From assembly GCA_965199825.1 (NCBI GenBank), contig OZ241329.1:1888001-1952000 (forward strand): a stretch of 64,000 nt of DNA, in the 5' to 3' direction. The notes below the pieces were generated by a model, which worked only from the letters and a program-made list of their open reading frames with translations, had not been told where the DNA came from and ran no database searches. Of this stretch, positions 1 to 64,000 are shown piece after piece. The position numbers were made by a program, and so were the translations under genes. Position 1 is the first letter of the stretch; each line of letters starts with the position of its first letter. The DNA is from Bdellovibrionales bacterium. Its GTDB lineage: Bacteria; Bdellovibrionota; Bdellovibrionia; Bdellovibrionales; UBA1609.

Positions 1-40
1 ATGTTTATCCAAAATTAGGAACAATGGTTTCGTTAAGTTT

Positions 41-1141
41 TTAAACGTTAAATCTAAAAAATAAAACGTCGCCATCTTGTACAACGTACTCTTTGCCCTC
101 AAGCCGGTATTTGCCCGCTTCTTTTACCGCAGATTCGCTTCCGAGTTTAAATAACTCTTCGCACGCATAAGTTTCGGCACGGATAAAACCTTTTTCGAAA
201 TCGGTATGGATCACCCCTGCGGCTTGCGGCGCTTTATAACCTTGGCGAATGGTCCACGCTCGGACTTCTTTTTCGCCGGCGGTAAAAAAAGTCACAAGAT
301 TGAGCAAACGATAAGATTCACGAATCAACCGAAATAATCCGGGCTCGCTCACTTTGAGCGAATCCAAAAATTCTTTTCGCTCGCTCGGTTCCAGTTGAGC
401 GATCTCGGCCTCTAGACTGCTGCAAATACTTAAAGACAAATTATTTTCGGAAGTCGCACGCTCGTTGACCTTTTGAACAAAGGGCGAATTGCCCGAAATA
501 AAATCTTCTTCAGAAACATTGCACACATACAAAACTGGTTTAGCAGTGAGGAGATGAAGTTCTTTATATAAGATTGCTTCGGAATCCAAAACCTCAACTG
601 TGCGTGCAGGTTTTCCATCGCTCAAGGCATCATAAACTTTTTTGACCAATGCGTACTCGGCTTTTACTTTTGGATCTTTGGAGGTGCCTGCAAGCTTTTC
701 GGTTTTTTTGATTCTTTTTTCCAGCGAATCGAGATCGGCCAACATCAATTCGGTATTGATCACATCGATATCTCTTAGGGGATCGACACTGCCGCTCACA
801 TGGATCACATTCGGATCTTCAAAACATCTCACCACGTGAACGATCGCATCTGTTTGCCTAATATTGGCAAGAAATTGATTGCCCAATCCTTCGCCCTTTG
901 AGGCGCCAGCGACCAAGCCCGCGATGTCGACAAATTCCATTGCGGTGGGAATCACGCTTTGGGGTTTAATAAAAGAGCAAATCTTATCCATCCGTTCATC
1001 GGGAACGGTGACCACGCCGACGTTTGGATCAATGGTGCAAAACGGATAGTTTGCGGCTTCGGCTTTTGCAGAGGTGAGAGCGTTAAAAAGAGTGCTTTTT
1101 CCAACATTGGGTAAGCCGACAATTCCTGCTTGCAGAGCCAT
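41..1141 (-). CDS. ychF: Redox-regulated ATPase/GTPase YchF
   Basis: GIVGLPNVGKST, ANYPFCTIDPN, DIAGLV, C-terminal TGS domain ending FRFNV. Confidence 0.98.
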   Translation of the reverse strand: MALQAGIVGLPNVGKSTLFNALTSAKAEAANYPFCTIDPNVGVVTVPDERMDKICSFIKPQSVIPTAMEFVDIAGLVAGASKGEGLGNQFLANIRQTDAIVHVVRCFEDPNVIHVSGSVDPLRDIDVINTELMLADLDSLEKRIKKTEKLAGTSKDPKVKAEYALVKKVYDALSDGKPARTVEVLDSEAILYKELHLLTAKPVLYVCNVSEEDFISGNSPFVQKVNERATSENNLSLSICSSLEAEIAQLEPSERKEFLDSLKVSEPGLFRLIRESYRLLNLVTFFTAGEKEVRAWTIRQGYKAPQAAGVIHTDFEKGFIRAETYACEELFKLGSESAVKEAGKYRLEGKEYVVQDGDVLFFRFNV

Positions 1142-1145
1142 TTGG

Positions 1146-1724
1146 TTAATCCTTTTTTATTTGTAAACTGTTATAGTACGATGCCGCACGATCATAGCCT
1201 TGGCTAAAAAAACTGCTAACAGCATCGGCGGCGGCTCCAATAAAATCGGACATCTCGGCCATTTCGCTTTTTGAAAAATTTTGTAAAACATAATCTGCCA
1301 CATCCTGACCCGGATGGCTTGGGCGGCCCACGCCCAATTTCAGTCGGGCATAGTCTGGGCCTAAATGTTGGGTCAGACTTTTTATTCCGTTGTGCCCACC
1401 AGCTCCACGGTTTTGATGAAATCGCATTTGTAAAAACGGCTGATCAATATCGTCTTGGATCACCAGTAAATCTTTGAGCTCAATATCATAAAATTTTAAA
1501 AGTGGTGCCACGCTCTCGCCCGAAAGATTCATATAGGTCTGAGGCTTAACCAAAATAACAGATTGTCCATCAATATTGATGCGCGAAGTTTGGGCGCGAT
1601 GCTCGGTTCGATAAGAGCCTGAGCCCAATTCTTGATTGATCGCATCGACCACAATAAATCCGATGTTGTGACGTTGAAGAACATATTGGGGGCCTGGATT
1701 TCCAAGCCCAACAAGACACTTCAT
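1146..1724 (-). CDS. pth: Peptidyl-tRNA hydrolase
   Basis: VGLGNPG, RHNIGF, KPQTYMNLSG, GGHNGIKS motifs; synteny with rplY and ychF. Confidence 0.97.
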   Translation of the reverse strand: MKCLVGLGNPGPQYVLQRHNIGFIVVDAINQELGSGSYRTEHRAQTSRINIDGQSVILVKPQTYMNLSGESVAPLLKFYDIELKDLLVIQDDIDQPFLQMRFHQNRGAGGHNGIKSLTQHLGPDYARLKLGVGRPSHPGQDVADYVLQNFSKSEMAEMSDFIGAAADAVSSFFSQGYDRAASYYNSLQIKKD

Positions 1725-1734
1725 CTATTGATCG

Positions 1735-2415
1735 TCATTTTTTAGCAGCAGCATCTTTCTTAGCATCTGCTGCGGGCGCAGCAGCACCGGCTGCAGGAGT
1801 TGCACCGGGTGCAGCGGCCGCAGTGGCGTCAGCGGGAACAACGGTCGCAACTTCTTCACGAACAACTGCGACTGTCGCAATTGTTTCTTCGATCGAAGTC
1901 ACAAGTTTGAGGCCCTCTGGAATTTGAATGTCTGAAACGTGCAAGCTGCCATCAAGGCCAATGCCGGAGACATCAACAGCAATAAAATCAGGAATTTGTG
2001 TGGGTAAACATTCGACTTCGATATCTCGTCGAACAGCATTAAAGATCCCACCTTCTGTGGTTCCAATCGCTTTACCTTCAAATCGCAATTCAACACTGAC
2101 ACGAACCGATTTGGTCATATCGGGTGCAAAAAAATCGAAATGAACAGGGCGGCGTGAAACGGGATGAATCGTCACATGTTTTTTTAAAACTTTTAAGCCA
2201 TTCAAAGCTTGGTCTTGGGATTTTAAAGTAAAAATCGCATTTTCAAAACCATGTTTGTTGTAGCGGACCGCATCGCTTTCGTTGAGCGAAATAACGATGT
2301 TCTCGATTTTTGGTCCGTAAACCACAGCCGGAACAATTTTATTTTTGCGCAGCGAGCTTACTTTTTTTCCAGCTATTCTGCTATTTACTTCGATCGATAA
2401 TTCTTGCTGAGCCAT
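1735..2415 (-). CDS. rplY: 50S ribosomal protein L25/Ctc (long form)
   Basis: VPAVVYG, HPVS..PVHFDF, Ala-rich tail; likely start MAQQ after a GAAGGAG SD. Confidence 0.95.
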   Translation of the reverse strand: MAQQELSIEVNSRIAGKKVSSLRKNKIVPAVVYGPKIENIVISLNESDAVRYNKHGFENAIFTLKSQDQALNGLKVLKKHVTIHPVSRRPVHFDFFAPDMTKSVRVSVELRFEGKAIGTTEGGIFNAVRRDIEVECLPTQIPDFIAVDVSGIGLDGSLHVSDIQIPEGLKLVTSIEETIATVAVVREEVATVVPADATAAAAPGATPAAGAAAPAADAKKDAAAKK

Positions 2416-2429
2416 TGTCTCTCCTTCAA

Positions 2430-3377
2430 TCAAGATTCAAAAAGTGCACTCACTGAGTCGTAGGAATAAATTCTTCGTATTGCTTCGGCCACAACGGGCG
2501 CCACACTGATCACTTCAAACTTACCACTGTCAATTGCGGCTTGCTTTAAGGGAATGGTGTCGCTGACCCAAACTTTTTGAACTCCGCACTCAATTAATCG
2601 TGAAACGGCGGGACCAGAAAGAACGGGATGTGTGGCAACGGCAAACACCTCTTTTGCACCATTCCGCATTAAACTGTCAACCGCCTGAACCAATGTTCCG
2701 GCAGTATCGATCATGTCATCAAGAATCACCGCGATTTTTCCACGCACATCTCCAATGAGGTGCAGCGCCTGGGCTTCGTTAGGTCCAGTCCGACGTTTAT
2801 CAATAATAGCTAAAGCGCATTCCACTCGCTTGGCAAATGCTCTGGAGCGTTCGACCCCACCCGCATCGGGGCTAACAATAACAAATTTATCACCAAAGCC
2901 CATCCGGTCACGCCAAGCACGGGCAAATGTTGGGATCGCAAAAAGGTGATCGACCGGGCCATCAAAAAATCCCTGAATTTGTGAAGAATGAAGATCGACC
3001 ATAAGGAGTCGGTTCGCACCGGCACTCTCCAAAAGTTTTGCCACACATTTTGCAGAAATGGGTGCGCGTGGAGCAACTTTGCGATCTTGCCTTGCGTAAC
3101 CATAGTACGGCATCACCGCAGTGATATCGGCGCATGAAGCTCGCTTTAAAGCATCAAGCACCATAAACAGTTCCATATAGTTTTCGTTTACAGGTGGCGC
3201 GGTACTTTGCACCACAAACACGTTGCAACCGCGAACCGATTCATGAATTTCGACTTGCACTTCGCCATCAGCAAATCGTGAAATCGAAATTGCTCCGAGT
3301 TCGACGCCCGCCGCTTTTGCCACACGAGCCGCGAATTGGGGATTTGAATTTCCAGAAAATATTTTTAGCCCCGTCAT
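2430..3377 (-). CDS. prs: Ribose-phosphate pyrophosphokinase
   Basis: FADGE, PYYGYARQDRK, VSPDAGG, DDMIDTAGT. Confidence 0.98.
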   Translation of the reverse strand: MTGLKIFSGNSNPQFAARVAKAAGVELGAISISRFADGEVQVEIHESVRGCNVFVVQSTAPPVNENYMELFMVLDALKRASCADITAVMPYYGYARQDRKVAPRAPISAKCVAKLLESAGANRLLMVDLHSSQIQGFFDGPVDHLFAIPTFARAWRDRMGFGDKFVIVSPDAGGVERSRAFAKRVECALAIIDKRRTGPNEAQALHLIGDVRGKIAVILDDMIDTAGTLVQAVDSLMRNGAKEVFAVATHPVLSGPAVSRLIECGVQKVWVSDTIPLKQAAIDSGKFEVISVAPVVAEAIRRIYSYDSVSALFES

Positions 3378-3420
3378 AAGTTTGAAAACCTTAACGGATA
3401 AAGGTTTTTAAAGCAAAGAC

Positions 3421-4011
3421 TCAGTCTTTTGCTTTGAGAATCTCAAGAAGTTGTTTCAGCGCTTTTGCTCGATGTGAGATCAAATTCTTTTTTGCAGGGT
3501 CCATCTCGCCAAGAGTTTTTGTTTCGCCCTCAGGAATAAATAAAGCATCGTAACCAAAACCACTTTGGCCTTTTAAGGTTGACCCGATTTGTCCCGAAAG
3601 CTCAGCCTCAATCGCATATTCTTTTCCTGCTGGAGAATACACCACAATTGAGCAAACAAATTTTGCTGATCGATTAGGCCCTGCGCGAAGCTGCATCATT
3701 TTTAAAAGTTTTGCGTTGTTTTCGCCATCGGAGGCTTTTTCGCCCGCATACCTTGCCGAATGAATTCCTGGTAAACCACTTAAAGCCTCAACCATCAGAC
3801 CACTGTCTTCGCCCAAAACCCACTGGTCGGATTTAAGTGCTTTAAAACTTTTAGCTTTGAGTCGAGCATTTTCTAAAAAAGTTTTACCAGTTTCCTTGGG
3901 ATAAGCATAAAACGAGAGCTCTTTGGGTGAATGAATTTGAAAGCCCGGAATCAAACTTTTAAATTCAGAAAGTTTTCCCTGATTGCTGGTTGCGATCCAT
4001 AAGTCGGTCAT
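3421..4011 (-). CDS. rdgB: dITP/XTP pyrophosphatase (Ham1 family)
   Basis: ATSNQGK, EDSGL, PGIHSARY, GFGYD, SHR motifs; directly after rph. Confidence 0.95.
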   Translation of the reverse strand: MTDLWIATSNQGKLSEFKSLIPGFQIHSPKELSFYAYPKETGKTFLENARLKAKSFKALKSDQWVLGEDSGLMVEALSGLPGIHSARYAGEKASDGENNAKLLKMMQLRAGPNRSAKFVCSIVVYSPAGKEYAIEAELSGQIGSTLKGQSGFGYDALFIPEGETKTLGEMDPAKKNLISHRAKALKQLLEILKAKD

Positions 4012-4730
4012 AATGTGAAAAAGTCGCCGATCACACTTTGTTGAATTTTAAAAAGTTCAATACAGCCAAGCTCTGCTAAGCCCATCATGTCGAGCATTTG
4101 TTGGCGCGAAAAACTGCCTTTTTCGGCGGTGCCTTGAACCTCGATCATTTCGTTTTTATGGGTCATCACAAAATTCATATCCACCGAACACATGGCGTCT
4201 TCTTCATAATTGAGATCAAGCAGAGCCTTGCCTTGATGAAGTCCAACGCTAATTGCCGCCACGTAATGAAGAAGTGGATTTTGACTGATGACACTTTGGT
4301 TTTTTAATAAATCAAGAGCAAGTGCGAGCGCAACAAATCCTCCAGTGATCGCAGCGGTTCGAGTGCCGCCATCGGCTTGGAGAACATCGCAATCAATAGA
4401 GATTTGTCTTTCGCCTAGGGCTTTTAAATCGACCGCTGCTCTGAGGCTTCGGCCAAGGAGGCGAGAAATTTCTTGGGTTCTCCCGCCACTCATCGATTTT
4501 TCGCGCGCCATTCGGGTATGAGTCGAGCGCGGCAGCATTCCGTATTCGGCCGTGACCCAACCTTTGCCGGAACCTTGGAGCCAGCGCGGAATTTGTGACT
4601 CCACAGAAGCTGTGCACATCACACGCGTGTGTCCAAAGCGAATGTCGACACTGCCTTCGGCATATCGAGCGACGTTGGGAATAATTTCGACTTTTCTTAA
4701 AGCTTCGGGAGATCGACCATCAAAACGCAT
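4008..4730 (-). CDS. rph: Ribonuclease PH
   Basis: GWVTAEYGMLP, GRTQEISRL, DCDVLQADGGTRTA, EVQGTAE. Confidence 0.98.
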   Translation of the reverse strand: MRFDGRSPEALRKVEIIPNVARYAEGSVDIRFGHTRVMCTASVESQIPRWLQGSGKGWVTAEYGMLPRSTHTRMAREKSMSGGRTQEISRLLGRSLRAAVDLKALGERQISIDCDVLQADGGTRTAAITGGFVALALALDLLKNQSVISQNPLLHYVAAISVGLHQGKALLDLNYEEDAMCSVDMNFVMTHKNEMIEVQGTAEKGSFSRQQMLDMMGLAELGCIELFKIQQSVIGDFFTL

Positions 4731-5484
4731 GAGGCGTGTTATCTATGAAATCCTTAAAATTGACAAGGCCGTGATAAATGCCTTGGGCCATTGCATTTTG
4801 GGTTGATTCTTTTTGGAGCATGTCGGCGTCGTCGGTGTTGGTGATAAAACCCATTTCGACTAGTGTTGATGGCATATCCACAAAGCTGATCATATGAAAC
4901 GGCGCTTGTTTGACCGATTGGGCTTTGACCTTTTTGGGACCTTGCCAAGCATCAAGCAAAAACGTTGTGAGCTTTGAACTGCGACGAACCCGGTCATTGC
5001 GCAAAAGATCATCCAGGATCAATTTCGTTTCTCTATTTTTACTGTAGGGAGTGGAGAGGGCACTTAAAGTCTCGTCGAGTTTCATCTCGGGCTCATCGGA
5101 TTGATTTTCTGAAGCTGCTAAAAACATCGACTCTTCATCGGGTGGCAATTGGTTTTGAAAATAAAATTCTGCACCGTGGGCTTTTTTTTGTGGTGACGAA
5201 TTGACATGAAGACTGATCGCCACCGAAACATGCTGATGCCGAGCTTGAGCTGCACGAACGGCGAGGGGAACGAAGGTATCGGTGCGGCGAGAAAGTATCG
5301 ATCTCATCCCAGGGGTCTGGTTGATTAATTTTTCTAATTTGATCCCAACCTTTAAAACGATATCGCTCTCTTCGGTTCTTTTCATACAGGCACCGCGGTC
5401 TTTTCCGCCATGTCCGGGGTCCACAAAAACCACAAAGTCTTTTGCAAAAGCACTCGTCAAAATTAAAACCAAAAAATTAAACAT
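4720..5484 (-). CDS. N-acetylmuramoyl-L-alanine amidase (Amidase_3) with signal peptide
   Basis: DPGHGG, SLHVNS, LVEMGF Zn/catalytic motifs; N-terminal signal peptide ending AFA. Confidence 0.9.
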   Translation of the reverse strand: MFNFLVLILTSAFAKDFVVFVDPGHGGKDRGACMKRTEESDIVLKVGIKLEKLINQTPGMRSILSRRTDTFVPLAVRAAQARHQHVSVAISLHVNSSPQKKAHGAEFYFQNQLPPDEESMFLAASENQSDEPEMKLDETLSALSTPYSKNRETKLILDDLLRNDRVRRSSKLTTFLLDAWQGPKKVKAQSVKQAPFHMISFVDMPSTLVEMGFITNTDDADMLQKESTQNAMAQGIYHGLVNFKDFIDNTPHAF

Positions 5485-5556
5485 ATCTTATTGTCTTTTA
5501 AAACCAAAGGATTGGTCGAGAGGGGCAAGCTGAGTTTTGGTCCAAGGTGGAGGAAG

Positions 5557-5609
5557 AAAAAAAGCGACCTGGGAGGGTAAGTTGAGGGGGCCAGGCCGCT
5601 AAGGGGTAC
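5557..5609 (-). ncRNA. Candidate sigma-54-dependent small RNA: single hairpin with C-rich loop and U-tail
   Basis: Minus strand AGCGGCCTGG/CCAGGTCGCT stem with a G-U pair, 18-nt loop CCCCCTCAACTTACCCTC, then T7; lies directly below a sigma-54 promoter. Confidence 0.5.
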
Positions 5610-5619
5610 TTCAGCATTT

Positions 5620-5636
5620 AGCAAGCAAAGTGCCAA
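5620..5636 (-). promoter_or_regulatory. Sigma-54 (-24/-12) promoter
   Basis: Minus strand TTGGCACTTTGCTTGCT matches TGGCAC-N5-TTGC. Confidence 0.75.
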
Positions 5637-5701
5637 TTTATTTTACAAGACCTTAGTGGGGATGCACTTAACTTTAAAGACCTAAAAACCGATAAAAAAA
5701 T

Positions 5702-6685
5702 ATGAAACTAAAAATTGCTTTTATATTTTGTGTGCTCGTTTTGAACTCGACAGCCTTTGCCAAAGATATCGATGATGTGGAGTCGGGATTAGAAACCACT
5801 TTGTCCGAATCCGAAGCCGCACGGGCCGAGGCGAAATCGGCCTCACAGCGCGCCAAAGAAGAAGAGCGCAAACGCCAAGCTGCACAAATCAAACTCGAAT
5901 CAACCAAAACTAAGGCCGAAGCTCTTGAAAAAGCGGCACGCCAAAAAATCAATGAGCTTGATACAAAAACAACTCAAGCCAAAGTTGAGCGCGCAAAATT
6001 TGAGCGAGAAACAAAGCAGTTCGAATCACAAATCGAAAAATGGAATAAAAATCTCGAAGAAGCAAAAAAACAAGCAGCAGATGCGATCGAAAAAAAGCAA
6101 ACCGCAGAACAAACTCATTCGGCTCGCGCCCAAGAACTTGAGACTTTAAAAGAACAACTCAAAGATGCCAAAACCAATGCGTCATCGGCAAAAACCGAGA
6201 GTCAAAATTCTGAGTCGCGACTCAAAGCCATACAAATGAAATATGACGAGCAGTCGCAAATCAATTCTCAAGAGATCGAAAAGCTTCAAACCGAAATTAA
6301 GACTTACCGAACACAAGCCTTGGCCTCAGAATCCCAAATGCGCAAACTTCGTGGACAACAAAAAAAATCAGAAGACGAAACCGCTTTGCTAGAAGTGGAA
6401 GCCGAGGGCGCCAAAGCCAGAGCCGCCCATTCTGCTAAATACCTTGCAGATCTAAAAATGAATACCGCACAAAAACTCGAAGCTCTAAAAAATCGGGCTC
6501 AATCTGCTTCGGGTAAAGTTCAAGCTTCAAGCGAAAACGAATCTACCATTCGTCGCAATACCGCATCTGAGCAATCGACCAACAATGCGGTAAGCGCAAA
6601 AAATATGAATGATGCAATGAACGTCAAATTGATCAAGCGTCATCATAATTGCGGTGCTTCAGAGGATTGCCAACCGAGCAAGTGA
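5702..6685 (+). CDS. Secreted long coiled-coil protein, unknown function
   Basis: Signal peptide ending AFA, then about 250 aa rich in A/E/K/Q heptads. Confidence 0.75.
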   Translation: MKLKIAFIFCVLVLNSTAFAKDIDDVESGLETTLSESEAARAEAKSASQRAKEEERKRQAAQIKLESTKTKAEALEKAARQKINELDTKTTQAKVERAKFERETKQFESQIEKWNKNLEEAKKQAADAIEKKQTAEQTHSARAQELETLKEQLKDAKTNASSAKTESQNSESRLKAIQMKYDEQSQINSQEIEKLQTEIKTYRTQALASESQMRKLRGQQKKSEDETALLEVEAEGAKARAAHSAKYLADLKMNTAQKLEALKNRAQSASGKVQASSENESTIRRNTASEQSTNNAVSAKNMNDAMNVKLIKRHHNCGASEDCQPSK

Positions 6686-7308
6686 ACTCGCTTTGAACTC
6701 ATTTGCCACCCAAACAGTTGCTCGTGGCTTTTTAAAAAAAAATCTTTTGTCATATGATCCACAATTTCACCTTGTGGATTTTCTTTTGCTAAAAAATCAT
6801 TAAGATCCTGATAGATCAAATGATGAGCAACCCCATTCATCGAATACACGTCGTGATAACTGAGCCAATGATGAGAATTAAAAAAGTTGAGCAGACGGGT
6901 TTTAAAAATCGCTTCGGTTCGGGGCCAATTTTTTTTGTAAACCAAGCCAAGCTGACCAAGTACATTGCAAAACAAATAGGTGCAATGAGCGGGTCGGCTT
7001 AAGAGGGCTGAGCCATCATTGAGAAAAAAATCTTCGCAGTGCCATTGAACTTGAATACCAAATCGCATTCGAAATATTTTTTTGGCCAAGGGATCAGGAT
7101 CATAAACTGATATTGTTTTAAAATTCTCAAAAAAACTGTGTTGGGGCAGGCTCCATCCCCCGCTTGGCCCCACCAAGACCAAATGATCTTTGAGATTATG
7201 CCGAGATAAATTCATCGACACCCATTCTCTTAGAGGCTGCCAACGAGAGCGGTTAAAAAGTGCGCGGGCATGGTAAAAAGGCCCGCCGGTGACTTCAAAA
7301 GATGACAT
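6643..7308 (-). CDS. Hypothetical protein, possibly SAM-methyltransferase-like fold
   Basis: LVLVGPSGGW..ISVYDPDP resembles Rossmann motifs I/II; ATG overlaps the cbs stop (TGATG). Confidence 0.65.
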   Translation of the reverse strand: MSSFEVTGGPFYHARALFNRSRWQPLREWVSMNLSRHNLKDHLVLVGPSGGWSLPQHSFFENFKTISVYDPDPLAKKIFRMRFGIQVQWHCEDFFLNDGSALLSRPAHCTYLFCNVLGQLGLVYKKNWPRTEAIFKTRLLNFFNSHHWLSYHDVYSMNGVAHHLIYQDLNDFLAKENPQGEIVDHMTKDFFLKSHEQLFGWQMSSKRVHLLGWQSSEAPQL

Positions 7309-8261
7309 CAGAGAAAGTGATTTTCTTTCATCCAAGTGTCCGACACAAACTTCGACATGTAGTTGCGAATGCCGTCACATAACAGCACCACACAATTTTG
7401 ATCGGGTTTTAAATCCTTTGCCGCCTCTAGTGCCGCCCAGTGCGCCGCACCAGATGAGCCTCCGCATAAAAACCCCTCTTCACGAATCAACTGCCGAGCT
7501 GTCGAAAATGAATTTTGATCATTGGTCTTAACCCAATGATCAACGAGTGAGCGATCGAGGACATCAGGAATAAAGTCATAGCCAATGCCTTCAACCTTGT
7601 AAGAAAACACCTGGCCTGGTCCTGCCAAGATCGATCCCTCGGGATCCACACCCACAATTTGAACTTTTGGATTTTTCTGTTTTAATTTTTTTGCCACACC
7701 CGAGAGTGTTCCGCCCGTACCAGTGGTCATCACCACCATGTCCACTTTGCCCTTAAGATCTTGCCAAATTTCTTCGGCGGTAGTGACAAAATGAATATTG
7801 GGATTCGCCGGATTGGCGTACTGATTTAAAATATGAGCCCGCGGAATTTCTTTTTGAAGACGTTTTGCCACTCCAAATAAACTCTCAGGCGAGTCATAAG
7901 CCGCCTCGGTGGGTGTGCGAATAATTTCTGCACCAAGGGCTTCGAGAGTCACTTGTTTTTCCATGCTCATTTTTTGGGGCATCGTGATGATCACTCGGTA
8001 ACCCTTTACAGCACCAGCGAGCGCAATCCCAATCCCGGTGTTGCCAGAGGTCGGCTCAATCAGCACGTCACCGGGACGAATGCGGCCCGCATCTTCGGCC
8101 TCTTGCACCATGCTGAATCCGATTCGATCTTTGACCGAGCCGCCCGGATTTAAAAATTCGAGCTTCGCAAAGAGCTGACATTTAAGATCCCCTTTTACTT
8201 TTTGAACTTCAACGAGGGGAGTGCGACCGATCACATCGAGAATATTTTTGTATGTTGCCAT
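7308..8261 (-). CDS. Cystathionine beta-synthase / cysteine synthase family PLP enzyme (catalytic domain only)
   Basis: KLEFLNPGGSVKDR, EPTSGNTG, GTGGT, YKVEGIGYDFIP (CBS-type). Confidence 0.92.
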   Translation of the reverse strand: MATYKNILDVIGRTPLVEVQKVKGDLKCQLFAKLEFLNPGGSVKDRIGFSMVQEAEDAGRIRPGDVLIEPTSGNTGIGIALAGAVKGYRVIITMPQKMSMEKQVTLEALGAEIIRTPTEAAYDSPESLFGVAKRLQKEIPRAHILNQYANPANPNIHFVTTAEEIWQDLKGKVDMVVMTTGTGGTLSGVAKKLKQKNPKVQIVGVDPEGSILAGPGQVFSYKVEGIGYDFIPDVLDRSLVDHWVKTNDQNSFSTARQLIREEGFLCGGSSGAAHWAALEAAKDLKPDQNCVVLLCDGIRNYMSKFVSDTWMKENHFL

Positions 8262-8335
8262 TCAAACTCTCATTTGTTTTTCACTTGTTGGATTGAATTG
8301 GAAATGGTGACACTCTTTGGGAAAAGAGACAAATC

Positions 8336-8596
8336 ATGTCGCAACACCTTGCTAATTTAAACATCGGATCGAGCGCCGTGATCAGAGGATACATTGGAGA
8401 TCATTCAATTCATGAACGCCTTAAAGACCTCGGATTTGTTGAGGGCGCGGTTGTCCAGGCATTGTTCAGAGCACCTCTTGGTGGCCTTTCGATATTTCGG
8501 GTGGACAACACGACCGTTGCGCTCCGCGATGAGGAGGCGAGTTGCCTACGCATCTCGTTAATCGCGAAAACCAGCGAGATCCCATCATTGCTCTAG
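8336..8596 (+). CDS. feoA: Ferrous iron transport protein A
   Basis: RLKDLGF..G, RAPLGG, VALRDEEA; precedes feoB. Confidence 0.9.
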   Translation: MSQHLANLNIGSSAVIRGYIGDHSIHERLKDLGFVEGAVVQALFRAPLGGLSIFRVDNTTVALRDEEASCLRISLIAKTSEIPSLL

Positions 8597-10443
8597 TTGG
8601 TTCACCCAACTCTGGTAAAACATCTCTTTATAACTGGCTGACAGGATCAAAATTCAAAACGGTCAATTATCCCGGTGCAACGGTGGATTGCTTTATTGGG
8701 CCTGTGCAATCGGCATTGGGCTCAGGCCTGCGATTTATGGACACTCCAGGGACTTATAGTCTCCTCGCCAAAACTCCGGATGAAGAAGTGACCACTCAAG
8801 CTCTCTTCCACGCCAAAACCAATGACCAGATCGATGCGGTTTTGGTTGTGATTGATGCCACCCAAATCCGAAGGCAGCTTTTAATTGTTGAGCAAGTGAT
8901 TCGATCCGGATTTCGCTGTGTGGTTGCAATCACCATGATGGATTTACTGCGAAAAAAAGGGATGAGTCTCGATATCGAAAAATTAAGTCAACATCTTAAA
9001 GTTTCGGTGGTGTCGGTGGAAGCGCGTCTTGGTGGAAACGTTCAACAGCTGATCAATATTTTTAAGAATTTTGATTTTCAAAATTCGGACGCACCAAAGT
9101 TGCACATTCCCACATCGGAAGAAAATCAGATTTTAAGAAAATTAACTGAGACAATTTTAAAAGATGTTTTCAAAGAGGGTATCGAAAAGCGTGACATTTT
9201 ATCCGAAACTTTAAAGATCGATAAGATTTTGCTCCATCGAGTGTACGGACCCCTTTTGTTTTTAGCCGTAATGACACTTCTTTTTACCAGCATCTTTTTT
9301 TTGGCTGCTCCTTTGATGGATTTGATTGACCAGAGCTTTTCTGCCTTTTCGAATTCAGTTTTAGGGCTTCCTACACCAAGCCTCCTCAAAGAGTTTATTG
9401 GTGCTGGAATTTTACCAAGCTTCGGTGCGGTTCTTGTTTTTGTTCCCCAAATTTTTATTTTATTTTTAGGAATTGGAATTCTGGAAGACACGGGCTATCT
9501 CGCTCGGGCCGCAACACTGATTGATCGTCCCTTTTCAAAGATCGGTTTAAGCGGGCGCTCTTTTGTGCCGCTGCTATCGGGTTTTGCTTGTGCGGTGCCT
9601 GCAATGATGGCGACCCGAAATATTTCATCTGCCAAAGAACGTTGGATCGTTTTATTTATTCTTCCTCTGATGACCTGCTCTGCGCGCTTGCCCGTCTATG
9701 CTTTGTTGATTTCATTTTTGTTTCATGGAAAATCCTCGGCTCTTGCCGGAATGTTTTTGGCAGGAATTTATTTGGCCTCAATTTTATTGGGTTCGGTAGC
9801 GGCCGCAATCATTCATCGTGTTTTTAAAAATCGAATCAAAAGTCATTTTGCACTTGAGCTTCCGATCTACCGAGTGCCGCAGTGGCGTTTGGTTTTTCGC
9901 AGCAGTCTGATGAGAACAAAAACTTATTTGATCAATGCGGGCCCTGTGATCTTTTTTGTCGCACTCGGCTTGTGGGCAGCCTCTTCCTTTCCGAGAACAG
10001 ATATCTATACGATGCCGCCACTGTCGCAAAGTTATGCCGCTCTAGTGGGGCAGTGGATTGAGCCAGTGTTTAAACCGATGGGTCTGGATTGGAGAGTGGG
10101 AGTGGGATTGCTCTCGGCTTTTTCGGCACGAGAGGTTTTTGTGGCTTCACTTGCCTTGGTGATGAATTTTTCGGGCACATTGAGCGATGCATCTTTGCGC
10201 GAAGGCTTGATCGCCAATATGCAAAAGGCAACCTTTGGTGATGGCACACCTGTTTTTACCACCGCCTCGGTTTTAGGATTGATCGTCTTTTTTATGATCG
10301 CGGTCCAATGCATGTCGACCACCGCCACTGCGGCTCGGGAGTGGAAATCATGGAAGCTTGCCATTTTTCAACTGATTGCATTTAATCTTTTGGCCTATGC
10401 TGCGGCTTGTACCATCGTTCAAGTTGGTAGACTCTTAAGCTGA
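8542..10443 (+). CDS. feoB: Ferrous iron transporter B
   Basis: GSPNSGKT, NYPGATVD, DTPGTYS, LEDTGYLAR, GFACAVPA, MTCSARLPVY. Confidence 0.96.
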   Translation: MPTHLVNRENQRDPIIALVGSPNSGKTSLYNWLTGSKFKTVNYPGATVDCFIGPVQSALGSGLRFMDTPGTYSLLAKTPDEEVTTQALFHAKTNDQIDAVLVVIDATQIRRQLLIVEQVIRSGFRCVVAITMMDLLRKKGMSLDIEKLSQHLKVSVVSVEARLGGNVQQLINIFKNFDFQNSDAPKLHIPTSEENQILRKLTETILKDVFKEGIEKRDILSETLKIDKILLHRVYGPLLFLAVMTLLFTSIFFLAAPLMDLIDQSFSAFSNSVLGLPTPSLLKEFIGAGILPSFGAVLVFVPQIFILFLGIGILEDTGYLARAATLIDRPFSKIGLSGRSFVPLLSGFACAVPAMMATRNISSAKERWIVLFILPLMTCSARLPVYALLISFLFHGKSSALAGMFLAGIYLASILLGSVAAAIIHRVFKNRIKSHFALELPIYRVPQWRLVFRSSLMRTKTYLINAGPVIFFVALGLWAASSFPRTDIYTMPPLSQSYAALVGQWIEPVFKPMGLDWRVGVGLLSAFSAREVFVASLALVMNFSGTLSDASLREGLIANMQKATFGDGTPVFTTASVLGLIVFFMIAVQCMSTTATAAREWKSWKLAIFQLIAFNLLAYAAACTIVQVGRLLS

Positions 10444-11645
10444 TGCTGAGTCGTCTTTTTACAAAACGAATGTTGATTATTTTTTTGATGGGTTTTTCAT
10501 CAGGATTGCCGCTGCTCTTGACTGGCTCAACATTGCGCATGCGGTTGTCCGATGCAGGAATTGATCTCACCACCATTGGCGCTTTGTCATTGGTTGGTCT
10601 TCCTTACAGCCTTAAGTTTTTGTGGTCGCCGTTGCTCGATCGCTACCAACTGTTCCAACTTTTTGGCCGGCGTCGAAGTTGGTTAATTGTGGTGCAAGCC
10701 CTTTTGGGATTTGCGCTCTGTGCCCTTGCTCTCAGCGATGATTCCTTGGTGATGATCGGTGGACTTTGTTTATTGGTCGCATTCTTAAGCGCCACCCAGG
10801 ATATTTTGATCGACGCGTACCGCAGAGAAATTTTGCCCGATGAAGAATTGGGCTTGGGCTCAAGCCTTGCGGTCAATGGCTACCGAGTGGCGTTGCTGTA
10901 CTCAGGTGGAATTGCATTGGTCATGGCCGATCATATGACATGGAATCAGGTTTATTTGTTGATGGCTTTAAGTGTTGGGATCGGAATCGTGACCACTTTA
11001 TTTTGTGATGAGCCACAAGTTGTTTTGAGTCATAAAAAAAGTTTGAAGCAAGCTTTTTTGGATCCCTTTTTAGAAATGTTTAAGCGCCCGGGTGTTTGGA
11101 CACTGCTTTTGTTTATTGTTCTTTATAAAATTGGCGACAGTATGGCCTCAGATATGACCGGACTGTATTTTAAAGATCTTGGTTTTACCAAAACAGAAAT
11201 CGGCACGGTGGCAAAGCTCTTTGGATTTTGGGCGACCATCATTGGCGGATTTGTTGGGGGCTTTGCAATCATCAAATTAAAAACCTATCGAGCCCTTTGG
11301 ATATTTGGAATTCTCCAAGCAGTTTCGATTTTGAGTTTTACCGCATTGTACTTTGTCGAACACAGTGTGAGTTTTCTTGCGCTGAGTATCACCTTCGAAA
11401 ATCTGACCTCAGGAATGGGGACTGCGGCTTATGCGGGCTTTATAGCCGGATTGACCGACCGGCGTTTTACCGCAACCCAATATGCCTTACTAACATCACT
11501 CACAGGAATTCCGCGCATTTTTGCGTCGGCTCCTACCGGATATTTGGCAACCCACTTGGGCTGGCCGCTTTATTTTGTGTTTTGCACGCTCGCGGCGCTA
11601 CCGGGTTTATTTTTGATTCTAAAAATTAAAGATAATGCTTGTTAA
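10443..11645 (+). CDS. ampG: AmpG muropeptide MFS permease
   Basis: GFSSGLP, LKFLWSPLLD, SATQDILIDAYR, FTATQYALL. Confidence 0.95.
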   Translation: MLSRLFTKRMLIIFLMGFSSGLPLLLTGSTLRMRLSDAGIDLTTIGALSLVGLPYSLKFLWSPLLDRYQLFQLFGRRRSWLIVVQALLGFALCALALSDDSLVMIGGLCLLVAFLSATQDILIDAYRREILPDEELGLGSSLAVNGYRVALLYSGGIALVMADHMTWNQVYLLMALSVGIGIVTTLFCDEPQVVLSHKKSLKQAFLDPFLEMFKRPGVWTLLLFIVLYKIGDSMASDMTGLYFKDLGFTKTEIGTVAKLFGFWATIIGGFVGGFAIIKLKTYRALWIFGILQAVSILSFTALYFVEHSVSFLALSITFENLTSGMGTAAYAGFIAGLTDRRFTATQYALLTSLTGIPRIFASAPTGYLATHLGWPLYFVFCTLAALPGLFLILKIKDNAC

Positions 11646-12048
11646 GAAGTGCCGATTCAATGTCGATCACATACACGTTCGACATATTAAAACGATGATA
11701 ATCAAAGCGCTTTAAATTTTCCCAGACAGTCAATGCGTCGGTGTTTTCACTGTCAATCACGTAGGATGCAAAATATCCCACCATCCTTAGGGCCCAACCA
11801 AAAGCTTGTTTGTCGGTTTTGAAATTGTAATCTCCGGTGCGCTCCAAAACCTCGGGCGTTTCTGCATCTAAGCAGACCAAGATATCATTACGCTGTTTTG
11901 AAAAACGACAGACGCTCAAAGTCAGATTCTCGGTAATGCGCAAAACCTTATTTTCGTCGTCCTTGAGCCAAAATCCCTCAATGCTGCCATCGGCTTGAGC
12001 CAACTGGGACATCACACAAAACAATATCACAACTAAAACTTTCATCAA
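11626..12048 (-). CDS. Secreted hypothetical protein
   Basis: Signal peptide (AQA), SD GAGGAG, upstream sigma-54 site. Confidence 0.7.
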   Translation of the reverse strand: MMKVLVVILFCVMSQLAQADGSIEGFWLKDDENKVLRITENLTLSVCRFSKQRNDILVCLDAETPEVLERTGDYNFKTDKQAFGWALRMVGYFASYVIDSENTDALTVWENLKRFDYHRFNMSNVYVIDIESALLNKHYL

Positions 12049-12069
12049 AATCTCCTCTATTCGCTATCC

Positions 12070-12085
12070 AGCAGTATTCGTGCCG
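12070..12085 (-). promoter_or_regulatory. Sigma-54 promoter for 11626..12048
   Basis: Minus strand CGGCACGAATACTGCT (GG-N10-GC); predicted +1 near 12059, just above the SD. Confidence 0.6.
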
Positions 12086-12166
12086 GAGTTTCATTTAAAC
12101 AAAACTAGTCGTAGGCCAGATGCAAGCGCCCCCAACATCTTTTAAAATAATAATGGGGGGATTAAA

Positions 12167-12979
12167 ATGGGGCTGAAATTATGTTTATTTCTATTGGCAT
12201 TTGAGTGTTGGGGACAAGTCCGAAACGAGCTGAATGAGCCATATGTGTTGGATCATGGCTATAAAGTTAAAAATTCGGTTTTATTGATCCATGGTTTGAC
12301 CGATTCGCCGTACTACACTCGGGCGATTGCCGAGATTTTGTATTCCGAGGGATTTAATGTTGTAGGTATTTTACTCTCCGGCCATGGCACCCGCCCCGAA
12401 GACTTGCTCAAAACAAAATTAACCGCGTGGATTGTAGACACCCAAAAGGGTTTTCAGATCGCACAATCCTTGGGTGAGAATATTTATGTGGGCGGTCTCT
12501 CACTCGGTGGAGCATTGAGTATTCACCTCAGTCGGCACCAGCCTTTAATCAAAGGTCTTTTTTTATTTTCGCCGGCGATCTTGGTAAGGAATTGGGAAAG
12601 TGAATTGGCTTGCGGTGCTCGTTATTTTCAAAAGTGGGTGGCCGATACTCCTGAGCAAAGTCTCGTGCGATACAACAAAATGGCGGTAAACAGTGTGTGC
12701 CAAATCAATCGCTTAATTGAATTGAATCAGTACGGTGGCATTGCTCATCAAATTGCGATTCCAACATTTATAGCGATGACAGATGACGACCAAACTATCT
12801 TGCCATGGGCGATTAAAAATTTTTATTTGAACCTTCGTTCACCTCATAAAGCCTTGGTCGAATATCCGGTAACAGATCATGTGGGCCATGCGGACCTTGT
12901 AAGACCCGAGCTCAATCCAAAATTTCAAGAACTTGAAGAAAAATTAAGAGCCTTTATCAAAGAAAACACCCGAACTTAA
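12167..12979 (+). CDS. Secreted alpha/beta hydrolase (esterase/monoacylglycerol lipase-like)
   Basis: LIHGLT, GHGT, GLSLGG nucleophile elbow, later Asp and His candidates. Confidence 0.88.
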   Translation: MGLKLCLFLLAFECWGQVRNELNEPYVLDHGYKVKNSVLLIHGLTDSPYYTRAIAEILYSEGFNVVGILLSGHGTRPEDLLKTKLTAWIVDTQKGFQIAQSLGENIYVGGLSLGGALSIHLSRHQPLIKGLFLFSPAILVRNWESELACGARYFQKWVADTPEQSLVRYNKMAVNSVCQINRLIELNQYGGIAHQIAIPTFIAMTDDDQTILPWAIKNFYLNLRSPHKALVEYPVTDHVGHADLVRPELNPKFQELEEKLRAFIKENTRT

Positions 12980-12991
12980 GAGGTTCGGGTG
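12963..12991 (-). terminator. Intrinsic terminator
   Basis: 9-bp stem CACCCGAAC/GTTCGGGTG followed by TTTT on the minus strand. Confidence 0.65.
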
Positions 12992-13027
12992 CAGGAGGGA
13001 AGGGGCAGGAGGATGTGGGGGTGGGAA

Positions 13028-13186
13028 CTACCTTGAAGAGTTAGGCTTTAAGGGCTGCATCGGTTTATTCGAATCAGTCAAAACAACTTTTTTGGTGAGG
13101 GGGACCGGCGGGGTAACCGGAGGCTCTGCGCCAAATGCCGAGTTTGACATCAGCAGTGCAACGAACGGAATCACCATAACTTTCAT
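13028..13186 (-). CDS. Small secreted Pro-rich peptide, 52 aa (below the ORF-track cutoff)
   Basis: SD AAGGAGA; MKVMVIPFVALLMSNSAFG-AEPPVTPPVPSPKKLFLTDSNKPMQPLKPNSSR*; followed by a terminator. Confidence 0.6.
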   Translation of the reverse strand: MKVMVIPFVALLMSNSAFGAEPPVTPPVPLTKKVVLTDSNKPMQPLKPNSSR

Positions 13187-13275
13187 CGTTTTCTCCTTTG
13201 CTTTAGAAAGGTTGATGCGGATACAGCTAGAGATATCTCAAAAAAATGAACCACGTTTGAACAAGCTATGAAGAT

Positions 13276-15672
13276 ATGACTACAATTGACCGGCCTTTAA
13301 AAATAATTTTGCCCGTCTTAATTGTGATCCTTTTGGCGGTCAGTGCTTTTTCTTGCTGGGGAATTTACCAGCTTCTACAGACCATTCGAATCCAAAATCA
13401 CGGTTTAAATATTCAGGCAAAAATTCATGGGCTTGAGGCTTTAATCCAGCAGGCCGAGACTGCAGGCCAGTCGATCTTGTTATTAGGTGATGACGACTAT
13501 CGCGACGATTATCAGCTCAGTGTCGAAAAAATTCTGCGCCGTTTAAAAGATCTCAAACTCCTTTTTAAAAACGATCAAAAACAACTTGAGACTTTTGCCC
13601 AGGTCGAAAATCTGATTGCCCAACGCCTTGCCCATTTGGGTGAGCAAGTCGAGGGCTCGATCGAAAGTCATGAAGAGATCGAAGCGATTTTACGCTCCTA
13701 CAAAAAAGGTTTAATCCTTGGAAGCTTAATCAATAAAACTTTTCAAGAGATGGACCAGCGCGAGGCCATTGAACTCAAAAATCATGAGCTCAATGTCAAA
13801 GTCTACTCTGAATCAGCCATCGAATTTATCGCCACCGGAACCGTTTTAACTTTAGCATTGGTTTTGCTCTTTGCATTTTTGGCGCTCAGAGAAATTCGTC
13901 AGCGCAATCAATTGCTCGGTGAACTTAGCCAAGCGCGTGAAGATGCCAACGTGGCCTCAAAACTAAAATCTCAGTTTTTGGCAACCGTAAGTCATGAGAT
14001 TCGCACGCCGTTAAATGGGATTATCGGATTTAGCGAGTTGCTTTCAAGACGGATTAAAACTTCGGATGAAAAAAAGATGGTCGATCTAATCAACCAATCC
14101 GGGGTGAATCTTTTAAAAATTGTGAATGATATTTTAGATTTTTCAAAAATTGAGGCCGATAAAATTGATTTTGAAAATTCGGACTTCTCACTTTCGGACT
14201 TGATTGCAAACGCAATTGAAATGTCTTCGATCAAAGCGCTAGAAAAAAATCTGATTGTATTGAATTACATCGATCCCGATATTCCAATGATACTTCATGG
14301 AGACTCATCGCGGATTCTCCAAGTGCTCCAAAATCTTTTAAATAATGCTCTGAAATTTACCGATCGCGGTGGAGTATTCATTAAAGTGATGGGTCACAAA
14401 GATCAAAAGATCGCACGCGTGCGAATCGAAATTCAAGATACCGGACGTGGGATTGCCCAAAATGAGCAAAATCTTTTGTTTCAACCCTTTAATCAGGTGG
14501 TGCCCTCAGAAGGCACGGGGCTGGGATTGAGTATTTGTAAAACTCTGGTTGAAAAGATGAATGGCGAAATTGGGGTGCAGAGTCAAATCGGTGAGGGGTC
14601 AACGTTTTGGTTTGAGCTTCCGCTCCCTATTATAAAAGAAAATAAATCTGATCTTTTTAAGGCGACCTCTTTCAAGACACGGGTGATTACAAAAAATCAA
14701 ATTATTAAGCGCTGTTTGAAATGCTACTTTTCAGAGTGGGAGATCGACGCCGATTTTGTTGAGGAATCCACCGGGCTTCATATCCAAGACTATTTGTTAA
14801 TCAAGGATGTGTCGCAAAACAAAAATCAAGAAGATCCAATTCAACCAAACACAGTTTATTTAATTAACCTGGCGTCCGATGTGCAATATCCCGACAGTTT
14901 AAACGTTCCATTTTCGCGCGATGAGCTAAAAATAATTATTCAAAAAAGAGTGGGTCATGTTTCGGCCTCTCAGGGTCAGCCTATGATCCTGCTTGCCGAA
15001 GACAATCCGGTGAATCAAGCCTTGGTTGAAATGCATGCGGCAGAATCAAACTTACAAATTCGAACGGTCACTGACGGTCAAGCGGTCTTGGAGATTTTGC
15101 GCTCGCAAAAATTTGATATGATTCTGATGGATGTTCAGATGCCTCAGATGAATGGGCTAGAAGCCACAAAAATAATTAGACTTAATGAGCAAGACAGCGG
15201 TGAGCACATTCCTATAATCGCAATGACCGCAAATGCTTCCCAAGTAGACAAAGAGCGGTGCTTTGGCGCAGGCATGGATGATTATATCTCAAAGCCCTTT
15301 CATGCTGAGGTTCTTGAGGCTGTATTTAAAAAATACCTTTCGATAAAGCCTGTGTTGATTGATTGGGAGATTTTAAAGTCGCTTGCCAAAAAAACAAATT
15401 CTCGCACAGCAAAAAGACTGATCGAAACTTTTTTGACCACTTTGCCCGGTGCAATCATCACTCTTGAAAAAGCGGCTCTCAATCAAGACGATTCACAGTT
15501 GTCAGGGTTGGGACATAGTCTTAAGTCATCCTGCTATGCACTCGGTGCGAATTCTCTTGGCAATTTATTTGGCGAGCTCGAAACCGATCCGAACCCCTTG
15601 TTAATCGAGCGATTGATTACGATGTGCCGCGATGTTCAAAATGAATTTATAAATCACAATCAAGATTTTTGA
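13276..15672 (+). CDS. Hybrid sensor histidine kinase (CHASE3-like periplasmic domain, HisKA, HATPase, REC, Hpt)
   Basis: Two TM segments, [34 protein letters not shown]. Confidence 0.93.
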
Positions 15673-16352
15673 ATCACCAAGCGATAGCCCTCACCAATCA
15701 CGGTTTCGATTTTGGCCGAACTCTCGGCAATCTTTTTACGCAAATGTCCCACGTGGGTATCCACAGTGCGATCGGTGATGTGGGTGTCGTTACCCCAAAC
15801 TTCATTTAAGAGTTGCTCACGCGAATAGATCCGCTCGGGATTTTTACCCAATATAATAAGGAGCTTAAATTCGAGTGAAGTCAGCTCAATCAATTTTTCT
15901 TTGCCGTCTAATACAACCCACACCCGTTGTTTTGGCAGCGAGGCCAAAAGATTACCGATTCGAAAATTATCCGAACGATTTTGTTGGCGCTCCATCCGTT
16001 TGAGCTTTGCATCCACTCGCGCCGAAAGCTCAAGGGGATCAAAGGGCTTGGTAATAAAATCTTCGGCTCCAACGTTAAAGGCCAAAACTTTATTTGAGAT
16101 CTCCGATTTTGCTGTAAGAATAAAAACCGGAATCTCATCATGATTTTTGAGTTGTTTGAGGTCGGTCAAAAAACTGAGCCCATTGCCGTCGGGTAAGCCC
16201 AAATCTAAAATCACAAGATCAAAGGGCTGAGTGGTCAGCGCCGAGCGAGCGTCGGCAAGAGTGAGGGCAAACTGCAGATGGTAATGAGGCAAAGAGGCCT
16301 CAATCAGGACTCTCATTTCGGCATTATCTTCGACACACAAAATTTGACGCAA
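15660..16352 (-). CDS. OmpR/PhoB-family response regulator
   Basis: [10 protein letters not shown] receiver domain; [14 protein letters not shown] and GEGYRL winged helix. Confidence 0.95.
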
Positions 16353-16479
16353 AGCCTAGACCTCCGATAAAAATATTTATTTAACGTTGGATGGCCGGAG
16401 CAGCAACACATAAAGGATTTTTCGCTTGCCCCAAAAGGCGGGCGGCTGATACTTCTTAACATCTTGTCAATTCGCTAAA

Positions 16480-16555
16480 TGGGGTGTCGCCAAGTTGGTA
16501 AGGCATCAGATTTTGATTCTGACACTCGCAGGTTCGAGTCCTGCCACCCCATCCA
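16480..16555 (+). tRNA. tRNA-Gln (TTG)
   Basis: Acceptor stem TGGGGTG/CACCCCA, anticodon arm TCAGA-TTTTGAT-TCTGA, GGTTCGAGTCC T-arm, encoded CCA. Confidence 0.97.
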
Positions 16556-16630
16556 ATTATTTGATCTCAACGTCGCTGTCCTCGCCGCGCTTCGCTTGCT
16601 GCGGAACGCTCCTTTTGAGATCAAAAAATT
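16555..16630. repeat. Palindromic REP-like hairpin immediately after the tRNA
   Basis: TTTGATCTCAA (16560-16570) / TTGAGATCAAA (16615-16625) enclosing a GC-rich inner hairpin containing GCTTCGCT. Confidence 0.55.
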
Positions 16631-16840
16631 TCTGTCTTTAATTCTGCAAATAAACAAATGGCTTGAAGAAGCCTTTGAGCGTTGAAGGCACTTCTCTTTG
16701 ACTACCAATCTGTCGGTGGCAGGATTCAAAGTCCGCACACAAAGCGTGTGGTTCGGGGCGGCAGGCCTGGATAGCGATTGAGCCCACAGCATCTCATGGA
16801 CGGACAGATGAACGTGGGAACACGAGGACCGAATGCAAAT

Positions 16841-17644
16841 TTAAAGGATTTCTTTGAGAGCTCCCTCACAAGCCTTGTTACTGCTTAACTGACTCAGAAA
16901 TTCTTTGTTCCCATGCTCATCAGCCAAAATAACATCTGCAACCGAATAATTTGGATTGAAGATAAATTGTCGGATTGAAAGTGGACGACCCTCGCGGTTT
17001 TTAACAACTCCAAGATCGCCACTCACAGATGCTTTACACCCATTGATTCGGTCGCAGATATTTCTATAAATTTTTGACCACGTGACCCCAACCAGACCGA
17101 TCCCAAGCGCCGCGCTCACTGCACCCTTGAGTGAAGGTTCAATCCGGTGAAACATTTCCTCTCCTAAGAAAACTGTAACAATAACAGGTACGTTAAAAAC
17201 CGCGCGGGTCAGTTTGGGCGGCACTCCAATTTTTGGATTGAGTTCGATCAAAAAGCGTTTTCGTGATGGCTGAACTTCGTTTTGCTTCACAACCAAATAC
17301 ACATGTTTATTGATAGCAAAAAACTCTTCTGCAACGAACCCATTGAGCTTTATTTCTTGAGGTTGAGCTCGATCAATCTCAAACCCGACTAATTTGACTT
17401 TTTCTTCTGTTGAACTCAATAAGGGGCGAATCCATAAACTCGAATCTTTTAAAATTAAAAATTCAAAATAGATATCGGCCCGCATCTGACCTTCAGCGGG
17501 ATTGAGCAACACAAATTTTGGAACTGTTCGTTTGATCGAAAAGTGCTTTACCACTTGATCCTCGGAATAATTGGCGGCTTGAGCTAAGTGGCCAATCAGG
17601 GCAATGCTCAAAATGCCAACAAGCATAGAAATTGTTCGTTTCAC
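16841..17644 (-). CDS. Secreted hypothetical protein
   Basis: Likely GTG start at 17644 after AAGGAAA; signal peptide ending AQA; C-terminal CEGAL. Confidence 0.7.
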   Translation of the reverse strand: MKRTISMLVGILSIALIGHLAQAANYSEDQVVKHFSIKRTVPKFVLLNPAEGQMRADIYFEFLILKDSSLWIRPLLSSTEEKVKLVGFEIDRAQPQEIKLNGFVAEEFFAINKHVYLVVKQNEVQPSRKRFLIELNPKIGVPPKLTRAVFNVPVIVTVFLGEEMFHRIEPSLKGAVSAALGIGLVGVTWSKIYRNICDRINGCKASVSGDLGVVKNREGRPLSIRQFIFNPNYSVADVILADEHGNKEFLSQLSSNKACEGALKEIL

Positions 17645-17683
17645 TACTATTTTCCTTCGGAATTGATTCGTTTCTGACTGAGA

Positions 17684-17700
17684 AGCAAGAGATACACCAA
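17684..17700 (-). promoter_or_regulatory. Sigma-54 promoter for 16841..17644
   Basis: Minus strand TTGGTGTATCTCTTGCT (TGG-N8-TTGC). Confidence 0.55.
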
Positions 17701-17889
17701 GCTCGAATGCAGCACCAAACCTCAAACTATAAACCAAAATAATTCGCTGACGGCTCGAGAAGACCCTGTTTTTGCGCGAACGAAGGTAGCTATTGGGTTT
17801 TGCTTTTTTTACCAAAAGCGCCGATCCATTACTTTTATGAAATAAATTCTGGTAACTCCCAATCCTTGAACCCCTTGCTAGGAGCCAGA

Positions 17890-18630
17890 ATGAACGAAAT
17901 TTTAGTTGGATGCTTGACCTTACTTGGACTTATTCGCCCGAGCGGTTTTGAAGTTTGGCAAATTCGGGAAATCCAAAAATTAACCGCGACTCTTGAGTTT
18001 GATTCCCGTTCGACCTCTAGAGGATTAACAAAATCGAGTGTCGTGACGATGAACGAGATCAAAGCCCGTTTGGATCGCTCGGCGAGCGAAACCCCATTCA
18101 AATTTATGAAAATTTGGTTTATTGATTTTAACAAAAAACTGGTTCATCTTCCGCAAATCCATCAATGGCGCGAAGACGTCCAGGCTCGAAACAGAATTGC
18201 TGACCTCAACCGATTTTTAAATCATCCTGCACCCAAAGAATTGTGGGAAATTTCTGAAAGTGCATCAAATTCTTCACTCGAAAAACTGCGCCTTAAGGTT
18301 GCGACTAAGATTGAAAAGGCTCTTCCTTTTTTAATTGAGCACCGTAAGGTTTTAAGCCGGCAAGATTACATTTTGAATCATCAACAAAAAATAATTGGCG
18401 ACTATCCTGATCTCGCCCATGCCACCGAAGTGCTGTTGTATTCGATCGATAAACTCGAAACTGAAACCAAAACTCAAACCGTGTTAGATCTTGCACTTCA
18501 CTCAGCAGACTCAATTTGGGCCACGATTCGTCGCCGCCAAGATGGGTTGATACAAAATATTGATGAACAAATTGACCAACTTGTTAAAACTCTTGAAACC
18601 ATTCACGACGTTGTTACAAAGATTCCATGA
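17890..18630 (+). CDS. Hypothetical helical protein, paralog of the next gene
   Basis: ATG at 17890 after GGAG; shares motifs with 18627..19433. Confidence 0.7.
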   Translation: MNEILVGCLTLLGLIRPSGFEVWQIREIQKLTATLEFDSRSTSRGLTKSSVVTMNEIKARLDRSASETPFKFMKIWFIDFNKKLVHLPQIHQWREDVQARNRIADLNRFLNHPAPKELWEISESASNSSLEKLRLKVATKIEKALPFLIEHRKVLSRQDYILNHQQKIIGDYPDLAHATEVLLYSIDKLETETKTQTVLDLALHSADSIWATIRRRQDGLIQNIDEQIDQLVKTLETIHDVVTKIP

Positions 18631-19433
18631 CGCCGATTTTATATACCTGCCTTTCCTTGTTAGGTTTTGTTTCTCCACCCACTGGTTTTGATCAGTGGCG
18701 TTTAAATCAAATGATCTATCTTAAGGAAAAAATCAGTCTTGATACCGAACGAATTCATAGGATTGATCGCAGGGTTTCACGCCTTAATAAAAAAAGTGTT
18801 GATGCGGTCAATATCCTTCAAGCGCGGATCGCAAGGTATCAAACCAAAAATGAAATAAGATTTTTTGCAAAGTGGTATCAAAATTTGCAAACCCAAATCG
18901 ATCAACTTCCCCAAAAAAAAGGTTGGCGAGAGTGGACTCTCAAAATTGATCAAAAAAAATATGAAGATCCCATTCGGCTTTTTGATTTGGCACTCCCAAA
19001 ACAACTTCAAGTCACATTTGATGGGCCCGATTCATCAATTGCTGACCAGCATTTTAATTCTCTTTATCAGCTGCTAAGAAAAACACTCCCTTATTTGCAA
19101 CCCAAATACCGTGCGTTTAACCGCATGAACTACCTCAACACTCATAGCCAAAAAATAATCGGAGCCTATCCACAAATTGCTTTGGAAATAGAGCATGCGA
19201 TTTATGAAATATCTGAAGATCACCGCTCGCCACAATATAGCTCGATCAGCAAATTGGGAGAGTGTCTTGATAAAATGGATTTGATTTGGGGGCAGATCGT
19301 GTTGACTCGGCCTCATCATATCGAGCTCTACATTAAAGATTTGGCGGAGCTTTTAGAAACTCTTTTCGATCATCTTAAACGTTATGATGCGACAGGTTCT
19401 TTTCCTCAGGCGGATCAACAAGCGGCTCAATAA
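18627..19433 (+). CDS. Hypothetical helical protein, paralog of the previous gene
   Basis: ATGA overlap; shared IL..CL.LLG, GF..W, H.QKIIG.YP and D.IW..I motifs. Confidence 0.7.
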   Translation: MTPILYTCLSLLGFVSPPTGFDQWRLNQMIYLKEKISLDTERIHRIDRRVSRLNKKSVDAVNILQARIARYQTKNEIRFFAKWYQNLQTQIDQLPQKKGWREWTLKIDQKKYEDPIRLFDLALPKQLQVTFDGPDSSIADQHFNSLYQLLRKTLPYLQPKYRAFNRMNYLNTHSQKIIGAYPQIALEIEHAIYEISEDHRSPQYSSISKLGECLDKMDLIWGQIVLTRPHHIELYIKDLAELLETLFDHLKRYDATGSFPQADQQAAQ

Positions 19434-20805
19434 AAATCGGCAGCGAAAATGAAAACACAGAACCTTGGCCCACCTGACTTTCAACCCAGATGTCTCCTTC
19501 ATGAGCGTGAACAATGGATTGGGCGATACTGAGGCCAAGGCCCATACCGTGTTGAGAAGTTTCACGCACTTGCCAGTACCGTTTAAAAATGTGAGGCAAC
19601 TGATCACTAGGGATGCCCGGGCCGGTATCTGTAACCGCAATAATGGCGAATTTTCCCATTATTTTTGCCTCGATTGAAACTTCGCCGCCGTTTTTTGTAA
19701 ACTTCAAAGCATTACCTAAAAGATTTGAGATCACTTGATCAATCCGAGTGATATCTAAAAACGCGACTGTTTCATTGAGAGTAATATTCTTGCTGAGCCT
19801 TATGGATTGGAGGTCTGCCAGTGGTGTGAAGCGGATAAAAATATCTTGGAGGATTGAGGCCACATTGCTCGATGTTCGATTCAACTCCAAAGATCCTGCC
19901 TCTATTTTTGCGTGATCGAGGAGGTCATTGATCAATCGCTGCATCGATTGGGCAGATCTTAAAACCACTTGCAAAGTATGTGGCATGTCCACGCCCGAAC
20001 CTTTGCGAATTTGGCGTGAAGCCATCTCTGCACTCATTACAATTCCTGAAAGCGGATTTCTTAAATCGTGCGCCACCACCTCGATTGTTTTTTTACGGGC
20101 ATCAGAAAGTTCTAATTCTTTTTTATGTAATTCAGACCTGCGAATTTCATCAGCTTTTTTTCTTCGAACGAGTTGAATTAACAAGGTTGAGACAAAGAAA
20201 AATAAAATGACCGAAGCCACAGTGGCCGCACTCAAGGTGTTGATGATGTACTTTGTATTGATTTTATTTTGTTCTCGGGTGTCGTGATAATTCTGAAGTT
20301 TTTTGGCTTCAAAATCATCGATAGCTTCGCTTACGGTTGTAGCCTGTGCTGCTGGAGCATTTGTAAAGTAGCGGTTAACCTTGGCAATACTTGCTCCATG
20401 TTTTTTCATCTCGATGCCGGGCAAAGATAAGTGGATAAGCTGTTGGTGAGCGGTGCGGATATTTTCGAGCAAGATAAGGCTTTCGGTATCCTGACTTAAT
20501 TTTTGAAGACGACTCAAGTCGTCCGAAAAACTGCGATTGGCCTCACCATTTTTTTTAAGGTGTTCATAATCACCGCTCAATACAAAAAGCGGCATCGTCG
20601 ACATTTGCTCGGCCATTCTTAATTTTAAACTCTCCACAATTTGGAGTTCTTGAACTTCGTGTTCTAAAAAGTTGTTTTGGGCTTTTGTGATTTTTAAAAT
20701 CGAAAACATTGTGGATGAAATTATTAAAAAACCAACCGCGAGCAAAAACCCCATCGCAAAAATCAGCTTAAAATAAAATCCGAATTTAGGCGCTGAATCG
20801 GGCAT
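19375..20805 (-). CDS. Membrane sensor histidine kinase
   Basis: Two TM segments flanking a helical periplasmic domain; AHDLRNPL, NALKFT, GMGLGL. Confidence 0.93.
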   Translation of the reverse strand: MPDSAPKFGFYFKLIFAMGFLLAVGFLIISSTMFSILKITKAQNNFLEHEVQELQIVESLKLRMAEQMSTMPLFVLSGDYEHLKKNGEANRSFSDDLSRLQKLSQDTESLILLENIRTAHQQLIHLSLPGIEMKKHGASIAKVNRYFTNAPAAQATTVSEAIDDFEAKKLQNYHDTREQNKINTKYIINTLSAATVASVILFFFVSTLLIQLVRRKKADEIRRSELHKKELELSDARKKTIEVVAHDLRNPLSGIVMSAEMASRQIRKGSGVDMPHTLQVVLRSAQSMQRLINDLLDHAKIEAGSLELNRTSSNVASILQDIFIRFTPLADLQSIRLSKNITLNETVAFLDITRIDQVISNLLGNALKFTKNGGEVSIEAKIMGKFAIIAVTDTGPGIPSDQLPHIFKRYWQVRETSQHGMGLGLSIAQSIVHAHEGDIWVESQVGQGSVFSFSLPIFIEPLVDPPEEKNLSHHNV

Positions 20806-22858
20806 ACTGCAAAATAGTTTCTACAAGGTGTTTTGAATCTATCGGCTTTGGCAAAAAATCGGTGCAACCCACATCGCGGCATTTTTGCCGAACATCCGAT
20901 AAGGTGTGAGCGGTCAAAGCAATGATGGGTTGATTGAGTCCCATCGAACGTAATTTGCCGATGGCGGTGTAACCATCCATCACGGGCATCTGAAGATCCA
21001 TCAGGATCACATCATAATTTTTTGCCTGGGCTTTAATGAGTCCATCAAGACCATTCACCGCAATTTCGACCTGGGCTCCGTAACGAGTAAGGTAATTTGA
21101 GATCAGCTCTTGATTGTCGGGTGAGTCTTCGACAACCAAAATCCTCATATGATCGAGATTTAAATCTTTGGGTATTGGATGATTTTGTTTTTGTTCTTGA
21201 ACCCCACTCGCCGGGAGCAACTGATCACGGCTTTCGATTGTAAAAGAAAAACAACTGCCCTTATCAATTGCGGTTTTGACCAACTCAACATCACCACCCA
21301 TTGCTCGGGCAAGCGAGCGCGAAAGAGAAAGTCCAAGACCTGTACCGCCGTATCGTCGAGTCATTGAGTTGTCGGCTTGATTGAACATTTTAAACAATCG
21401 AGGAATTGAGATTTCGGATATCCCAACGCCGGTGTCGCTCACTTCGAATTTACAGCCTTTTTTGTTATTTTCTAAATTCGAAAGCCTGATTTCGACATAG
21501 CCTTTTTCGGTAAACTTGATTGCATTGCTCACAAGATTAATCAAAACTTGTTTGGCACGGGTCGGGTCAGTCACAATTTCTGTGGCCAAAGAGAGCTCGT
21601 TCACAAAAGTGAGACTCACATTTTTTTGTTTAGCAACAACAGTCATCAGTGCTGCAACTTCTTCGACCAGTTGAAGTGGGCTTAACTTAACGTAATCAAA
21701 ATTGACGTGACCTGTTTCAGCCTTTGAAAGATCTAAGATGTCGCTAATCAAACGCCCCAGCTGCTCGCCATTACGATGAAGGACAGAAATAAAATGGGCT
21801 CGATCTTGATCAGATAATTTGGGTTGCCCTAGCAGCTCTGCAAAACCGATCATCGCTCCCAGGGGGGTGCGAATCTCGTGCGACATATTGGCCAAAAAAG
21901 CGGTTTTTAAATTGTTGGCCCGCTCGGCTTCTTCTTTTGCTTTAACCAACTCATCTGCAGCAAGTTTGTGATCATGCACATCCGTATTTGTGCCAAACCA
22001 ACTCATCACTTGGCCTTTATTATCGGTGATTGGCAAAACGCGGGTTAAAAACCAACGAAATTGTCCATCGCGACCCTTCAGGGGCATGGTGATTTCAAGT
22101 TGTTTTTTATTCTTGAGCGACGCTTGCCACTCCTCAAGCACCCGATCAAGATGTTCGGGATCATGGACAGTTTGCCACCCCCATCCCTTCATCTGCTCAG
22201 GCGTTGATCCGGTGTAATCGTACCAACGAGAGTTGTACCAGTGAATAAATCCATCGGGCTCAGCCATAAATGCAAGTTGGGGAATGGAGTTGGCTAGCGT
22301 TTCAAAATGTTGATTGCGAACGTCTGCAATTTCAGCCTGATTAAGAAATCGGGCTAAAAAACTGCCCAAAAGTTTAAGCGAATCTTCCTCGTCTTTTGAA
22401 AAAAAATTGGTCTGAGCCGACATCACTTTGAGAACACCGACCACAGCACTTTGGGTGGTCAATGGAAGAACGATCATCGATTTAACACCAATTCTTTTGA
22501 CCGCTGTTAAATCGACGCGATCATCATTTTCGCTATCGGCGGAATAAAGAACTTTATTTTCACGCACACAAAGACCTGAAAGCGAAGATTGAAATTTTAA
22601 GCGAAGACCCAGTGAGCCCTTTGTCATTGGGCCAGAAATAGAATGGTAAACCATCTCATCTGCTTCTTGCAGTTCGATCACCGCACCCTCGGCCTGAGTC
22701 AACTCACAGGCAGAATCCACAATGGACTGCATGACTTTTTGTTGATCGAATCCGACTTCGGAGATGCGATTCAAAATTAAAATGATATGTCGCAATCGAG
22801 CCGCAGAAGCCTTTGATAAAAAGTCTTGTGTCTCGGAGGAATTAAAATCCATGAGCAT
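20786..22858 (-). CDS. Cytoplasmic hybrid histidine kinase (GAF, PAS, HisKA, HATPase, REC)
   Basis: GAF-like N-terminus; [41 protein letters not shown]; start uncertain (22852-22909). Confidence 0.93.
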   Translation of the reverse strand: MLMDFNSSETQDFLSKASAARLRHIILILNRISEVGFDQQKVMQSIVDSACELTQAEGAVIELQEADEMVYHSISGPMTKGSLGLRLKFQSSLSGLCVRENKVLYSADSENDDRVDLTAVKRIGVKSMIVLPLTTQSAVVGVLKVMSAQTNFFSKDEEDSLKLLGSFLARFLNQAEIADVRNQHFETLANSIPQLAFMAEPDGFIHWYNSRWYDYTGSTPEQMKGWGWQTVHDPEHLDRVLEEWQASLKNKKQLEITMPLKGRDGQFRWFLTRVLPITDNKGQVMSWFGTNTDVHDHKLAADELVKAKEEAERANNLKTAFLANMSHEIRTPLGAMIGFAELLGQPKLSDQDRAHFISVLHRNGEQLGRLISDILDLSKAETGHVNFDYVKLSPLQLVEEVAALMTVVAKQKNVSLTFVNELSLATEIVTDPTRAKQVLINLVSNAIKFTEKGYVEIRLSNLENNKKGCKFEVSDTGVGISEISIPRLFKMFNQADNSMTRRYGGTGLGLSLSRSLARAMGGDVELVKTAIDKGSCFSFTIESRDQLLPASGVQEQKQNHPIPKDLNLDHMRILVVEDSPDNQELISNYLTRYGAQVEIAVNGLDGLIKAQAKNYDVILMDLQMPVMDGYTAIGKLRSMGLNQPIIALTAHTLSDVRQKCRDVGCTDFLPKPIDSKHLVETILQYARFSA

Positions 22859-22935
22859 CAGCAACCCCTCGCCTCTCATATTGATGTAAAAAACCAGATA
22901 TCGAGGCAAGTATTAATTAAAAGGGATGGTGCGCG

Positions 22936-23484
22936 TCAGTGATGCTCAATGCGATAGTGAAATGGAATGGCCAACGACAACGTGGGCGGCGAGCCCTTCG
23001 GCGGGTTTGGAAAACGATTGATTTGTTTGACCGACTCTAAGGCTGCTTGATTGAGGTTTTCAAATGGCGAAGGGTTTTGAACTTTGAGATTTGAAAAAGT
23101 GCCATCTAGTGCCACATCCACCGACACCAACACATCGCCCTCTTGCTCGCGATCAATCGCACTTTTGGGATAAATCTTGTGATCTTGCAGAAGCTTCACA
23201 ACTTCCAAAATATAGATTCCAGTTTCACTGACAGTTAATTTGTGTTCGGGGATCAACGGCGAGCCAGTAGTCGGGATCATTTTTGTTGGCAAAGATTTTT
23301 TTGGCGCATGAAATGATTTTGGAATTTGAGAATTGAGCTCGGCATGGTGACCCATAGTCTCCACAAAATTTACGCTCACTGGCTCGACCTCAAGTTTTAA
23401 GTCGGGCGCTTTACTTTTTATAAAAATAAAAAGCAAAATAAAATGGATTAAAAATGAAGCAGCAACCCCAGCTTTTAAGCGCAT
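22936..23484 (-). CDS. TonB family energy transducer
   Basis: TM segment with SxxxH (SFLIH), linker, TonB_C YPKSA..EQEG.V.V..LNQAAL. Confidence 0.85.
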   Translation of the reverse strand: MRLKAGVAASFLIHFILLFIFIKSKAPDLKLEVEPVSVNFVETMGHHAELNSQIPKSFHAPKKSLPTKMIPTTGSPLIPEHKLTVSETGIYILEVVKLLQDHKIYPKSAIDREQEGDVLVSVDVALDGTFSNLKVQNPSPFENLNQAALESVKQINRFPNPPKGSPPTLSLAIPFHYRIEHH

Positions 23485-24731
23485 ATGTGATGAAGAGTTT
23501 GATTGATGGTTGACCAAAGATGCTCAATCTCATCCGGTGTGGAGCAGTAGGGTGGCATCGCATAAACGGTCGAGCCAAGAGTGCGAAGATAAATATTGTT
23601 TTTGAGCATTTCTAAATGAAAGCGGCGTGAAAAATCTCCGGCGTAATTTTGATTAAGATTTAATTCTAAAATGCCCACACTGCCAACCACCCGGGTCTCT
23701 CGAACAAAAGGAAAATCTTGGTTGAGACCTTTGAGATGTGCTTTTCGAAGACCATCGATATTTTTTAGAGTTTGGGATTGGCCAAATATTTTCAAATTGG
23801 CAAGAGCTGCAGCACAACTCAAAGCATTGCCGGTAAAACTATGACCATGAAACAGCATTTGATCGGGTGAGCTCGATAAAAAATGATCGAATACGGTTTT
23901 GGTGGTGACGGTCAATCCCATGGGGAGCACCCCAGCGGTCAATCCTTTTGAGAGACATAAAAAATCGGGGTTATGGTCGGTTTGCTCAAAAGCAAACAAG
24001 GTCCCGGTTCGCCCAAACCCGGTCATCACCTCATCAAAAATAATTTTGATATCATGCTCACGTGCAAGTGAACAAATTTTATTTAATGCTTCAATCGGCC
24101 AAGCAATCATTCCGCCGGCTCCCTGAAGAAGGGGTTCGATAATCACCGCACAAACAGTATGACCCTTTTGTTGGACTAACCGATTAAAATCATCCACCCA
24201 ATTTTCTAAGGGATCAGATAAATGCAATCCTTGCTGGGCTCTTAAAATCGGAAATTTAAGTTGTGAGTAAGCTTGGGTAAAGGTGCCGTCCGCACTCACG
24301 CTCATCGCCCCACAGGTGTCGCCGTGATAGGCCTTTTCAAAAGCGATAAACTCTTTGCGCTCAGGCTGGTGATTTTGCTTACAGCTTTGGTAAGCCATTT
24401 TCATCGCAACCTCCACAGCGGTTGAGCCATTGTCCGAAAAAAAAGCATGGTCTAACTGAGAGGGCAAAAAATTTTTAAACTCGGTCATAAATTCGTTGGC
24501 GCTATCATAGATAAAGTTGGCAAACACCACTTGCGAAAGTTTTTGAGATTGATCCGTGATGGCTTTCGTAATGCGGGGATCGGAATGCCCGTGTGTCACC
24601 AACCACCAACTTGAAATCGCATCAAAAATTTTTTTATTTTCTTTTGTGTAAAGATAAGCACCTCGAGCGTGACTGAGATGGACGGGCTCAAGTGCGGTTT
24701 GCATTTGTGTGTAGGGCCGCCAAATTTTCAA
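23475..24731 (-). CDS. bioA: Adenosylmethionine-8-amino-7-oxononanoate aminotransferase
   Basis: WRPYTQM, DAISSWW, SDNGSTAVEVAMK, YHGDT, DEVMTGFGRTG, LSKGLT. Confidence 0.97.
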   Translation of the reverse strand: MKIWRPYTQMQTALEPVHLSHARGAYLYTKENKKIFDAISSWWLVTHGHSDPRITKAITDQSQKLSQVVFANFIYDSANEFMTEFKNFLPSQLDHAFFSDNGSTAVEVAMKMAYQSCKQNHQPERKEFIAFEKAYHGDTCGAMSVSADGTFTQAYSQLKFPILRAQQGLHLSDPLENWVDDFNRLVQQKGHTVCAVIIEPLLQGAGGMIAWPIEALNKICSLAREHDIKIIFDEVMTGFGRTGTLFAFEQTDHNPDFLCLSKGLTAGVLPMGLTVTTKTVFDHFLSSSPDQMLFHGHSFTGNALSCAAALANLKIFGQSQTLKNIDGLRKAHLKGLNQDFPFVRETRVVGSVGILELNLNQNYAGDFSRRFHLEMLKNNIYLRTLGSTVYAMPPYCSTPDEIEHLWSTINQTLHHICA

Positions 24732-25297
24732 ATTGCGGCCTCAAACGCCTGCCATGTTCGGTTGAAACAATCCTCTTCAAGCTCAATCAATTTGTTTTTA
24801 ATTTCGAGTGAAATACTTTTTAGTACTTGCTGAACTTCGCTCAAATGATTTTCTTCATCATTCAAGATAGGCTTTAATGAAAAATCAAATTGAGATTGAT
24901 CTAAGATAGATTCGTAGATTCGGTAAACCTTTAAAGCACGCTCTTCAATCAACCAAGTGACCAACTGATAAATCAGTTTTGGTTGAGCACCTAGAATTTT
25001 TGCCACTCCTAAATCTAAATCGTAAAAGTAGGCCTTGATCGCTTTTTCGCTCAGCAAATTATCGGTGTTAAAACTAGAAAATTTTTGACCACCCACCTTC
25101 ATCGCCAAACGCTTAAAATAAACCGCGTGGCGCACTTCTTCGTAAGTATGGGTCAAAGTCTCGTCGTTGATGTCTTCAGTACCCAAAGAACGGGCAATTT
25201 TTCGAAAGCCACGATACTCGAGATATGAAAAACTATTTAAAAATTTAGCATGGAGTGTGGGCGATTGAACTACGGTTTGGATCAGCTGTTGAACCAT
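24728..25297 (-). CDS. Ferritin-like diiron protein in the biotin operon (BioE-like)
   Basis: E..EEVRH..IEERA..DEENH ligand pattern; overlaps both bioD and bioA. Confidence 0.75.
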   Translation of the reverse strand: MVQQLIQTVVQSPTLHAKFLNSFSYLEYRGFRKIARSLGTEDINDETLTHTYEEVRHAVYFKRLAMKVGGQKFSSFNTDNLLSEKAIKAYFYDLDLGVAKILGAQPKLIYQLVTWLIEERALKVYRIYESILDQSQFDFSLKPILNDEENHLSEVQQVLKSISLEIKNKLIELEEDCFNRTWQAFEAAI

Positions 25298-25884
25298 GAA
25301 AACTCCCAGTTTTTGGTGATATCGGACAATTGATGTAGAGTGATGTGTTCAAGAAAAGGAAGCTGACCAATGACTTTCACCTGTCCAAAATTTTCGATAG
25401 CCTCTTTATTTTCGAAATTGGGATCACCAACCATAATCACTCCAACGACTTCGATCTTTTTTGATTTTAATAGCTCAAGAGTCAACAAAGTATGATTGAT
25501 TGTTCCAAGGCGCGAGCGCGAAACCACCACGGTTTTACATTCAAGTGCCTTGATCAGATCAAACATAAACTGGGCAGAGTTAAGCGGAACAAAAACTCCA
25601 CCTGCACCCTCGATCATCGTCGAATCTTGAGGCTTTAGAGACACCACATGATCAAGCGAAATGGTTTGTTGGCTCAGTTGGGCTGCAAGGTGTGGACTTA
25701 ATGGGTGTTCCAAACAATAAGCCTCAACCGATGTTTTGATTCCAAAGTTTTTTATAATATCGGTATCGCGAGGTGTGCCGCATTGAATCGGCTTCCAATA
25801 ACCAAGATCAAGGTGATTGCACAGTGCAAGCGACGCGATTGTTTTCCCTACGTCGGTATCTGTTCCGGTTACAAACAGATTCAA
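25282..25884 (-). CDS. bioD: Dethiobiotin synthetase
   Basis: FVTGTDTDVGKT, WKPIQCG, SPHLAA, IEGAGG, LGTINHT; likely TTG start after GAGGAG. Confidence 0.96.
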   Translation of the reverse strand: MNLFVTGTDTDVGKTIASLALCNHLDLGYWKPIQCGTPRDTDIIKNFGIKTSVEAYCLEHPLSPHLAAQLSQQTISLDHVVSLKPQDSTMIEGAGGVFVPLNSAQFMFDLIKALECKTVVVSRSRLGTINHTLLTLELLKSKKIEVVGVIMVGDPNFENKEAIENFGQVKVIGQLPFLEHITLHQLSDITKNWEFSWFNS

Positions 25885-26990
25885 TTGAGCTCCTCTCTTA
25901 AACACAGAGCTAAATTCTTGATGTCTTGTGGCTGATGAAAACTTTTAAAAGTAAGACGCAGTCGCTCTTCGCCCTTTGGAACTGTAGGTGAGCGGATCGC
26001 CGCAATCGCAAAACCTTTTTGTTTCATTGCAGTTTGAATCCGCAGCACACTTTCATTTGAGCCGCATATTAAATTTCCGATATGATTTCCTTTAAGATTC
26101 AAATCGAGTTTTGCAAATTCGGTTTTTGCCAATTCGACATTTTGTTTCAACCGCTCGCGAAGCTCAGGGTGGTGTGACAAATAAATTAATGTGAAGTGAA
26201 TTTGAAACAAAACAAATGGTGGGAGTGCGGTGGAATAAATAAATCCTCGGCCCCGGTTGACGATCAGATTTTTAATTTCGGTCGAGCAGGTCACAAAGGC
26301 CCCATACCCTCCAAGAGCTTTTCCGGCGGTGTGGATCACCACCGTTTTTGAATCCGAATCCACAAGCCCATTGCCACTTGGTCCACAAACACCTGTGGCA
26401 TGGGCCTCGTCGATCACGAGCAAGGTCTCAAATTCTTCAGACAGGTTTTTTAAAATTTTAAGATCGGGACCATCCCCATCCATACTAAAAATCGATTCTG
26501 TCACGATTACTTTTTTATTAAAGTTGGAGTGAGTTAATTTTTTTTTCAGATCTTGTAAATCATTGTGCTTAAAAATCGAAATTTTGGATTTTGAAAGTCT
26601 CATCCCATCAATTAGGCTTGCATGATTGTACTCATCCGAAAAAAACTCGGTCTCAAAGTCACCTAATGCCTGCATCACTGATAGATTACAAAGATAGCCT
26701 GATCCTAAAATCAACGCAGCTTGAGAATTAAAGTGCTGTGCCAAAAATTGTTCGGTCTGAACTGTCACCGGGCTATACCCTGAGATCAGCGAAGATCCGG
26801 TGGATCCTAAATCATAATGATTTATATTTTTTAAAAGGTCTTTTTTTAAATCCGCATTTTTTGTCAGACCCAGATAATCGTTCGAACAAAAATCGATTCC
26901 GCTCGAAATCTGAAGTGTGCGGTAAAGACCATCTGATTGAAGTCGATCAAGGACTTCCATATGCCTGCGGCAAACTGCATTCGAGGCCAA
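25881..26990 (-). CDS. bioF: 8-amino-7-oxononanoate synthase
   Basis: FCSNDYLGL, NHASLIDG, ESIFSMDGD, DEAHA, GKALG, RSPTVP. Confidence 0.95.
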   Translation of the reverse strand: MASNAVCRRHMEVLDRLQSDGLYRTLQISSGIDFCSNDYLGLTKNADLKKDLLKNINHYDLGSTGSSLISGYSPVTVQTEQFLAQHFNSQAALILGSGYLCNLSVMQALGDFETEFFSDEYNHASLIDGMRLSKSKISIFKHNDLQDLKKKLTHSNFNKKVIVTESIFSMDGDGPDLKILKNLSEEFETLLVIDEAHATGVCGPSGNGLVDSDSKTVVIHTAGKALGGYGAFVTCSTEIKNLIVNRGRGFIYSTALPPFVLFQIHFTLIYLSHHPELRERLKQNVELAKTEFAKLDLNLKGNHIGNLICGSNESVLRIQTAMKQKGFAIAAIRSPTVPKGEERLRLTFKSFHQPQDIKNLALCLREELN

Positions 26991-27912
26991 GTTTTTTAAG
27001 TAAAGTTTGATCGGTCAATGTCTCGGGATTGGGTGATGTGAGCAATTTTTCTCCTAAGAAAATTGAATTTGCCCCACATAAAAAACACAGCAATTGGGCG
27101 TCATCACTCAAGCCTTTACGTCCCGCGCTCAGACGAATCATCGACTGGGGCGCAAGGATTCTCAAGGTCGCAATCACCCTAAGCAGATCAAAGGTTTCAA
27201 CCGGTTTGGCATTTTCTAATGGAGTGCCCGCGATCGGAATCAAAAGATTAATGGTGATGCTCTCAGGCTGTGGCGTCATATTGACCAAAGTAGTAATAAA
27301 AGAAATTCTGTCATTTTCGGTTTCGCCCATACCGAGAATTCCTCCGGTGCACACTTTGATTTCGGCTGAGCGCACATGACTTAAAGTACTGAGGCGATCG
27401 TTGTAGTCACGGGTTTGGATGATCTGATCGTAGTAGGCTTCAGAAGTATCAATATTGTGATTATAAAAATCTAAGCCCGCGTTTTTGAGCCGCTCAGCTT
27501 GTGAGGGTTTAAGCATTCCGAGGGTACAGCAGACTTCTAATCCCTCATGTTTGACCGCTGTGACCAGCTCTAAAACTTTATCAAAATCGGGACCGTCTTT
27601 AATTTCTCGCCAAGCTGCTCCCATACAAAAACGGCTTGCACCTTGGGCTTTTGCAAAACGCGCGGCATCGACAACTGCGGGCACGTCCATCACCTTTGTT
27701 TTTTCAACACCGGTTTTATAATGCGCCGATTGGGGACAGTACGCACAATTCTCAGGGCATCCTCCCGTTTTGATCGACAGCAGCGAAGAGGCTTGTAGCT
27801 CACTATTTTTAAAATATTTTTGATGAACACCGACAGCCGTCGAGATCAATTTAAAAAGGGGCATACTAAAAGTTGGAGAAATTTCAATCGACATGGCCAA
27901 ATTTCTTCTCAA
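26947..27912 (-). CDS. bioB: Biotin synthase
   Basis: CPENCAYCPQ radical-SAM motif, RFCMGAAWR, YNHNIDT, IRLSAGR. Confidence 0.98.
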   Translation of the reverse strand: MRRNLAMSIEISPTFSMPLFKLISTAVGVHQKYFKNSELQASSLLSIKTGGCPENCAYCPQSAHYKTGVEKTKVMDVPAVVDAARFAKAQGASRFCMGAAWREIKDGPDFDKVLELVTAVKHEGLEVCCTLGMLKPSQAERLKNAGLDFYNHNIDTSEAYYDQIIQTRDYNDRLSTLSHVRSAEIKVCTGGILGMGETENDRISFITTLVNMTPQPESITINLLIPIAGTPLENAKPVETFDLLRVIATLRILAPQSMIRLSAGRKGLSDDAQLLCFLCGANSIFLGEKLLTSPNPETLTDQTLLKKLGLECSLPQAYGSP

Positions 27913-27984
27913 AAGATCAAAAAAGCAAGCCGCCCAGAATTTAAGTTGAGAAATTATTTTTTAGAAAGAATCATCAACTTATCC

Positions 27985-28860
27985 ATGATTTTGTTTATTT
28001 TTTTTTGTTTTATATGCAGTGCTCAAACAGCCGAAAGTTTTAAGTATGTTCCTGTGGATTTTCGCCATTCTCCTCGCGCTTTAAAGGCCTATCAAAATTG
28101 TATTCGAATTTTAACTCCACGTGAGGATCGGCCTTTGAATTTTCCTCTCGATTTGGGTGTCCCTTTGCGTCAGCCGCATCGATGGGAGTCGATGGGTCCA
28201 AAATCGGTTGAATCCTGGAATTTGATGCTGGTGCATTGCAATGGCGAAATGAACTGTGAGTTTGATCATGGCAAATGGAGAATTATATCAGACCAATATC
28301 CCGGTGTACTTGAGCAGATACCCGAAACCGATGAGCTCAATAAATTTGGAGAAGCTTTAGGAATTCGTCGCTCGCCACTTGAAAATCGAGGATTGGCGTT
28401 ATTCAGAAATCACACGGTGGACCAACATCTTTCCGACAGCATTGACTGGTTGTCTTACCGAATCGATTTGGTTTATCAAATTCGAGTGAAAATAAAAAAT
28501 AACATGTTGCGATCGACTCTTGGATTTGAGCCCATGCCTCTTAAAGAATTTTCTGCTCAAAATGTTTTAGATATTATTCAAGCCTTGATTGACTATGAAA
28601 AGGTTGAAAGCTCTATCGATATTGATTGGATCGAGGTGGTGTCGGCCACAAATTTATTTGAACTTGATTTTCCAATGCGCCTTGGTGAAGAAGTGGTTCA
28701 AAAATACACCTATTTTAAAATCAATTCGCTCACTCTGCATTTGGCCGCTCGCTTGTCCCAATTTTTTGAACACGTTCCGGTGATCGCGCGCAGGGTGTAT
28801 TCGGCCAATTACAACACCGCTCAAATTTTTAAAGACGGTCAATCCTTATTGGATCGATGA
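27985..28860 (+). CDS. Hypothetical protein, probably exported
   Basis: Likely start MILFIFFCFICSA, divergent from bioB; no recognised domain. Confidence 0.6.
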   Translation: MILFIFFCFICSAQTAESFKYVPVDFRHSPRALKAYQNCIRILTPREDRPLNFPLDLGVPLRQPHRWESMGPKSVESWNLMLVHCNGEMNCEFDHGKWRIISDQYPGVLEQIPETDELNKFGEALGIRRSPLENRGLALFRNHTVDQHLSDSIDWLSYRIDLVYQIRVKIKNNMLRSTLGFEPMPLKEFSAQNVLDIIQALIDYEKVESSIDIDWIEVVSATNLFELDFPMRLGEEVVQKYTYFKINSLTLHLAARLSQFFEHVPVIARRVYSANYNTAQIFKDGQSLLDR

Positions 28861-29945
28861 AATTCAAGATAGCGCTGGGCTTTTTCTGAATCCATAAACT
28901 TACACAATTTTTCGAACGGGATTTTTGAAATATCAACCATCAAAAGTCCATCTACGGTTTGAAAAAGAGCGTCGTGGTTAAACCCAAAAAACTTTGCACC
29001 CAAATCATGGTACTCACTATAGAGTGGTGGAAACCGAACCTTTTTTTGTGAGTTCATTTGAGTGACTCCATACCAATCTTTTAAATCTTTTATTGATTTC
29101 AGATTTTCCAAAACTATTTGAATATCATCGGGATTGAGCAAAATTTGATATTGGGGTGGATTGTGCGCCCGGACCTGCAGATGGAGAGGATGAGCATGAT
29201 GAGTCATAAAAAAGCTTTGAATAAGAAATTTGGCATGTTCGCTGATGTGATCAGGCATACTCGCACTGCCAATTAAAAATCGATATCGAGGGTGACGAGC
29301 CACAAAATCGGCAATTCCTGCCAAAAGAAATTTGAGTGTCCGACCATTCTGAAATTCTGGAGTGACAATGCTGCGGGACACTTCGACCATCTGATTTTTA
29401 AAATCCTCGGTAAACACGAATGCGGTATCAAATTGAGTGGGAGTGTAAAGTGACGTCGCGGTTCCAGGAGTTAAACGATACGCCCCCGAGATTTTTTTGC
29501 GGCTCGGTTTTTTCTGCCACGCAATCACATGAAAAGATTCACTATCTAGCACATCGTCGATGTCGCGGCTCTTTCCTGTTCCTGCCCCAATAGTTCGAAA
29601 GGTGAGTTCACGAAGTCGGCCGAGTTCTAAAAGAGTTAGCGGAATTTTTGAGCCCTTAATGACAAAAACCATCAGACCTTCATCGGGCTTGTCGGGATGT
29701 GTATCAATGTAGGGGTCGTGTTGTGCCCTGACCAGCTCATTAAAAAGATCGGGTCCAGGAATTTCGTCGGCAATCGGCTCCTCGATGCGTCGTTGGACCT
29801 CGGTCGTGATCGCAAGAGGCGGTGCACTTATTTTTTTAAACAAATCTTGGCTGATATCGACTCGACCATTTAAAAAATTAAGGCAGGGATGAAGGCTCTC
29901 AGCCCAGGCCAAACAAAAAAAGAGCAAAAGTTTTGTCATGCGCAT
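28839..29945 (-). CDS. GNAT-family N-acyltransferase (OlsB/putative hemolysin-like) with signal peptide
   Basis: ELGRLRELTFRTIGAGTG..DID, GAYRL, EVSRS, RFLIG, PPL..Y..LGA, DGLLMVD. Confidence 0.8.
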   Translation of the reverse strand: MRMTKLLLFFCLAWAESLHPCLNFLNGRVDISQDLFKKISAPPLAITTEVQRRIEEPIADEIPGPDLFNELVRAQHDPYIDTHPDKPDEGLMVFVIKGSKIPLTLLELGRLRELTFRTIGAGTGKSRDIDDVLDSESFHVIAWQKKPSRKKISGAYRLTPGTATSLYTPTQFDTAFVFTEDFKNQMVEVSRSIVTPEFQNGRTLKFLLAGIADFVARHPRYRFLIGSASMPDHISEHAKFLIQSFFMTHHAHPLHLQVRAHNPPQYQILLNPDDIQIVLENLKSIKDLKDWYGVTQMNSQKKVRFPPLYSEYHDLGAKFFGFNHDALFQTVDGLLMVDISKIPFEKLCKFMDSEKAQRYLEFHRSNKD

Positions 29946-30030
29946 CTCATATTCAAGTTCATCTTAAATTCCTAGTCCGCGCCGGGTCAGACCGAAGTCC
30001 ACATTTCTCAAAAAGACTCACCTGAAGTCT

Positions 30031-32334
30031 TTGATAAACCGAAGAGATGACTGGAGAAACTCATTGGAATTTTTGAACGCGCTTTCAAAAAACGAAAAGC
30101 GAATTTTAGCAGCGGTAGGGCTTGTCGGCCTTATCGTGCTATTTTTTTTAGCTAACGATGATCTCTTTAGCCATTTTCGTCAGACCTCCACCGAGCCCGA
30201 AGTCGGCAGAATCGTTTTTGTTAAAAACGACACTCGTCACAAAGATGTCAATTCTGTCGCTTGGGGAAATGCAAAAACAGAAGAAATCATTCGCCGCGGA
30301 GATTCGGTATTTAGCGGACAAAAGTCATCAGCCCAAGTGGAACTTAAAAAGGGCGGAGTGATCGAGATTGGCGAAAACAGCTTGATTGTTTTTCGTGAAA
30401 TGGGTGGCGATATCGTTGGAAACATCGATATGGGAAGTTTTCGAATTAAATCCGAAGGTACTTTAAAAGTTGCAGTGGGTGGACGAGTGACAACCATCGA
30501 AGGTCATCAGTCAGATATCCAGATCATTGTAGCCAAAAACAAAAAACCACAAGTGCGCCTGATCTCAGGACAAGCAAAAATAAAACAAGAAAACAACCAA
30601 ACTCTGCAGTTGGTCGAACGGGATGTGGCAAGTCTTGATGAACCCGTTGTTGAGACAAAACCAGCCGATCTTCCTGTGGCTTTGCCTTCTGAAATTCCGG
30701 CAGAAGTTGAAGCCCCGAAACCGGCTGAAAAAGTAGTCGCAGCCCCCCAAATTCCCCAATTAGCCGATGTGATTTACACGTGGCATCTTGACGATCTTTA
30801 TTTGCGCCAAGGAAATTTAATCAGCGAAGCCACACCATCAAAAACGGTAACACTGGCGCTGACTACGTCTTATCTTGAAAAAGATCAACAGTGTCAGGTT
30901 GAACTGAGCGATGAGGTCGAATTCAAACAAGCCGAGCAGGCGTCGGGCAGCGAAGGTGTGATCCACTTTGCAAAACTCTTTTTAGGAGTGAATTACTGGC
31001 GCGCCTCGTATGATAAGACCCTGTGGTCCACCGCCCAGACATTTAATGTGACCTCTCAATTTTTAGCTCCGCAACCCGAAATTCATGCGGCCCTCGATAC
31101 GGTTCCCTTTATTGGAGAAGTGGCAAAACTTCCGATGGAGATCACCGCAAAATTTGAGACCACGGGATTTGTGGTTCAAAGCTCAAAAAATATTGATTTC
31201 AAAGATTCCATAAGTTTTTGGTCACAAAATTCAAAATTTAATTTGAGCTTTTTTGAGCCCGGAGATTTTTATTACCGCGTACGAGCCGTCAATGTTCAGC
31301 AAGAGCTTACCGATTGGTCTTCGCCAGTTTTGTTCAAGGTTTATGTTCCTGAGAAAATTAAAGCGCCGATGATGTCAGTTGCACAAATTGAGGTGACCGA
31401 AGGCGAGCATGTCTCTCTCAATTGGTCACAAGTCAAACAAGCTTCACAGTATCAACTCGAAGTTTTTGATCACGATCACAAGGTCATCGAAAATTATCAG
31501 GGCCAAGACACCCAAATGATTTATCAAGCAGGTGAGCCAGGACTCTACACCACAAAACTCACCATGATTGATTCTTACGGTCGAAAGTCAGTGACACCAA
31601 ATCCCACCCGAATATTGGTGCAACCAAAACCTGTAATTGAAGTGATCAAACCTTTGGCGGTTGCAAAACCGGTGGAGGTCAAGCCGGCTGCGGTTGTCGC
31701 AGCGACTGAGCCCGTAAAGGAAGTTGAGCATTATAATGATTTAAATCGCTCACAGGTTCAGGTTGAAGGTTCTCTTACAACCATTCAATCGAGCGAGCAA
31801 GTGAACGAAGGTATAGATCCCATCACCACAGGTCGAATCGGTGTGATCGTTCGACATTGGTGGAATAAAAATGGAATACAGCTGAGTTATCATTCAGATC
31901 TTGCAGCTGTTCAGGGCACGGGTTCAATGGCCAAAGCCTTCGAAGCTCGATACCTCCGCTCGTTAAAGATATTCGATAATTTTGCGCTGCACTTTTTTGT
32001 TTTTGGTGGATATGAAAACTATCGCAATTCAAATCAGGCAGGTGCCTATTCGCCTGGATACGATGTGGTAAAACTTGGCCTCACAGCCGAAGCTCCGCTT
32101 TTTGCACACTCCGCCTTGAGCGCTGAGGTTTCTTATGGAGTGGGACTCAGTGGAGGATCACTCTATGAACTTGGAGCCCGCTACGATTATTTTTTCCAAA
32201 AAAATTGGTCCCTCGGCTTAGGTTTTCGACTGCACTTTTTTGAAGCCGGTAGTGCGGCCCAGGCTCCGTATGGCAACTTGCCGTTTCGTGAGGGATCGGC
32301 GGATTCCTATTCCCTCCTAAAATATTACTACTAA
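30031..32334 (+). CDS. FecR-domain protein with Ig/FN3-like repeats and a C-terminal beta-barrel-like region
   Basis: TM segment; GDSVFSG..S.A.V.L..GG.I.IGENSLI (FecR); YYRVRA..WS (FN3-like); amphipathic strands ending KYYY. Confidence 0.75.
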   Translation: MINRRDDWRNSLEFLNALSKNEKRILAAVGLVGLIVLFFLANDDLFSHFRQTSTEPEVGRIVFVKNDTRHKDVNSVAWGNAKTEEIIRRGDSVFSGQKSSAQVELKKGGVIEIGENSLIVFREMGGDIVGNIDMGSFRIKSEGTLKVAVGGRVTTIEGHQSDIQIIVAKNKKPQVRLISGQAKIKQENNQTLQLVERDVASLDEPVVETKPADLPVALPSEIPAEVEAPKPAEKVVAAPQIPQLADVIYTWHLDDLYLRQGNLISEATPSKTVTLALTTSYLEKDQQCQVELSDEVEFKQAEQASGSEGVIHFAKLFLGVNYWRASYDKTLWSTAQTFNVTSQFLAPQPEIHAALDTVPFIGEVAKLPMEITAKFETTGFVVQSSKNIDFKDSISFWSQNSKFNLSFFEPGDFYYRVRAVNVQQELTDWSSPVLFKVYVPEKIKAPMMSVAQIEVTEGEHVSLNWSQVKQASQYQLEVFDHDHKVIENYQGQDTQMIYQAGEPGLYTTKLTMIDSYGRKSVTPNPTRILVQPKPVIEVIKPLAVAKPVEVKPAAVVAATEPVKEVEHYNDLNRSQVQVEGSLTTIQSSEQVNEGIDPITTGRIGVIVRHWWNKNGIQLSYHSDLAAVQGTGSMAKAFEARYLRSLKIFDNFALHFFVFGGYENYRNSNQAGAYSPGYDVVKLGLTAEAPLFAHSALSAEVSYGVGLSGGSLYELGARYDYFFQKNWSLGLGFRLHFFEAGSAAQAPYGNLPFREGSADSYSLLKYYY

Positions 32335-32372
32335 AAACTGGCCCCTTTAATTGTTTTTCAAGTGGTAGTTTT

Positions 32373-33299
32373 TTAATCCACAAGCCCTGTCAATTCAGAA
32401 AATATTTGGTGGGATTTCGTCGCCTTTATTAAAAATTCGTTATGATAAATGGTGTACAGAGCGAGATGGTTGTTGAGATCTTGAATTTTCTTGGTGGTAC
32501 ACCAAGTTCTTCGCGACATCCTCTTAAGATTATCCCGAATCATTGCACAGGTATGATTCAAACTGAAGATGGGATCAAAGCCTCCGCGTTTAAGTTCACC
32601 TTGTCCGACAACGCAGCCTCTTTTGCCCTTAAAAGTCTTGTGCTCATGATATTTAAAATGTTTTTTTATATCTGCAGAATAATGAGGATTTTTATCGGAG
32701 TGGAAGATGCAATCCTTTCGAATCAAAGTTTTAAGTTTTTTAAAAAGCCTAGTGCGAGCTTCAGATCTCTCATCTTTCCGGTAGCCGTATTTAAGCCGAG
32801 CTTTCTTGCTTAATAATCCTTTAGCCGGCATCTGGCTGCATTCAACACCAAGGATTCGTCTGGTTTTTTTGTCAACCGCTATCGTGATTGAAATTGGTTT
32901 ACACTTGGTATGCTCAAAGGTTTCCATATCGTCAAATTGCACTTCAGTAATGTTTTGCTCTTTGATTTGTTGATCTAAAAAATCAAATGAAAGAGCTGCC
33001 AGAAAACGAAATTTTCTAATTATAGTTTTACGATTTGTTCTTAGAACAAGCGCGGTTCTTCTTTTAGAAAACCCACCACACAGTTTGTGATAAATCGGAA
33101 TATTTAAATTCCGTTTCTTTTGACGATAGCAGACTTCGCGGGTTGCACTTGAAAAACTCTTGTTACATTGAATACAGCAATAGCGTTGAATTTTTTTTTG
33201 ATCGGATTTTCGAAAGAAAAATCCGGCTTTACGAAATCGCATCCGATCTTTTCCGGATATTTTTTCGCAATCACAAACTGGGTTTGATCTCTGATTCAT
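32373..33299 (-). CDS. IS1-family-like transposase (Zn ribbon, HTH and RNase H-like domain in one ORF)
   Basis: CDC..QRYCCIQC; helical FSKRRTALVL; QFDDME, HSDKNPHY; NHTCAMIRDNLKRMSRRTWCTTKK resembles the InsB C-terminal helix. Confidence 0.75.
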   Translation of the reverse strand: MNQRSNPVCDCEKISGKDRMRFRKAGFFFRKSDQKKIQRYCCIQCNKSFSSATREVCYRQKKRNLNIPIYHKLCGGFSKRRTALVLRTNRKTIIRKFRFLAALSFDFLDQQIKEQNITEVQFDDMETFEHTKCKPISITIAVDKKTRRILGVECSQMPAKGLLSKKARLKYGYRKDERSEARTRLFKKLKTLIRKDCIFHSDKNPHYSADIKKHFKYHEHKTFKGKRGCVVGQGELKRGGFDPIFSLNHTCAMIRDNLKRMSRRTWCTTKKIQDLNNHLALYTIYHNEFLIKATKSHQIFSELTGLVD

Positions 33300-33312
33300 T
33301 TCTAATCAGTAG

Positions 33313-33328
33313 AGCAAAGCCTTTGCCA
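33313..33328 (-). promoter_or_regulatory. Sigma-54-like promoter inside the IS end
   Basis: Minus strand TGGCAAAGGCTTTGCT (GG-N10-GC); predicted +1 about 3 nt before the transposase ATG. Confidence 0.55.
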
Positions 33329-33351
33329 CGAACAATTAAAGGGGCCAGCTG

Positions 33352-33633
33352 TTATTTGACAGGTTGGGAGTTGATTGAGAGCTGCGCACTCAACCCCGTA
33401 CCAGTTTCAATCGTACGAGTCGATGTGATGGTAGCTCTCATGCTGACGGTGCCCGCACTGGAGATCACTTGGCCAGGAGAAATCTTAAGAGTGGTTGAAC
33501 CAGAGACCTGCGGAGTTGGTGTGGCCGAATCGGGTGATCTTCCAACCGAACCACTGCCCACAAAATTTGATACCGCTTTTCCGCAACCTAATGCGGATAA
33601 GGATAAACAAATAATGATGAATTGATATCTCAT
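33352..33633 (-). CDS. Small lipoprotein
   Basis: Lipobox-like SALGC, then a Ser/Thr-rich beta-type sequence. Confidence 0.7.
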   Translation of the reverse strand: MRYQFIIICLSLSALGCGKAVSNFVGSGSVGRSPDSATPTPQVSGSTTLKISPGQVISSAGTVSMRATITSTRTIETGTGLSAQLSINSQPVK

Positions 33634-33651
33634 GATTAACTTATCGGAATT

Positions 33652-33936
33652 TTAGCGAGCATCCTCAAGGGCCTCGCCCATGGCCTGTACCGTTTTTTCG
33701 TACTCGTCAAAAACAGCATTTTCGATCATCTCGCGGGTTTCTTGATTTAAGGGATGGGCAATATCTTTAAATTGGCCGTCTTTTCTTTTCTTTGAAGGCA
33801 TTGCAACGAAGAGACCCTCATTGCCTTTGATCACCTTGAGGTCTCGCACAACAAAACACTCGTCGATGGTCAGAGTAACATAAGCCTTTAGGCGTTCCTC
33901 ATTCACAGGGAACACTTTAACTTCTGTGATCTTCAT
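33652..33936 (-). CDS. spoVG: SpoVG family nucleic-acid-binding protein
   Basis: MKITEVKV, LKAYVT, GLFVAMPS, FKDIAHPLN..TR; SD AGGAG. Confidence 0.95.
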   Translation of the reverse strand: MKITEVKVFPVNEERLKAYVTLTIDECFVVRDLKVIKGNEGLFVAMPSKKRKDGQFKDIAHPLNQETREMIENAVFDEYEKTVQAMGEALEDAR

Positions 33937-34049
33937 TTTAGTACTCCTGGTGTAAGACATGTCGCAATCTGCGCAGTCGATAATTCCTATTTTATCGGCA
34001 AACTGGACCTTTGGATAAATTTATTTTGTTTTGTCGCAAAATGAGACGT

Positions 34050-34577
34050 TTAAAACTGAAGACCGAGCATCAAGAGCGATGTTGTGATGATTGGAGTGAC
34101 CAAAAGATAAAATTTTGTATAAGTTTTTTGTGAAAAATTTAAACGAAGAGCGCTCTCGAGTCCGGCGATCGGAACAAATCCCTTGCCGTGATCAAATTCA
34201 AAAAGACGAAAGGGCCTTGCCGCTTTTTGGCGAAAAGCCTCGTCGTCTTGAATGTATCCCCCAGCCGCCAAGCCGAGATATAATTTTTGATTCAAAAATT
34301 TTTGTCCAAGTGAAAATAAACCACCGCTCATCGGCAAACCCACACTGTTGTTGCCAGAAAATCCTGAAAGAGTTAAAAATCTTTTTTGATCTTCACCCAC
34401 GTAGCGAATTCCAAAAAGTGGATTAAAAATAAGTCTGCCGTTTTTAGAAATCTTTTGGACAAATTGATCTGAGCTACCTTCGTCCACAAAGTGAAAGGTG
34501 ATGGCCCCACCAAAAATTTCAAAGGAGCTCAATGCAAAAGTGGGGCTTAAAAAAATGGCAAATAAAACAGCCAACAT
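34050..34577 (-). CDS. Small outer-membrane beta-barrel-like hypothetical protein
   Basis: Signal peptide, amphipathic strands, terminal Phe. Confidence 0.6.
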   Translation of the reverse strand: MLAVLFAIFLSPTFALSSFEIFGGAITFHFVDEGSSDQFVQKISKNGRLIFNPLFGIRYVGEDQKRFLTLSGFSGNNSVGLPMSGGLFSLGQKFLNQKLYLGLAAGGYIQDDEAFRQKAARPFRLFEFDHGKGFVPIAGLESALRLNFSQKTYTKFYLLVTPIITTSLLMLGLQF

Positions 34578-34586
34578 TTCATAAAA

Positions 34587-35987
34587 CTACTTCAGATAAA
34601 TCAGAAAGGGATGCTCTTGTTTTAAAACGCGTAAAATATTAATTGTTCCGGGCTTAAGCAGTTGGAAAACATCTTGGGGTTTGCTCACAGCCTTGCGGTT
34701 CACATCAAGGATGATATCACCGGGTGCAAGGCCTGCCTTGGCTGCGGGGGAGTGGATCTCCACTTCGGAAATTATGGGCCTTGGTTCGCTCAATCCGGGA
34801 AGCCCCATTTCATCAACCAATGCCTTAGAATATTCCACAGCCGAAAAGCCGTAGCTATTTGGGGCCTTGATGCCCTTTGGAGTTTTAACTTTGCTCACAA
34901 AGGCTTTGCGCTCATCATCTTTTTTGGCCACTTGCACTTTAAGACTTAGCGGTTTGCCACCGCGAATCACTTTCAGATTTACGGTTTCTCCAACGGGGGT
35001 ATTTAAAACATACCGACTCATATCGTTGCGACTGGTCACCGGTTTGCCATTGAATTCTACAATCAAATCGTGATTTTTAATTCCAGCAGTTTCGGCAGGA
35101 GAGTGGGGTCCAACGTCCACAACAAGTGCGCCCTCTTGTTGAACCATGTTGGCGGACTCGGCATATTGCTCGTCGAGATCAAGCATTGCGATTCCAATAT
35201 ATCCGCGCTGAACAATTCCGTTTTTTTCAAGCTGTGGCAAAATCGATTTGACCACATCAATCGGAATTGCAAACCCAAGTCCGGGGCCTCGCTCATCAAT
35301 TGCGGTATTCACCCCAATCACTTCGCCCCGAATGTTGACAAGCGGTCCACCCGAGTTTCCGCGATTGATGCTGGCATCGGTCTGGATAAATGGTGAAATA
35401 TTAATTTCGTTAATCTCACGATTCAGAGCCGACACAATTCCCTTTGTCATTGTGTGACCATGACCATAAGGATTTCCAAATGCAGTGACCCATTCGCCCA
35501 CTTCAAGTTCGCTACTCACTCCGAGGCGCGCCACGGTTAAATGTTTTTTTGTTTTGATGCGCAATAAAGCAATATCGGTTTTGTCGTCTTTGCCGATCAC
35601 TTCGGCGTCGATCAGATCTTTGCTGCCTTCTTCGAGCTGAACTTTAATTACGTCGGCCTGATCGATCACATGATTGTTGGTCACGATCAAGCCATCAGCA
35701 CGAATAATAAATCCTGTGCCTAAGGATTGGGTCGGGCGCTGCTGTGGAGATTGTCCACCGAGTTGCTCGAGCATTTCGGAAAATGGATCTTGAGGACCAA
35801 GACCACGTCGTCGTCCCATCATCTGATGGGGGAGTTGTGTGGTGTTGATATTGACCACTGCAGGATTTACCGCTTTTGAGATTTCAACAAAAATATTTGT
35901 GGGTAGGGGATCACTTTTTTTAAGCTTTAGCAGGTCGGTTTTTTCTTGAGCAAAGGCACAGCCCAAAATCATCAAGATCATCAACAT
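34587..35987 (-). CDS. DegP/DegQ (HtrA) serine protease with two PDZ domains
   Basis: TNNHV, DIAL, QTDASINRGNSGGPL; two PDZ domains. Confidence 0.95.
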   Translation of the reverse strand: MLMILMILGCAFAQEKTDLLKLKKSDPLPTNIFVEISKAVNPAVVNINTTQLPHQMMGRRRGLGPQDPFSEMLEQLGGQSPQQRPTQSLGTGFIIRADGLIVTNNHVIDQADVIKVQLEEGSKDLIDAEVIGKDDKTDIALLRIKTKKHLTVARLGVSSELEVGEWVTAFGNPYGHGHTMTKGIVSALNREINEINISPFIQTDASINRGNSGGPLVNIRGEVIGVNTAIDERGPGLGFAIPIDVVKSILPQLEKNGIVQRGYIGIAMLDLDEQYAESANMVQQEGALVVDVGPHSPAETAGIKNHDLIVEFNGKPVTSRNDMSRYVLNTPVGETVNLKVIRGGKPLSLKVQVAKKDDERKAFVSKVKTPKGIKAPNSYGFSAVEYSKALVDEMGLPGLSEPRPIISEVEIHSPAAKAGLAPGDIILDVNRKAVSKPQDVFQLLKPGTINILRVLKQEHPFLIYLK

Positions 35988-36005
35988 GAAAAACTCCTAG
36001 TTTTT

Positions 36006-36299
36006 TTAGGGCGCTTTGGTTTGCGCTTGGACAAACTTCATTTGTAAATCATGAATGATAAAATCGAGAAATGAAGATTCCTCCTTACTCAAATTATTTT
36101 TGGTCTTCTCTTTTAAAATCAAAAGGAGATCTATATTAAACTGAGCCATTTCAAAATTGACCTCGACTTTTTGGGTCTGAGGATTCGGGGCTTGGCCTAA
36201 GGCCATCATTGCCGAGCTCCCGATCGAGAGGACAAGGGTTGAAAATTGGGCGGCTAATTGTGGGCTCTCGGGTTGCCGGTCTTTTTGTTCGTCTGCCAT
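36006..36299 (-). CDS. DUF1844 family protein
   Basis: ALG..PNP, A...IDLL..L.EKTKNNL..EE. Confidence 0.85.
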   Translation of the reverse strand: MADEQKDRQPESPQLAAQFSTLVLSIGSSAMMALGQAPNPQTQKVEVNFEMAQFNIDLLLILKEKTKNNLSKEESSFLDFIIHDLQMKFVQAQTKAP

Positions 36300-36314
36300 A
36301 AACCTTTGCTTTTG

Positions 36315-37154
36315 TTAGAGGGGATAATAACCCAGCAAGTGTTCGATGCGACGTTGAATGCTGGGTTGCACCCGAAAATACTGAGGCTTTTTGCTTGCCG
36401 TCAAGGGATTCACAATAAACAAATGGGCCATGGATGGAGAAATTTCCATAGGAAAAGTTGCGGCATAACTTTCTAATTTCCAAAGAACAACCGCAAGCCC
36501 GCGTGCATTTTTAATTTGATTGGCCGCTTCTTGATCGGCCTGCAAATAATTTCTTGGGCCCACAATCAATCGCACCGCAAGAGCCGCAAAGGGATAAGCC
36601 ATTTTTGTAAAAACGCGGGGCCGTCGATTGCCTCCGCCTGCACCCACCACAAAGCCAATCACCCGATCTAAAAATTGGGCGCTCATCAAAATCCCATCGC
36701 TAAATGCATTGGCCACCTGAAATGAAAAAGTATCGAGCCGCTCGATGCGTGTGAGTTCCACTGCCACAACCGCTTCGATCTCTTCGGCATTAAAAACTTT
36801 TAATAATCCGCGAGTGAGACAAATTTTTGCGCTCTTCCAACTGCGTCCCACCGAAAAAGCCTGGGGGGTGTCATGCTCCACAATATAAACTTCGGGAGGT
36901 GGAAGTTTCATCTGAGCCGAGAGTTTTTTTACCAACGGCAACAGATTCCATGGATCTTGACCGAGCACACGCTCACCGCCAAATAAATTTAAAGTGCGAA
37001 GATCACCATAAAAAAAGACAAGGGTATTGATGCCAAGCGCTAATCCCACTCCGATAATCAACCCCTGACGATCGAGCAAAATATAACCCGCAACAGTTAA
37101 AAAAAGTGAAAGACAAAATAAAAAAAACCAGGCTTTAAGTGGACCTCTTGACAT
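36315..37154 (-). CDS. HtpX/M48-like membrane protein lacking the Zn ligands
   Basis: HtpX architecture (P.VYI..PQAF..GR, T.GLL..EIEAV) but AVELTRI in place of AHELxH. Confidence 0.8.
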   Translation of the reverse strand: MSRGPLKAWFFLFCLSLFLTVAGYILLDRQGLIIGVGLALGINTLVFFYGDLRTLNLFGGERVLGQDPWNLLPLVKKLSAQMKLPPPEVYIVEHDTPQAFSVGRSWKSAKICLTRGLLKVFNAEEIEAVVAVELTRIERLDTFSFQVANAFSDGILMSAQFLDRVIGFVVGAGGGNRRPRVFTKMAYPFAALAVRLIVGPRNYLQADQEAANQIKNARGLAVVLWKLESYAATFPMEISPSMAHLFIVNPLTASKKPQYFRVQPSIQRRIEHLLGYYPL

Positions 37155-37231
37155 GATTGAAGATTATATCGATTGCCCAATGGCAGTTACAACTGTGAAA
37201 ATGGGGCTCTCAAAAAAAAGGAGACCACTTC

Positions 37232-38227
37232 GTGAGTATTGATCTAGCAAATTTAAATGAGGCCATTCGTCGTGAGAGTCAGTTTGTCGAAAAAACCTTG
37301 AATGAAGTCCAGAAAATCGTGGTGGGACAAACCGAAATGCTCGAGGGCATCCTGATGGGCTTACTGACCGGGGGCCACGTCCTTTTAGAGGGTGTACCGG
37401 GTCTTGCAAAAACATTGACGATTTCAACAATCTCAAAGGCGATTTCGCTTCAGTTTCAACGCATCCAATTTACGCCTGATCTTTTACCCACCGATTTAAT
37501 CGGAACCATGATCTTTAATCCTCAGTCTGGAGAATTTGCTCCTAAAAAAGGGCCAATATTTACCAACATAGTTTTGGCCGATGAGATCAACCGTGCACCA
37601 GCAAAAGTTCAGTCCGCATTGCTTGAGGCCATGGCCGAAAAGCAGGTGACGATTGGCGACACCACTTACCGTTTAGAAAAACCTTTTTTGGTCTTGGCCA
37701 CCCAAAATCCTTTGGAACAAGAGGGAACTTACCCTTTGCCCGAAGCTCAGCTTGATCGCTTTATGTTCAAGATCGTTGTGACCTATCCAAAAAAAGAAGA
37801 AGAGCTGCAAATCTTAAACAAAATGTCTTCAGACGTTTTGCCAGACATCATTCCTGTGGTCAGTCGCGAAGAGCTATTAAGAGCAAGGTCTTTGATTGAA
37901 GGCCTTTATATGGACGATAAAATCAAAAACTATATTGTCGAAATTGTCATGGCCACAAGAAAACCAAAAGAATATGGCCTTGGCCAAATCGCAAATCTTT
38001 TGCAAGTGGGAGCTTCACCTCGGGCAACCATCAATCTGACCAAAGCGGGCCGTGCTCATGCGTTTTTGCGCGGGCGAGGATTTGTGACTGCCGAAGATAT
38101 CAAGGCTGTGGCTTATCATATTCTTCGCCATCGTTTGATTTTGTCTTATGAGGCCGAGGCCGAAGGAATTGGTGCGGAAGAAGTCATAAAAGAAGTTTTG
38201 GCTCACGTTGAGGTTCCGAAGGTTTAA
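37232..38227 (+). CDS. moxR: MoxR family AAA+ ATPase
   Basis: LEGVPGLAKT, RIQFTPDLLP, LADEINRAPAKVQSALLEAM, ATQNP. Confidence 0.97.
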   Translation: MSIDLANLNEAIRRESQFVEKTLNEVQKIVVGQTEMLEGILMGLLTGGHVLLEGVPGLAKTLTISTISKAISLQFQRIQFTPDLLPTDLIGTMIFNPQSGEFAPKKGPIFTNIVLADEINRAPAKVQSALLEAMAEKQVTIGDTTYRLEKPFLVLATQNPLEQEGTYPLPEAQLDRFMFKIVVTYPKKEEELQILNKMSSDVLPDIIPVVSREELLRARSLIEGLYMDDKIKNYIVEIVMATRKPKEYGLGQIANLLQVGASPRATINLTKAGRAHAFLRGRGFVTAEDIKAVAYHILRHRLILSYEAEAEGIGAEEVIKEVLAHVEVPKV

Positions 38228-38240
38228 AGGAACACACTCA

Positions 38241-39116
38241 ATGAGTTTACCACCAGAAATTTTAAAAAAAGTAAAACTCTTGGAAATCAGTACCAGAAAG
38301 ATTGTGAACAATCTTTTTGCGGGCGAATTCAAATCTTCATTTCGTGGGCAGGGAATGATGTTTTCTGAATTTCGCGAATATGTTCCTGGCGATGATGTCA
38401 GGCATATTTCTTGGCCATTGATGGCGCGCTCAGGAAAACTTTTTATCAAAAAATTTGATGAAGAGCGCGAGATGACATTTATGTTGGCGGTCGACATCAG
38501 TGGCTCCGGAGATTTTGGAACAAAAAAATATTTTAAAGGTGAAGTGATCAACTATATTGCGGCAATTCTTTGTTTTTCTGCGCTTCGCAATAAAGATCCT
38601 GTTGGGCTTTTGCTATTTTCTGATCGAATTGAGCACTATGTGCCACCAAAAAAGGGTCGCGGTCATGTGCACCGGATTATGCGTGATCTGTTTTTCTTTA
38701 AGCCCCAATCGCGAGGGACAAATATTTCGGTGGCGATGGATTATCTGTTGGGGGTTTTAAAAAAACGGGCAAACATTTTTATCTGCAGCGATTTTTTGGA
38801 TCGTGGATTTCAAAAAAAACTACGCCAAATTGGTAAAAAACACGATGCCGCAGCGGTGGTGGTTGGTGATCCTGCAGAACTGGATTTGCCTAATCTCGGT
38901 TTAGTGGACCTTGAGGATCCCGAGACCGGCGAGATTTTTACGGTGGACACCAGCTCAAAAACATTTCGAAATTCATTTAAACAAAAGATCACCGAGCAGC
39001 AGTTTGAGCGCGATCAAGAATTGAAGCGTTCAGGCATTGATCTGATTCCTGTGCAAACAAGCCAAGATGTGATTGAGCCCTTACTTAAATTTTTCGGCAA
39101 AAGGAGTCGCCGGTGA
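38241..39116 (+). CDS. DUF58 domain protein
   Basis: FRGQGM.FSEFREY.PGDDVRHI.W, VDISGS. Confidence 0.93.
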   Translation: MSLPPEILKKVKLLEISTRKIVNNLFAGEFKSSFRGQGMMFSEFREYVPGDDVRHISWPLMARSGKLFIKKFDEEREMTFMLAVDISGSGDFGTKKYFKGEVINYIAAILCFSALRNKDPVGLLLFSDRIEHYVPPKKGRGHVHRIMRDLFFFKPQSRGTNISVAMDYLLGVLKKRANIFICSDFLDRGFQKKLRQIGKKHDAAAVVVGDPAELDLPNLGLVDLEDPETGEIFTVDTSSKTFRNSFKQKITEQQFERDQELKRSGIDLIPVQTSQDVIEPLLKFFGKRSRR

Positions 39117-39970
39117 GCGACGTCGTTGAAAATCCCCTCTCAGTACCGGCCGAAGTGGTAAAGAATTATCCTGAATGGAATTGTGAATTTCGTTTTCCAC
39201 AAGAAAAATTAACAGCGGGATCTTTATGGCAAATGCAATGTCATGGCGATCAAGATATCGAACTTAAACCCCCACTCACGATTCAATTTCCAAAAGACGA
39301 CCAGAGTTATGCTTTACAAATCTTGGAAGTCAAAAACTTAACTCCACGTGGTGGGGATTTTTTGGTAACCGGATACCGGCCTGGTGAACATCAGCCGCCC
39401 TATGTGGTGATCACCGATTACAAATCGGCCATCCGTGTGGACAATCTCAAATGGAAAATTGAGAGCGTGATTGAACAAAACCAAGCCCAACCGCCCCAAC
39501 CATTTCCGCCTTATGGGCCCTTTAACTTGTCGCCACCTTGGTGGTATCAGGTTTCATTTTATGGAGTAGGCATCCTTGTTTTAGCCATCCTCTGTGCGGC
39601 ACTGATTTTATTTTTAAAAAAACAAAAAAATCAACGTCAGCTGATTAAATTAAATTCTGCTCTTACCCCGTACATGCAGTTTCATAAAAATATTCGTGGG
39701 CTCGATATGACTAAGGATGTAAGAAGCGAAATTGAACAAGTCATTCGACTCTATGTTTCGCGGCGATTTCAATTTTATGCTATTGATTTAAAGCCCAAAC
39801 GAATTTTAGCAAAAATAAAAACTCAATTGTCTCACGATCAGTTTGAAAGTTTTAAAAATTTAATTCTCGAGCTTGGTTCTTTAAATAATCAATCGCTGGA
39901 TACCAACGATTCTCAGCAACTGATTCTTATGGCCCAAAATACGGTGGATGAACTGGAGAAATCGCGGTGA
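39113..39970 (+). CDS. Bat-operon membrane-anchored hypothetical protein
   Basis: Single TM segment; located between DUF58 and batA. Confidence 0.75.
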   Translation: MSDVVENPLSVPAEVVKNYPEWNCEFRFPQEKLTAGSLWQMQCHGDQDIELKPPLTIQFPKDDQSYALQILEVKNLTPRGGDFLVTGYRPGEHQPPYVVITDYKSAIRVDNLKWKIESVIEQNQAQPPQPFPPYGPFNLSPPWWYQVSFYGVGILVLAILCAALILFLKKQKNQRQLIKLNSALTPYMQFHKNIRGLDMTKDVRSEIEQVIRLYVSRRFQFYAIDLKPKRILAKIKTQLSHDQFESFKNLILELGSLNNQSLDTNDSQQLILMAQNTVDELEKSR

Positions 39971-40974
39971 TCACCTGGCATAATCCAGAAGCATTTTTAT
40001 TATTCCTAGCACTGCCAATCGTGTGTGCGTGGATTTTTTATCGTCGTAAAAAATTAAAACCCACATTGCAGTTCAGTGGTGTGGCCCAATTTCAAAACAT
40101 AAAAAAAACACCGCGGATGTTTTTTAAGCACTTGCCTCTGATTTTAAAATTATTCTCGTTTATTTTTGCAATCTTGGCACTTGCGCGTCCTCAGTTGGTC
40201 GATCAAAAAATAAAACGCAATGTCGAAGGTATTGATATTATGATCACCCTCGATATTTCGGATTCGATGTTGATTGAGGATATGCAGCCCGAAAATCGCC
40301 TCGAATCCTCAAAGTACATGATTCAAAAATTTATCGAAGGGCGCTCCTCAGACCGGATCGGTCTGGTTATTTTTTCGGGCGAGAGTTATACGCGCGTGCC
40401 GCTCACACTTGATTATCCGCTACTCCTTAAAAGTGTAAAAGCCATTGAGATCACCAGAAATATAAAAATGGGCACTGCTATTGGGGTGGCCCTGGCCAAT
40501 GCGGTTGCTCGACTCAAAGAATCCACCGCAAAAAGTCGGGTGATTGTGTTTTTAACCGATGGCGAAAACAACACAGGCACGATTGATCCGATCACCGCTC
40601 TTGATATTGCCAAAGGTTATAAAATTCGAGTCTACAGTATCGGTATGGGTAAGGATGGCGAGTCGCAATTGCCGGTCTATCTTGAAGACAGTATGGGTCG
40701 ACGAATCAAACGCTATCGCCCAATTCACTCGGATATCAATGTAGAATTGTTAGAACGGATGGCTTCCGAAACCGGTGGAAAATTTTGGCGCGCCACCACA
40801 GGTAAGGCTTTAGAAGAAGCCTTTAAGGAAATTGATTCGCTCGAAAAAACCCAAATTGAACTTAACCAATATTCTAAATATACCGAAAAATATCTTTTGT
40901 TTTTAGAAATCGCGGCCGCCCTTTACGCACTCTCATTAGTTTTATCCCGAACCCTCTTAAGGCGGATGCCATGA
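39967..40974 (+). CDS. batA: BatA-like vWA domain membrane protein
   Basis: ALARPQ, DISDSM (MIDAS), PLTLDY, GTAIG, LTDGENN. Confidence 0.92.
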   Translation: MITWHNPEAFLLFLALPIVCAWIFYRRKKLKPTLQFSGVAQFQNIKKTPRMFFKHLPLILKLFSFIFAILALARPQLVDQKIKRNVEGIDIMITLDISDSMLIEDMQPENRLESSKYMIQKFIEGRSSDRIGLVIFSGESYTRVPLTLDYPLLLKSVKAIEITRNIKMGTAIGVALANAVARLKESTAKSRVIVFLTDGENNTGTIDPITALDIAKGYKIRVYSIGMGKDGESQLPVYLEDSMGRRIKRYRPIHSDINVELLERMASETGGKFWRATTGKALEEAFKEIDSLEKTQIELNQYSKYTEKYLLFLEIAAALYALSLVLSRTLLRRMP

Positions 40975-42035
40975 CATTTCGATTTGCGCATCCCGAAGCC
41001 TTCCAGATTTTGTGGCTCTTGGGCTTACTTCTTTTGTTTACGGTGTGGACTTGGAAAAAACAGTCGGCGGTTTTAAAACAATCGATTGATGCGCGTCTCT
41101 TGCCATTTTTAACCGAATCCTTTTCAAAGCTTCGACGCCGAATCAAACTGACTCTTCAAAGTGTTGTCTTTATTTTATTCATCATTGCTCTTGCGCGCCC
41201 ACAATCGGTTGAGCTGAAAGAAAAAGTAAAGTCCGAAGGTGTTGAGCTCATGATTTTGGTGGATGTGTCCCAAAGTATGGAGGCCGAAGACGTGAAACCC
41301 TCACGGCTTGAATTGGCAAAGCGTGAAATTTCGCACCTTCTTGATTTATCGATTGGCGACCGTGTGGGGCTGATTGCATTTGCCGGATCCGCAATTCTTT
41401 TGTCGCCTATGACCACCGATCGCAATGCTCTCAAGATGTATGTGGAATCTTTAAGTCCCCAATCTGTTTCTGAACAAGGTACCGAATTTCGCAAGGCTCT
41501 TAAAGAAGCCGAGCAGGCATTTTCGCGTGGGGGAGTCGAGGGCGGTGAAAACAGTGTGACCACCCGAGCGATCGTGATCGTATCAGATGGTGAGGATCAA
41601 GAGCCCGGCGCAACCGACAGTGCAAAAAAATTAGTGGATAAAGGGATACGCATATTTTCGCTAATTGTAGGTACCGAAAAAGGGGCGCCAATTCCGGTTC
41701 GAGATGATCATGGAAGTCTTCAAGGATATCTTAAAGATTCTAAAGGCCAAGTGGTTCTCACCCAGACTAAGGGGAGTGCTTTGCAGAGCTTGGCCGAGGC
41801 AGGACGCGGAAGTTTTCATCAATTGGTTTTTGGTGGCACAAGTATCAAAGCGTTGAACGAGGATTTGCAGCGTTTGCAAAAAAGCGTTTTTGATCAAACC
41901 GAACTCACGGTTTACAATGAGCGCTACCAACCGTTTTTATTTTTTGGTTTTTTGATTGCTCTTTTAGAGTTTATTTTTGCTGAGCGTGCCCAAAGAAATA
42001 AAATTTGGCGTGGCCGCTTTGAGGTCAAAAAATGA
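40971..42035 (+). CDS. batB: BatB-like vWA domain membrane protein
   Basis: DVSQSM.AEDVKPSRL, SDGED, GT..GAPIP. Confidence 0.9.
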   Translation: MTFRFAHPEAFQILWLLGLLLLFTVWTWKKQSAVLKQSIDARLLPFLTESFSKLRRRIKLTLQSVVFILFIIALARPQSVELKEKVKSEGVELMILVDVSQSMEAEDVKPSRLELAKREISHLLDLSIGDRVGLIAFAGSAILLSPMTTDRNALKMYVESLSPQSVSEQGTEFRKALKEAEQAFSRGGVEGGENSVTTRAIVIVSDGEDQEPGATDSAKKLVDKGIRIFSLIVGTEKGAPIPVRDDHGSLQGYLKDSKGQVVLTQTKGSALQSLAEAGRGSFHQLVFGGTSIKALNEDLQRLQKSVFDQTELTVYNERYQPFLFFGFLIALLEFIFAERAQRNKIWRGRFEVKK

Positions 42036-42703
42036 AATGGATTTTACTTATTGGTTTTGCATTTGGAGCCTCTGTGGAGTCGGTCAAACACAACGCCAAA
42101 GGAAATTCATTTTTACAAAACAAAAACTATTATCAAGCCTATCAAGAATATTTAAAAGCATTAAGCCTTGAGCCATTTTCAAGTGAGGTCTATCTCAACT
42201 TAGGTTTAAGTTATCAGACCAATGAAGAATTCGATAAGGCCCTAAAAGCCTATCAAATGATTGATCATCTTCCAGGATTAAATCCCGAAGGTCAGTTTTA
42301 TGCCCACTTTAATGCAGCCACCGTTTTTGGAGCCAAAAGCGAAATTGCAAATGCACTTCACGAATATAGCGAAGCGCTCAAATACAATCCCCAATCAAAA
42401 GAGGTAAAAACCAATATCGAACTCTTGCTCAAGCAAAATGGGGGCGGTGGCAAAGGCGGCGGTAAAGATAAAAACAAAGATAAGAATAAAGATAAAAACA
42501 AAGACAAAGATAAAGATCAAAAAGAGAAGGGCGATAAAGAGCCCGAAAAAAAAGACAAGCAACCCCAAAAATTTGAGAGCCAAAAATTAAGTGGTGAAGA
42601 TGTGCGAAAAATTCTTGAGGAGCTCAAAAATCAAGAGCAGCAAATTCGTGCGGAGATGAACCGGAAAGAATCCAAGGAGAACCCACGTGAAAAAAATTGG
42701 TAG
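42032..42703 (+). CDS. batC: BatC-like TPR protein
   Basis: TPR repeats, low-complexity linker, C-terminal ILEEL..E..KNW. Confidence 0.85.
   Translation: MKWILLIGFAFGASVESVKHNAKGNSFLQNKNYYQAYQEYLKALSLEPFSSEVYLNLGLSYQTNEEFDKALKAYQMIDHLPGLNPEGQFYAHFNAATVFGAKSEIANALHEYSEALKYNPQSKEVKTNIELLLKQNGGGGKGGGKDKNKDKNKDKNKDKDKDQKEKGDKEPEKKDKQPQKFESQKLSGEDVRKILEELKNQEQQIRAEMNRKESKENPREKNW
42464..42517 (+). repeat. Imperfect 12-nt tandem repeat encoding (KDKN)n/KD
   Basis: AAAGATAAAAAC AAAGATAAGAAT AAAGATAAAAAC AAAGACAAAGAT. Confidence 0.7.
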
Positions 42704-44525
42704 CTTATTGCTGTTTTTATTTCCTTTCATCGCCTTTGCAAAAGTCAGTGTGGAGTCGAGCGTTCCAAAAACAAATATGGCCAAAGGCGAAAGTTTTGTT
42801 TTTTCGGTCGTCGTCAATTCCGAAAGCTCGATCAATTCGGATGAACCCAGATTGAGCGATCTCAAAGGATTTAAGCTCAATCGATCTTGGTCAGGATCAC
42901 AATCCCAGTCCACCTACGCCAATGGAAATTTTGAAGTTCTTCAAACTCGCTCTTACAATTATGAACTTGTGGCCACAAGAAATGGTCGACTTGAAATTGG
43001 TCCCGCCGAGGTCAATGTGGACGGCAATGTTTATAAGACTCAGCCGATTGTGCTCAATGTGCAGGGTGAGGCTTCACGAAATTCTCCAAACCCACAACCC
43101 TTGAGCGATGACGATCCAATAGAAGATTTGTTTAATCAAATGGTTCAGCGGCATCAAAAATTCTTTAAAGGTGGCAACCCGCCGCCAACCCAAACTCAGC
43201 CCACAAATGCCAACGAACTTTTTTCGATCGAAGCCGAAGTGGATAAAACCACCGCCTACACGGGTGAGCAAATCACCGCAAATTGGTATCTGTATACCCG
43301 CGGCATTATCAGAGATATTGATACACTCAAATACCCTTCGCTTTCGGGATTTTGGAAAGAGGAAATTGAACTCGCCACCCGCCTTAATTTTGAAAACTAT
43401 GTGGCTAATGGAGTGATGTACAAAAGAGCCCTTCTTGCAAGCTACGCTCTTTTTCCAATTAAAGAGGGGGCAGTTGAGATAGATCCCTACAAAGCAAAAT
43501 GTGTGGTGTTAACCGGAGATGCCTTTGGTTTTTCGCGGCCCTATCAGTTTACCAAAGGTTCAAAGCCGATGACGGTCACCGTGAAGCCTTTGCCGCTTGA
43601 TGGAAAACCAAAAGACTTTTCGGGCGCGGTGGGTGAATTTCAGGTGAACGCCAGCGTGGATCAAACAAATGTTCCACTCAATCAACCAATCACCCTTAAA
43701 ATCCGATTTGAGGGTCATGGCAACGCAAAGCTGATTGATTTACCGCCTCTGAATTTGCCCGAAAATCTTGAGCTCTATGATACCAAAAAAGAGTCCAAAT
43801 TTTTTCGTGATGGTCACAGTTATAAAGAATTTGAGGTTTTGCTGATTCCAAGAAAAGAAGGACTCATCGAAATTCCTCCCATCACGGTCAGTGTATTTAA
43901 TCCCACCACCGCAACCTATGTGGCTCAGGCGACAAACAGTTTTAAGATTCAGGTGCTCCCAAGTACGGGTGCAGCACCTATGAACTCGATTCCGTCACCT
44001 TTAGAAAAACCGGTGGCACAGGTGCCGCAGGCGCTCACACCTTTTGTTAGTTTAAATACTGAGAGTGAATTTCCACTTTGGATTTTTGGATTGCTGTTCT
44101 TGGGTTCAACACTCTTTTTTATTTTTAAAGGGATCAAAGAATATCAAGGCCGTTCAAATAAAGATCGGCTTAAAAAACGGCTCAAATTGCGATTAAAAAC
44201 ATTTAAAGATTTGATTAAAAAATCAGATTTTCGTGAAGTGGGTCTTCAAGCAACAAATCTTATTTATTTAGTGCTGGGCGAATTGGCCGGCCAAGGCGGG
44301 GCGAGTCGCGAGTTTGAAGTTTTATTGCGGGATGGACCACCCAGTGTGCGTCGTGAAATTGGCGATCAGCTGCGCAAGGTCCTAAGCTTGAGTGAGTCTT
44401 TGGCATTCGCGCCCGAGCACACAGTTGAAGAACTCAAATCAAAAGCCCGCTTACAAAGTTTTATTAGCGAGCTTGAAAAAACTCTGCATCAGGCTGTGCT
44501 TATGGCAGAAGAAAGGGGCCGATGA
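42687..44525 (+). CDS. batD: BatD family protein
   Basis: Signal peptide, Ig-like repeats, PLP..GKP.DFSGAVGEF, C-terminal TM segment. Confidence 0.9.
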   Translation: MKKIGSLLLFLFPFIAFAKVSVESSVPKTNMAKGESFVFSVVVNSESSINSDEPRLSDLKGFKLNRSWSGSQSQSTYANGNFEVLQTRSYNYELVATRNGRLEIGPAEVNVDGNVYKTQPIVLNVQGEASRNSPNPQPLSDDDPIEDLFNQMVQRHQKFFKGGNPPPTQTQPTNANELFSIEAEVDKTTAYTGEQITANWYLYTRGIIRDIDTLKYPSLSGFWKEEIELATRLNFENYVANGVMYKRALLASYALFPIKEGAVEIDPYKAKCVVLTGDAFGFSRPYQFTKGSKPMTVTVKPLPLDGKPKDFSGAVGEFQVNASVDQTNVPLNQPITLKIRFEGHGNAKLIDLPPLNLPENLELYDTKKESKFFRDGHSYKEFEVLLIPRKEGLIEIPPITVSVFNPTTATYVAQATNSFKIQVLPSTGAAPMNSIPSPLEKPVAQVPQALTPFVSLNTESEFPLWIFGLLFLGSTLFFIFKGIKEYQGRSNKDRLKKRLKLRLKTFKDLIKKSDFREVGLQATNLIYLVLGELAGQGGASREFEVLLRDGPPSVRREIGDQLRKVLSLSESLAFAPEHTVEELKSKARLQSFISELEKTLHQAVLMAEERGR

Positions 44526-46720
44526 ACTTTATTTTATTCTTGAGCCTATGGACGGTGCAGGGCGAAACCCTCAAACTTTCAATCACCGATAAATGGAATA
44601 CTTCAAGAGCGATTTATGGCGAAACTAAAAATCAGCCGCCCTTGATGCAAGCAAAAGCGGCGCTCCTCGCCGAGGATTTTCGCAAGTGCTACGCTCTGAC
44701 ATTGAAAGGAATAAATTCTGAGCCATTGCTCAAACTTTGGCTTTCGCTCCAGCTTCTAGAATGTGCCTTGGGCGAAGCCCAAGATCCAAAAGTGGGGGTG
44801 GATCATTTGGTGCAGGCCACAACTCGCATCAAACCGCATTTTGAGTGGTTTGCCAAAGGGGGCCAAACCTCAAAACTTAAAAATAATTATGTCGAAGCAT
44901 TGTTATTGATTTCGGAGCGCTCAATAAAAACCGGCCGAACTGCGGCAACAAAAGCGCTTCGCGAACTTGAAGAACTTCGCGCCTGGCTCACCAAAGATCA
45001 GTTGGCTTCGGTGTTTCGACTTTCAGGCGAACTTCAATTTTTGGCCCAAAATCTGATTGCTGCCGAGGATTTTTTTTCGCGAAGTTTGGAGCTTCATGAC
45101 AGTGAAGACTTAAGAGCCCGCATTGAGGCCTTAAGAAAATCTTTGCCCTTGCGTGAAAAAATCGATCTTGCCCCACCTCGCGTGACGGTCTTACTCCAAC
45201 AAAACTTAGAAGCCACCGAAACCGAAGAGAATTTATATCAGCGCATCAGTTCGGCTCTCAAATCGGGTGATCCAGTGGCTGCGGCAACCGATGGACTTCG
45301 ATTGTTTGAGCAATTTCCTGGCGGCCGCAGAGCCAAGTGGACCCAAGATCGATTAATCGAAGCCTTTATTTTGACTCTTCAGCGGACCGAACCCGATGTG
45401 AATTTATCAAAGGATCGAATGCTTCGTCTGTTACTCAAAAGTGATGGAGGTCGCCTTTTTGATTGGGCTCAGGTGCTGTTCCAAAAAGGATTTTATAGTG
45501 AAGCCCTTGAGTTTTCGCAAAAAAGTTATTCGCAGCTGCGAGGAATTTATCCCACAACAAAAATTTTACGTCTCGCAAGTCGGGCGGCCTTGCTGATTGG
45601 TGATGATAAAACTGCATATAAAAATTTTGAAATTCTGATGCGCGAGCATGCTGGAACCCCCGAAGCGGTAGAAGCCCATTTTCGTCGCGGTCTGTTGTAT
45701 TATCGTCGCGCCCAGTGGTCGGATGCGGTTGCAAGCTTTGAGCGTGTGCAAGTTTTAACAGGTGCCGAAGATTATCAGTACTCCGCTCTTTACTGGTATT
45801 GGCGCTCTCTTCAAAAAATGAATTCCGAAAAGGCCTTACCCGCTGCCGAAATGCTCGTGCGAAAATATCCGTTAAGTTACTATGGGCTTAAAAGCCGCGC
45901 CGAACTCAATAACGGTGTGCTCGAACTTCCAAAAGAGACCAAGCCTTTAAAAGCCGAAATTTTACTCACAAACGAAGAGTCCGAAACCTTTAAGCGATTT
46001 CAAAAACTGGTGGCGCTCAATTATTTTAAAGAGGCGCAAGAGGAACTCAAGTTTTTACCCAAAGGCCACACGCCTCAACAAAAATTATTGATGTCGAGAT
46101 TTGCAATCGAAGCCTTTGACAATAACCAAGCCTTTTCGATTTTAAATCAGGCCTTTGATCAAAATCCAAGCTTACTTCGGCTTGATACATTGGCACTTTC
46201 ATTTCCCAAAGAATTTAGCGCGATCACAAGCACTGAATCTAAAAAATATGTGCTCCAAGAAAATTTGCTGCAAGCCTTAATGAGACAAGAAAGCGGCTTT
46301 AAAACCGAAGCCGTTTCGAGCGGGCAGGCTTACGGACTGATGCAATTGCAATTGCCCACCGCAAAAGAGATTGGGGCCGAGTTGAATTTAAAATCTCGAC
46401 TCGAAAATCCAAAAGCTCTGTTTGAACCCGCACTCAATATTAAAATCGGAGCCCTTTACCTTTCGCGTTTATTGAGAAATTATAAAGGATCACTCCCGTT
46501 GGCGTTGGCCGCCTACAATGTGGGTCAAGGGCGAATGAAGCGGTTTTTAAATGCCCGCTCCGATGCCGCCGATGTCGAAGGACATGACGAGGATTTATGG
46601 GTGGATGAGTTGCCCTGGCCTGAGACGAGTTTTTATGTAAAAGCCGTCCTGCGCAATTATATTATCTACCAATGGCTAGAAAAGGGCGAACTCAAGCTGT
46701 TAAGCCCCGTCTGGAAATAA
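44522..46720 (+). CDS. TPR-containing soluble lytic transglycosylase (Slt70-like)
   Basis: MRQES, A.GLMQL, ALAAYN.G, ET..YVK; superhelical TPR N-terminal region. Confidence 0.9.
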   Translation: MNFILFLSLWTVQGETLKLSITDKWNTSRAIYGETKNQPPLMQAKAALLAEDFRKCYALTLKGINSEPLLKLWLSLQLLECALGEAQDPKVGVDHLVQATTRIKPHFEWFAKGGQTSKLKNNYVEALLLISERSIKTGRTAATKALRELEELRAWLTKDQLASVFRLSGELQFLAQNLIAAEDFFSRSLELHDSEDLRARIEALRKSLPLREKIDLAPPRVTVLLQQNLEATETEENLYQRISSALKSGDPVAAATDGLRLFEQFPGGRRAKWTQDRLIEAFILTLQRTEPDVNLSKDRMLRLLLKSDGGRLFDWAQVLFQKGFYSEALEFSQKSYSQLRGIYPTTKILRLASRAALLIGDDKTAYKNFEILMREHAGTPEAVEAHFRRGLLYYRRAQWSDAVASFERVQVLTGAEDYQYSALYWYWRSLQKMNSEKALPAAEMLVRKYPLSYYGLKSRAELNNGVLELPKETKPLKAEILLTNEESETFKRFQKLVALNYFKEAQEELKFLPKGHTPQQKLLMSRFAIEAFDNNQAFSILNQAFDQNPSLLRLDTLALSFPKEFSAITSTESKKYVLQENLLQALMRQESGFKTEAVSSGQAYGLMQLQLPTAKEIGAELNLKSRLENPKALFEPALNIKIGALYLSRLLRNYKGSLPLALAAYNVGQGRMKRFLNARSDAADVEGHDEDLWVDELPWPETSFYVKAVLRNYIIYQWLEKGELKLLSPVWK

Positions 46721-46788
46721 TTGGACGTTTTAAAATTTGCGGAGAACAAATGCGTCTTGCTATGATGTAAGGGAGGGTAAAATATCAC

Positions 46789-48309
46789 ATGAGAAGATAC
46801 GTTTTAGTTTTATTGAGTAGCCTTTTTATTTCGGCTTGTGCGTCCCATCCAAAAACGAGCGAAGTTGTCGAAGATTCAGAAACTTCGGTGAGTAAAACTG
46901 AAGTCTCAAGTTCTGTGATCGAACATAATGCCGAGCAATCCTACCATAGTGAATATGGTGAGGTGAATCTTAAGCAAAACAGTATGGTCGAAAAATGGAT
47001 CGGATATTTTCAGGGCAAAGGCCGCCGCTGGATGGATCTTTACCTCAGCAGATCCACTCGCTACATGCCAATGATGAAAAATACCTTGCGCGAATATGGT
47101 CTTCCAGAAGATTTAGTTTTTGTCTCGATGATTGAATCTGGATTTAGCCCGATGGCGCGCTCGCGTGCAGCTGCGGTGGGGTATTGGCAATTTATCAAGC
47201 CCACCGCAAAAACTTATGGATTAACCGTAAATCAATATATAGACGAGCGACGTGATCCTGTTTTGTCCACTCGAGCTGCTGCCGAATATTTTAAAGCTCT
47301 TTATACCTTGTTTGGATCGTGGCACTTAGCACTTGCAAGCTACAACTCCGGCGAAAACAGAGTCAAAAGTGTCGTGATGAAAACCTTTACCCGCGATTTT
47401 TGGGAGCTTGTGCGGTTAAGAAAAATTCCACCAGAGACCCAAAATTATGTGCCAAAATTTATTGCTGCAGCATTGATCGCAAAAGATCCGGCAAAATATG
47501 GATTTAACGAAATCAGCTTTGAGCCCGCATTAAATTACGACACCGTGAATTTGAAACACGGCATCAGTCTTAAAAAGTTAGCAACCGCTCTGAATATTGA
47601 CGACGAAGAATTAAAACTCCTCAATCCTAAATACCGCAGCGATTATGTGCCCACCGCTCCTCGCGGCGATACCGTGTTTCGTGTGCCCTCGGGTAAAAAA
47701 GATCAAGCCCTTGCAAGTCTTGAATCGGCAAATATGGAAACACCAAAAATCATTGCGGGTGATGATGAAACTTACCGCATTCGCAGTGGAGATTCACTGA
47801 GTACGATTGCTCATAAGCATGGAACATCGGTGCACACACTTCTAAAACTCAATCACTTTAATGGACACCAACTATTGAGAGTGGGATCGAGCATTCGTGT
47901 GCCCGAGCGATTTGTGGCCGAAGAAACTGTGACATCTAGAAAACCAACCCAGGCCGATGGATCTCACGTGGTCCGTCGCGGCGAAAATTTGTCTACCATC
48001 GCTCGCATGTACAACCTTACTTTGGATGAGCTCAAGCGATTAAACAAACTCTCACGCCGTTCGACCATTCGTACCGGGGATCGATTGATCATTCGCGGTG
48101 CGAGCGAAAAGGTTGAAATTAAAAATGCCGAATCCCGCTCGCTTGTGCGGATAAAGACCAATCCGCATCTTCATGTGGTTCGTCGCGGTGAAACCCTTCG
48201 CCACATTGCAAAGAAGTACAATATTCCTCTTGCTCGATTGCTCGCACTCAATGATCTACAAAGCCGCTCAAGTGTAGGCATTGGGAGCTCGATTCGTATT
48301 TCTAAATAA
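46789..48309 (+). CDS. MltD-like lytic transglycosylase lipoprotein with three LysM domains
   Basis: Lipobox ISAC, IESGF, GYWQF, DERRDP, ASYNSGE, ETQNYVPK; three LysM repeats. Confidence 0.93.
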   Translation: MRRYVLVLLSSLFISACASHPKTSEVVEDSETSVSKTEVSSSVIEHNAEQSYHSEYGEVNLKQNSMVEKWIGYFQGKGRRWMDLYLSRSTRYMPMMKNTLREYGLPEDLVFVSMIESGFSPMARSRAAAVGYWQFIKPTAKTYGLTVNQYIDERRDPVLSTRAAAEYFKALYTLFGSWHLALASYNSGENRVKSVVMKTFTRDFWELVRLRKIPPETQNYVPKFIAAALIAKDPAKYGFNEISFEPALNYDTVNLKHGISLKKLATALNIDDEELKLLNPKYRSDYVPTAPRGDTVFRVPSGKKDQALASLESANMETPKIIAGDDETYRIRSGDSLSTIAHKHGTSVHTLLKLNHFNGHQLLRVGSSIRVPERFVAEETVTSRKPTQADGSHVVRRGENLSTIARMYNLTLDELKRLNKLSRRSTIRTGDRLIIRGASEKVEIKNAESRSLVRIKTNPHLHVVRRGETLRHIAKKYNIPLARLLALNDLQSRSSVGIGSSIRISK

Positions 48310-48367
48310 ATAGTTTCCTTTTGCTCCCTTGGCTTTGTTAGAAATAAGCAACCGGGGGGTCGCAATC

Positions 48368-49399
48368 ATGCAATTTTTGTTGCTGAGCTTTTTTCTCAAC
48401 TTTAGTTTTGGGATTGAGCAATCTCCACACGTCAGCGCTTTTTGTTCGGCATTGCTTCAAACTCAACCTACCGAGAGTCATCCAAAAGAAATTCTTGAAT
48501 TGCTCAATCCATCAATAGTCTCGGCTCTGCAAAGGGTTTCGAGTGGCCCAAAAACTCGCTCCCAAAAAATCATTAATTTTTTAAACGCTATCAAACCAGA
48601 AACCTTGGCCCAAATTTATGAACAATGGCGCAAAGGTCATTTTGATCTTTTAGAAAACTATGACCAGACCGTTTTGACTTCGATTAAGAAAATTGAAAAT
48701 TTGGCGTGGAGTCCAAAGCATGAAAAAATCTCGGCTGCTGTTTTGAGTCGGCTTGCTCAATTGCGCATTGATATGTTTTCAACAGAAGCCACGGTGGAGG
48801 CCTTCGAAGTTCGGGGCAAACAACATATCCTTGAATACCTTGATGATCTTGAAATCTCGTCTCACACAAATGACAAACCACAAAATCCAAAACCGCAGCT
48901 TAAAAAATCAATTCTTATTCAAGGGGCACTGGCGGTTGCGCTCTCCACCTATATCTATGGTCACGGTATTGGATTTTTATTTGAGCCACTTCCCCAACAC
49001 GTCGGCATGTGGGTGAGCGGAATTTTTATTTCAATCAAGGCCCTTGTTGCCGCGGTCCTTTATTATTTGGGACGAGTGATTGTTTACCCCCAAATGAAAG
49101 AGGCCATATTTTATTGGGCAGGATTGGTCTCAAACCACGGACGTATTCTTTATGAAGATATGACGAGTCAAGACCGCACATCATCTCAATTTCATATAAT
49201 CAATCAAATGAGAGAGACGTTAACAGCTTCTCAAGAGAGTTCAGATTTGATTTATAACTCGGTCAATATGATTTTGCCTCACCAAGAGGGAGGTGCGGCG
49301 CAGTACTTTTTGGCCGATCAAATTTTATTTTTTGAGAAGGGTGAGCCGATCCTGATCAATTTTTTACGCACGAAGAATAAGATGGATAGCCCAAAATAA
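48368..49399 (+). CDS. Exported/membrane hypothetical protein
   Basis: Signal peptide, CSALL motif, two internal hydrophobic helices. Confidence 0.7.
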   Translation: MQFLLLSFFLNFSFGIEQSPHVSAFCSALLQTQPTESHPKEILELLNPSIVSALQRVSSGPKTRSQKIINFLNAIKPETLAQIYEQWRKGHFDLLENYDQTVLTSIKKIENLAWSPKHEKISAAVLSRLAQLRIDMFSTEATVEAFEVRGKQHILEYLDDLEISSHTNDKPQNPKPQLKKSILIQGALAVALSTYIYGHGIGFLFEPLPQHVGMWVSGIFISIKALVAAVLYYLGRVIVYPQMKEAIFYWAGLVSNHGRILYEDMTSQDRTSSQFHIINQMRETLTASQESSDLIYNSVNMILPHQEGGAAQYFLADQILFFEKGEPILINFLRTKNKMDSPK

Positions 49400-49422
49400 A
49401 AAACCCGCCAGAGGCGGGTTTT
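49398..49422. terminator. Bidirectional intrinsic terminator
   Basis: AAAACCCGCC-AGA-GGCGGGTTTT. Confidence 0.85.
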
Positions 49423-49690
49423 AAGACAGAAACTGCTACTTTTCGAAGACGTCCCCCTTTAAATACTGTTTCTGTTTTTAGTATATATTGCTTTGCACAA
49501 AAACTCGACCACGATCTTTTTGGTGTTTCAAGATCATCCACTTAATCATTTATTTTTTGGATCAATATAAGATCAAGCCCGACTTGAATATTTCTTCATT
49601 TTGTCTTCAAACCAGCGCGACTAAATTTGATTAGGATGAATCAAAAGGAGACATCGTAAAACCAAAAAACTATTGAATAAAGGAGCTGTA

Positions 49691-50035
49691 ATGGCATTTG
49701 ACGATATTGTTTTGAACTACCAAGGTTTTCATCCTTCAGAATTTACCCAAGATCATCTTGTTTCACTCATTCGCGGTCTCTATGAAAAATCGCCGTCGGG
49801 TGCAAAAGTAAAAGCCTCTTTTAGCCAGCGAGAGAATTTATTTAAAGGTGTGATTAAAATTACCTCATCGGCGGGATCTTTCTTTGCTGTTGCCAATGGC
49901 CCGGCGCTCAATGAGGTGAGTAAAAAATTATTTTTCCAAATTAAAAAACGGCTTGATAAGTACAAAAGTCGTCGAATAAATAAAAAAGGTTTAAAAGCGT
50001 TATTTCGCAGACCGATAAAGGAAATGGATCAATGA
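49691..50035 (+). CDS. HPF/RaiA (S30AE)-like protein, divergent
   Basis: Beta-alpha-beta-beta-beta-alpha pattern ending QIKKRLDKYKSRR; SD AAGGAG. Confidence 0.55.
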   Translation: MAFDDIVLNYQGFHPSEFTQDHLVSLIRGLYEKSPSGAKVKASFSQRENLFKGVIKITSSAGSFFAVANGPALNEVSKKLFFQIKKRLDKYKSRRINKKGLKALFRRPIKEMDQ

Positions 50036-50232
50036 ATTCATCGATGCGTGCAGTGTTAAGTTTAAGTTGGACCGTTGCGGCCTTTGCCACACTGTTGTTG
50101 GTGGGTTTGGCAAAGTCTCCATTGTTTCAAGAGACTTCATCTTATAAGCACGCATCACTCCTGTCTTACGAAGCTCATCCTCTCTTTGCAAAAGAGCGGA
50201 TGTGTCTCTCTAAAGAATCTTCGCTCCCTTAA
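50032..50232 (+). CDS. Small membrane-anchored hypothetical protein
   Basis: ATGA overlap with the previous gene; N-terminal hydrophobic helix. Confidence 0.45.
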   Translation: MNSSMRAVLSLSWTVAAFATLLLVGLAKSPLFQETSSYKHASLLSYEAHPLFAKERMCLSKESSLP

Positions 50233-50233
50233 G

Positions 50234-51613
50234 ATGTCGAATGTAAAAACAATTCTTCCCTGGCTTGTCGCGGTTGCCTTTTTTATGGAGTCGCTCGACA
50301 CCACCATCTTAAACACCGCCATTCCAATGATTGCCGAAGCCTTGGGTGTGGCCCCTCTCAGCATGAAATCGGTTTTGAGCAGTTACACTTTAAGTCTTGC
50401 GGTTTTTATTCCTATTAGCAGTTGGGTGGCCGATCGCTTCGGGACTCGCCGGGTGTTTGCAAGTGCGATTGGTGTATTCACTCTGGGCTCGCTGCTATGT
50501 GGAATTTCAAATCAAATTCATGTTTTGGTTTTTTGTCGGGTTCTTCAAGGTATGGGTGGCGCAATGATGGTGCCCGTGGGTCGCCTCACTTTGGTAAGAA
50601 CATTTAAAAAATCAGAATTGGTGCGCGCGATGAGTTTTGTTGCGATTCCGGCTCTGATTGGACCGATGCTTGGTCCATTGATTGGTGGATTTATTGTGGG
50701 CTTTGCACACTGGCGCATGATTTTTTTCGTCAATATTCCAATTGGGCTCTTAGGACTTTATTTGGTCCACAAACATTTACCCGATTATCATGAACCCACC
50801 GGTCCTTTGGACGTCATAGGTCTTATTTTGTTTGGTTCGGGAGTTGCGCTATTGAGCTATGTGCTCGAAGTTTTTGGTGAGCACAGCTTAACATCGGTGG
50901 AGATTGGCGGATTGTTTGGTCTCGCGGTTATTCTTTTGCTCGGCTACATTTTTCATGCACGTAAAATGACCAATCCTTTGTTGCAGTTAAAACTTTTTAA
51001 AATACGAACTCTCAAAGTTTCGGTTATAGGAAATTTTATTACCCGACTCGGTGTGGGCGGCTTGCCCTTTTTATTGCCGCTGCTTTATCAGATTGGACTT
51101 GGATTTACACCCATCCAGTCGGGTCTTTTGATCATGCCCCAATCGATTGCGGCATTGAGTTTAAAAATGATGATGCCAAAAATTCTTTTTCGTTTTGGAT
51201 ACCGCACGGTGCTTGTTGTAAATACCATTTTTCTAGGAGGAACAATCGCGTTGTTCTCGCTGATCGATGCAGAAATTTCGATCAGTCTGATTGTGCTCAT
51301 TGCATGTCTCTATGGATTTTTATCATCGCTGCAGTACACGAGCATGAACACCTTGGTCTATGCCGATATTGATCAAAACCAAACCAGTATGGCGAGTACG
51401 ATCGTAAGTACAGTGCAACAGATGTCGATTAGCTTTGGAGTCGCTACCGCATCTCTTGTTACCGCTTTTTTTATCCCAAAGAATATTGCACTCATTGTAG
51501 GTCTTCACCGTGCGTTTTTATTTCTTGGAGTGCTGACCGCTTTATCGGCCTTGGTGTTTTATCAACTCGAAAATAATGATGGCGAAAGTGTGAGCCTCCA
51601 CAAGATCACTTAG
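50234..51613 (+). CDS. DHA2-family MFS efflux transporter (14 TM, MdtD/HsrA-like)
   Basis: FFMESLDTTILNTA, ADRFG.RRVF, QGMGGAMMVPVGR, W..IFFVNIPIG. Confidence 0.92.
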   Translation: MSNVKTILPWLVAVAFFMESLDTTILNTAIPMIAEALGVAPLSMKSVLSSYTLSLAVFIPISSWVADRFGTRRVFASAIGVFTLGSLLCGISNQIHVLVFCRVLQGMGGAMMVPVGRLTLVRTFKKSELVRAMSFVAIPALIGPMLGPLIGGFIVGFAHWRMIFFVNIPIGLLGLYLVHKHLPDYHEPTGPLDVIGLILFGSGVALLSYVLEVFGEHSLTSVEIGGLFGLAVILLLGYIFHARKMTNPLLQLKLFKIRTLKVSVIGNFITRLGVGGLPFLLPLLYQIGLGFTPIQSGLLIMPQSIAALSLKMMMPKILFRFGYRTVLVVNTIFLGGTIALFSLIDAEISISLIVLIACLYGFLSSLQYTSMNTLVYADIDQNQTSMASTIVSTVQQMSISFGVATASLVTAFFIPKNIALIVGLHRAFLFLGVLTALSALVFYQLENNDGESVSLHKIT

Positions 51614-52394
51614 GTCGCAAGTCGATTAATTTTCTGGCCATATCTCTTAAGGCCACAGCCTCGCCACTTTCAGGATCTGAATCGATAAATGGAATTCCAG
51701 CCTCACAGGCAACCCCAATCTGAGGATCAAATCCCAACCGCGCTAATTTTTCGATATGATGTGCACGAAGGTAGGTATCCAGCTCGCCACGCGGAAAAAG
51801 ATCGGTTTGTTCTAATGAGCCGGGGGCTTGAAAGTACGCCATGTTTTCGATCACACCAAGTAGCGGAACATTGATGCGTTCAAACATGTCGATCGCTTTT
51901 TTGCAGTCAGCAAGAGCGATATTTTGGGGAGTGCACACCACGATTGCACCGGTGACAGGAACTTTTTGGGCAATGGTTAAGGCCACATCTCCGGTTCCAG
52001 GTGGTAAGTCGATCACCAAATCGTCGAGCTCACCCCAATCGACATCACGAAAAAATTGTTCGATCGCCTTAAAGAGCATTGGACCGCGCCAGACCACAGC
52101 ACTCGCCTCATCGATTAAAAAACCAATGCTCATCAATTTCATGCTGAACTTTTTGAGAGGTTGAATTTTTCCTTGAGGACTCACTTCAGGTTTAAGGTGT
52201 TGTGTCCCAGTCATTCGCGGGATGCTTGGTCCATAGATGTCGGCATCAAGAAGTCCCACCGATCGTCCAAGATTTTTTAGACTGAAGGCAAGATTGAGAG
52301 CGAGAGTACTTTTCCCGACGCCACCTTTACCGCTCCCGACCAAAAAAATATTTTTTACTCCAGCGATGGGAGCTTGATTCGTAAAAGGATTCAA
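51606..52394 (-). CDS. mrp: Mrp/NBP35 (ApbC) Fe-S carrier ATPase
   Basis: SGKGGVGKST, DADIYGPS, WRGPM, DLPPGTGD, ENM; likely TTG start after AAGGAG. Confidence 0.93.
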   Translation of the reverse strand: MNPFTNQAPIAGVKNIFLVGSGKGGVGKSTLALNLAFSLKNLGRSVGLLDADIYGPSIPRMTGTQHLKPEVSPQGKIQPLKKFSMKLMSIGFLIDEASAVVWRGPMLFKAIEQFFRDVDWGELDDLVIDLPPGTGDVALTIAQKVPVTGAIVVCTPQNIALADCKKAIDMFERINVPLLGVIENMAYFQAPGSLEQTDLFPRGELDTYLRAHHIEKLARLGFDPQIGVACEAGIPFIDSDPESGEAVALRDMARKLIDLRPK

Positions 52395-52453
52395 AGTGCA
52401 TTTCTCCTTCAATTGAACTAGTCTTTTGACAGGAAACGTCAAAAAATACAAAA

Positions 52454-52783
52454 GTGAATATCAAAGAATATTTAATACTGAATGGTTTTGTTGTGGTGGG
52501 AGCTATTTTTTATCTTTTAAAAAAAAGAGCCGCACCCGTTTCAAGATTTCGATCAAGTCGTCCCCAGTCTCAAATTATGTTTAACTATAATGGCCACACT
52601 TGGGAAGCCTATGAAACTTTAGGGCTTCCTCCAGGAGCAAGTTTTGAGGCCGCTCAAAAGGCATTCGAAGAGATCGCGGCACAAAGCGATCAAGAATCGA
52701 TTGCTTTTTTGGTAGCGGCTATCGAAGCTATCCGTGAGGGTGTGGCGGTTCAACGGAGATCTCATGACAGTTCATCATCTTAA
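52454..52783 (+). CDS. Membrane-anchored J-domain-like protein lacking HPD
   Basis: N-terminal TM segment; [12 protein letters not shown]...KAF resembles J-domain helices I-II. Confidence 0.6.
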
Positions 52784-54089
52784 AGATTTGCAAACCCTCG
52801 TCTCGCTTGCAAAGCGGCGTGGTTTTGTTTTTCAAAGTTCTGAAATTTATGGCGGCCTGAATTCCTGTTGGGATTATGGTCCCTTGGGTTCGCAATTTAA
52901 AATGTCGGTGAAGCTGGCGTGGTGGAATGCGATGACTCGCCGGCAAGATATTGTTGGGCTTGATGCCGCAATCCTTATGCATCCCACCGTTTGGAAGGCC
53001 TCGGGCCATATCGAGGGTTTTACCGATCCAATGGTGGATTGCAAAAACTGTAAAAATCGATTTCGTCCTGATGAGGAAGGGACGGTATGTCCTCGTTGTG
53101 GATCAAAAGATGTCACCGAAGCCCGTAATTTTAATTTGATGTTTAAGACCCATATGGGTCCATTAGAAGAAGAGGCCTCGCTCGTTTATCTCAGGCCTGA
53201 GACGGCTCAAGGTATTTTTGTCAATTTTGAAAATGTGCAGACATCGACTCGCAAAAAAATTCCATTTGGAATTGCCCAAATCGGTAAATCTTTTCGTAAT
53301 GAAATCACTCCTGGAAATTTTATTTTTCGCACTCGTGAGTTTGAACAGATGGAGATGCAATACTTTGTAAAACCCGGAACCGATATGGAGTGGTTTGAAA
53401 AGTGGAAGCAAGCGCGGTGGGATTTTTATCTCAACTCTGGTATTTCAAAATCTAAAATCCGATTTCATCAGCATGAGCCCAATAAGCTCGCCCACTATGC
53501 AAGAGCCGCCTTTGATGTGCAGTATGAGTTTCCATTTGGCTGGCAAGAGCTTGAAGGCATTCATAATCGGGGTGATTTTGATTTAAGCCAACACCAAAAA
53601 TTTTCGGGCAAAAAACTCGAATACTTTGAAGAGGCCACAAAGGAAAAATATATTCCCTTTGTGATCGAAACCGCGGTGGGTTGCGACCGTTTGGCCCTTG
53701 CTCTGTTGTGTGATGCCTATCGCGAAGAGCACACCACCACCGAAAAAGGCGAAAATGATGTGCGTGTAGTACTCGGATTAAAACCCGAATTTGCACCCTA
53801 CAAAGCAGCACTTTTGCCGCTCTCAAAAAAAGAGCCCTTAATCGCCACCGCCAATCAAATCCGCGATGAGCTTTCGAAATCTTTTTCAACCGATTATGAC
53901 GAGACCGCGAGTATCGGCAAGCGCTACCGCAGGCAAGATGAGATCGGCACACCGTTTTGTATCACGGTTGATTTTGAAACTGCGAATGATCAAAAAGTGA
54001 CGGTTCGCCATCGCGATACCATGAAGCAAGAGCGAGTGGCTATCGACTCCATTAAGACTTATCTGACAGAAAACTTTAAGTTTATTTAA
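52764..54089 (+). CDS. glyQS: Glycine-tRNA ligase (homodimeric alpha2 type)
   Basis: [51 protein letters not shown]. Confidence 0.97.
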
Positions 54090-54105
54090 TTGAAGAGGTT
54101 CTAAA

Positions 54106-56766
54106 ATGGAAGGCGAGATCGTGCATCTTAAAAAGAGCAAGCCGGTTTATTTTTTCGCAAAGGGAGAGGCCGAAGGGGATACTTCGATGCGAAATATCCT
54201 TGGCGGAAAAGGCTCAAACCTTGCCGAGATGACCGCACTCGGTCTGCCGGTTCCTCCTGGATTTACGATCTCAACCGAGATGTGTCAGGAATTTTATGAT
54301 CAAGGCGAAACGCTCTCGCAAGATTTAAAAAACGCGGTATTGAGTGCGCTCAATCGGGTTGAAAAAAATATTTCAAAGCAGTTTGGTTCGGCTACTAATC
54401 CACTGTTGGTGTCGGTGCGATCGGGTGCTCGGGTGAGCATGCCCGGGATGATGGACACAATTTTAAATCTTGGTTTGAATGACCAGACCGTTGTGGGGCT
54501 TGCAGCAAAATCGGGAAGCGAGCGCTTTGCCTATGATTCTTACCGCCGATTTATACAGATGTATGCGGATGTGGTGCTCGGCATGAACGCTTCACTGCTT
54601 GATGTCACACTCGAAGATCTTAAAGACCGCCAAAAAATAAAAAACGATACAGATCTTTCTGCGGATGACCTAAAAATTTTGGTCAAAAAATTTAAACTTC
54701 AGGTGATTGAATCGACCGGCCATGCTTTTCCAAGTGATCCATTTGAACAACTCTGGGGATCGATACAAGCGGTCTTTCGGAGTTGGAATACGCCGCGCGC
54801 CCAAACGTATCGTCAGCTTCACGGCTACTCAAGCGCATGGGGAACTGCGGTGAATATTCAGTCGATGGTGTTTGGAAATTTAGGCGAAGACTCGGCAACC
54901 GGTGTGGCGTTCACACGCAATCCTTCGAATGGCAAAAATGAATTCTACGGCGAGTATTTGGTGAATGCTCAAGGTGAGGATGTGGTGGCGGGCATTCGCA
55001 CGCCCTTGGCCTTAACCAAAGCCGGAGGTCAAAACTCACTCGAAGAGGTGATGCCAAAAGCATTTCAAGATCTAAAAGTTGTTTATCAAAAATTAGAAAA
55101 ACATTATCGCGATATGCAAGATATTGAGTTCACAATTGAGGCTGGCAAATTGTGGATGCTCCAAACTCGCAGCGGCAAGCGCACTGCTCAAGCCGCACTC
55201 CGTATTGCTTGCGAGATGATCGATGAAAAATTGATTTCTGAAAAAGAAGCAATTTTAAGAATCGATCCCCAATCGCTGGATCAACTGCTTCATCCAACCC
55301 TTGATCCGGATGCCAAAAAAACCATTCTTGCCAAGGGTCTTCCGGCATCACCTGGAGGGGCTACCGGAGTGATTGTATTTAGTAGCGAAGAGGCCTCACG
55401 CCTTAAAGACAAAAAAACAATTTTGGTCCGCATCGAAACCTCACCTGAAGATATTGAGGGCATGATTTGCTCCCAAGGAATTTTGACCTCTCGAGGTGGA
55501 ATGACTTCTCATGCGGCGGTGGTAGCTCGCGGTATGGGCAAGTGTTGCGTTGCGGGTTGTGGCGATCTTGAAATTGATATGCAAAAAAAAATTGTCAGAA
55601 TTAACGGCTATGTTTTAAAAGAGGGCGAAGAGCTCACGCTTGACGGCTCAACTGGCGAAGTTTTTTTAGGCGCAGTCCAAACTGTTAATCCAAAATTAGA
55701 TCAGTATTTTGAGCGCATCATGAAAATTTCTGATCAGCACCGCAGGCTCAAGGTGAGGGCAAACGCAGATACGCCTGAGGATGCCAAGATCGCCAAGCAG
55801 TTTGGGGCTGAAGGAATCGGACTTTGTCGAACTGAGCATATGTTTTTTGCAAGCGACCGCATCGATGTGATGCGCCAAATGATCATGGCCGAAACTCGCG
55901 AAGAGCGAATTGAATTCTTAAACCAATTGCTCAAAATGCAGCGAGAGGATTTTGTTGGTTTATTTCAGGCCATGAATGGACATCCTGTGACCATTCGGTT
56001 TTTGGATCCCCCCTTGCATGAATTTTTACCGCACTCAAAAACCGAAATAAAAGAATTCAGTGAGCGACTGGGTTTGAATGCAGAGCGGGTAGAACAAAAA
56101 GTAAAAAACCTTCACGAGTTTAATCCGATGTTGGGGCATCGGGGGTGTCGACTAGCAGTCACCTATCCAGAAATTTATCAGATGCAAGCCCGAGCGGTTG
56201 CCGAGGCGGTGATCGAAATGGCAAAACAAAACCAACAGGTCACTCCTGAAATCATGATTCCCTTAGTGATGGATTTTAAAGAACTTAAAACTTTAAGAGA
56301 GCTTGTGATCAATGAAATTGAAAATGTGTCATCAAAAATAAAATTAATGGTGGGAACAATGATCGAGATCCCACGTGCGGCTTTGACTGCAGATTTGATT
56401 TCACAACATGCCGAATTTTTTAGTTTTGGTACAAATGATTTGACCCAAACCACACTTGGACTTTCACGTGATGATTCCTCGCGGTTTTTAAGTACGTATG
56501 TGAGCGAAGGTTTGCTGTCTCATGATCCCTTCCAGTCCTTGGACCAGGAGGGTGTGGGTGCTCTAATTAAAAAAGCAGTTGAATTAGGACAAAGAGCCAG
56601 GCCAGATATTAAGCTTGGGGTCTGTGGAGAGCATGGTGGTGATCCACTGAGTATTGAGTTCTTTCATCGGGTTGGGCTTCACTATGTGAGCTGCTCACCC
56701 TACCGAATACCGATTGCGCGACTCAGTGCTGCCCAGGCGGCATTAAAAGAAGGTAAAACAACTTGA
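54106..56766 (+). CDS. ppdK: Pyruvate, phosphate dikinase
   Basis: GGKGSNLAEM, VSVRSGA..SMPGMMDT, GGMTSHAAVVARG, CRTEHM, CGEHGGDP. Confidence 0.98.
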   Translation: MEGEIVHLKKSKPVYFFAKGEAEGDTSMRNILGGKGSNLAEMTALGLPVPPGFTISTEMCQEFYDQGETLSQDLKNAVLSALNRVEKNISKQFGSATNPLLVSVRSGARVSMPGMMDTILNLGLNDQTVVGLAAKSGSERFAYDSYRRFIQMYADVVLGMNASLLDVTLEDLKDRQKIKNDTDLSADDLKILVKKFKLQVIESTGHAFPSDPFEQLWGSIQAVFRSWNTPRAQTYRQLHGYSSAWGTAVNIQSMVFGNLGEDSATGVAFTRNPSNGKNEFYGEYLVNAQGEDVVAGIRTPLALTKAGGQNSLEEVMPKAFQDLKVVYQKLEKHYRDMQDIEFTIEAGKLWMLQTRSGKRTAQAALRIACEMIDEKLISEKEAILRIDPQSLDQLLHPTLDPDAKKTILAKGLPASPGGATGVIVFSSEEASRLKDKKTILVRIETSPEDIEGMICSQGILTSRGGMTSHAAVVARGMGKCCVAGCGDLEIDMQKKIVRINGYVLKEGEELTLDGSTGEVFLGAVQTVNPKLDQYFERIMKISDQHRRLKVRANADTPEDAKIAKQFGAEGIGLCRTEHMFFASDRIDVMRQMIMAETREERIEFLNQLLKMQREDFVGLFQAMNGHPVTIRFLDPPLHEFLPHSKTEIKEFSERLGLNAERVEQKVKNLHEFNPMLGHRGCRLAVTYPEIYQMQARAVAEAVIEMAKQNQQVTPEIMIPLVMDFKELKTLRELVINEIENVSSKIKLMVGTMIEIPRAALTADLISQHAEFFSFGTNDLTQTTLGLSRDDSSRFLSTYVSEGLLSHDPFQSLDQEGVGALIKKAVELGQRARPDIKLGVCGEHGGDPLSIEFFHRVGLHYVSCSPYRIPIARLSAAQAALKEGKTT

Positions 56767-59700
56767 GAATTAAAAAATTAGAGATCATTGGCTTTAAATC
56801 TTTCAAAGATAAAACCGTTATTCAATTTGATCATGGCATCACCGGAATAGTTGGGCCAAACGGTTGCGGAAAATCAAATATCGTTGATGCCCTGGTTTGG
56901 GTCATGGGTGAGATGTCGGCAAAACATCTTCGCGGATCTTCAATGGAAGACGTGATCTTTGCTGGTGCCGAAAATTATGCGCCCATGGGGATGTGCGAGG
57001 TTTCACTCACCCTTGAAAATGATGGAGGAGCTTTTCCGGCTAAATATTTAAGATTTACCGAAATTATGCTGACCCGAAAACTTCATCGTTCGGGTGAAAG
57101 TGAATACTTCGTTAATAAAGAACCTGCCCGCCTCAAAGACATTCAAGAGGTTTTTATGGATACTGGTGCGGGATCAAAAGGGTTTTCGATTATCGAGCAA
57201 GGTGCAATTGGTAAGATCATTACCGCCAAACCCGAAGATCGCCGCACCTTGATTGAAGAAGCTGCAGGGATCACAAAGTTTAAGGCGCGCAAACGTGAGT
57301 CTCAGCGAAAGCTCGAATCCACAGATCAAAATTTGGTGCGCCTCCAAGATATTTTGGGTGAACAAAAACGCCAACTCGATAGTCTTGAAAGACAAAAGCA
57401 GAGAGCCGAGCGCTTCAGAACCTTGAGAACCCAAATCCAAGAAAAAGAAATTTTAAGCTCGTCAAAATCCTATCTGCTTTTAAAAGATGAAGTTGTTGAA
57501 CTCGAATCCAATTTACAACGCTTAATTGATAACGAAAATGAACTTTCGGTTTCACAAAACCAACGCGAAAACGAAATTCAGACTTTAAGGCTCGATGTTT
57601 TAGAACACGAAAAACAAGCCGATGAGCGAGGCTCCGCACAATCAATACTCCTAAACACGGTGCAGGGTTTAGAAAATGAGATTCGCGAACTCAAATTTGA
57701 AATGGAACAGGCCCGGCGCAATCGCGAAATGACGGGTAGTCTTTTAGGCCAATACGAGGCTCGCAAATTGGCTCTAGAAGAGGATCTCCGCCAAACCGAA
57801 GATCGATATCAATTGATTTCTGAGGAATTAAATTCAAGCCGCGCCTTGTTTGATGAGCGCAATCAAATATTGATCGAAGCACATTCAGAGATTCAGCATT
57901 TAGATCAAGATTTAACATTGAAGCGGCGAGAGATGATTGCTTTATCTCAAAGCGAATCTCAACTCGACGCGCGCTCACAGCTCCTCAGTGCCCAAACCGA
58001 AATGCAATCGGAGCAACTCGAATCCAATCTTAAAATTTCTGCAGAGTTGAGCGCACAAAAAGATGAATTCCATCAACGGCGCCATCGGATTTTTAATGAG
58101 CTCGAATCCGAGCGGCAAATGCAGCTCGATATCATGAGAGATGTCGAAAATTTCGAACAAAATTTAAATCTCTTAGAGCAACAATTGATGAGCCGCACTT
58201 CGGAGGTCGAAACCTTTAAAGATACATTAAACCAAGTGTGCTCAAGACTTTATGGACTTGAAAATTTGCAATCCAGTTTTGAAGGTTTTGAAGACGGTGT
58301 TAAAAACGTGATGCTCTGGCAGCGGTCCCGCGGCGAAAGCGAAATGAAGCCGATGGCTGAAGTTTTAGAAGTGCCGGAAGAATACGAGCTTGCGATGGAA
58401 GGGGCTCTTGGATCACGCCTGCAATTGTTATTGTCGCAAAAATCTGAGACCGCTCTTCATGCGGTGGATTATCTCAAAGAAAAAAAAATCGGTCGCTCAA
58501 GTTTTATTTCGCAAGATTTAAGTGGCGGAACTCAAAGCCTCTCGATGAGTGAAAATATCAAATCGGCTCACGGTGTGACCGCACTGCTTATGGATGTGGT
58601 CAAAGTTCCAGAAGCTTATGAAAGCCAGGTCAAAAGCTTTGTTCAAAATGTGGCGGTGGTCGATTCGATTCGATCGGCTCTCAATTTAAGAAGTCAGCAT
58701 CAAGGATGGACGTTTGTCACCATGGAGGGTGATGCTTTATCAAATGAAGGTGTGCTGACGGGCGGGACAGCTGAGTCGGCGAGCAGCGGGGTCATTCAAC
58801 GACGTCGTGAAATTAAAGAGCTCACCCTTAAGCGCAATGAAGCCGAGGGAAAATTAGCTTTAGCCCAAGCGGCACTCAAAAAACTTTCCGACCAAGTTCA
58901 AACCATGAGCGAAGAGCTTGAAAATTCCCGCAAAAAAAATAACGAAAAAGAAATCCGGGTGATGTCTTTACAAAAAGATTTAGACCGCGCCGAAAATGAA
59001 CTCCGCAATGCGACCGTGGCGGTTGAGCGATCAGAGGCCGAGATCAGCCGACTGACTGCCCAAAAAATGAAAACCGAAGATGATTTTGCCGAGCTCACCG
59101 AACGGCTTGAAGATATCCGAACCAAAAAGACGCTGTTTGAAACAGACACCCAAGATTTGGATATCCGACTTAAAGACTCTCGCTCTGGAATTGAGTCTCT
59201 TCAAACCGAGGTCACCGATTTAAAAGTGAAAGTTGCAAAACGAAATCAAGAACTCGAAGGTCTGCAACTGCAACTCGATATGCTTAATAAATCTTTTGGT
59301 GAAGTCACACATCAGCTTTCACAGATGTCTTCAGAAAGCCAAAAAAGCGGCGAGGTGCTTTCGACTCATCAGATTCTGATTGGCCAAAAGCAGGTGCAGC
59401 TCGAATCTAAAATTGTCGAAACCGATGCTGCCAAAAAACTTTTTAATCAGAGTCGTGATCTTTTCGAAACGACATCGGCAGATCTTCGTTCGCTCGAATC
59501 AGAGATGACCCATGCCATGATGAATCTCGGTGACACACGTTCGCAAAAAAATGACACCCAATTTAAACTCGAACAGTTAAAGATGAAAGAGCAGTATCTT
59601 GAGACCCAAATTCATGAGCGCTATATGATTCAGTTGTCTGATGTCGTAGAGCAGTATCGTGAGCAAGATGCAGATCTCGAAATTTTAGAGCAAGAGCTTC

Positions 59701-60344
59701 AAGATCTGAAAGCGCGCATCGCAAAAATTGGCGACGTTAATCTTTCGGCCATTCAGGAATACGATGAACTGCAAGTCCGATTCGATTTTTTAAATCAGCA
59801 GTATTCTGATTTGACCGAGAGCAAGGATCAGCTCCGAAAAGTGATCGACCGAATCAACCGCATTTGCTCGAAGCGATTTAAAGAAACATTTGAACTTGTG
59901 AATGAACGCTTTACAAGAGTGTTCCCGGTCTTGTTCGGCGGCGGCGAGGCCCGACTGCTGTTGATTGAGGACCCTGAAAAAGACGAGCTCGGAATCGACA
60001 TTGTTGCAAAACCCCCGGGTAAAAAACTTCAAAGCGTCTCGCTTTTGTCGGGTGGTGAAAAAGCGCTGACAGCGGTCTCGCTGATCTTTTCGATCTTTCT
60101 TGTAAAGCCTTCTCCATTTTGCTTGCTCGATGAGGTGGATGCCCCCTTAGACGATGCCAATGTGTCTCGATTTAATGATTTGGTTAAAGAGATGGCCAAA
60201 CGCTCTCAAATCATTGTGGTCACACACAATAAGCACACGATGAAGGTAAACAATATCCTCTACGGTGTAACTATGGAAGAAAAGGGTGTTTCCAAAATGG
60301 TATCAGTGAACCTCTCGCAGGCCGAAGAGGTTATTGCCAGTTAG
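56763..60344 (+). CDS. smc: Chromosome segregation protein SMC
   Basis: GFKSF, GPNGCGKSN, coiled coils with hinge, LSGGEK, LDEVDAPLD. Confidence 0.98.
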   Translation: MRIKKLEIIGFKSFKDKTVIQFDHGITGIVGPNGCGKSNIVDALVWVMGEMSAKHLRGSSMEDVIFAGAENYAPMGMCEVSLTLENDGGAFPAKYLRFTEIMLTRKLHRSGESEYFVNKEPARLKDIQEVFMDTGAGSKGFSIIEQGAIGKIITAKPEDRRTLIEEAAGITKFKARKRESQRKLESTDQNLVRLQDILGEQKRQLDSLERQKQRAERFRTLRTQIQEKEILSSSKSYLLLKDEVVELESNLQRLIDNENELSVSQNQRENEIQTLRLDVLEHEKQADERGSAQSILLNTVQGLENEIRELKFEMEQARRNREMTGSLLGQYEARKLALEEDLRQTEDRYQLISEELNSSRALFDERNQILIEAHSEIQHLDQDLTLKRREMIALSQSESQLDARSQLLSAQTEMQSEQLESNLKISAELSAQKDEFHQRRHRIFNELESERQMQLDIMRDVENFEQNLNLLEQQLMSRTSEVETFKDTLNQVCSRLYGLENLQSSFEGFEDGVKNVMLWQRSRGESEMKPMAEVLEVPEEYELAMEGALGSRLQLLLSQKSETALHAVDYLKEKKIGRSSFISQDLSGGTQSLSMSENIKSAHGVTALLMDVVKVPEAYESQVKSFVQNVAVVDSIRSALNLRSQHQGWTFVTMEGDALSNEGVLTGGTAESASSGVIQRRREIKELTLKRNEAEGKLALAQAALKKLSDQVQTMSEELENSRKKNNEKEIRVMSLQKDLDRAENELRNATVAVERSEAEISRLTAQKMKTEDDFAELTERLEDIRTKKTLFETDTQDLDIRLKDSRSGIESLQTEVTDLKVKVAKRNQELEGLQLQLDMLNKSFGEVTHQLSQMSSESQKSGEVLSTHQILIGQKQVQLESKIVETDAAKKLFNQSRDLFETTSADLRSLESEMTHAMMNLGDTRSQKNDTQFKLEQLKMKEQYLETQIHERYMIQLSDVVEQYREQDADLEILEQELQDLKARIAKIGDVNLSAIQEYDELQVRFDFLNQQYSDLTESKDQLRKVIDRINRICSKRFKETFELVNERFTRVFPVLFGGGEARLLLIEDPEKDELGIDIVAKPPGKKLQSVSLLSGGEKALTAVSLIFSIFLVKPSPFCLLDEVDAPLDDANVSRFNDLVKEMAKRSQIIVVTHNKHTMKVNNILYGVTMEEKGVSKMVSVNLSQAEEVIAS

Positions 60345-60417
60345 GAAAATAAATTCAACAGCGAAGTCAAACAAAATTTGGATAGTGTGAGTTGTCAGAG
60401 TGTGCTAGATACACGCG

Positions 60418-60996
60418 ATGCGCGTTTTCTTTTTATTATTAATTTTGTCTTTGCCCTCATGGGCACAAAACAATTCCAATGAAACTAATATTTGCCAGTA
60501 TTTATTAAATAATAGTTTGCAGACGCGTGCGTATGCAATTGCCCGCCAACTCCAGCCCAAATTGATTCCAAACCGGCCGGTAATTCTTGAGTCCTATGTC
60601 AATCAGGTCGATCGGTTTTATAGATTGCAGGTCACCTACAGGCAGAGCGATGTAACAGAAGTATTTGATGTCTACACGCATGGGCCAACCTTAAAGTACG
60701 AACTGATAAAACCAGGGGACGAAAAAAAGATTCAAGAAATGGCAGAGGCCAAAAGTGATAACGAAACATTCTTGAGTCTTTTTAGAGACCGTGGACCTAC
60801 TCCCAAACTCCCTGAGGGTGCGGTGCTCTTGGATTGTTATGTGGCTGAGTTTTTGGGCGATCCACCGATCGGTGCAAAAAGATTCTCGATCAAGATTAGT
60901 TATCGTTATCGCATGCCTGATGGATCGATTCATCAAGACACCAGCTCGCCATTTAAGGTTGAGCGATCTGTTGACCAGACCGTTTTCGCCAAATAA
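60418..60996 (+). CDS. Secreted hypothetical protein
   Basis: Signal peptide ending SWA, then a CQYLL motif; sits between smc and ftsY. Confidence 0.7.
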   Translation: MRVFFLLLILSLPSWAQNNSNETNICQYLLNNSLQTRAYAIARQLQPKLIPNRPVILESYVNQVDRFYRLQVTYRQSDVTEVFDVYTHGPTLKYELIKPGDEKKIQEMAEAKSDNETFLSLFRDRGPTPKLPEGAVLLDCYVAEFLGDPPIGAKRFSIKISYRYRMPDGSIHQDTSSPFKVERSVDQTVFAK

Positions 60997-61004
60997 AAAG
61001 TTTT

Positions 61005-62072
61005 ATGGACACTCATGATCTCACTTCGGTCGAATCGGTATTTATTGTCGTGGCGTTTATCGTCACTGGTTTTTTACTCGCAATATTTTATTATGTGCTT
61101 CGGTTTTATATGCATACCGACGGCACCGAAGTTCAAACTGAACAACCGCCGGCACTCCCAAAAATTGACCCTTTTGAAAAAACCAGAGCCCATCTGTGGG
61201 GTCGGTTAAAAACTATTTTCGATCAGCCACTCGAAAAGCAGCAGGCCTTTGAACAACTCGAAGAGGTTTTGCTCACCAGCGATCTTGGGCCCAAAACGGT
61301 GATGCGTCTGAGTCAAAGTTTGGATCAGGAACTTTCGGGTCAGCAAAAAAAAGATCCAGCTGTAATTCGCGAAGCACTTAAAATTCAGATGCTGCAATTG
61401 CTCGATCAAAACAAAACGAGCACCTCATTAGAACAAACTTTTTTGCAGCTGATTAAAAGTAAGCCAACAGTCATTTTGATTGTGGGAGTCAATGGTGCGG
61501 GTAAAACCACAACAATCGGAAAACTTGCCCAAGGATTTTCTAAGGCACAAAAAACGGTGATGGTTGTGGCCGGCGACACCTTTCGAGCTGCGGCTCAAAG
61601 CCAGCTTCAAGTGTGGGCCGAGAGATCAAATGTTGAGATCTTTTCTCCTCCAAACGTTACCGATCCAGCGGCGGTCGCCTTTCAAGGAGTGACCAAGGCA
61701 ATCGCAAATCAAACCGACGTGGTGATTATCGACACCGCGGGGCGCCTTCATACCCAGAGTCATCTGATGGATGAGCTCAAAAAAGTAAAACGGGTGATCG
61801 CCAAAATTAATTCTACGTTTCCTGATGAGACGGTCTTGGTTCTTGATGCCAACTCTGGTCAAAACGCAATCAAACAGGCCGAGATGTTTGACCAGGCATT
61901 GGGTGTAACAAAAATCATTTTAACCAAACTCGATGGCACCGCCAAAGGCGGAGTGGTGTTTGGCTTAAGCTATGAGCGTAAAATTCCAATCTTGTTTTTG
62001 GGCGTGGGTGAAAAGGGCGATGATCTTAAAGTGTTTGATGCAACAGAATTTGTTGATTCAATTTTAAAATAA
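61005..62072 (+). CDS. ftsY: SRP receptor FtsY with N-terminal TM segment
   Basis: GVNGAGKTTT, DTFRAAA, DTAGRL, TKLDGTAKGG. Confidence 0.97.
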   Translation: MDTHDLTSVESVFIVVAFIVTGFLLAIFYYVLRFYMHTDGTEVQTEQPPALPKIDPFEKTRAHLWGRLKTIFDQPLEKQQAFEQLEEVLLTSDLGPKTVMRLSQSLDQELSGQQKKDPAVIREALKIQMLQLLDQNKTSTSLEQTFLQLIKSKPTVILIVGVNGAGKTTTIGKLAQGFSKAQKTVMVVAGDTFRAAAQSQLQVWAERSNVEIFSPPNVTDPAAVAFQGVTKAIANQTDVVIIDTAGRLHTQSHLMDELKKVKRVIAKINSTFPDETVLVLDANSGQNAIKQAEMFDQALGVTKIILTKLDGTAKGGVVFGLSYERKIPILFLGVGEKGDDLKVFDATEFVDSILK

Positions 62073-62085
62073 ATTGCTATAGACT

Positions 62086-63726
62086 TTGAGTGTGGGGGCA
62101 CATTCTTCTTTTTTTACAATTTTCGGCGGCGTTTGCGTTTTTATTTTTGGACTCTCCATTGCGAGTGACAATCTTCAAAAGCTCGCCTCAAATCGCACTC
62201 GCGAATTGATCAATCGCTTAACCCGTAATCGGTTGAGCAGTTTTCTATTAGGAATCGTTCTCACTGTTTTGATGCAAAGTTCGGCGGCGGTCACAAGTTT
62301 GTTTGTGGGCTTGGGCACGGCAGGTGTGGTCATTCTCGAGCAAGTCATTCCGATTATCTTAGGCGCAACAGTAGGAACAACACTGACCGTTCAACTTTTA
62401 AGTTTGAATGTGGCGCAATATGGTTTGCCCTTATTTGCTGCCTCTTTTCCGATTTATTTTTTGAGTACTCGTCGAGCCTTAAGACAGGTGATGAGTGTGA
62501 TGATGGGTTTTGGTTTGGTGTTTTGGGGGCTTGAGATGATTGCCCTTTCTACCGATCACCTCAGAGATCACGAGCTATTTTTAAATGCGATCGGCATGCT
62601 CAAAGAAAGTCCACTGGTCACAGTGGCATTGACCGCATTTTTAACCGCACTTTTAAATAGCAGCTCGGCCACAATTGGATTCGCGATGACTCTCGCAGGA
62701 ACGGGTGTGATCACCGGACTTGATGCGGCTTATTGGGTGCTCGGAGCAAACATCGGAACAACCGCAACCGCATTGATCGCGGCAACCGGTTCGAATTCCT
62801 TAGGACGGCAAATTGCTTGGGCCCATTGCTTTTACAAAATAGGGGCAGCCATTTTATTTTTTCCCTTTGCTCCTTATCTTACCGAATTATTTCAAGCAGG
62901 GGGTCCGGCACGAGCGGTCGCAAACTTTCACACCGCTCTGAATGTTATCGCGGCTTTGCTATTTTTCCCGTTCACCAATTACGGTGCGCGTTTTGTGCGA
63001 TTTCTTTTGCCTCAGTTGGCGTTTGAAAAAGAATTTTCGGTGGCTTATTTGCGCACAGGCGAATGGGATTCGCCTTCGGTGGCGTTAGCTCAGGCTGAAC
63101 GTGAAGCATTAAGAATGGCCGATATTGTTTTGACGATGCTTCGCGATGCGCTCGATTTATTTCGTAATGAAAATGTTGAACTCGAAACCAGTATTCGTGA
63201 GCGCGATGACCGGGTGGATTTGCTCAATCGAGAAATCGCACTCTTTATCACCGAACATATGGAAGGGGCCTCAGGCGAGCCGCTCCGAAATATGATGACG
63301 ATATTAAATTTTGCTGCCGATCTTGAAAGTGCTGCAGACGTGATCGACAACAATTTTTTAGACCTCTCACGAAAAAAACACGCACTGAAAGTCGATTTTA
63401 GTCAGCAAGGTTGGAAAGAATTGGTCGAACTCAACCATGCGGTGATTCATGTGGCTCAACTCTCGATCAGTTGTTTTCAAAGACATGACAAAGACATTGC
63501 CTCTCAAGTTGTTTTTCACAAACGCAACATTCGCAAACTCGAAAAGAGACTGAGAGAATCCCACATTGATCGGCTTGTTCACAGACAAGCAGACACACTC
63601 AACACGACTTCAATCCATATTGATTTACTCGGTGAGTACCGGCGTTTTGTCGGGCTTTTGGCAAATCATTGCTACTCTTATCTCAAAGAGACCGATGGCT
63701 ATCATGTTTTGCCGCGCAGGGAGTAA
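62086..63726 (+). CDS. Na+/Pi cotransporter family protein with PhoU-like C-terminus
   Basis: QSSAAVT, GATVGTT, NSSSAT, GANIGTT repeats; helical C-terminal domain. Confidence 0.92.
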   Translation: MSVGAHSSFFTIFGGVCVFIFGLSIASDNLQKLASNRTRELINRLTRNRLSSFLLGIVLTVLMQSSAAVTSLFVGLGTAGVVILEQVIPIILGATVGTTLTVQLLSLNVAQYGLPLFAASFPIYFLSTRRALRQVMSVMMGFGLVFWGLEMIALSTDHLRDHELFLNAIGMLKESPLVTVALTAFLTALLNSSSATIGFAMTLAGTGVITGLDAAYWVLGANIGTTATALIAATGSNSLGRQIAWAHCFYKIGAAILFFPFAPYLTELFQAGGPARAVANFHTALNVIAALLFFPFTNYGARFVRFLLPQLAFEKEFSVAYLRTGEWDSPSVALAQAEREALRMADIVLTMLRDALDLFRNENVELETSIRERDDRVDLLNREIALFITEHMEGASGEPLRNMMTILNFAADLESAADVIDNNFLDLSRKKHALKVDFSQQGWKELVELNHAVIHVAQLSISCFQRHDKDIASQVVFHKRNIRKLEKRLRESHIDRLVHRQADTLNTTSIHIDLLGEYRRFVGLLANHCYSYLKETDGYHVLPRRE

Positions 63727-63801
63727 AAAACCGTTTCTATCTGATGGGGTTTTTAGGTAAGTTAACTTTTTAGCGGAAACTCCAGATATCAGAAAGATTT
63801 T

Positions 63802-64000
63802 ATGCCGCCCGACATCTTACAAAATAAAACGACTTACGAGGTCCAGATTGCGGGATTGCCTCTGAAGTTGCGTTCATCGCATGATGCGCAAACCGTCAGA
63901 GAGCTTGTAAGTATTGTCGATGGCAAAGTTAAAGAAGTTTTGGATACAAATTCTCATATTTCCTTTCAGAAAGCCGTATTGCTCGTCACACTTCATTTTG
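63802..64000 (+). CDS. zapA: Cell division protein ZapA (partial, runs off the window)
   Basis: MPPDILQNKTTYEVQIAGLPLKLRSSHDAQTVRELVSIVDGKVKEV..KAVLLVTLH. Confidence 0.75.
   Translation, partial: MPPDILQNKTTYEVQIAGLPLKLRSSHDAQTVRELVSIVDGKVKEVLDTNSHISFQKAVLLVTLHF

Follow-up and report, generated by a model that had tools for sequence, protein, structure and literature searches.

The window analysed here, a stretch of 64,000 nucleotides from a Bdellovibrionales bacterium, contains a biotin operon in which no pimelate-supply gene was found, as the initial annotation had remarked, and this raises the question of how biotin synthesis starts in this organism. The same annotation proposed that a 189-aa protein encoded within the operon (P0001, the protein under study) opens the pathway by a BioE-like, O2-dependent route. 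The comparisons reported here support the reading that P0001 is a distant BioE homolog that makes a pimeloyl thioester feeding BioF, to which we assign a probability of about 0.9.

The diiron oxygenase BioE, which the initial annotation named for Elizabethkingia and Chryseobacterium, has indeed been published. According to the main texts of two reports, BioE, whose activity was shown in late 2025, is an iron enzyme that cuts long fatty acids to the biotin starter (PMC12704756, PMC12915131). The enzyme of Elizabethkingia meningoseptica (EmBioE) cleaves C14–C18 acyl-CoA or acyl-ACP at C7–C8 with O2, complements E. coli ΔbioC/H, and needs residues E26, E53, H56, E125, E155 and H158 (PMC12704756); alanine mutants of its pocket residues L22, Y117, I124 and L131 abolish activity (PMC12915131). 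The fold of cyanobacterial-type aldehyde-deformylating oxygenase (cADO) was named as the closest to BioE (PMC12704756). CpBioE of Chlamydia psittaci is a monomer that accepts only acyl-ACP, and Chlamydia BioE occurs without BioL (PMC12915131). The same net reaction on acyl-ACP is carried out by BioI (PMC12704756, PMC12915131). The published homolog sets were defined by more than 45% identity and more than 90% cover (PNAS) or more than 40% and more than 85% (Adv Sci) to EmBioE, and the taxa named were Weeksellaceae, Flavobacteriaceae, Chitinophagaceae, Sphingobacteriaceae, Flectobacillaceae, Burkholderiaceae and Chlamydiaceae (PMC12704756, PMC12915131). Bdellovibrio, Bacteriovorax, Oligoflex- and Leptospira are mentioned nowhere in both main texts and the text of the PNAS supplement, while the Adv Sci supplement may list further taxa. 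A search of titles and opening lines of abstracts, with most subscription journals outside its reach, returned no report of BioE or pimeloyl synthesis in Bdellovibrionota.

The Biotin Operon and the P0001 Gene

The genes overlap and form one operon in the order bioB-bioF-bioD-x-bioA, in which x is the P0001 gene (Table 1). All four late bio genes described by the initial annotation are present, since BioB, BioD and BioA score over their cut-offs and BioF has its best match in its own family, below the cut-off. The overlap of the P0001 gene with both neighbours was likewise confirmed: its start shares 16 nt with bioD, and its TGA shares 4 nt with the TTG of bioA in the common sequence TTGA. Its minus-strand frame is free of stops and the opposite, plus-strand frame contains many, and a GGAG lies 5 nt 5' of its ATG as a GAGG lies 7 nt 5' of the bioA TTG. 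The diiron motifs noticed earlier all occur in the translation, namely YLE (E27), EEVRH (E54/H57), IEERA (E118) and DEENH (E148/H151).

Table 1. Features discussed in the text, given as window coordinates unless a locus or genome is named.
Feature	Coordinates	Strand	Remarks
bioB, biotin synthase	26947..27912	-	longest ORF; ATG 27894 is the likely start; TIGR00433, 362 bits (cut-off 225)
bioF, 8-amino-7-oxononanoate synthase	25881..26990	-	best match TIGR00858, 350 bits (cut-off 426); 33% identity to EmBioF
bioD, dethiobiotin synthase	25282..25905	-	TIGR00347, 129 bits (cut-off 83)
bioE-type gene, predicted ferritin-like diiron oxygenase, 189 aa (P0001)	24728..25297	-	predicted ligands E27, E54, H57, E118, E148, H151
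bioA, DAPA aminotransferase	23475..24731	-	TTG start; TIGR00508, 475 bits (cut-off 405)
TonB C-terminal protein gene	22936-23517	-	
Two tandem genes	17800-19433	+	276 and 268 aa
ORF, presumably transposase-like	32373-33299	-	308 aa
bioB-bioF followed by an alpha/beta-hydrolase gene (G169, G300)	L085:7701-11437; L088:2728-5319		
Ferredoxin genes beside bioB	L084:8861-9262; L087:8635-9078; L091:8454-8858; L092:8696-9139; L093:8942-9343		
Biotin-carrier proteins, carboxylase-type clusters and PF03099 ligase, own genome	G000:C1:910019-915150; 682285-687310; 1859335-1860069		cluster names by eye
Diiron gene with FabD-like gene	L010:1435-3037; L011:1265-3418; L068:5302-7845; L069:4639-6959; L089:192-2278		
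Second homolog in G293	L072:5548-8792		

The P0001 protein had no match in Pfam (E ≤ 0.1), NCBIfam or the PDB sequences, and EmBioE likewise has no Pfam or NCBIfam match. A rubrerythrin function of P0001 was rejected, the name being an automatic label. P0001 has no match to PF02915, though a few homologs carry a precomputed PF02915 assignment. The gene is single-copy in its own genome. Homologs numbered 24 proteins by word search, 437 by profile and 521 representatives by phmmer (E ≤ 0.001), and the six iron ligands are invariant across a 23-sequence alignment. The P0001 gene is therefore a real, conserved gene. Its named near homologs come from Pseudobdellovibrionaceae, Bacteriovorax and Bdellovibrionia, and the ribosomal protein L25 encoded in the window is closest to a cluster made up mostly of Bdellovibrionota proteins (0.95, against 0.94 for clusters from other phyla), both of which point to the lineage. 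For P0001 itself, the nearest clusters in the ESM Atlas are hypothetical proteins without names. Plasmid and phage records gave no match. No fused or longer form appeared among 7999 candidates, which is weak evidence because known tandem paralogs were not recovered by that search either.

The GC content of the operon equals that of its flanks, and composition therefore gives no sign of recent transfer. Promoter and terminator scans stayed at chance level (11 hits against 9.3 expected), and no convincing operator was found upstream of bioB. In the biotin ligase of the genome (BirA) the ligase domain begins at residue 23, which would leave no room for a DNA-binding domain, so that BirA looks ligase-only from its sequence. 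The TonB C-terminal protein gene lies 3' of bioA with no clear terminator between them. Elsewhere in the window, the two tandem genes look similar to each other and lack a Pfam match, as does the 308-aa ORF, which we take by eye to be transposase-like from its N-terminal zinc-finger cysteines and acidic catalytic-type motifs.

Comparison with EmBioE

The EmBioE sequence used here, from E. meningoseptica ATCC 13253, has 209 aa, fits the published residue numbering and has BioL encoded upstream. Searching with a published primer gave nine matches, of which five were unrelated; the others identified bioE in two genomes of E. meningoseptica and in two Chitinophagaceae bioBFDAE operons. P0001 shares 29% identity with EmBioE over 168 aa (E 4e-22), and hhalign with the profile of the P0001 clade gave a probability of 99.9% over 197 columns; the two proteins are homologous over the whole length, which supports the BioE-like route proposed by the initial annotation. 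The identity lies below both published thresholds, which are search criteria and not functional ones.

All six ligands of EmBioE are kept in P0001 (EmBioE/P0001: E26/E27, E53/E54, H56/H57, E125/E118, E155/E148, H158/H151). The ligands alone are not diagnostic, because the FabD-linked paralogs of loci L010 and L011 also keep all six and lack the R-K pair. Two of the four carrier-binding residues are identical (R31/R32, K32/K33) and two are conservatively replaced (F24/Y25, R87/K88), the positions of F24 and R87 varying even among Bacteroidota homologs. The acyl tunnel, mapped by alignment only, has five of nine residues identical (I33/I34, Y89/Y90, Y117/Y110, I124/I117, F188/F178) and three hydrophobic swaps (L22/F23, L90/F91, L131/V124), and W191 is aligned to T181, one residue past which P0001 has a Trp. 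The low identity of 29% and the loss of Q88, H91 and W191 of EmBioE were counted against a BioE function. Among the six critical dimer residues of EmBioE, R31, L47 and K61 are identical, Y75 is conservatively replaced by F76, and E37 and V40 are lost (L38 and E41 in P0001), which was likewise counted against it; the interface is one of EmBioE only, CpBioE being a monomer.

Like EmBioE and the BioE of Chryseobacterium indologenes, P0001 has the ligand spacing 27/3 and 30/3, the R-K pair, a hydrophobic tunnel and, in its predicted model, a cADO-like fold; it also shares with them the placement in a bioFDAB cluster and the absence of a known alternative pimeloyl gene. In contrast to EmBioE, it has 189 instead of 209 aa, with eight residues missing ahead of the third ligand helix and a shorter C-terminus, it falls in a separate clade, it lacks the dimer-interface residues E37 and V40, and its locus is a single bioB-F-D-E-A operon, where that of EmBioE is bioEFD plus bioBA. 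An EmBioL query found no match among the ORFs of the own genome (E<1e-3), and P0001 does not belong to a BioE-BioL module. CpBioE resembles P0001 in lacking bioL, in having a Lys (K102) where EmBioE has R87 and, judging from the published residue numbers, in the spacing within each E/ExxH pair. BioI of Bacillus subtilis is a heme enzyme, a cytochrome P450, with a fold unrelated to P0001. In sequence homology, ligands, carrier site, tunnel, fold and bio-gene context P0001 agreed with BioE, the fold being that of a predicted model. The initial annotation had left open whether the gene is a range extension or a divergent subfamily, and both descriptions hold: P0001 is a new, divergent member of the known BioE family and not a new enzyme class.

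Predicted Structure

The AlphaFold model of P0001 is all-helical with a pLDDT of 95. Foldseek with this model gave no match at E ≤ 0.001 and only weak ferritin-like matches (E>0.1), with DPS-like proteins high in the ranking. After re-alignment of the top 993 Foldseek chains by VIA-align, aldehyde-deformylating oxygenase came first (Z 15.1, rmsd 2.9, 171 residues); other ferritin-like proteins were within 1–2 Z of it, DPS-like proteins reached 12.1, and Z values near 13–15 are about the level that helical bundles attain from shape alone. The predicted fold of P0001 is ferritin-like and of the cADO-type four-helix kind. As the best structural match, cADO (PDB 5ux1, 4kvq) resembles the P0001 model in its two E/ExxH ligand sets and long-chain tunnel, whereas it differs in sequence (13–17% identity), in its unrelated gene context and in its chemistry, since cADO splits free aldehydes between C1 and C2 into an alkane and formate.

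Alternative Pimelate Routes in the Own Genome

As the initial annotation had proposed, the own genome (2.84 Mb, 5 contigs, 100% complete) was searched for the routes whose presence would account for pimelate, and no canonical alternative was found. BioC gave eight weak matches, the strongest scoring 59 bits against a cut-off of 185; six of the eight match another methyltransferase family best (three over cut-off), the other two being L012 and L017. BioH gave five weak matches (best 80 of 207 bits). BioW, BioG, P450 and BioY had no match. The single FabH-family gene lies in the fab cluster and scores as an ordinary FabH, and no second FabH was found. This one-by-one screen covered the commoner families, with the rarer BioK, BioV, BioJ, BtsA, BioT and BioUh outside it.

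Heme-copper oxidase subunit I is present, and the use of O2 is therefore plausible. A stand-alone 2Fe-2S ferredoxin, a possible electron donor, is encoded elsewhere in the genome (G000:C1:1119810-1120091). Two biotin-carrier proteins stand in clusters of the propionyl-CoA-carboxylase/mutase type and the methylcrotonyl-CoA-carboxylase type (Table 1), with no canonical AccB apparent. A single PF03099 ligase was detected, although lipoyl-domain proteins are present.

Survey of the Phylum

The survey sample comprised 301 genomes, at least 90% complete and including the own genome, of a phylum that is likely Bdellovibrionota. The P0001-family profile matched 63 of them. Twelve of these, with E weaker than 5e-15, were treated as paralog carriers and not counted further (11 from one family plus G242; context seen for four), leaving 51 carriers. 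BioB was found in 55 genomes and BioA over cut-off in 55, both together in 54, and 49 of these 54 have the bioE-type gene, which also occurs in 49 of the 55 genomes with bioB. None of the three genes is present in 244 of the 301 genomes. The counts include kin and are not independent, and no P value is given for this reason. In 44 of the 51 carriers the bioE-type gene lies within 300 bp of bioA; in one it is beside bioD, in one beside a bioA cut by the contig end, and in five it stands apart from bio genes, with bioA elsewhere in all five. All 12 paralog carriers lack both bioA and bioB. Every one of the 48 phylum homologs compared is below 40% identity to EmBioE.

No genome of the 301 had BioC or BioW over cut-off. 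The BioC screen was blunt, with at most 8 candidates scored per genome, and it missed an operon methyltransferase in G169, one of five genomes (G169, G300, G151, G282, G288) that have bioA and bioB and no bioE-type gene. In G169 and G300, bioB-bioF is followed by an alpha/beta-hydrolase gene (Table 1), that of G300 being a fragment at a contig end, and G169 also has the methyltransferase 3' of bioF, with BioC as its best match (75.7 bits). These genes probably represent a divergent BioC-BioH pair. The 75.7-bit score is below the survey threshold, and the absence of BioC therefore means the absence of a canonical BioC. Neither G169 gene has an ortholog in the own genome, where the best match of the BioC-like gene is UbiE (34% over 95 aa) and the hydrolase has none. 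The remaining three genomes (93–95% complete) showed no recognised pimelate route, which, like the five carriers whose gene stands apart from bio genes, was counted against the BioE reading.

Fused bioD-bioA genes of about 650 aa occur in relatives (L087, L091, L092). Five bio clusters, all from one family, have next to bioB a divergently oriented gene for a 2Fe-2S, ISC-like ferredoxin, and the three scanned scored below the cut-off of TIGR02007. This ferredoxin is a candidate electron donor of BioE or Fe-S partner of BioB in these related genomes only.

Phylogeny and Possible Operon Transfer

The tree of the P0001 family has 75 rows and was rooted at the midpoint, the root not being inferred. 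P0001 falls in a 13-row clade (support 100/98) whose five genome-placed members belong to five families, and its four relatives there (L029–L032) all show the order bioF-D-x-A. The six homologs from its own family lie elsewhere in the tree, and the AU test rejects a grouping of P0001 with them (p 6.6e-5), the taxonomy-defined group having been chosen after a quick tree had been seen. EmBioE lies among bio-linked homologs within a 66-row clade (94/82), and the FabD-linked paralogs fall outside it. That P0001 and EmBioE are in different clades was counted against a BioE function, because the function of P0001 is then not bracketed by two characterised members.

The five-family clade reappeared in a quick BioA tree (SH 99), in which E. 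meningoseptica also kept its partners. Patristic distances of BioE and BioA correlate with a rho of 0.79 over 46 loci and of 0.75 over 920 cross-family pairs, as computed without a housekeeping control. Since the trees of the bioE-type gene and BioA agree and cut across families, these data suggest that the bioE-type gene travels with the whole operon between families.

Proposed Function of P0001

The proposed pimelate role draws on homology, conservation of ligands and pocket, position in the operon and the lack of canonical alternatives, together with the modelled fold, and its chemistry would follow EmBioE by analogy. P0001 would use O2 and its diiron centre to cut a long-chain acyl-ACP or acyl-CoA at C7–C8. 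As judged from the EmBioE work, the phosphopantetheine end may dock on a basic patch (Y25, R32, K33, K88), the acyl chain may lie in the hydrophobic tunnel (F23, I34, Y90, F91, Y110, I117, V124, F178), and repeated oxidations would yield a pimeloyl-carrier and a C(n-7) acid. BioF would then take the pimeloyl thioester, and BioF, BioA, BioD and BioB would complete biotin, which would serve the propionyl-CoA- and methylcrotonyl-CoA-type carboxylases.

Another possibility is that P0001 oxidises acyl chains to a different product, by desaturation or hydroxylation, and that the organism obtains pimelate through BioC/BioH-type isoenzymes that escaped recognition, or takes it from prey. Lipid-type loci that lack bio genes do encode related diiron proteins, ahead of FabD-like acyltransferases or, in Leptospira-like contigs, behind lmtA and an acyltransferase; moreover, the own genome contains five hydrolases and two methyltransferases (L012, L017) without a family assignment, and BioC-like genes of an operon may score far below the cut-off. 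We nevertheless regard this explanation as improbable, given that all four loci of the own clade keep the same bioF-D-x-A order, that the own genome lacks orthologs of the G169 pair and that the paralog carriers have neither bioA nor bioB. Least probable is an accessory role late in the pathway, such as providing BioB with iron or Fe-S support or protecting it from oxidation in the manner of BsaP or rubrerythrin, which the automatic naming of several homologs as rubrerythrin, the high Foldseek rank of DPS-like proteins and the close tracking of bioB (49/55) would fit, but against which stand the full-length homology to an enzyme with demonstrated cleavage activity, the retained acyl tunnel and carrier-binding residues, the usual adjacency to bioA and not bioB, the retention of bioB in G169 with a BioC/H-like pair and no bioE-type gene, and the ranking of cADO above DPS-like proteins.

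If P0001 acts as a BioE, it would account for how biotin synthesis begins in this organism, and its homologs would do so for most biotin makers of the phylum, as judged from the survey. The bioE-type gene appears to be the usual pimelate route in Bdellovibrionota, a likely predatory group absent from the published surveys. More broadly, and with somewhat less assurance than for P0001 itself, we consider it likely that BioE and not BioC-BioH is the default start of biotin synthesis across the phylum, with about nine in ten biotin makers using BioL-free forms below 40% identity to EmBioE that move as whole operons, and with a FabD-like sister module acting on other acyl chains. BioE would then be much more ancient and widespread than its portrayal as a route of Weeksellaceae and Chlamydia pathogens suggests. 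Auxotrophy calls that seek only BioC/H, BioW, BioI and BioZ would misread such genomes, because the bioE-type gene would fill the first step. The enzyme type itself is already known; the new elements are its divergence here and its distribution across the phylum. As a short, BioL-free form from a harmless host at 29% identity, P0001 would also be a useful probe of the residues that fix C7–C8 cleavage and the choice between ACP and CoA in this 10-electron reaction.

Homologs and Paralogs Away from Biotin Genes

In five loci (Table 1), a FabD-like acyltransferase gene lies directly 3' of a distant BioE-like diiron gene, the FabD-like call being made by HMM for L010, L011, L068 and L069 and by eye for L089. 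The diiron proteins of this family have a single domain or two tandem domains (430–470 aa) and are not found with bio genes; L011 adds a fatty-acid hydroxylase and a DUF455 gene, and L068 a Coq4-like gene. The diiron protein and the FabD-like acyltransferase possibly form an undescribed acyl-chain-oxidising module.

Leptospira species encode homologs of the BioE family (P0057, P0063, P0074, P0075) with 30–39% identity to EmBioE. A bio-linked range extension to Leptospira was not supported, the nearest metagenome contigs having no bio gene within 5 kb. In Leptospira-like contigs (L097–L101, L125) the homolog follows the lipid A methyltransferase gene lmtA, an acyltransferase gene and a 215-aa gene. 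A Leptospira-based query found 153 metagenome loci. Of the 80 best, 52 contain a bio gene, as do 26 of the 35 that reach 6 kb or more; the Leptospira-like loci contain none. Finally, the second homolog in G293 has a degenerate second ExxH and lies beside methyltransferase and asparagine-synthetase/lasso-cyclase-like genes.
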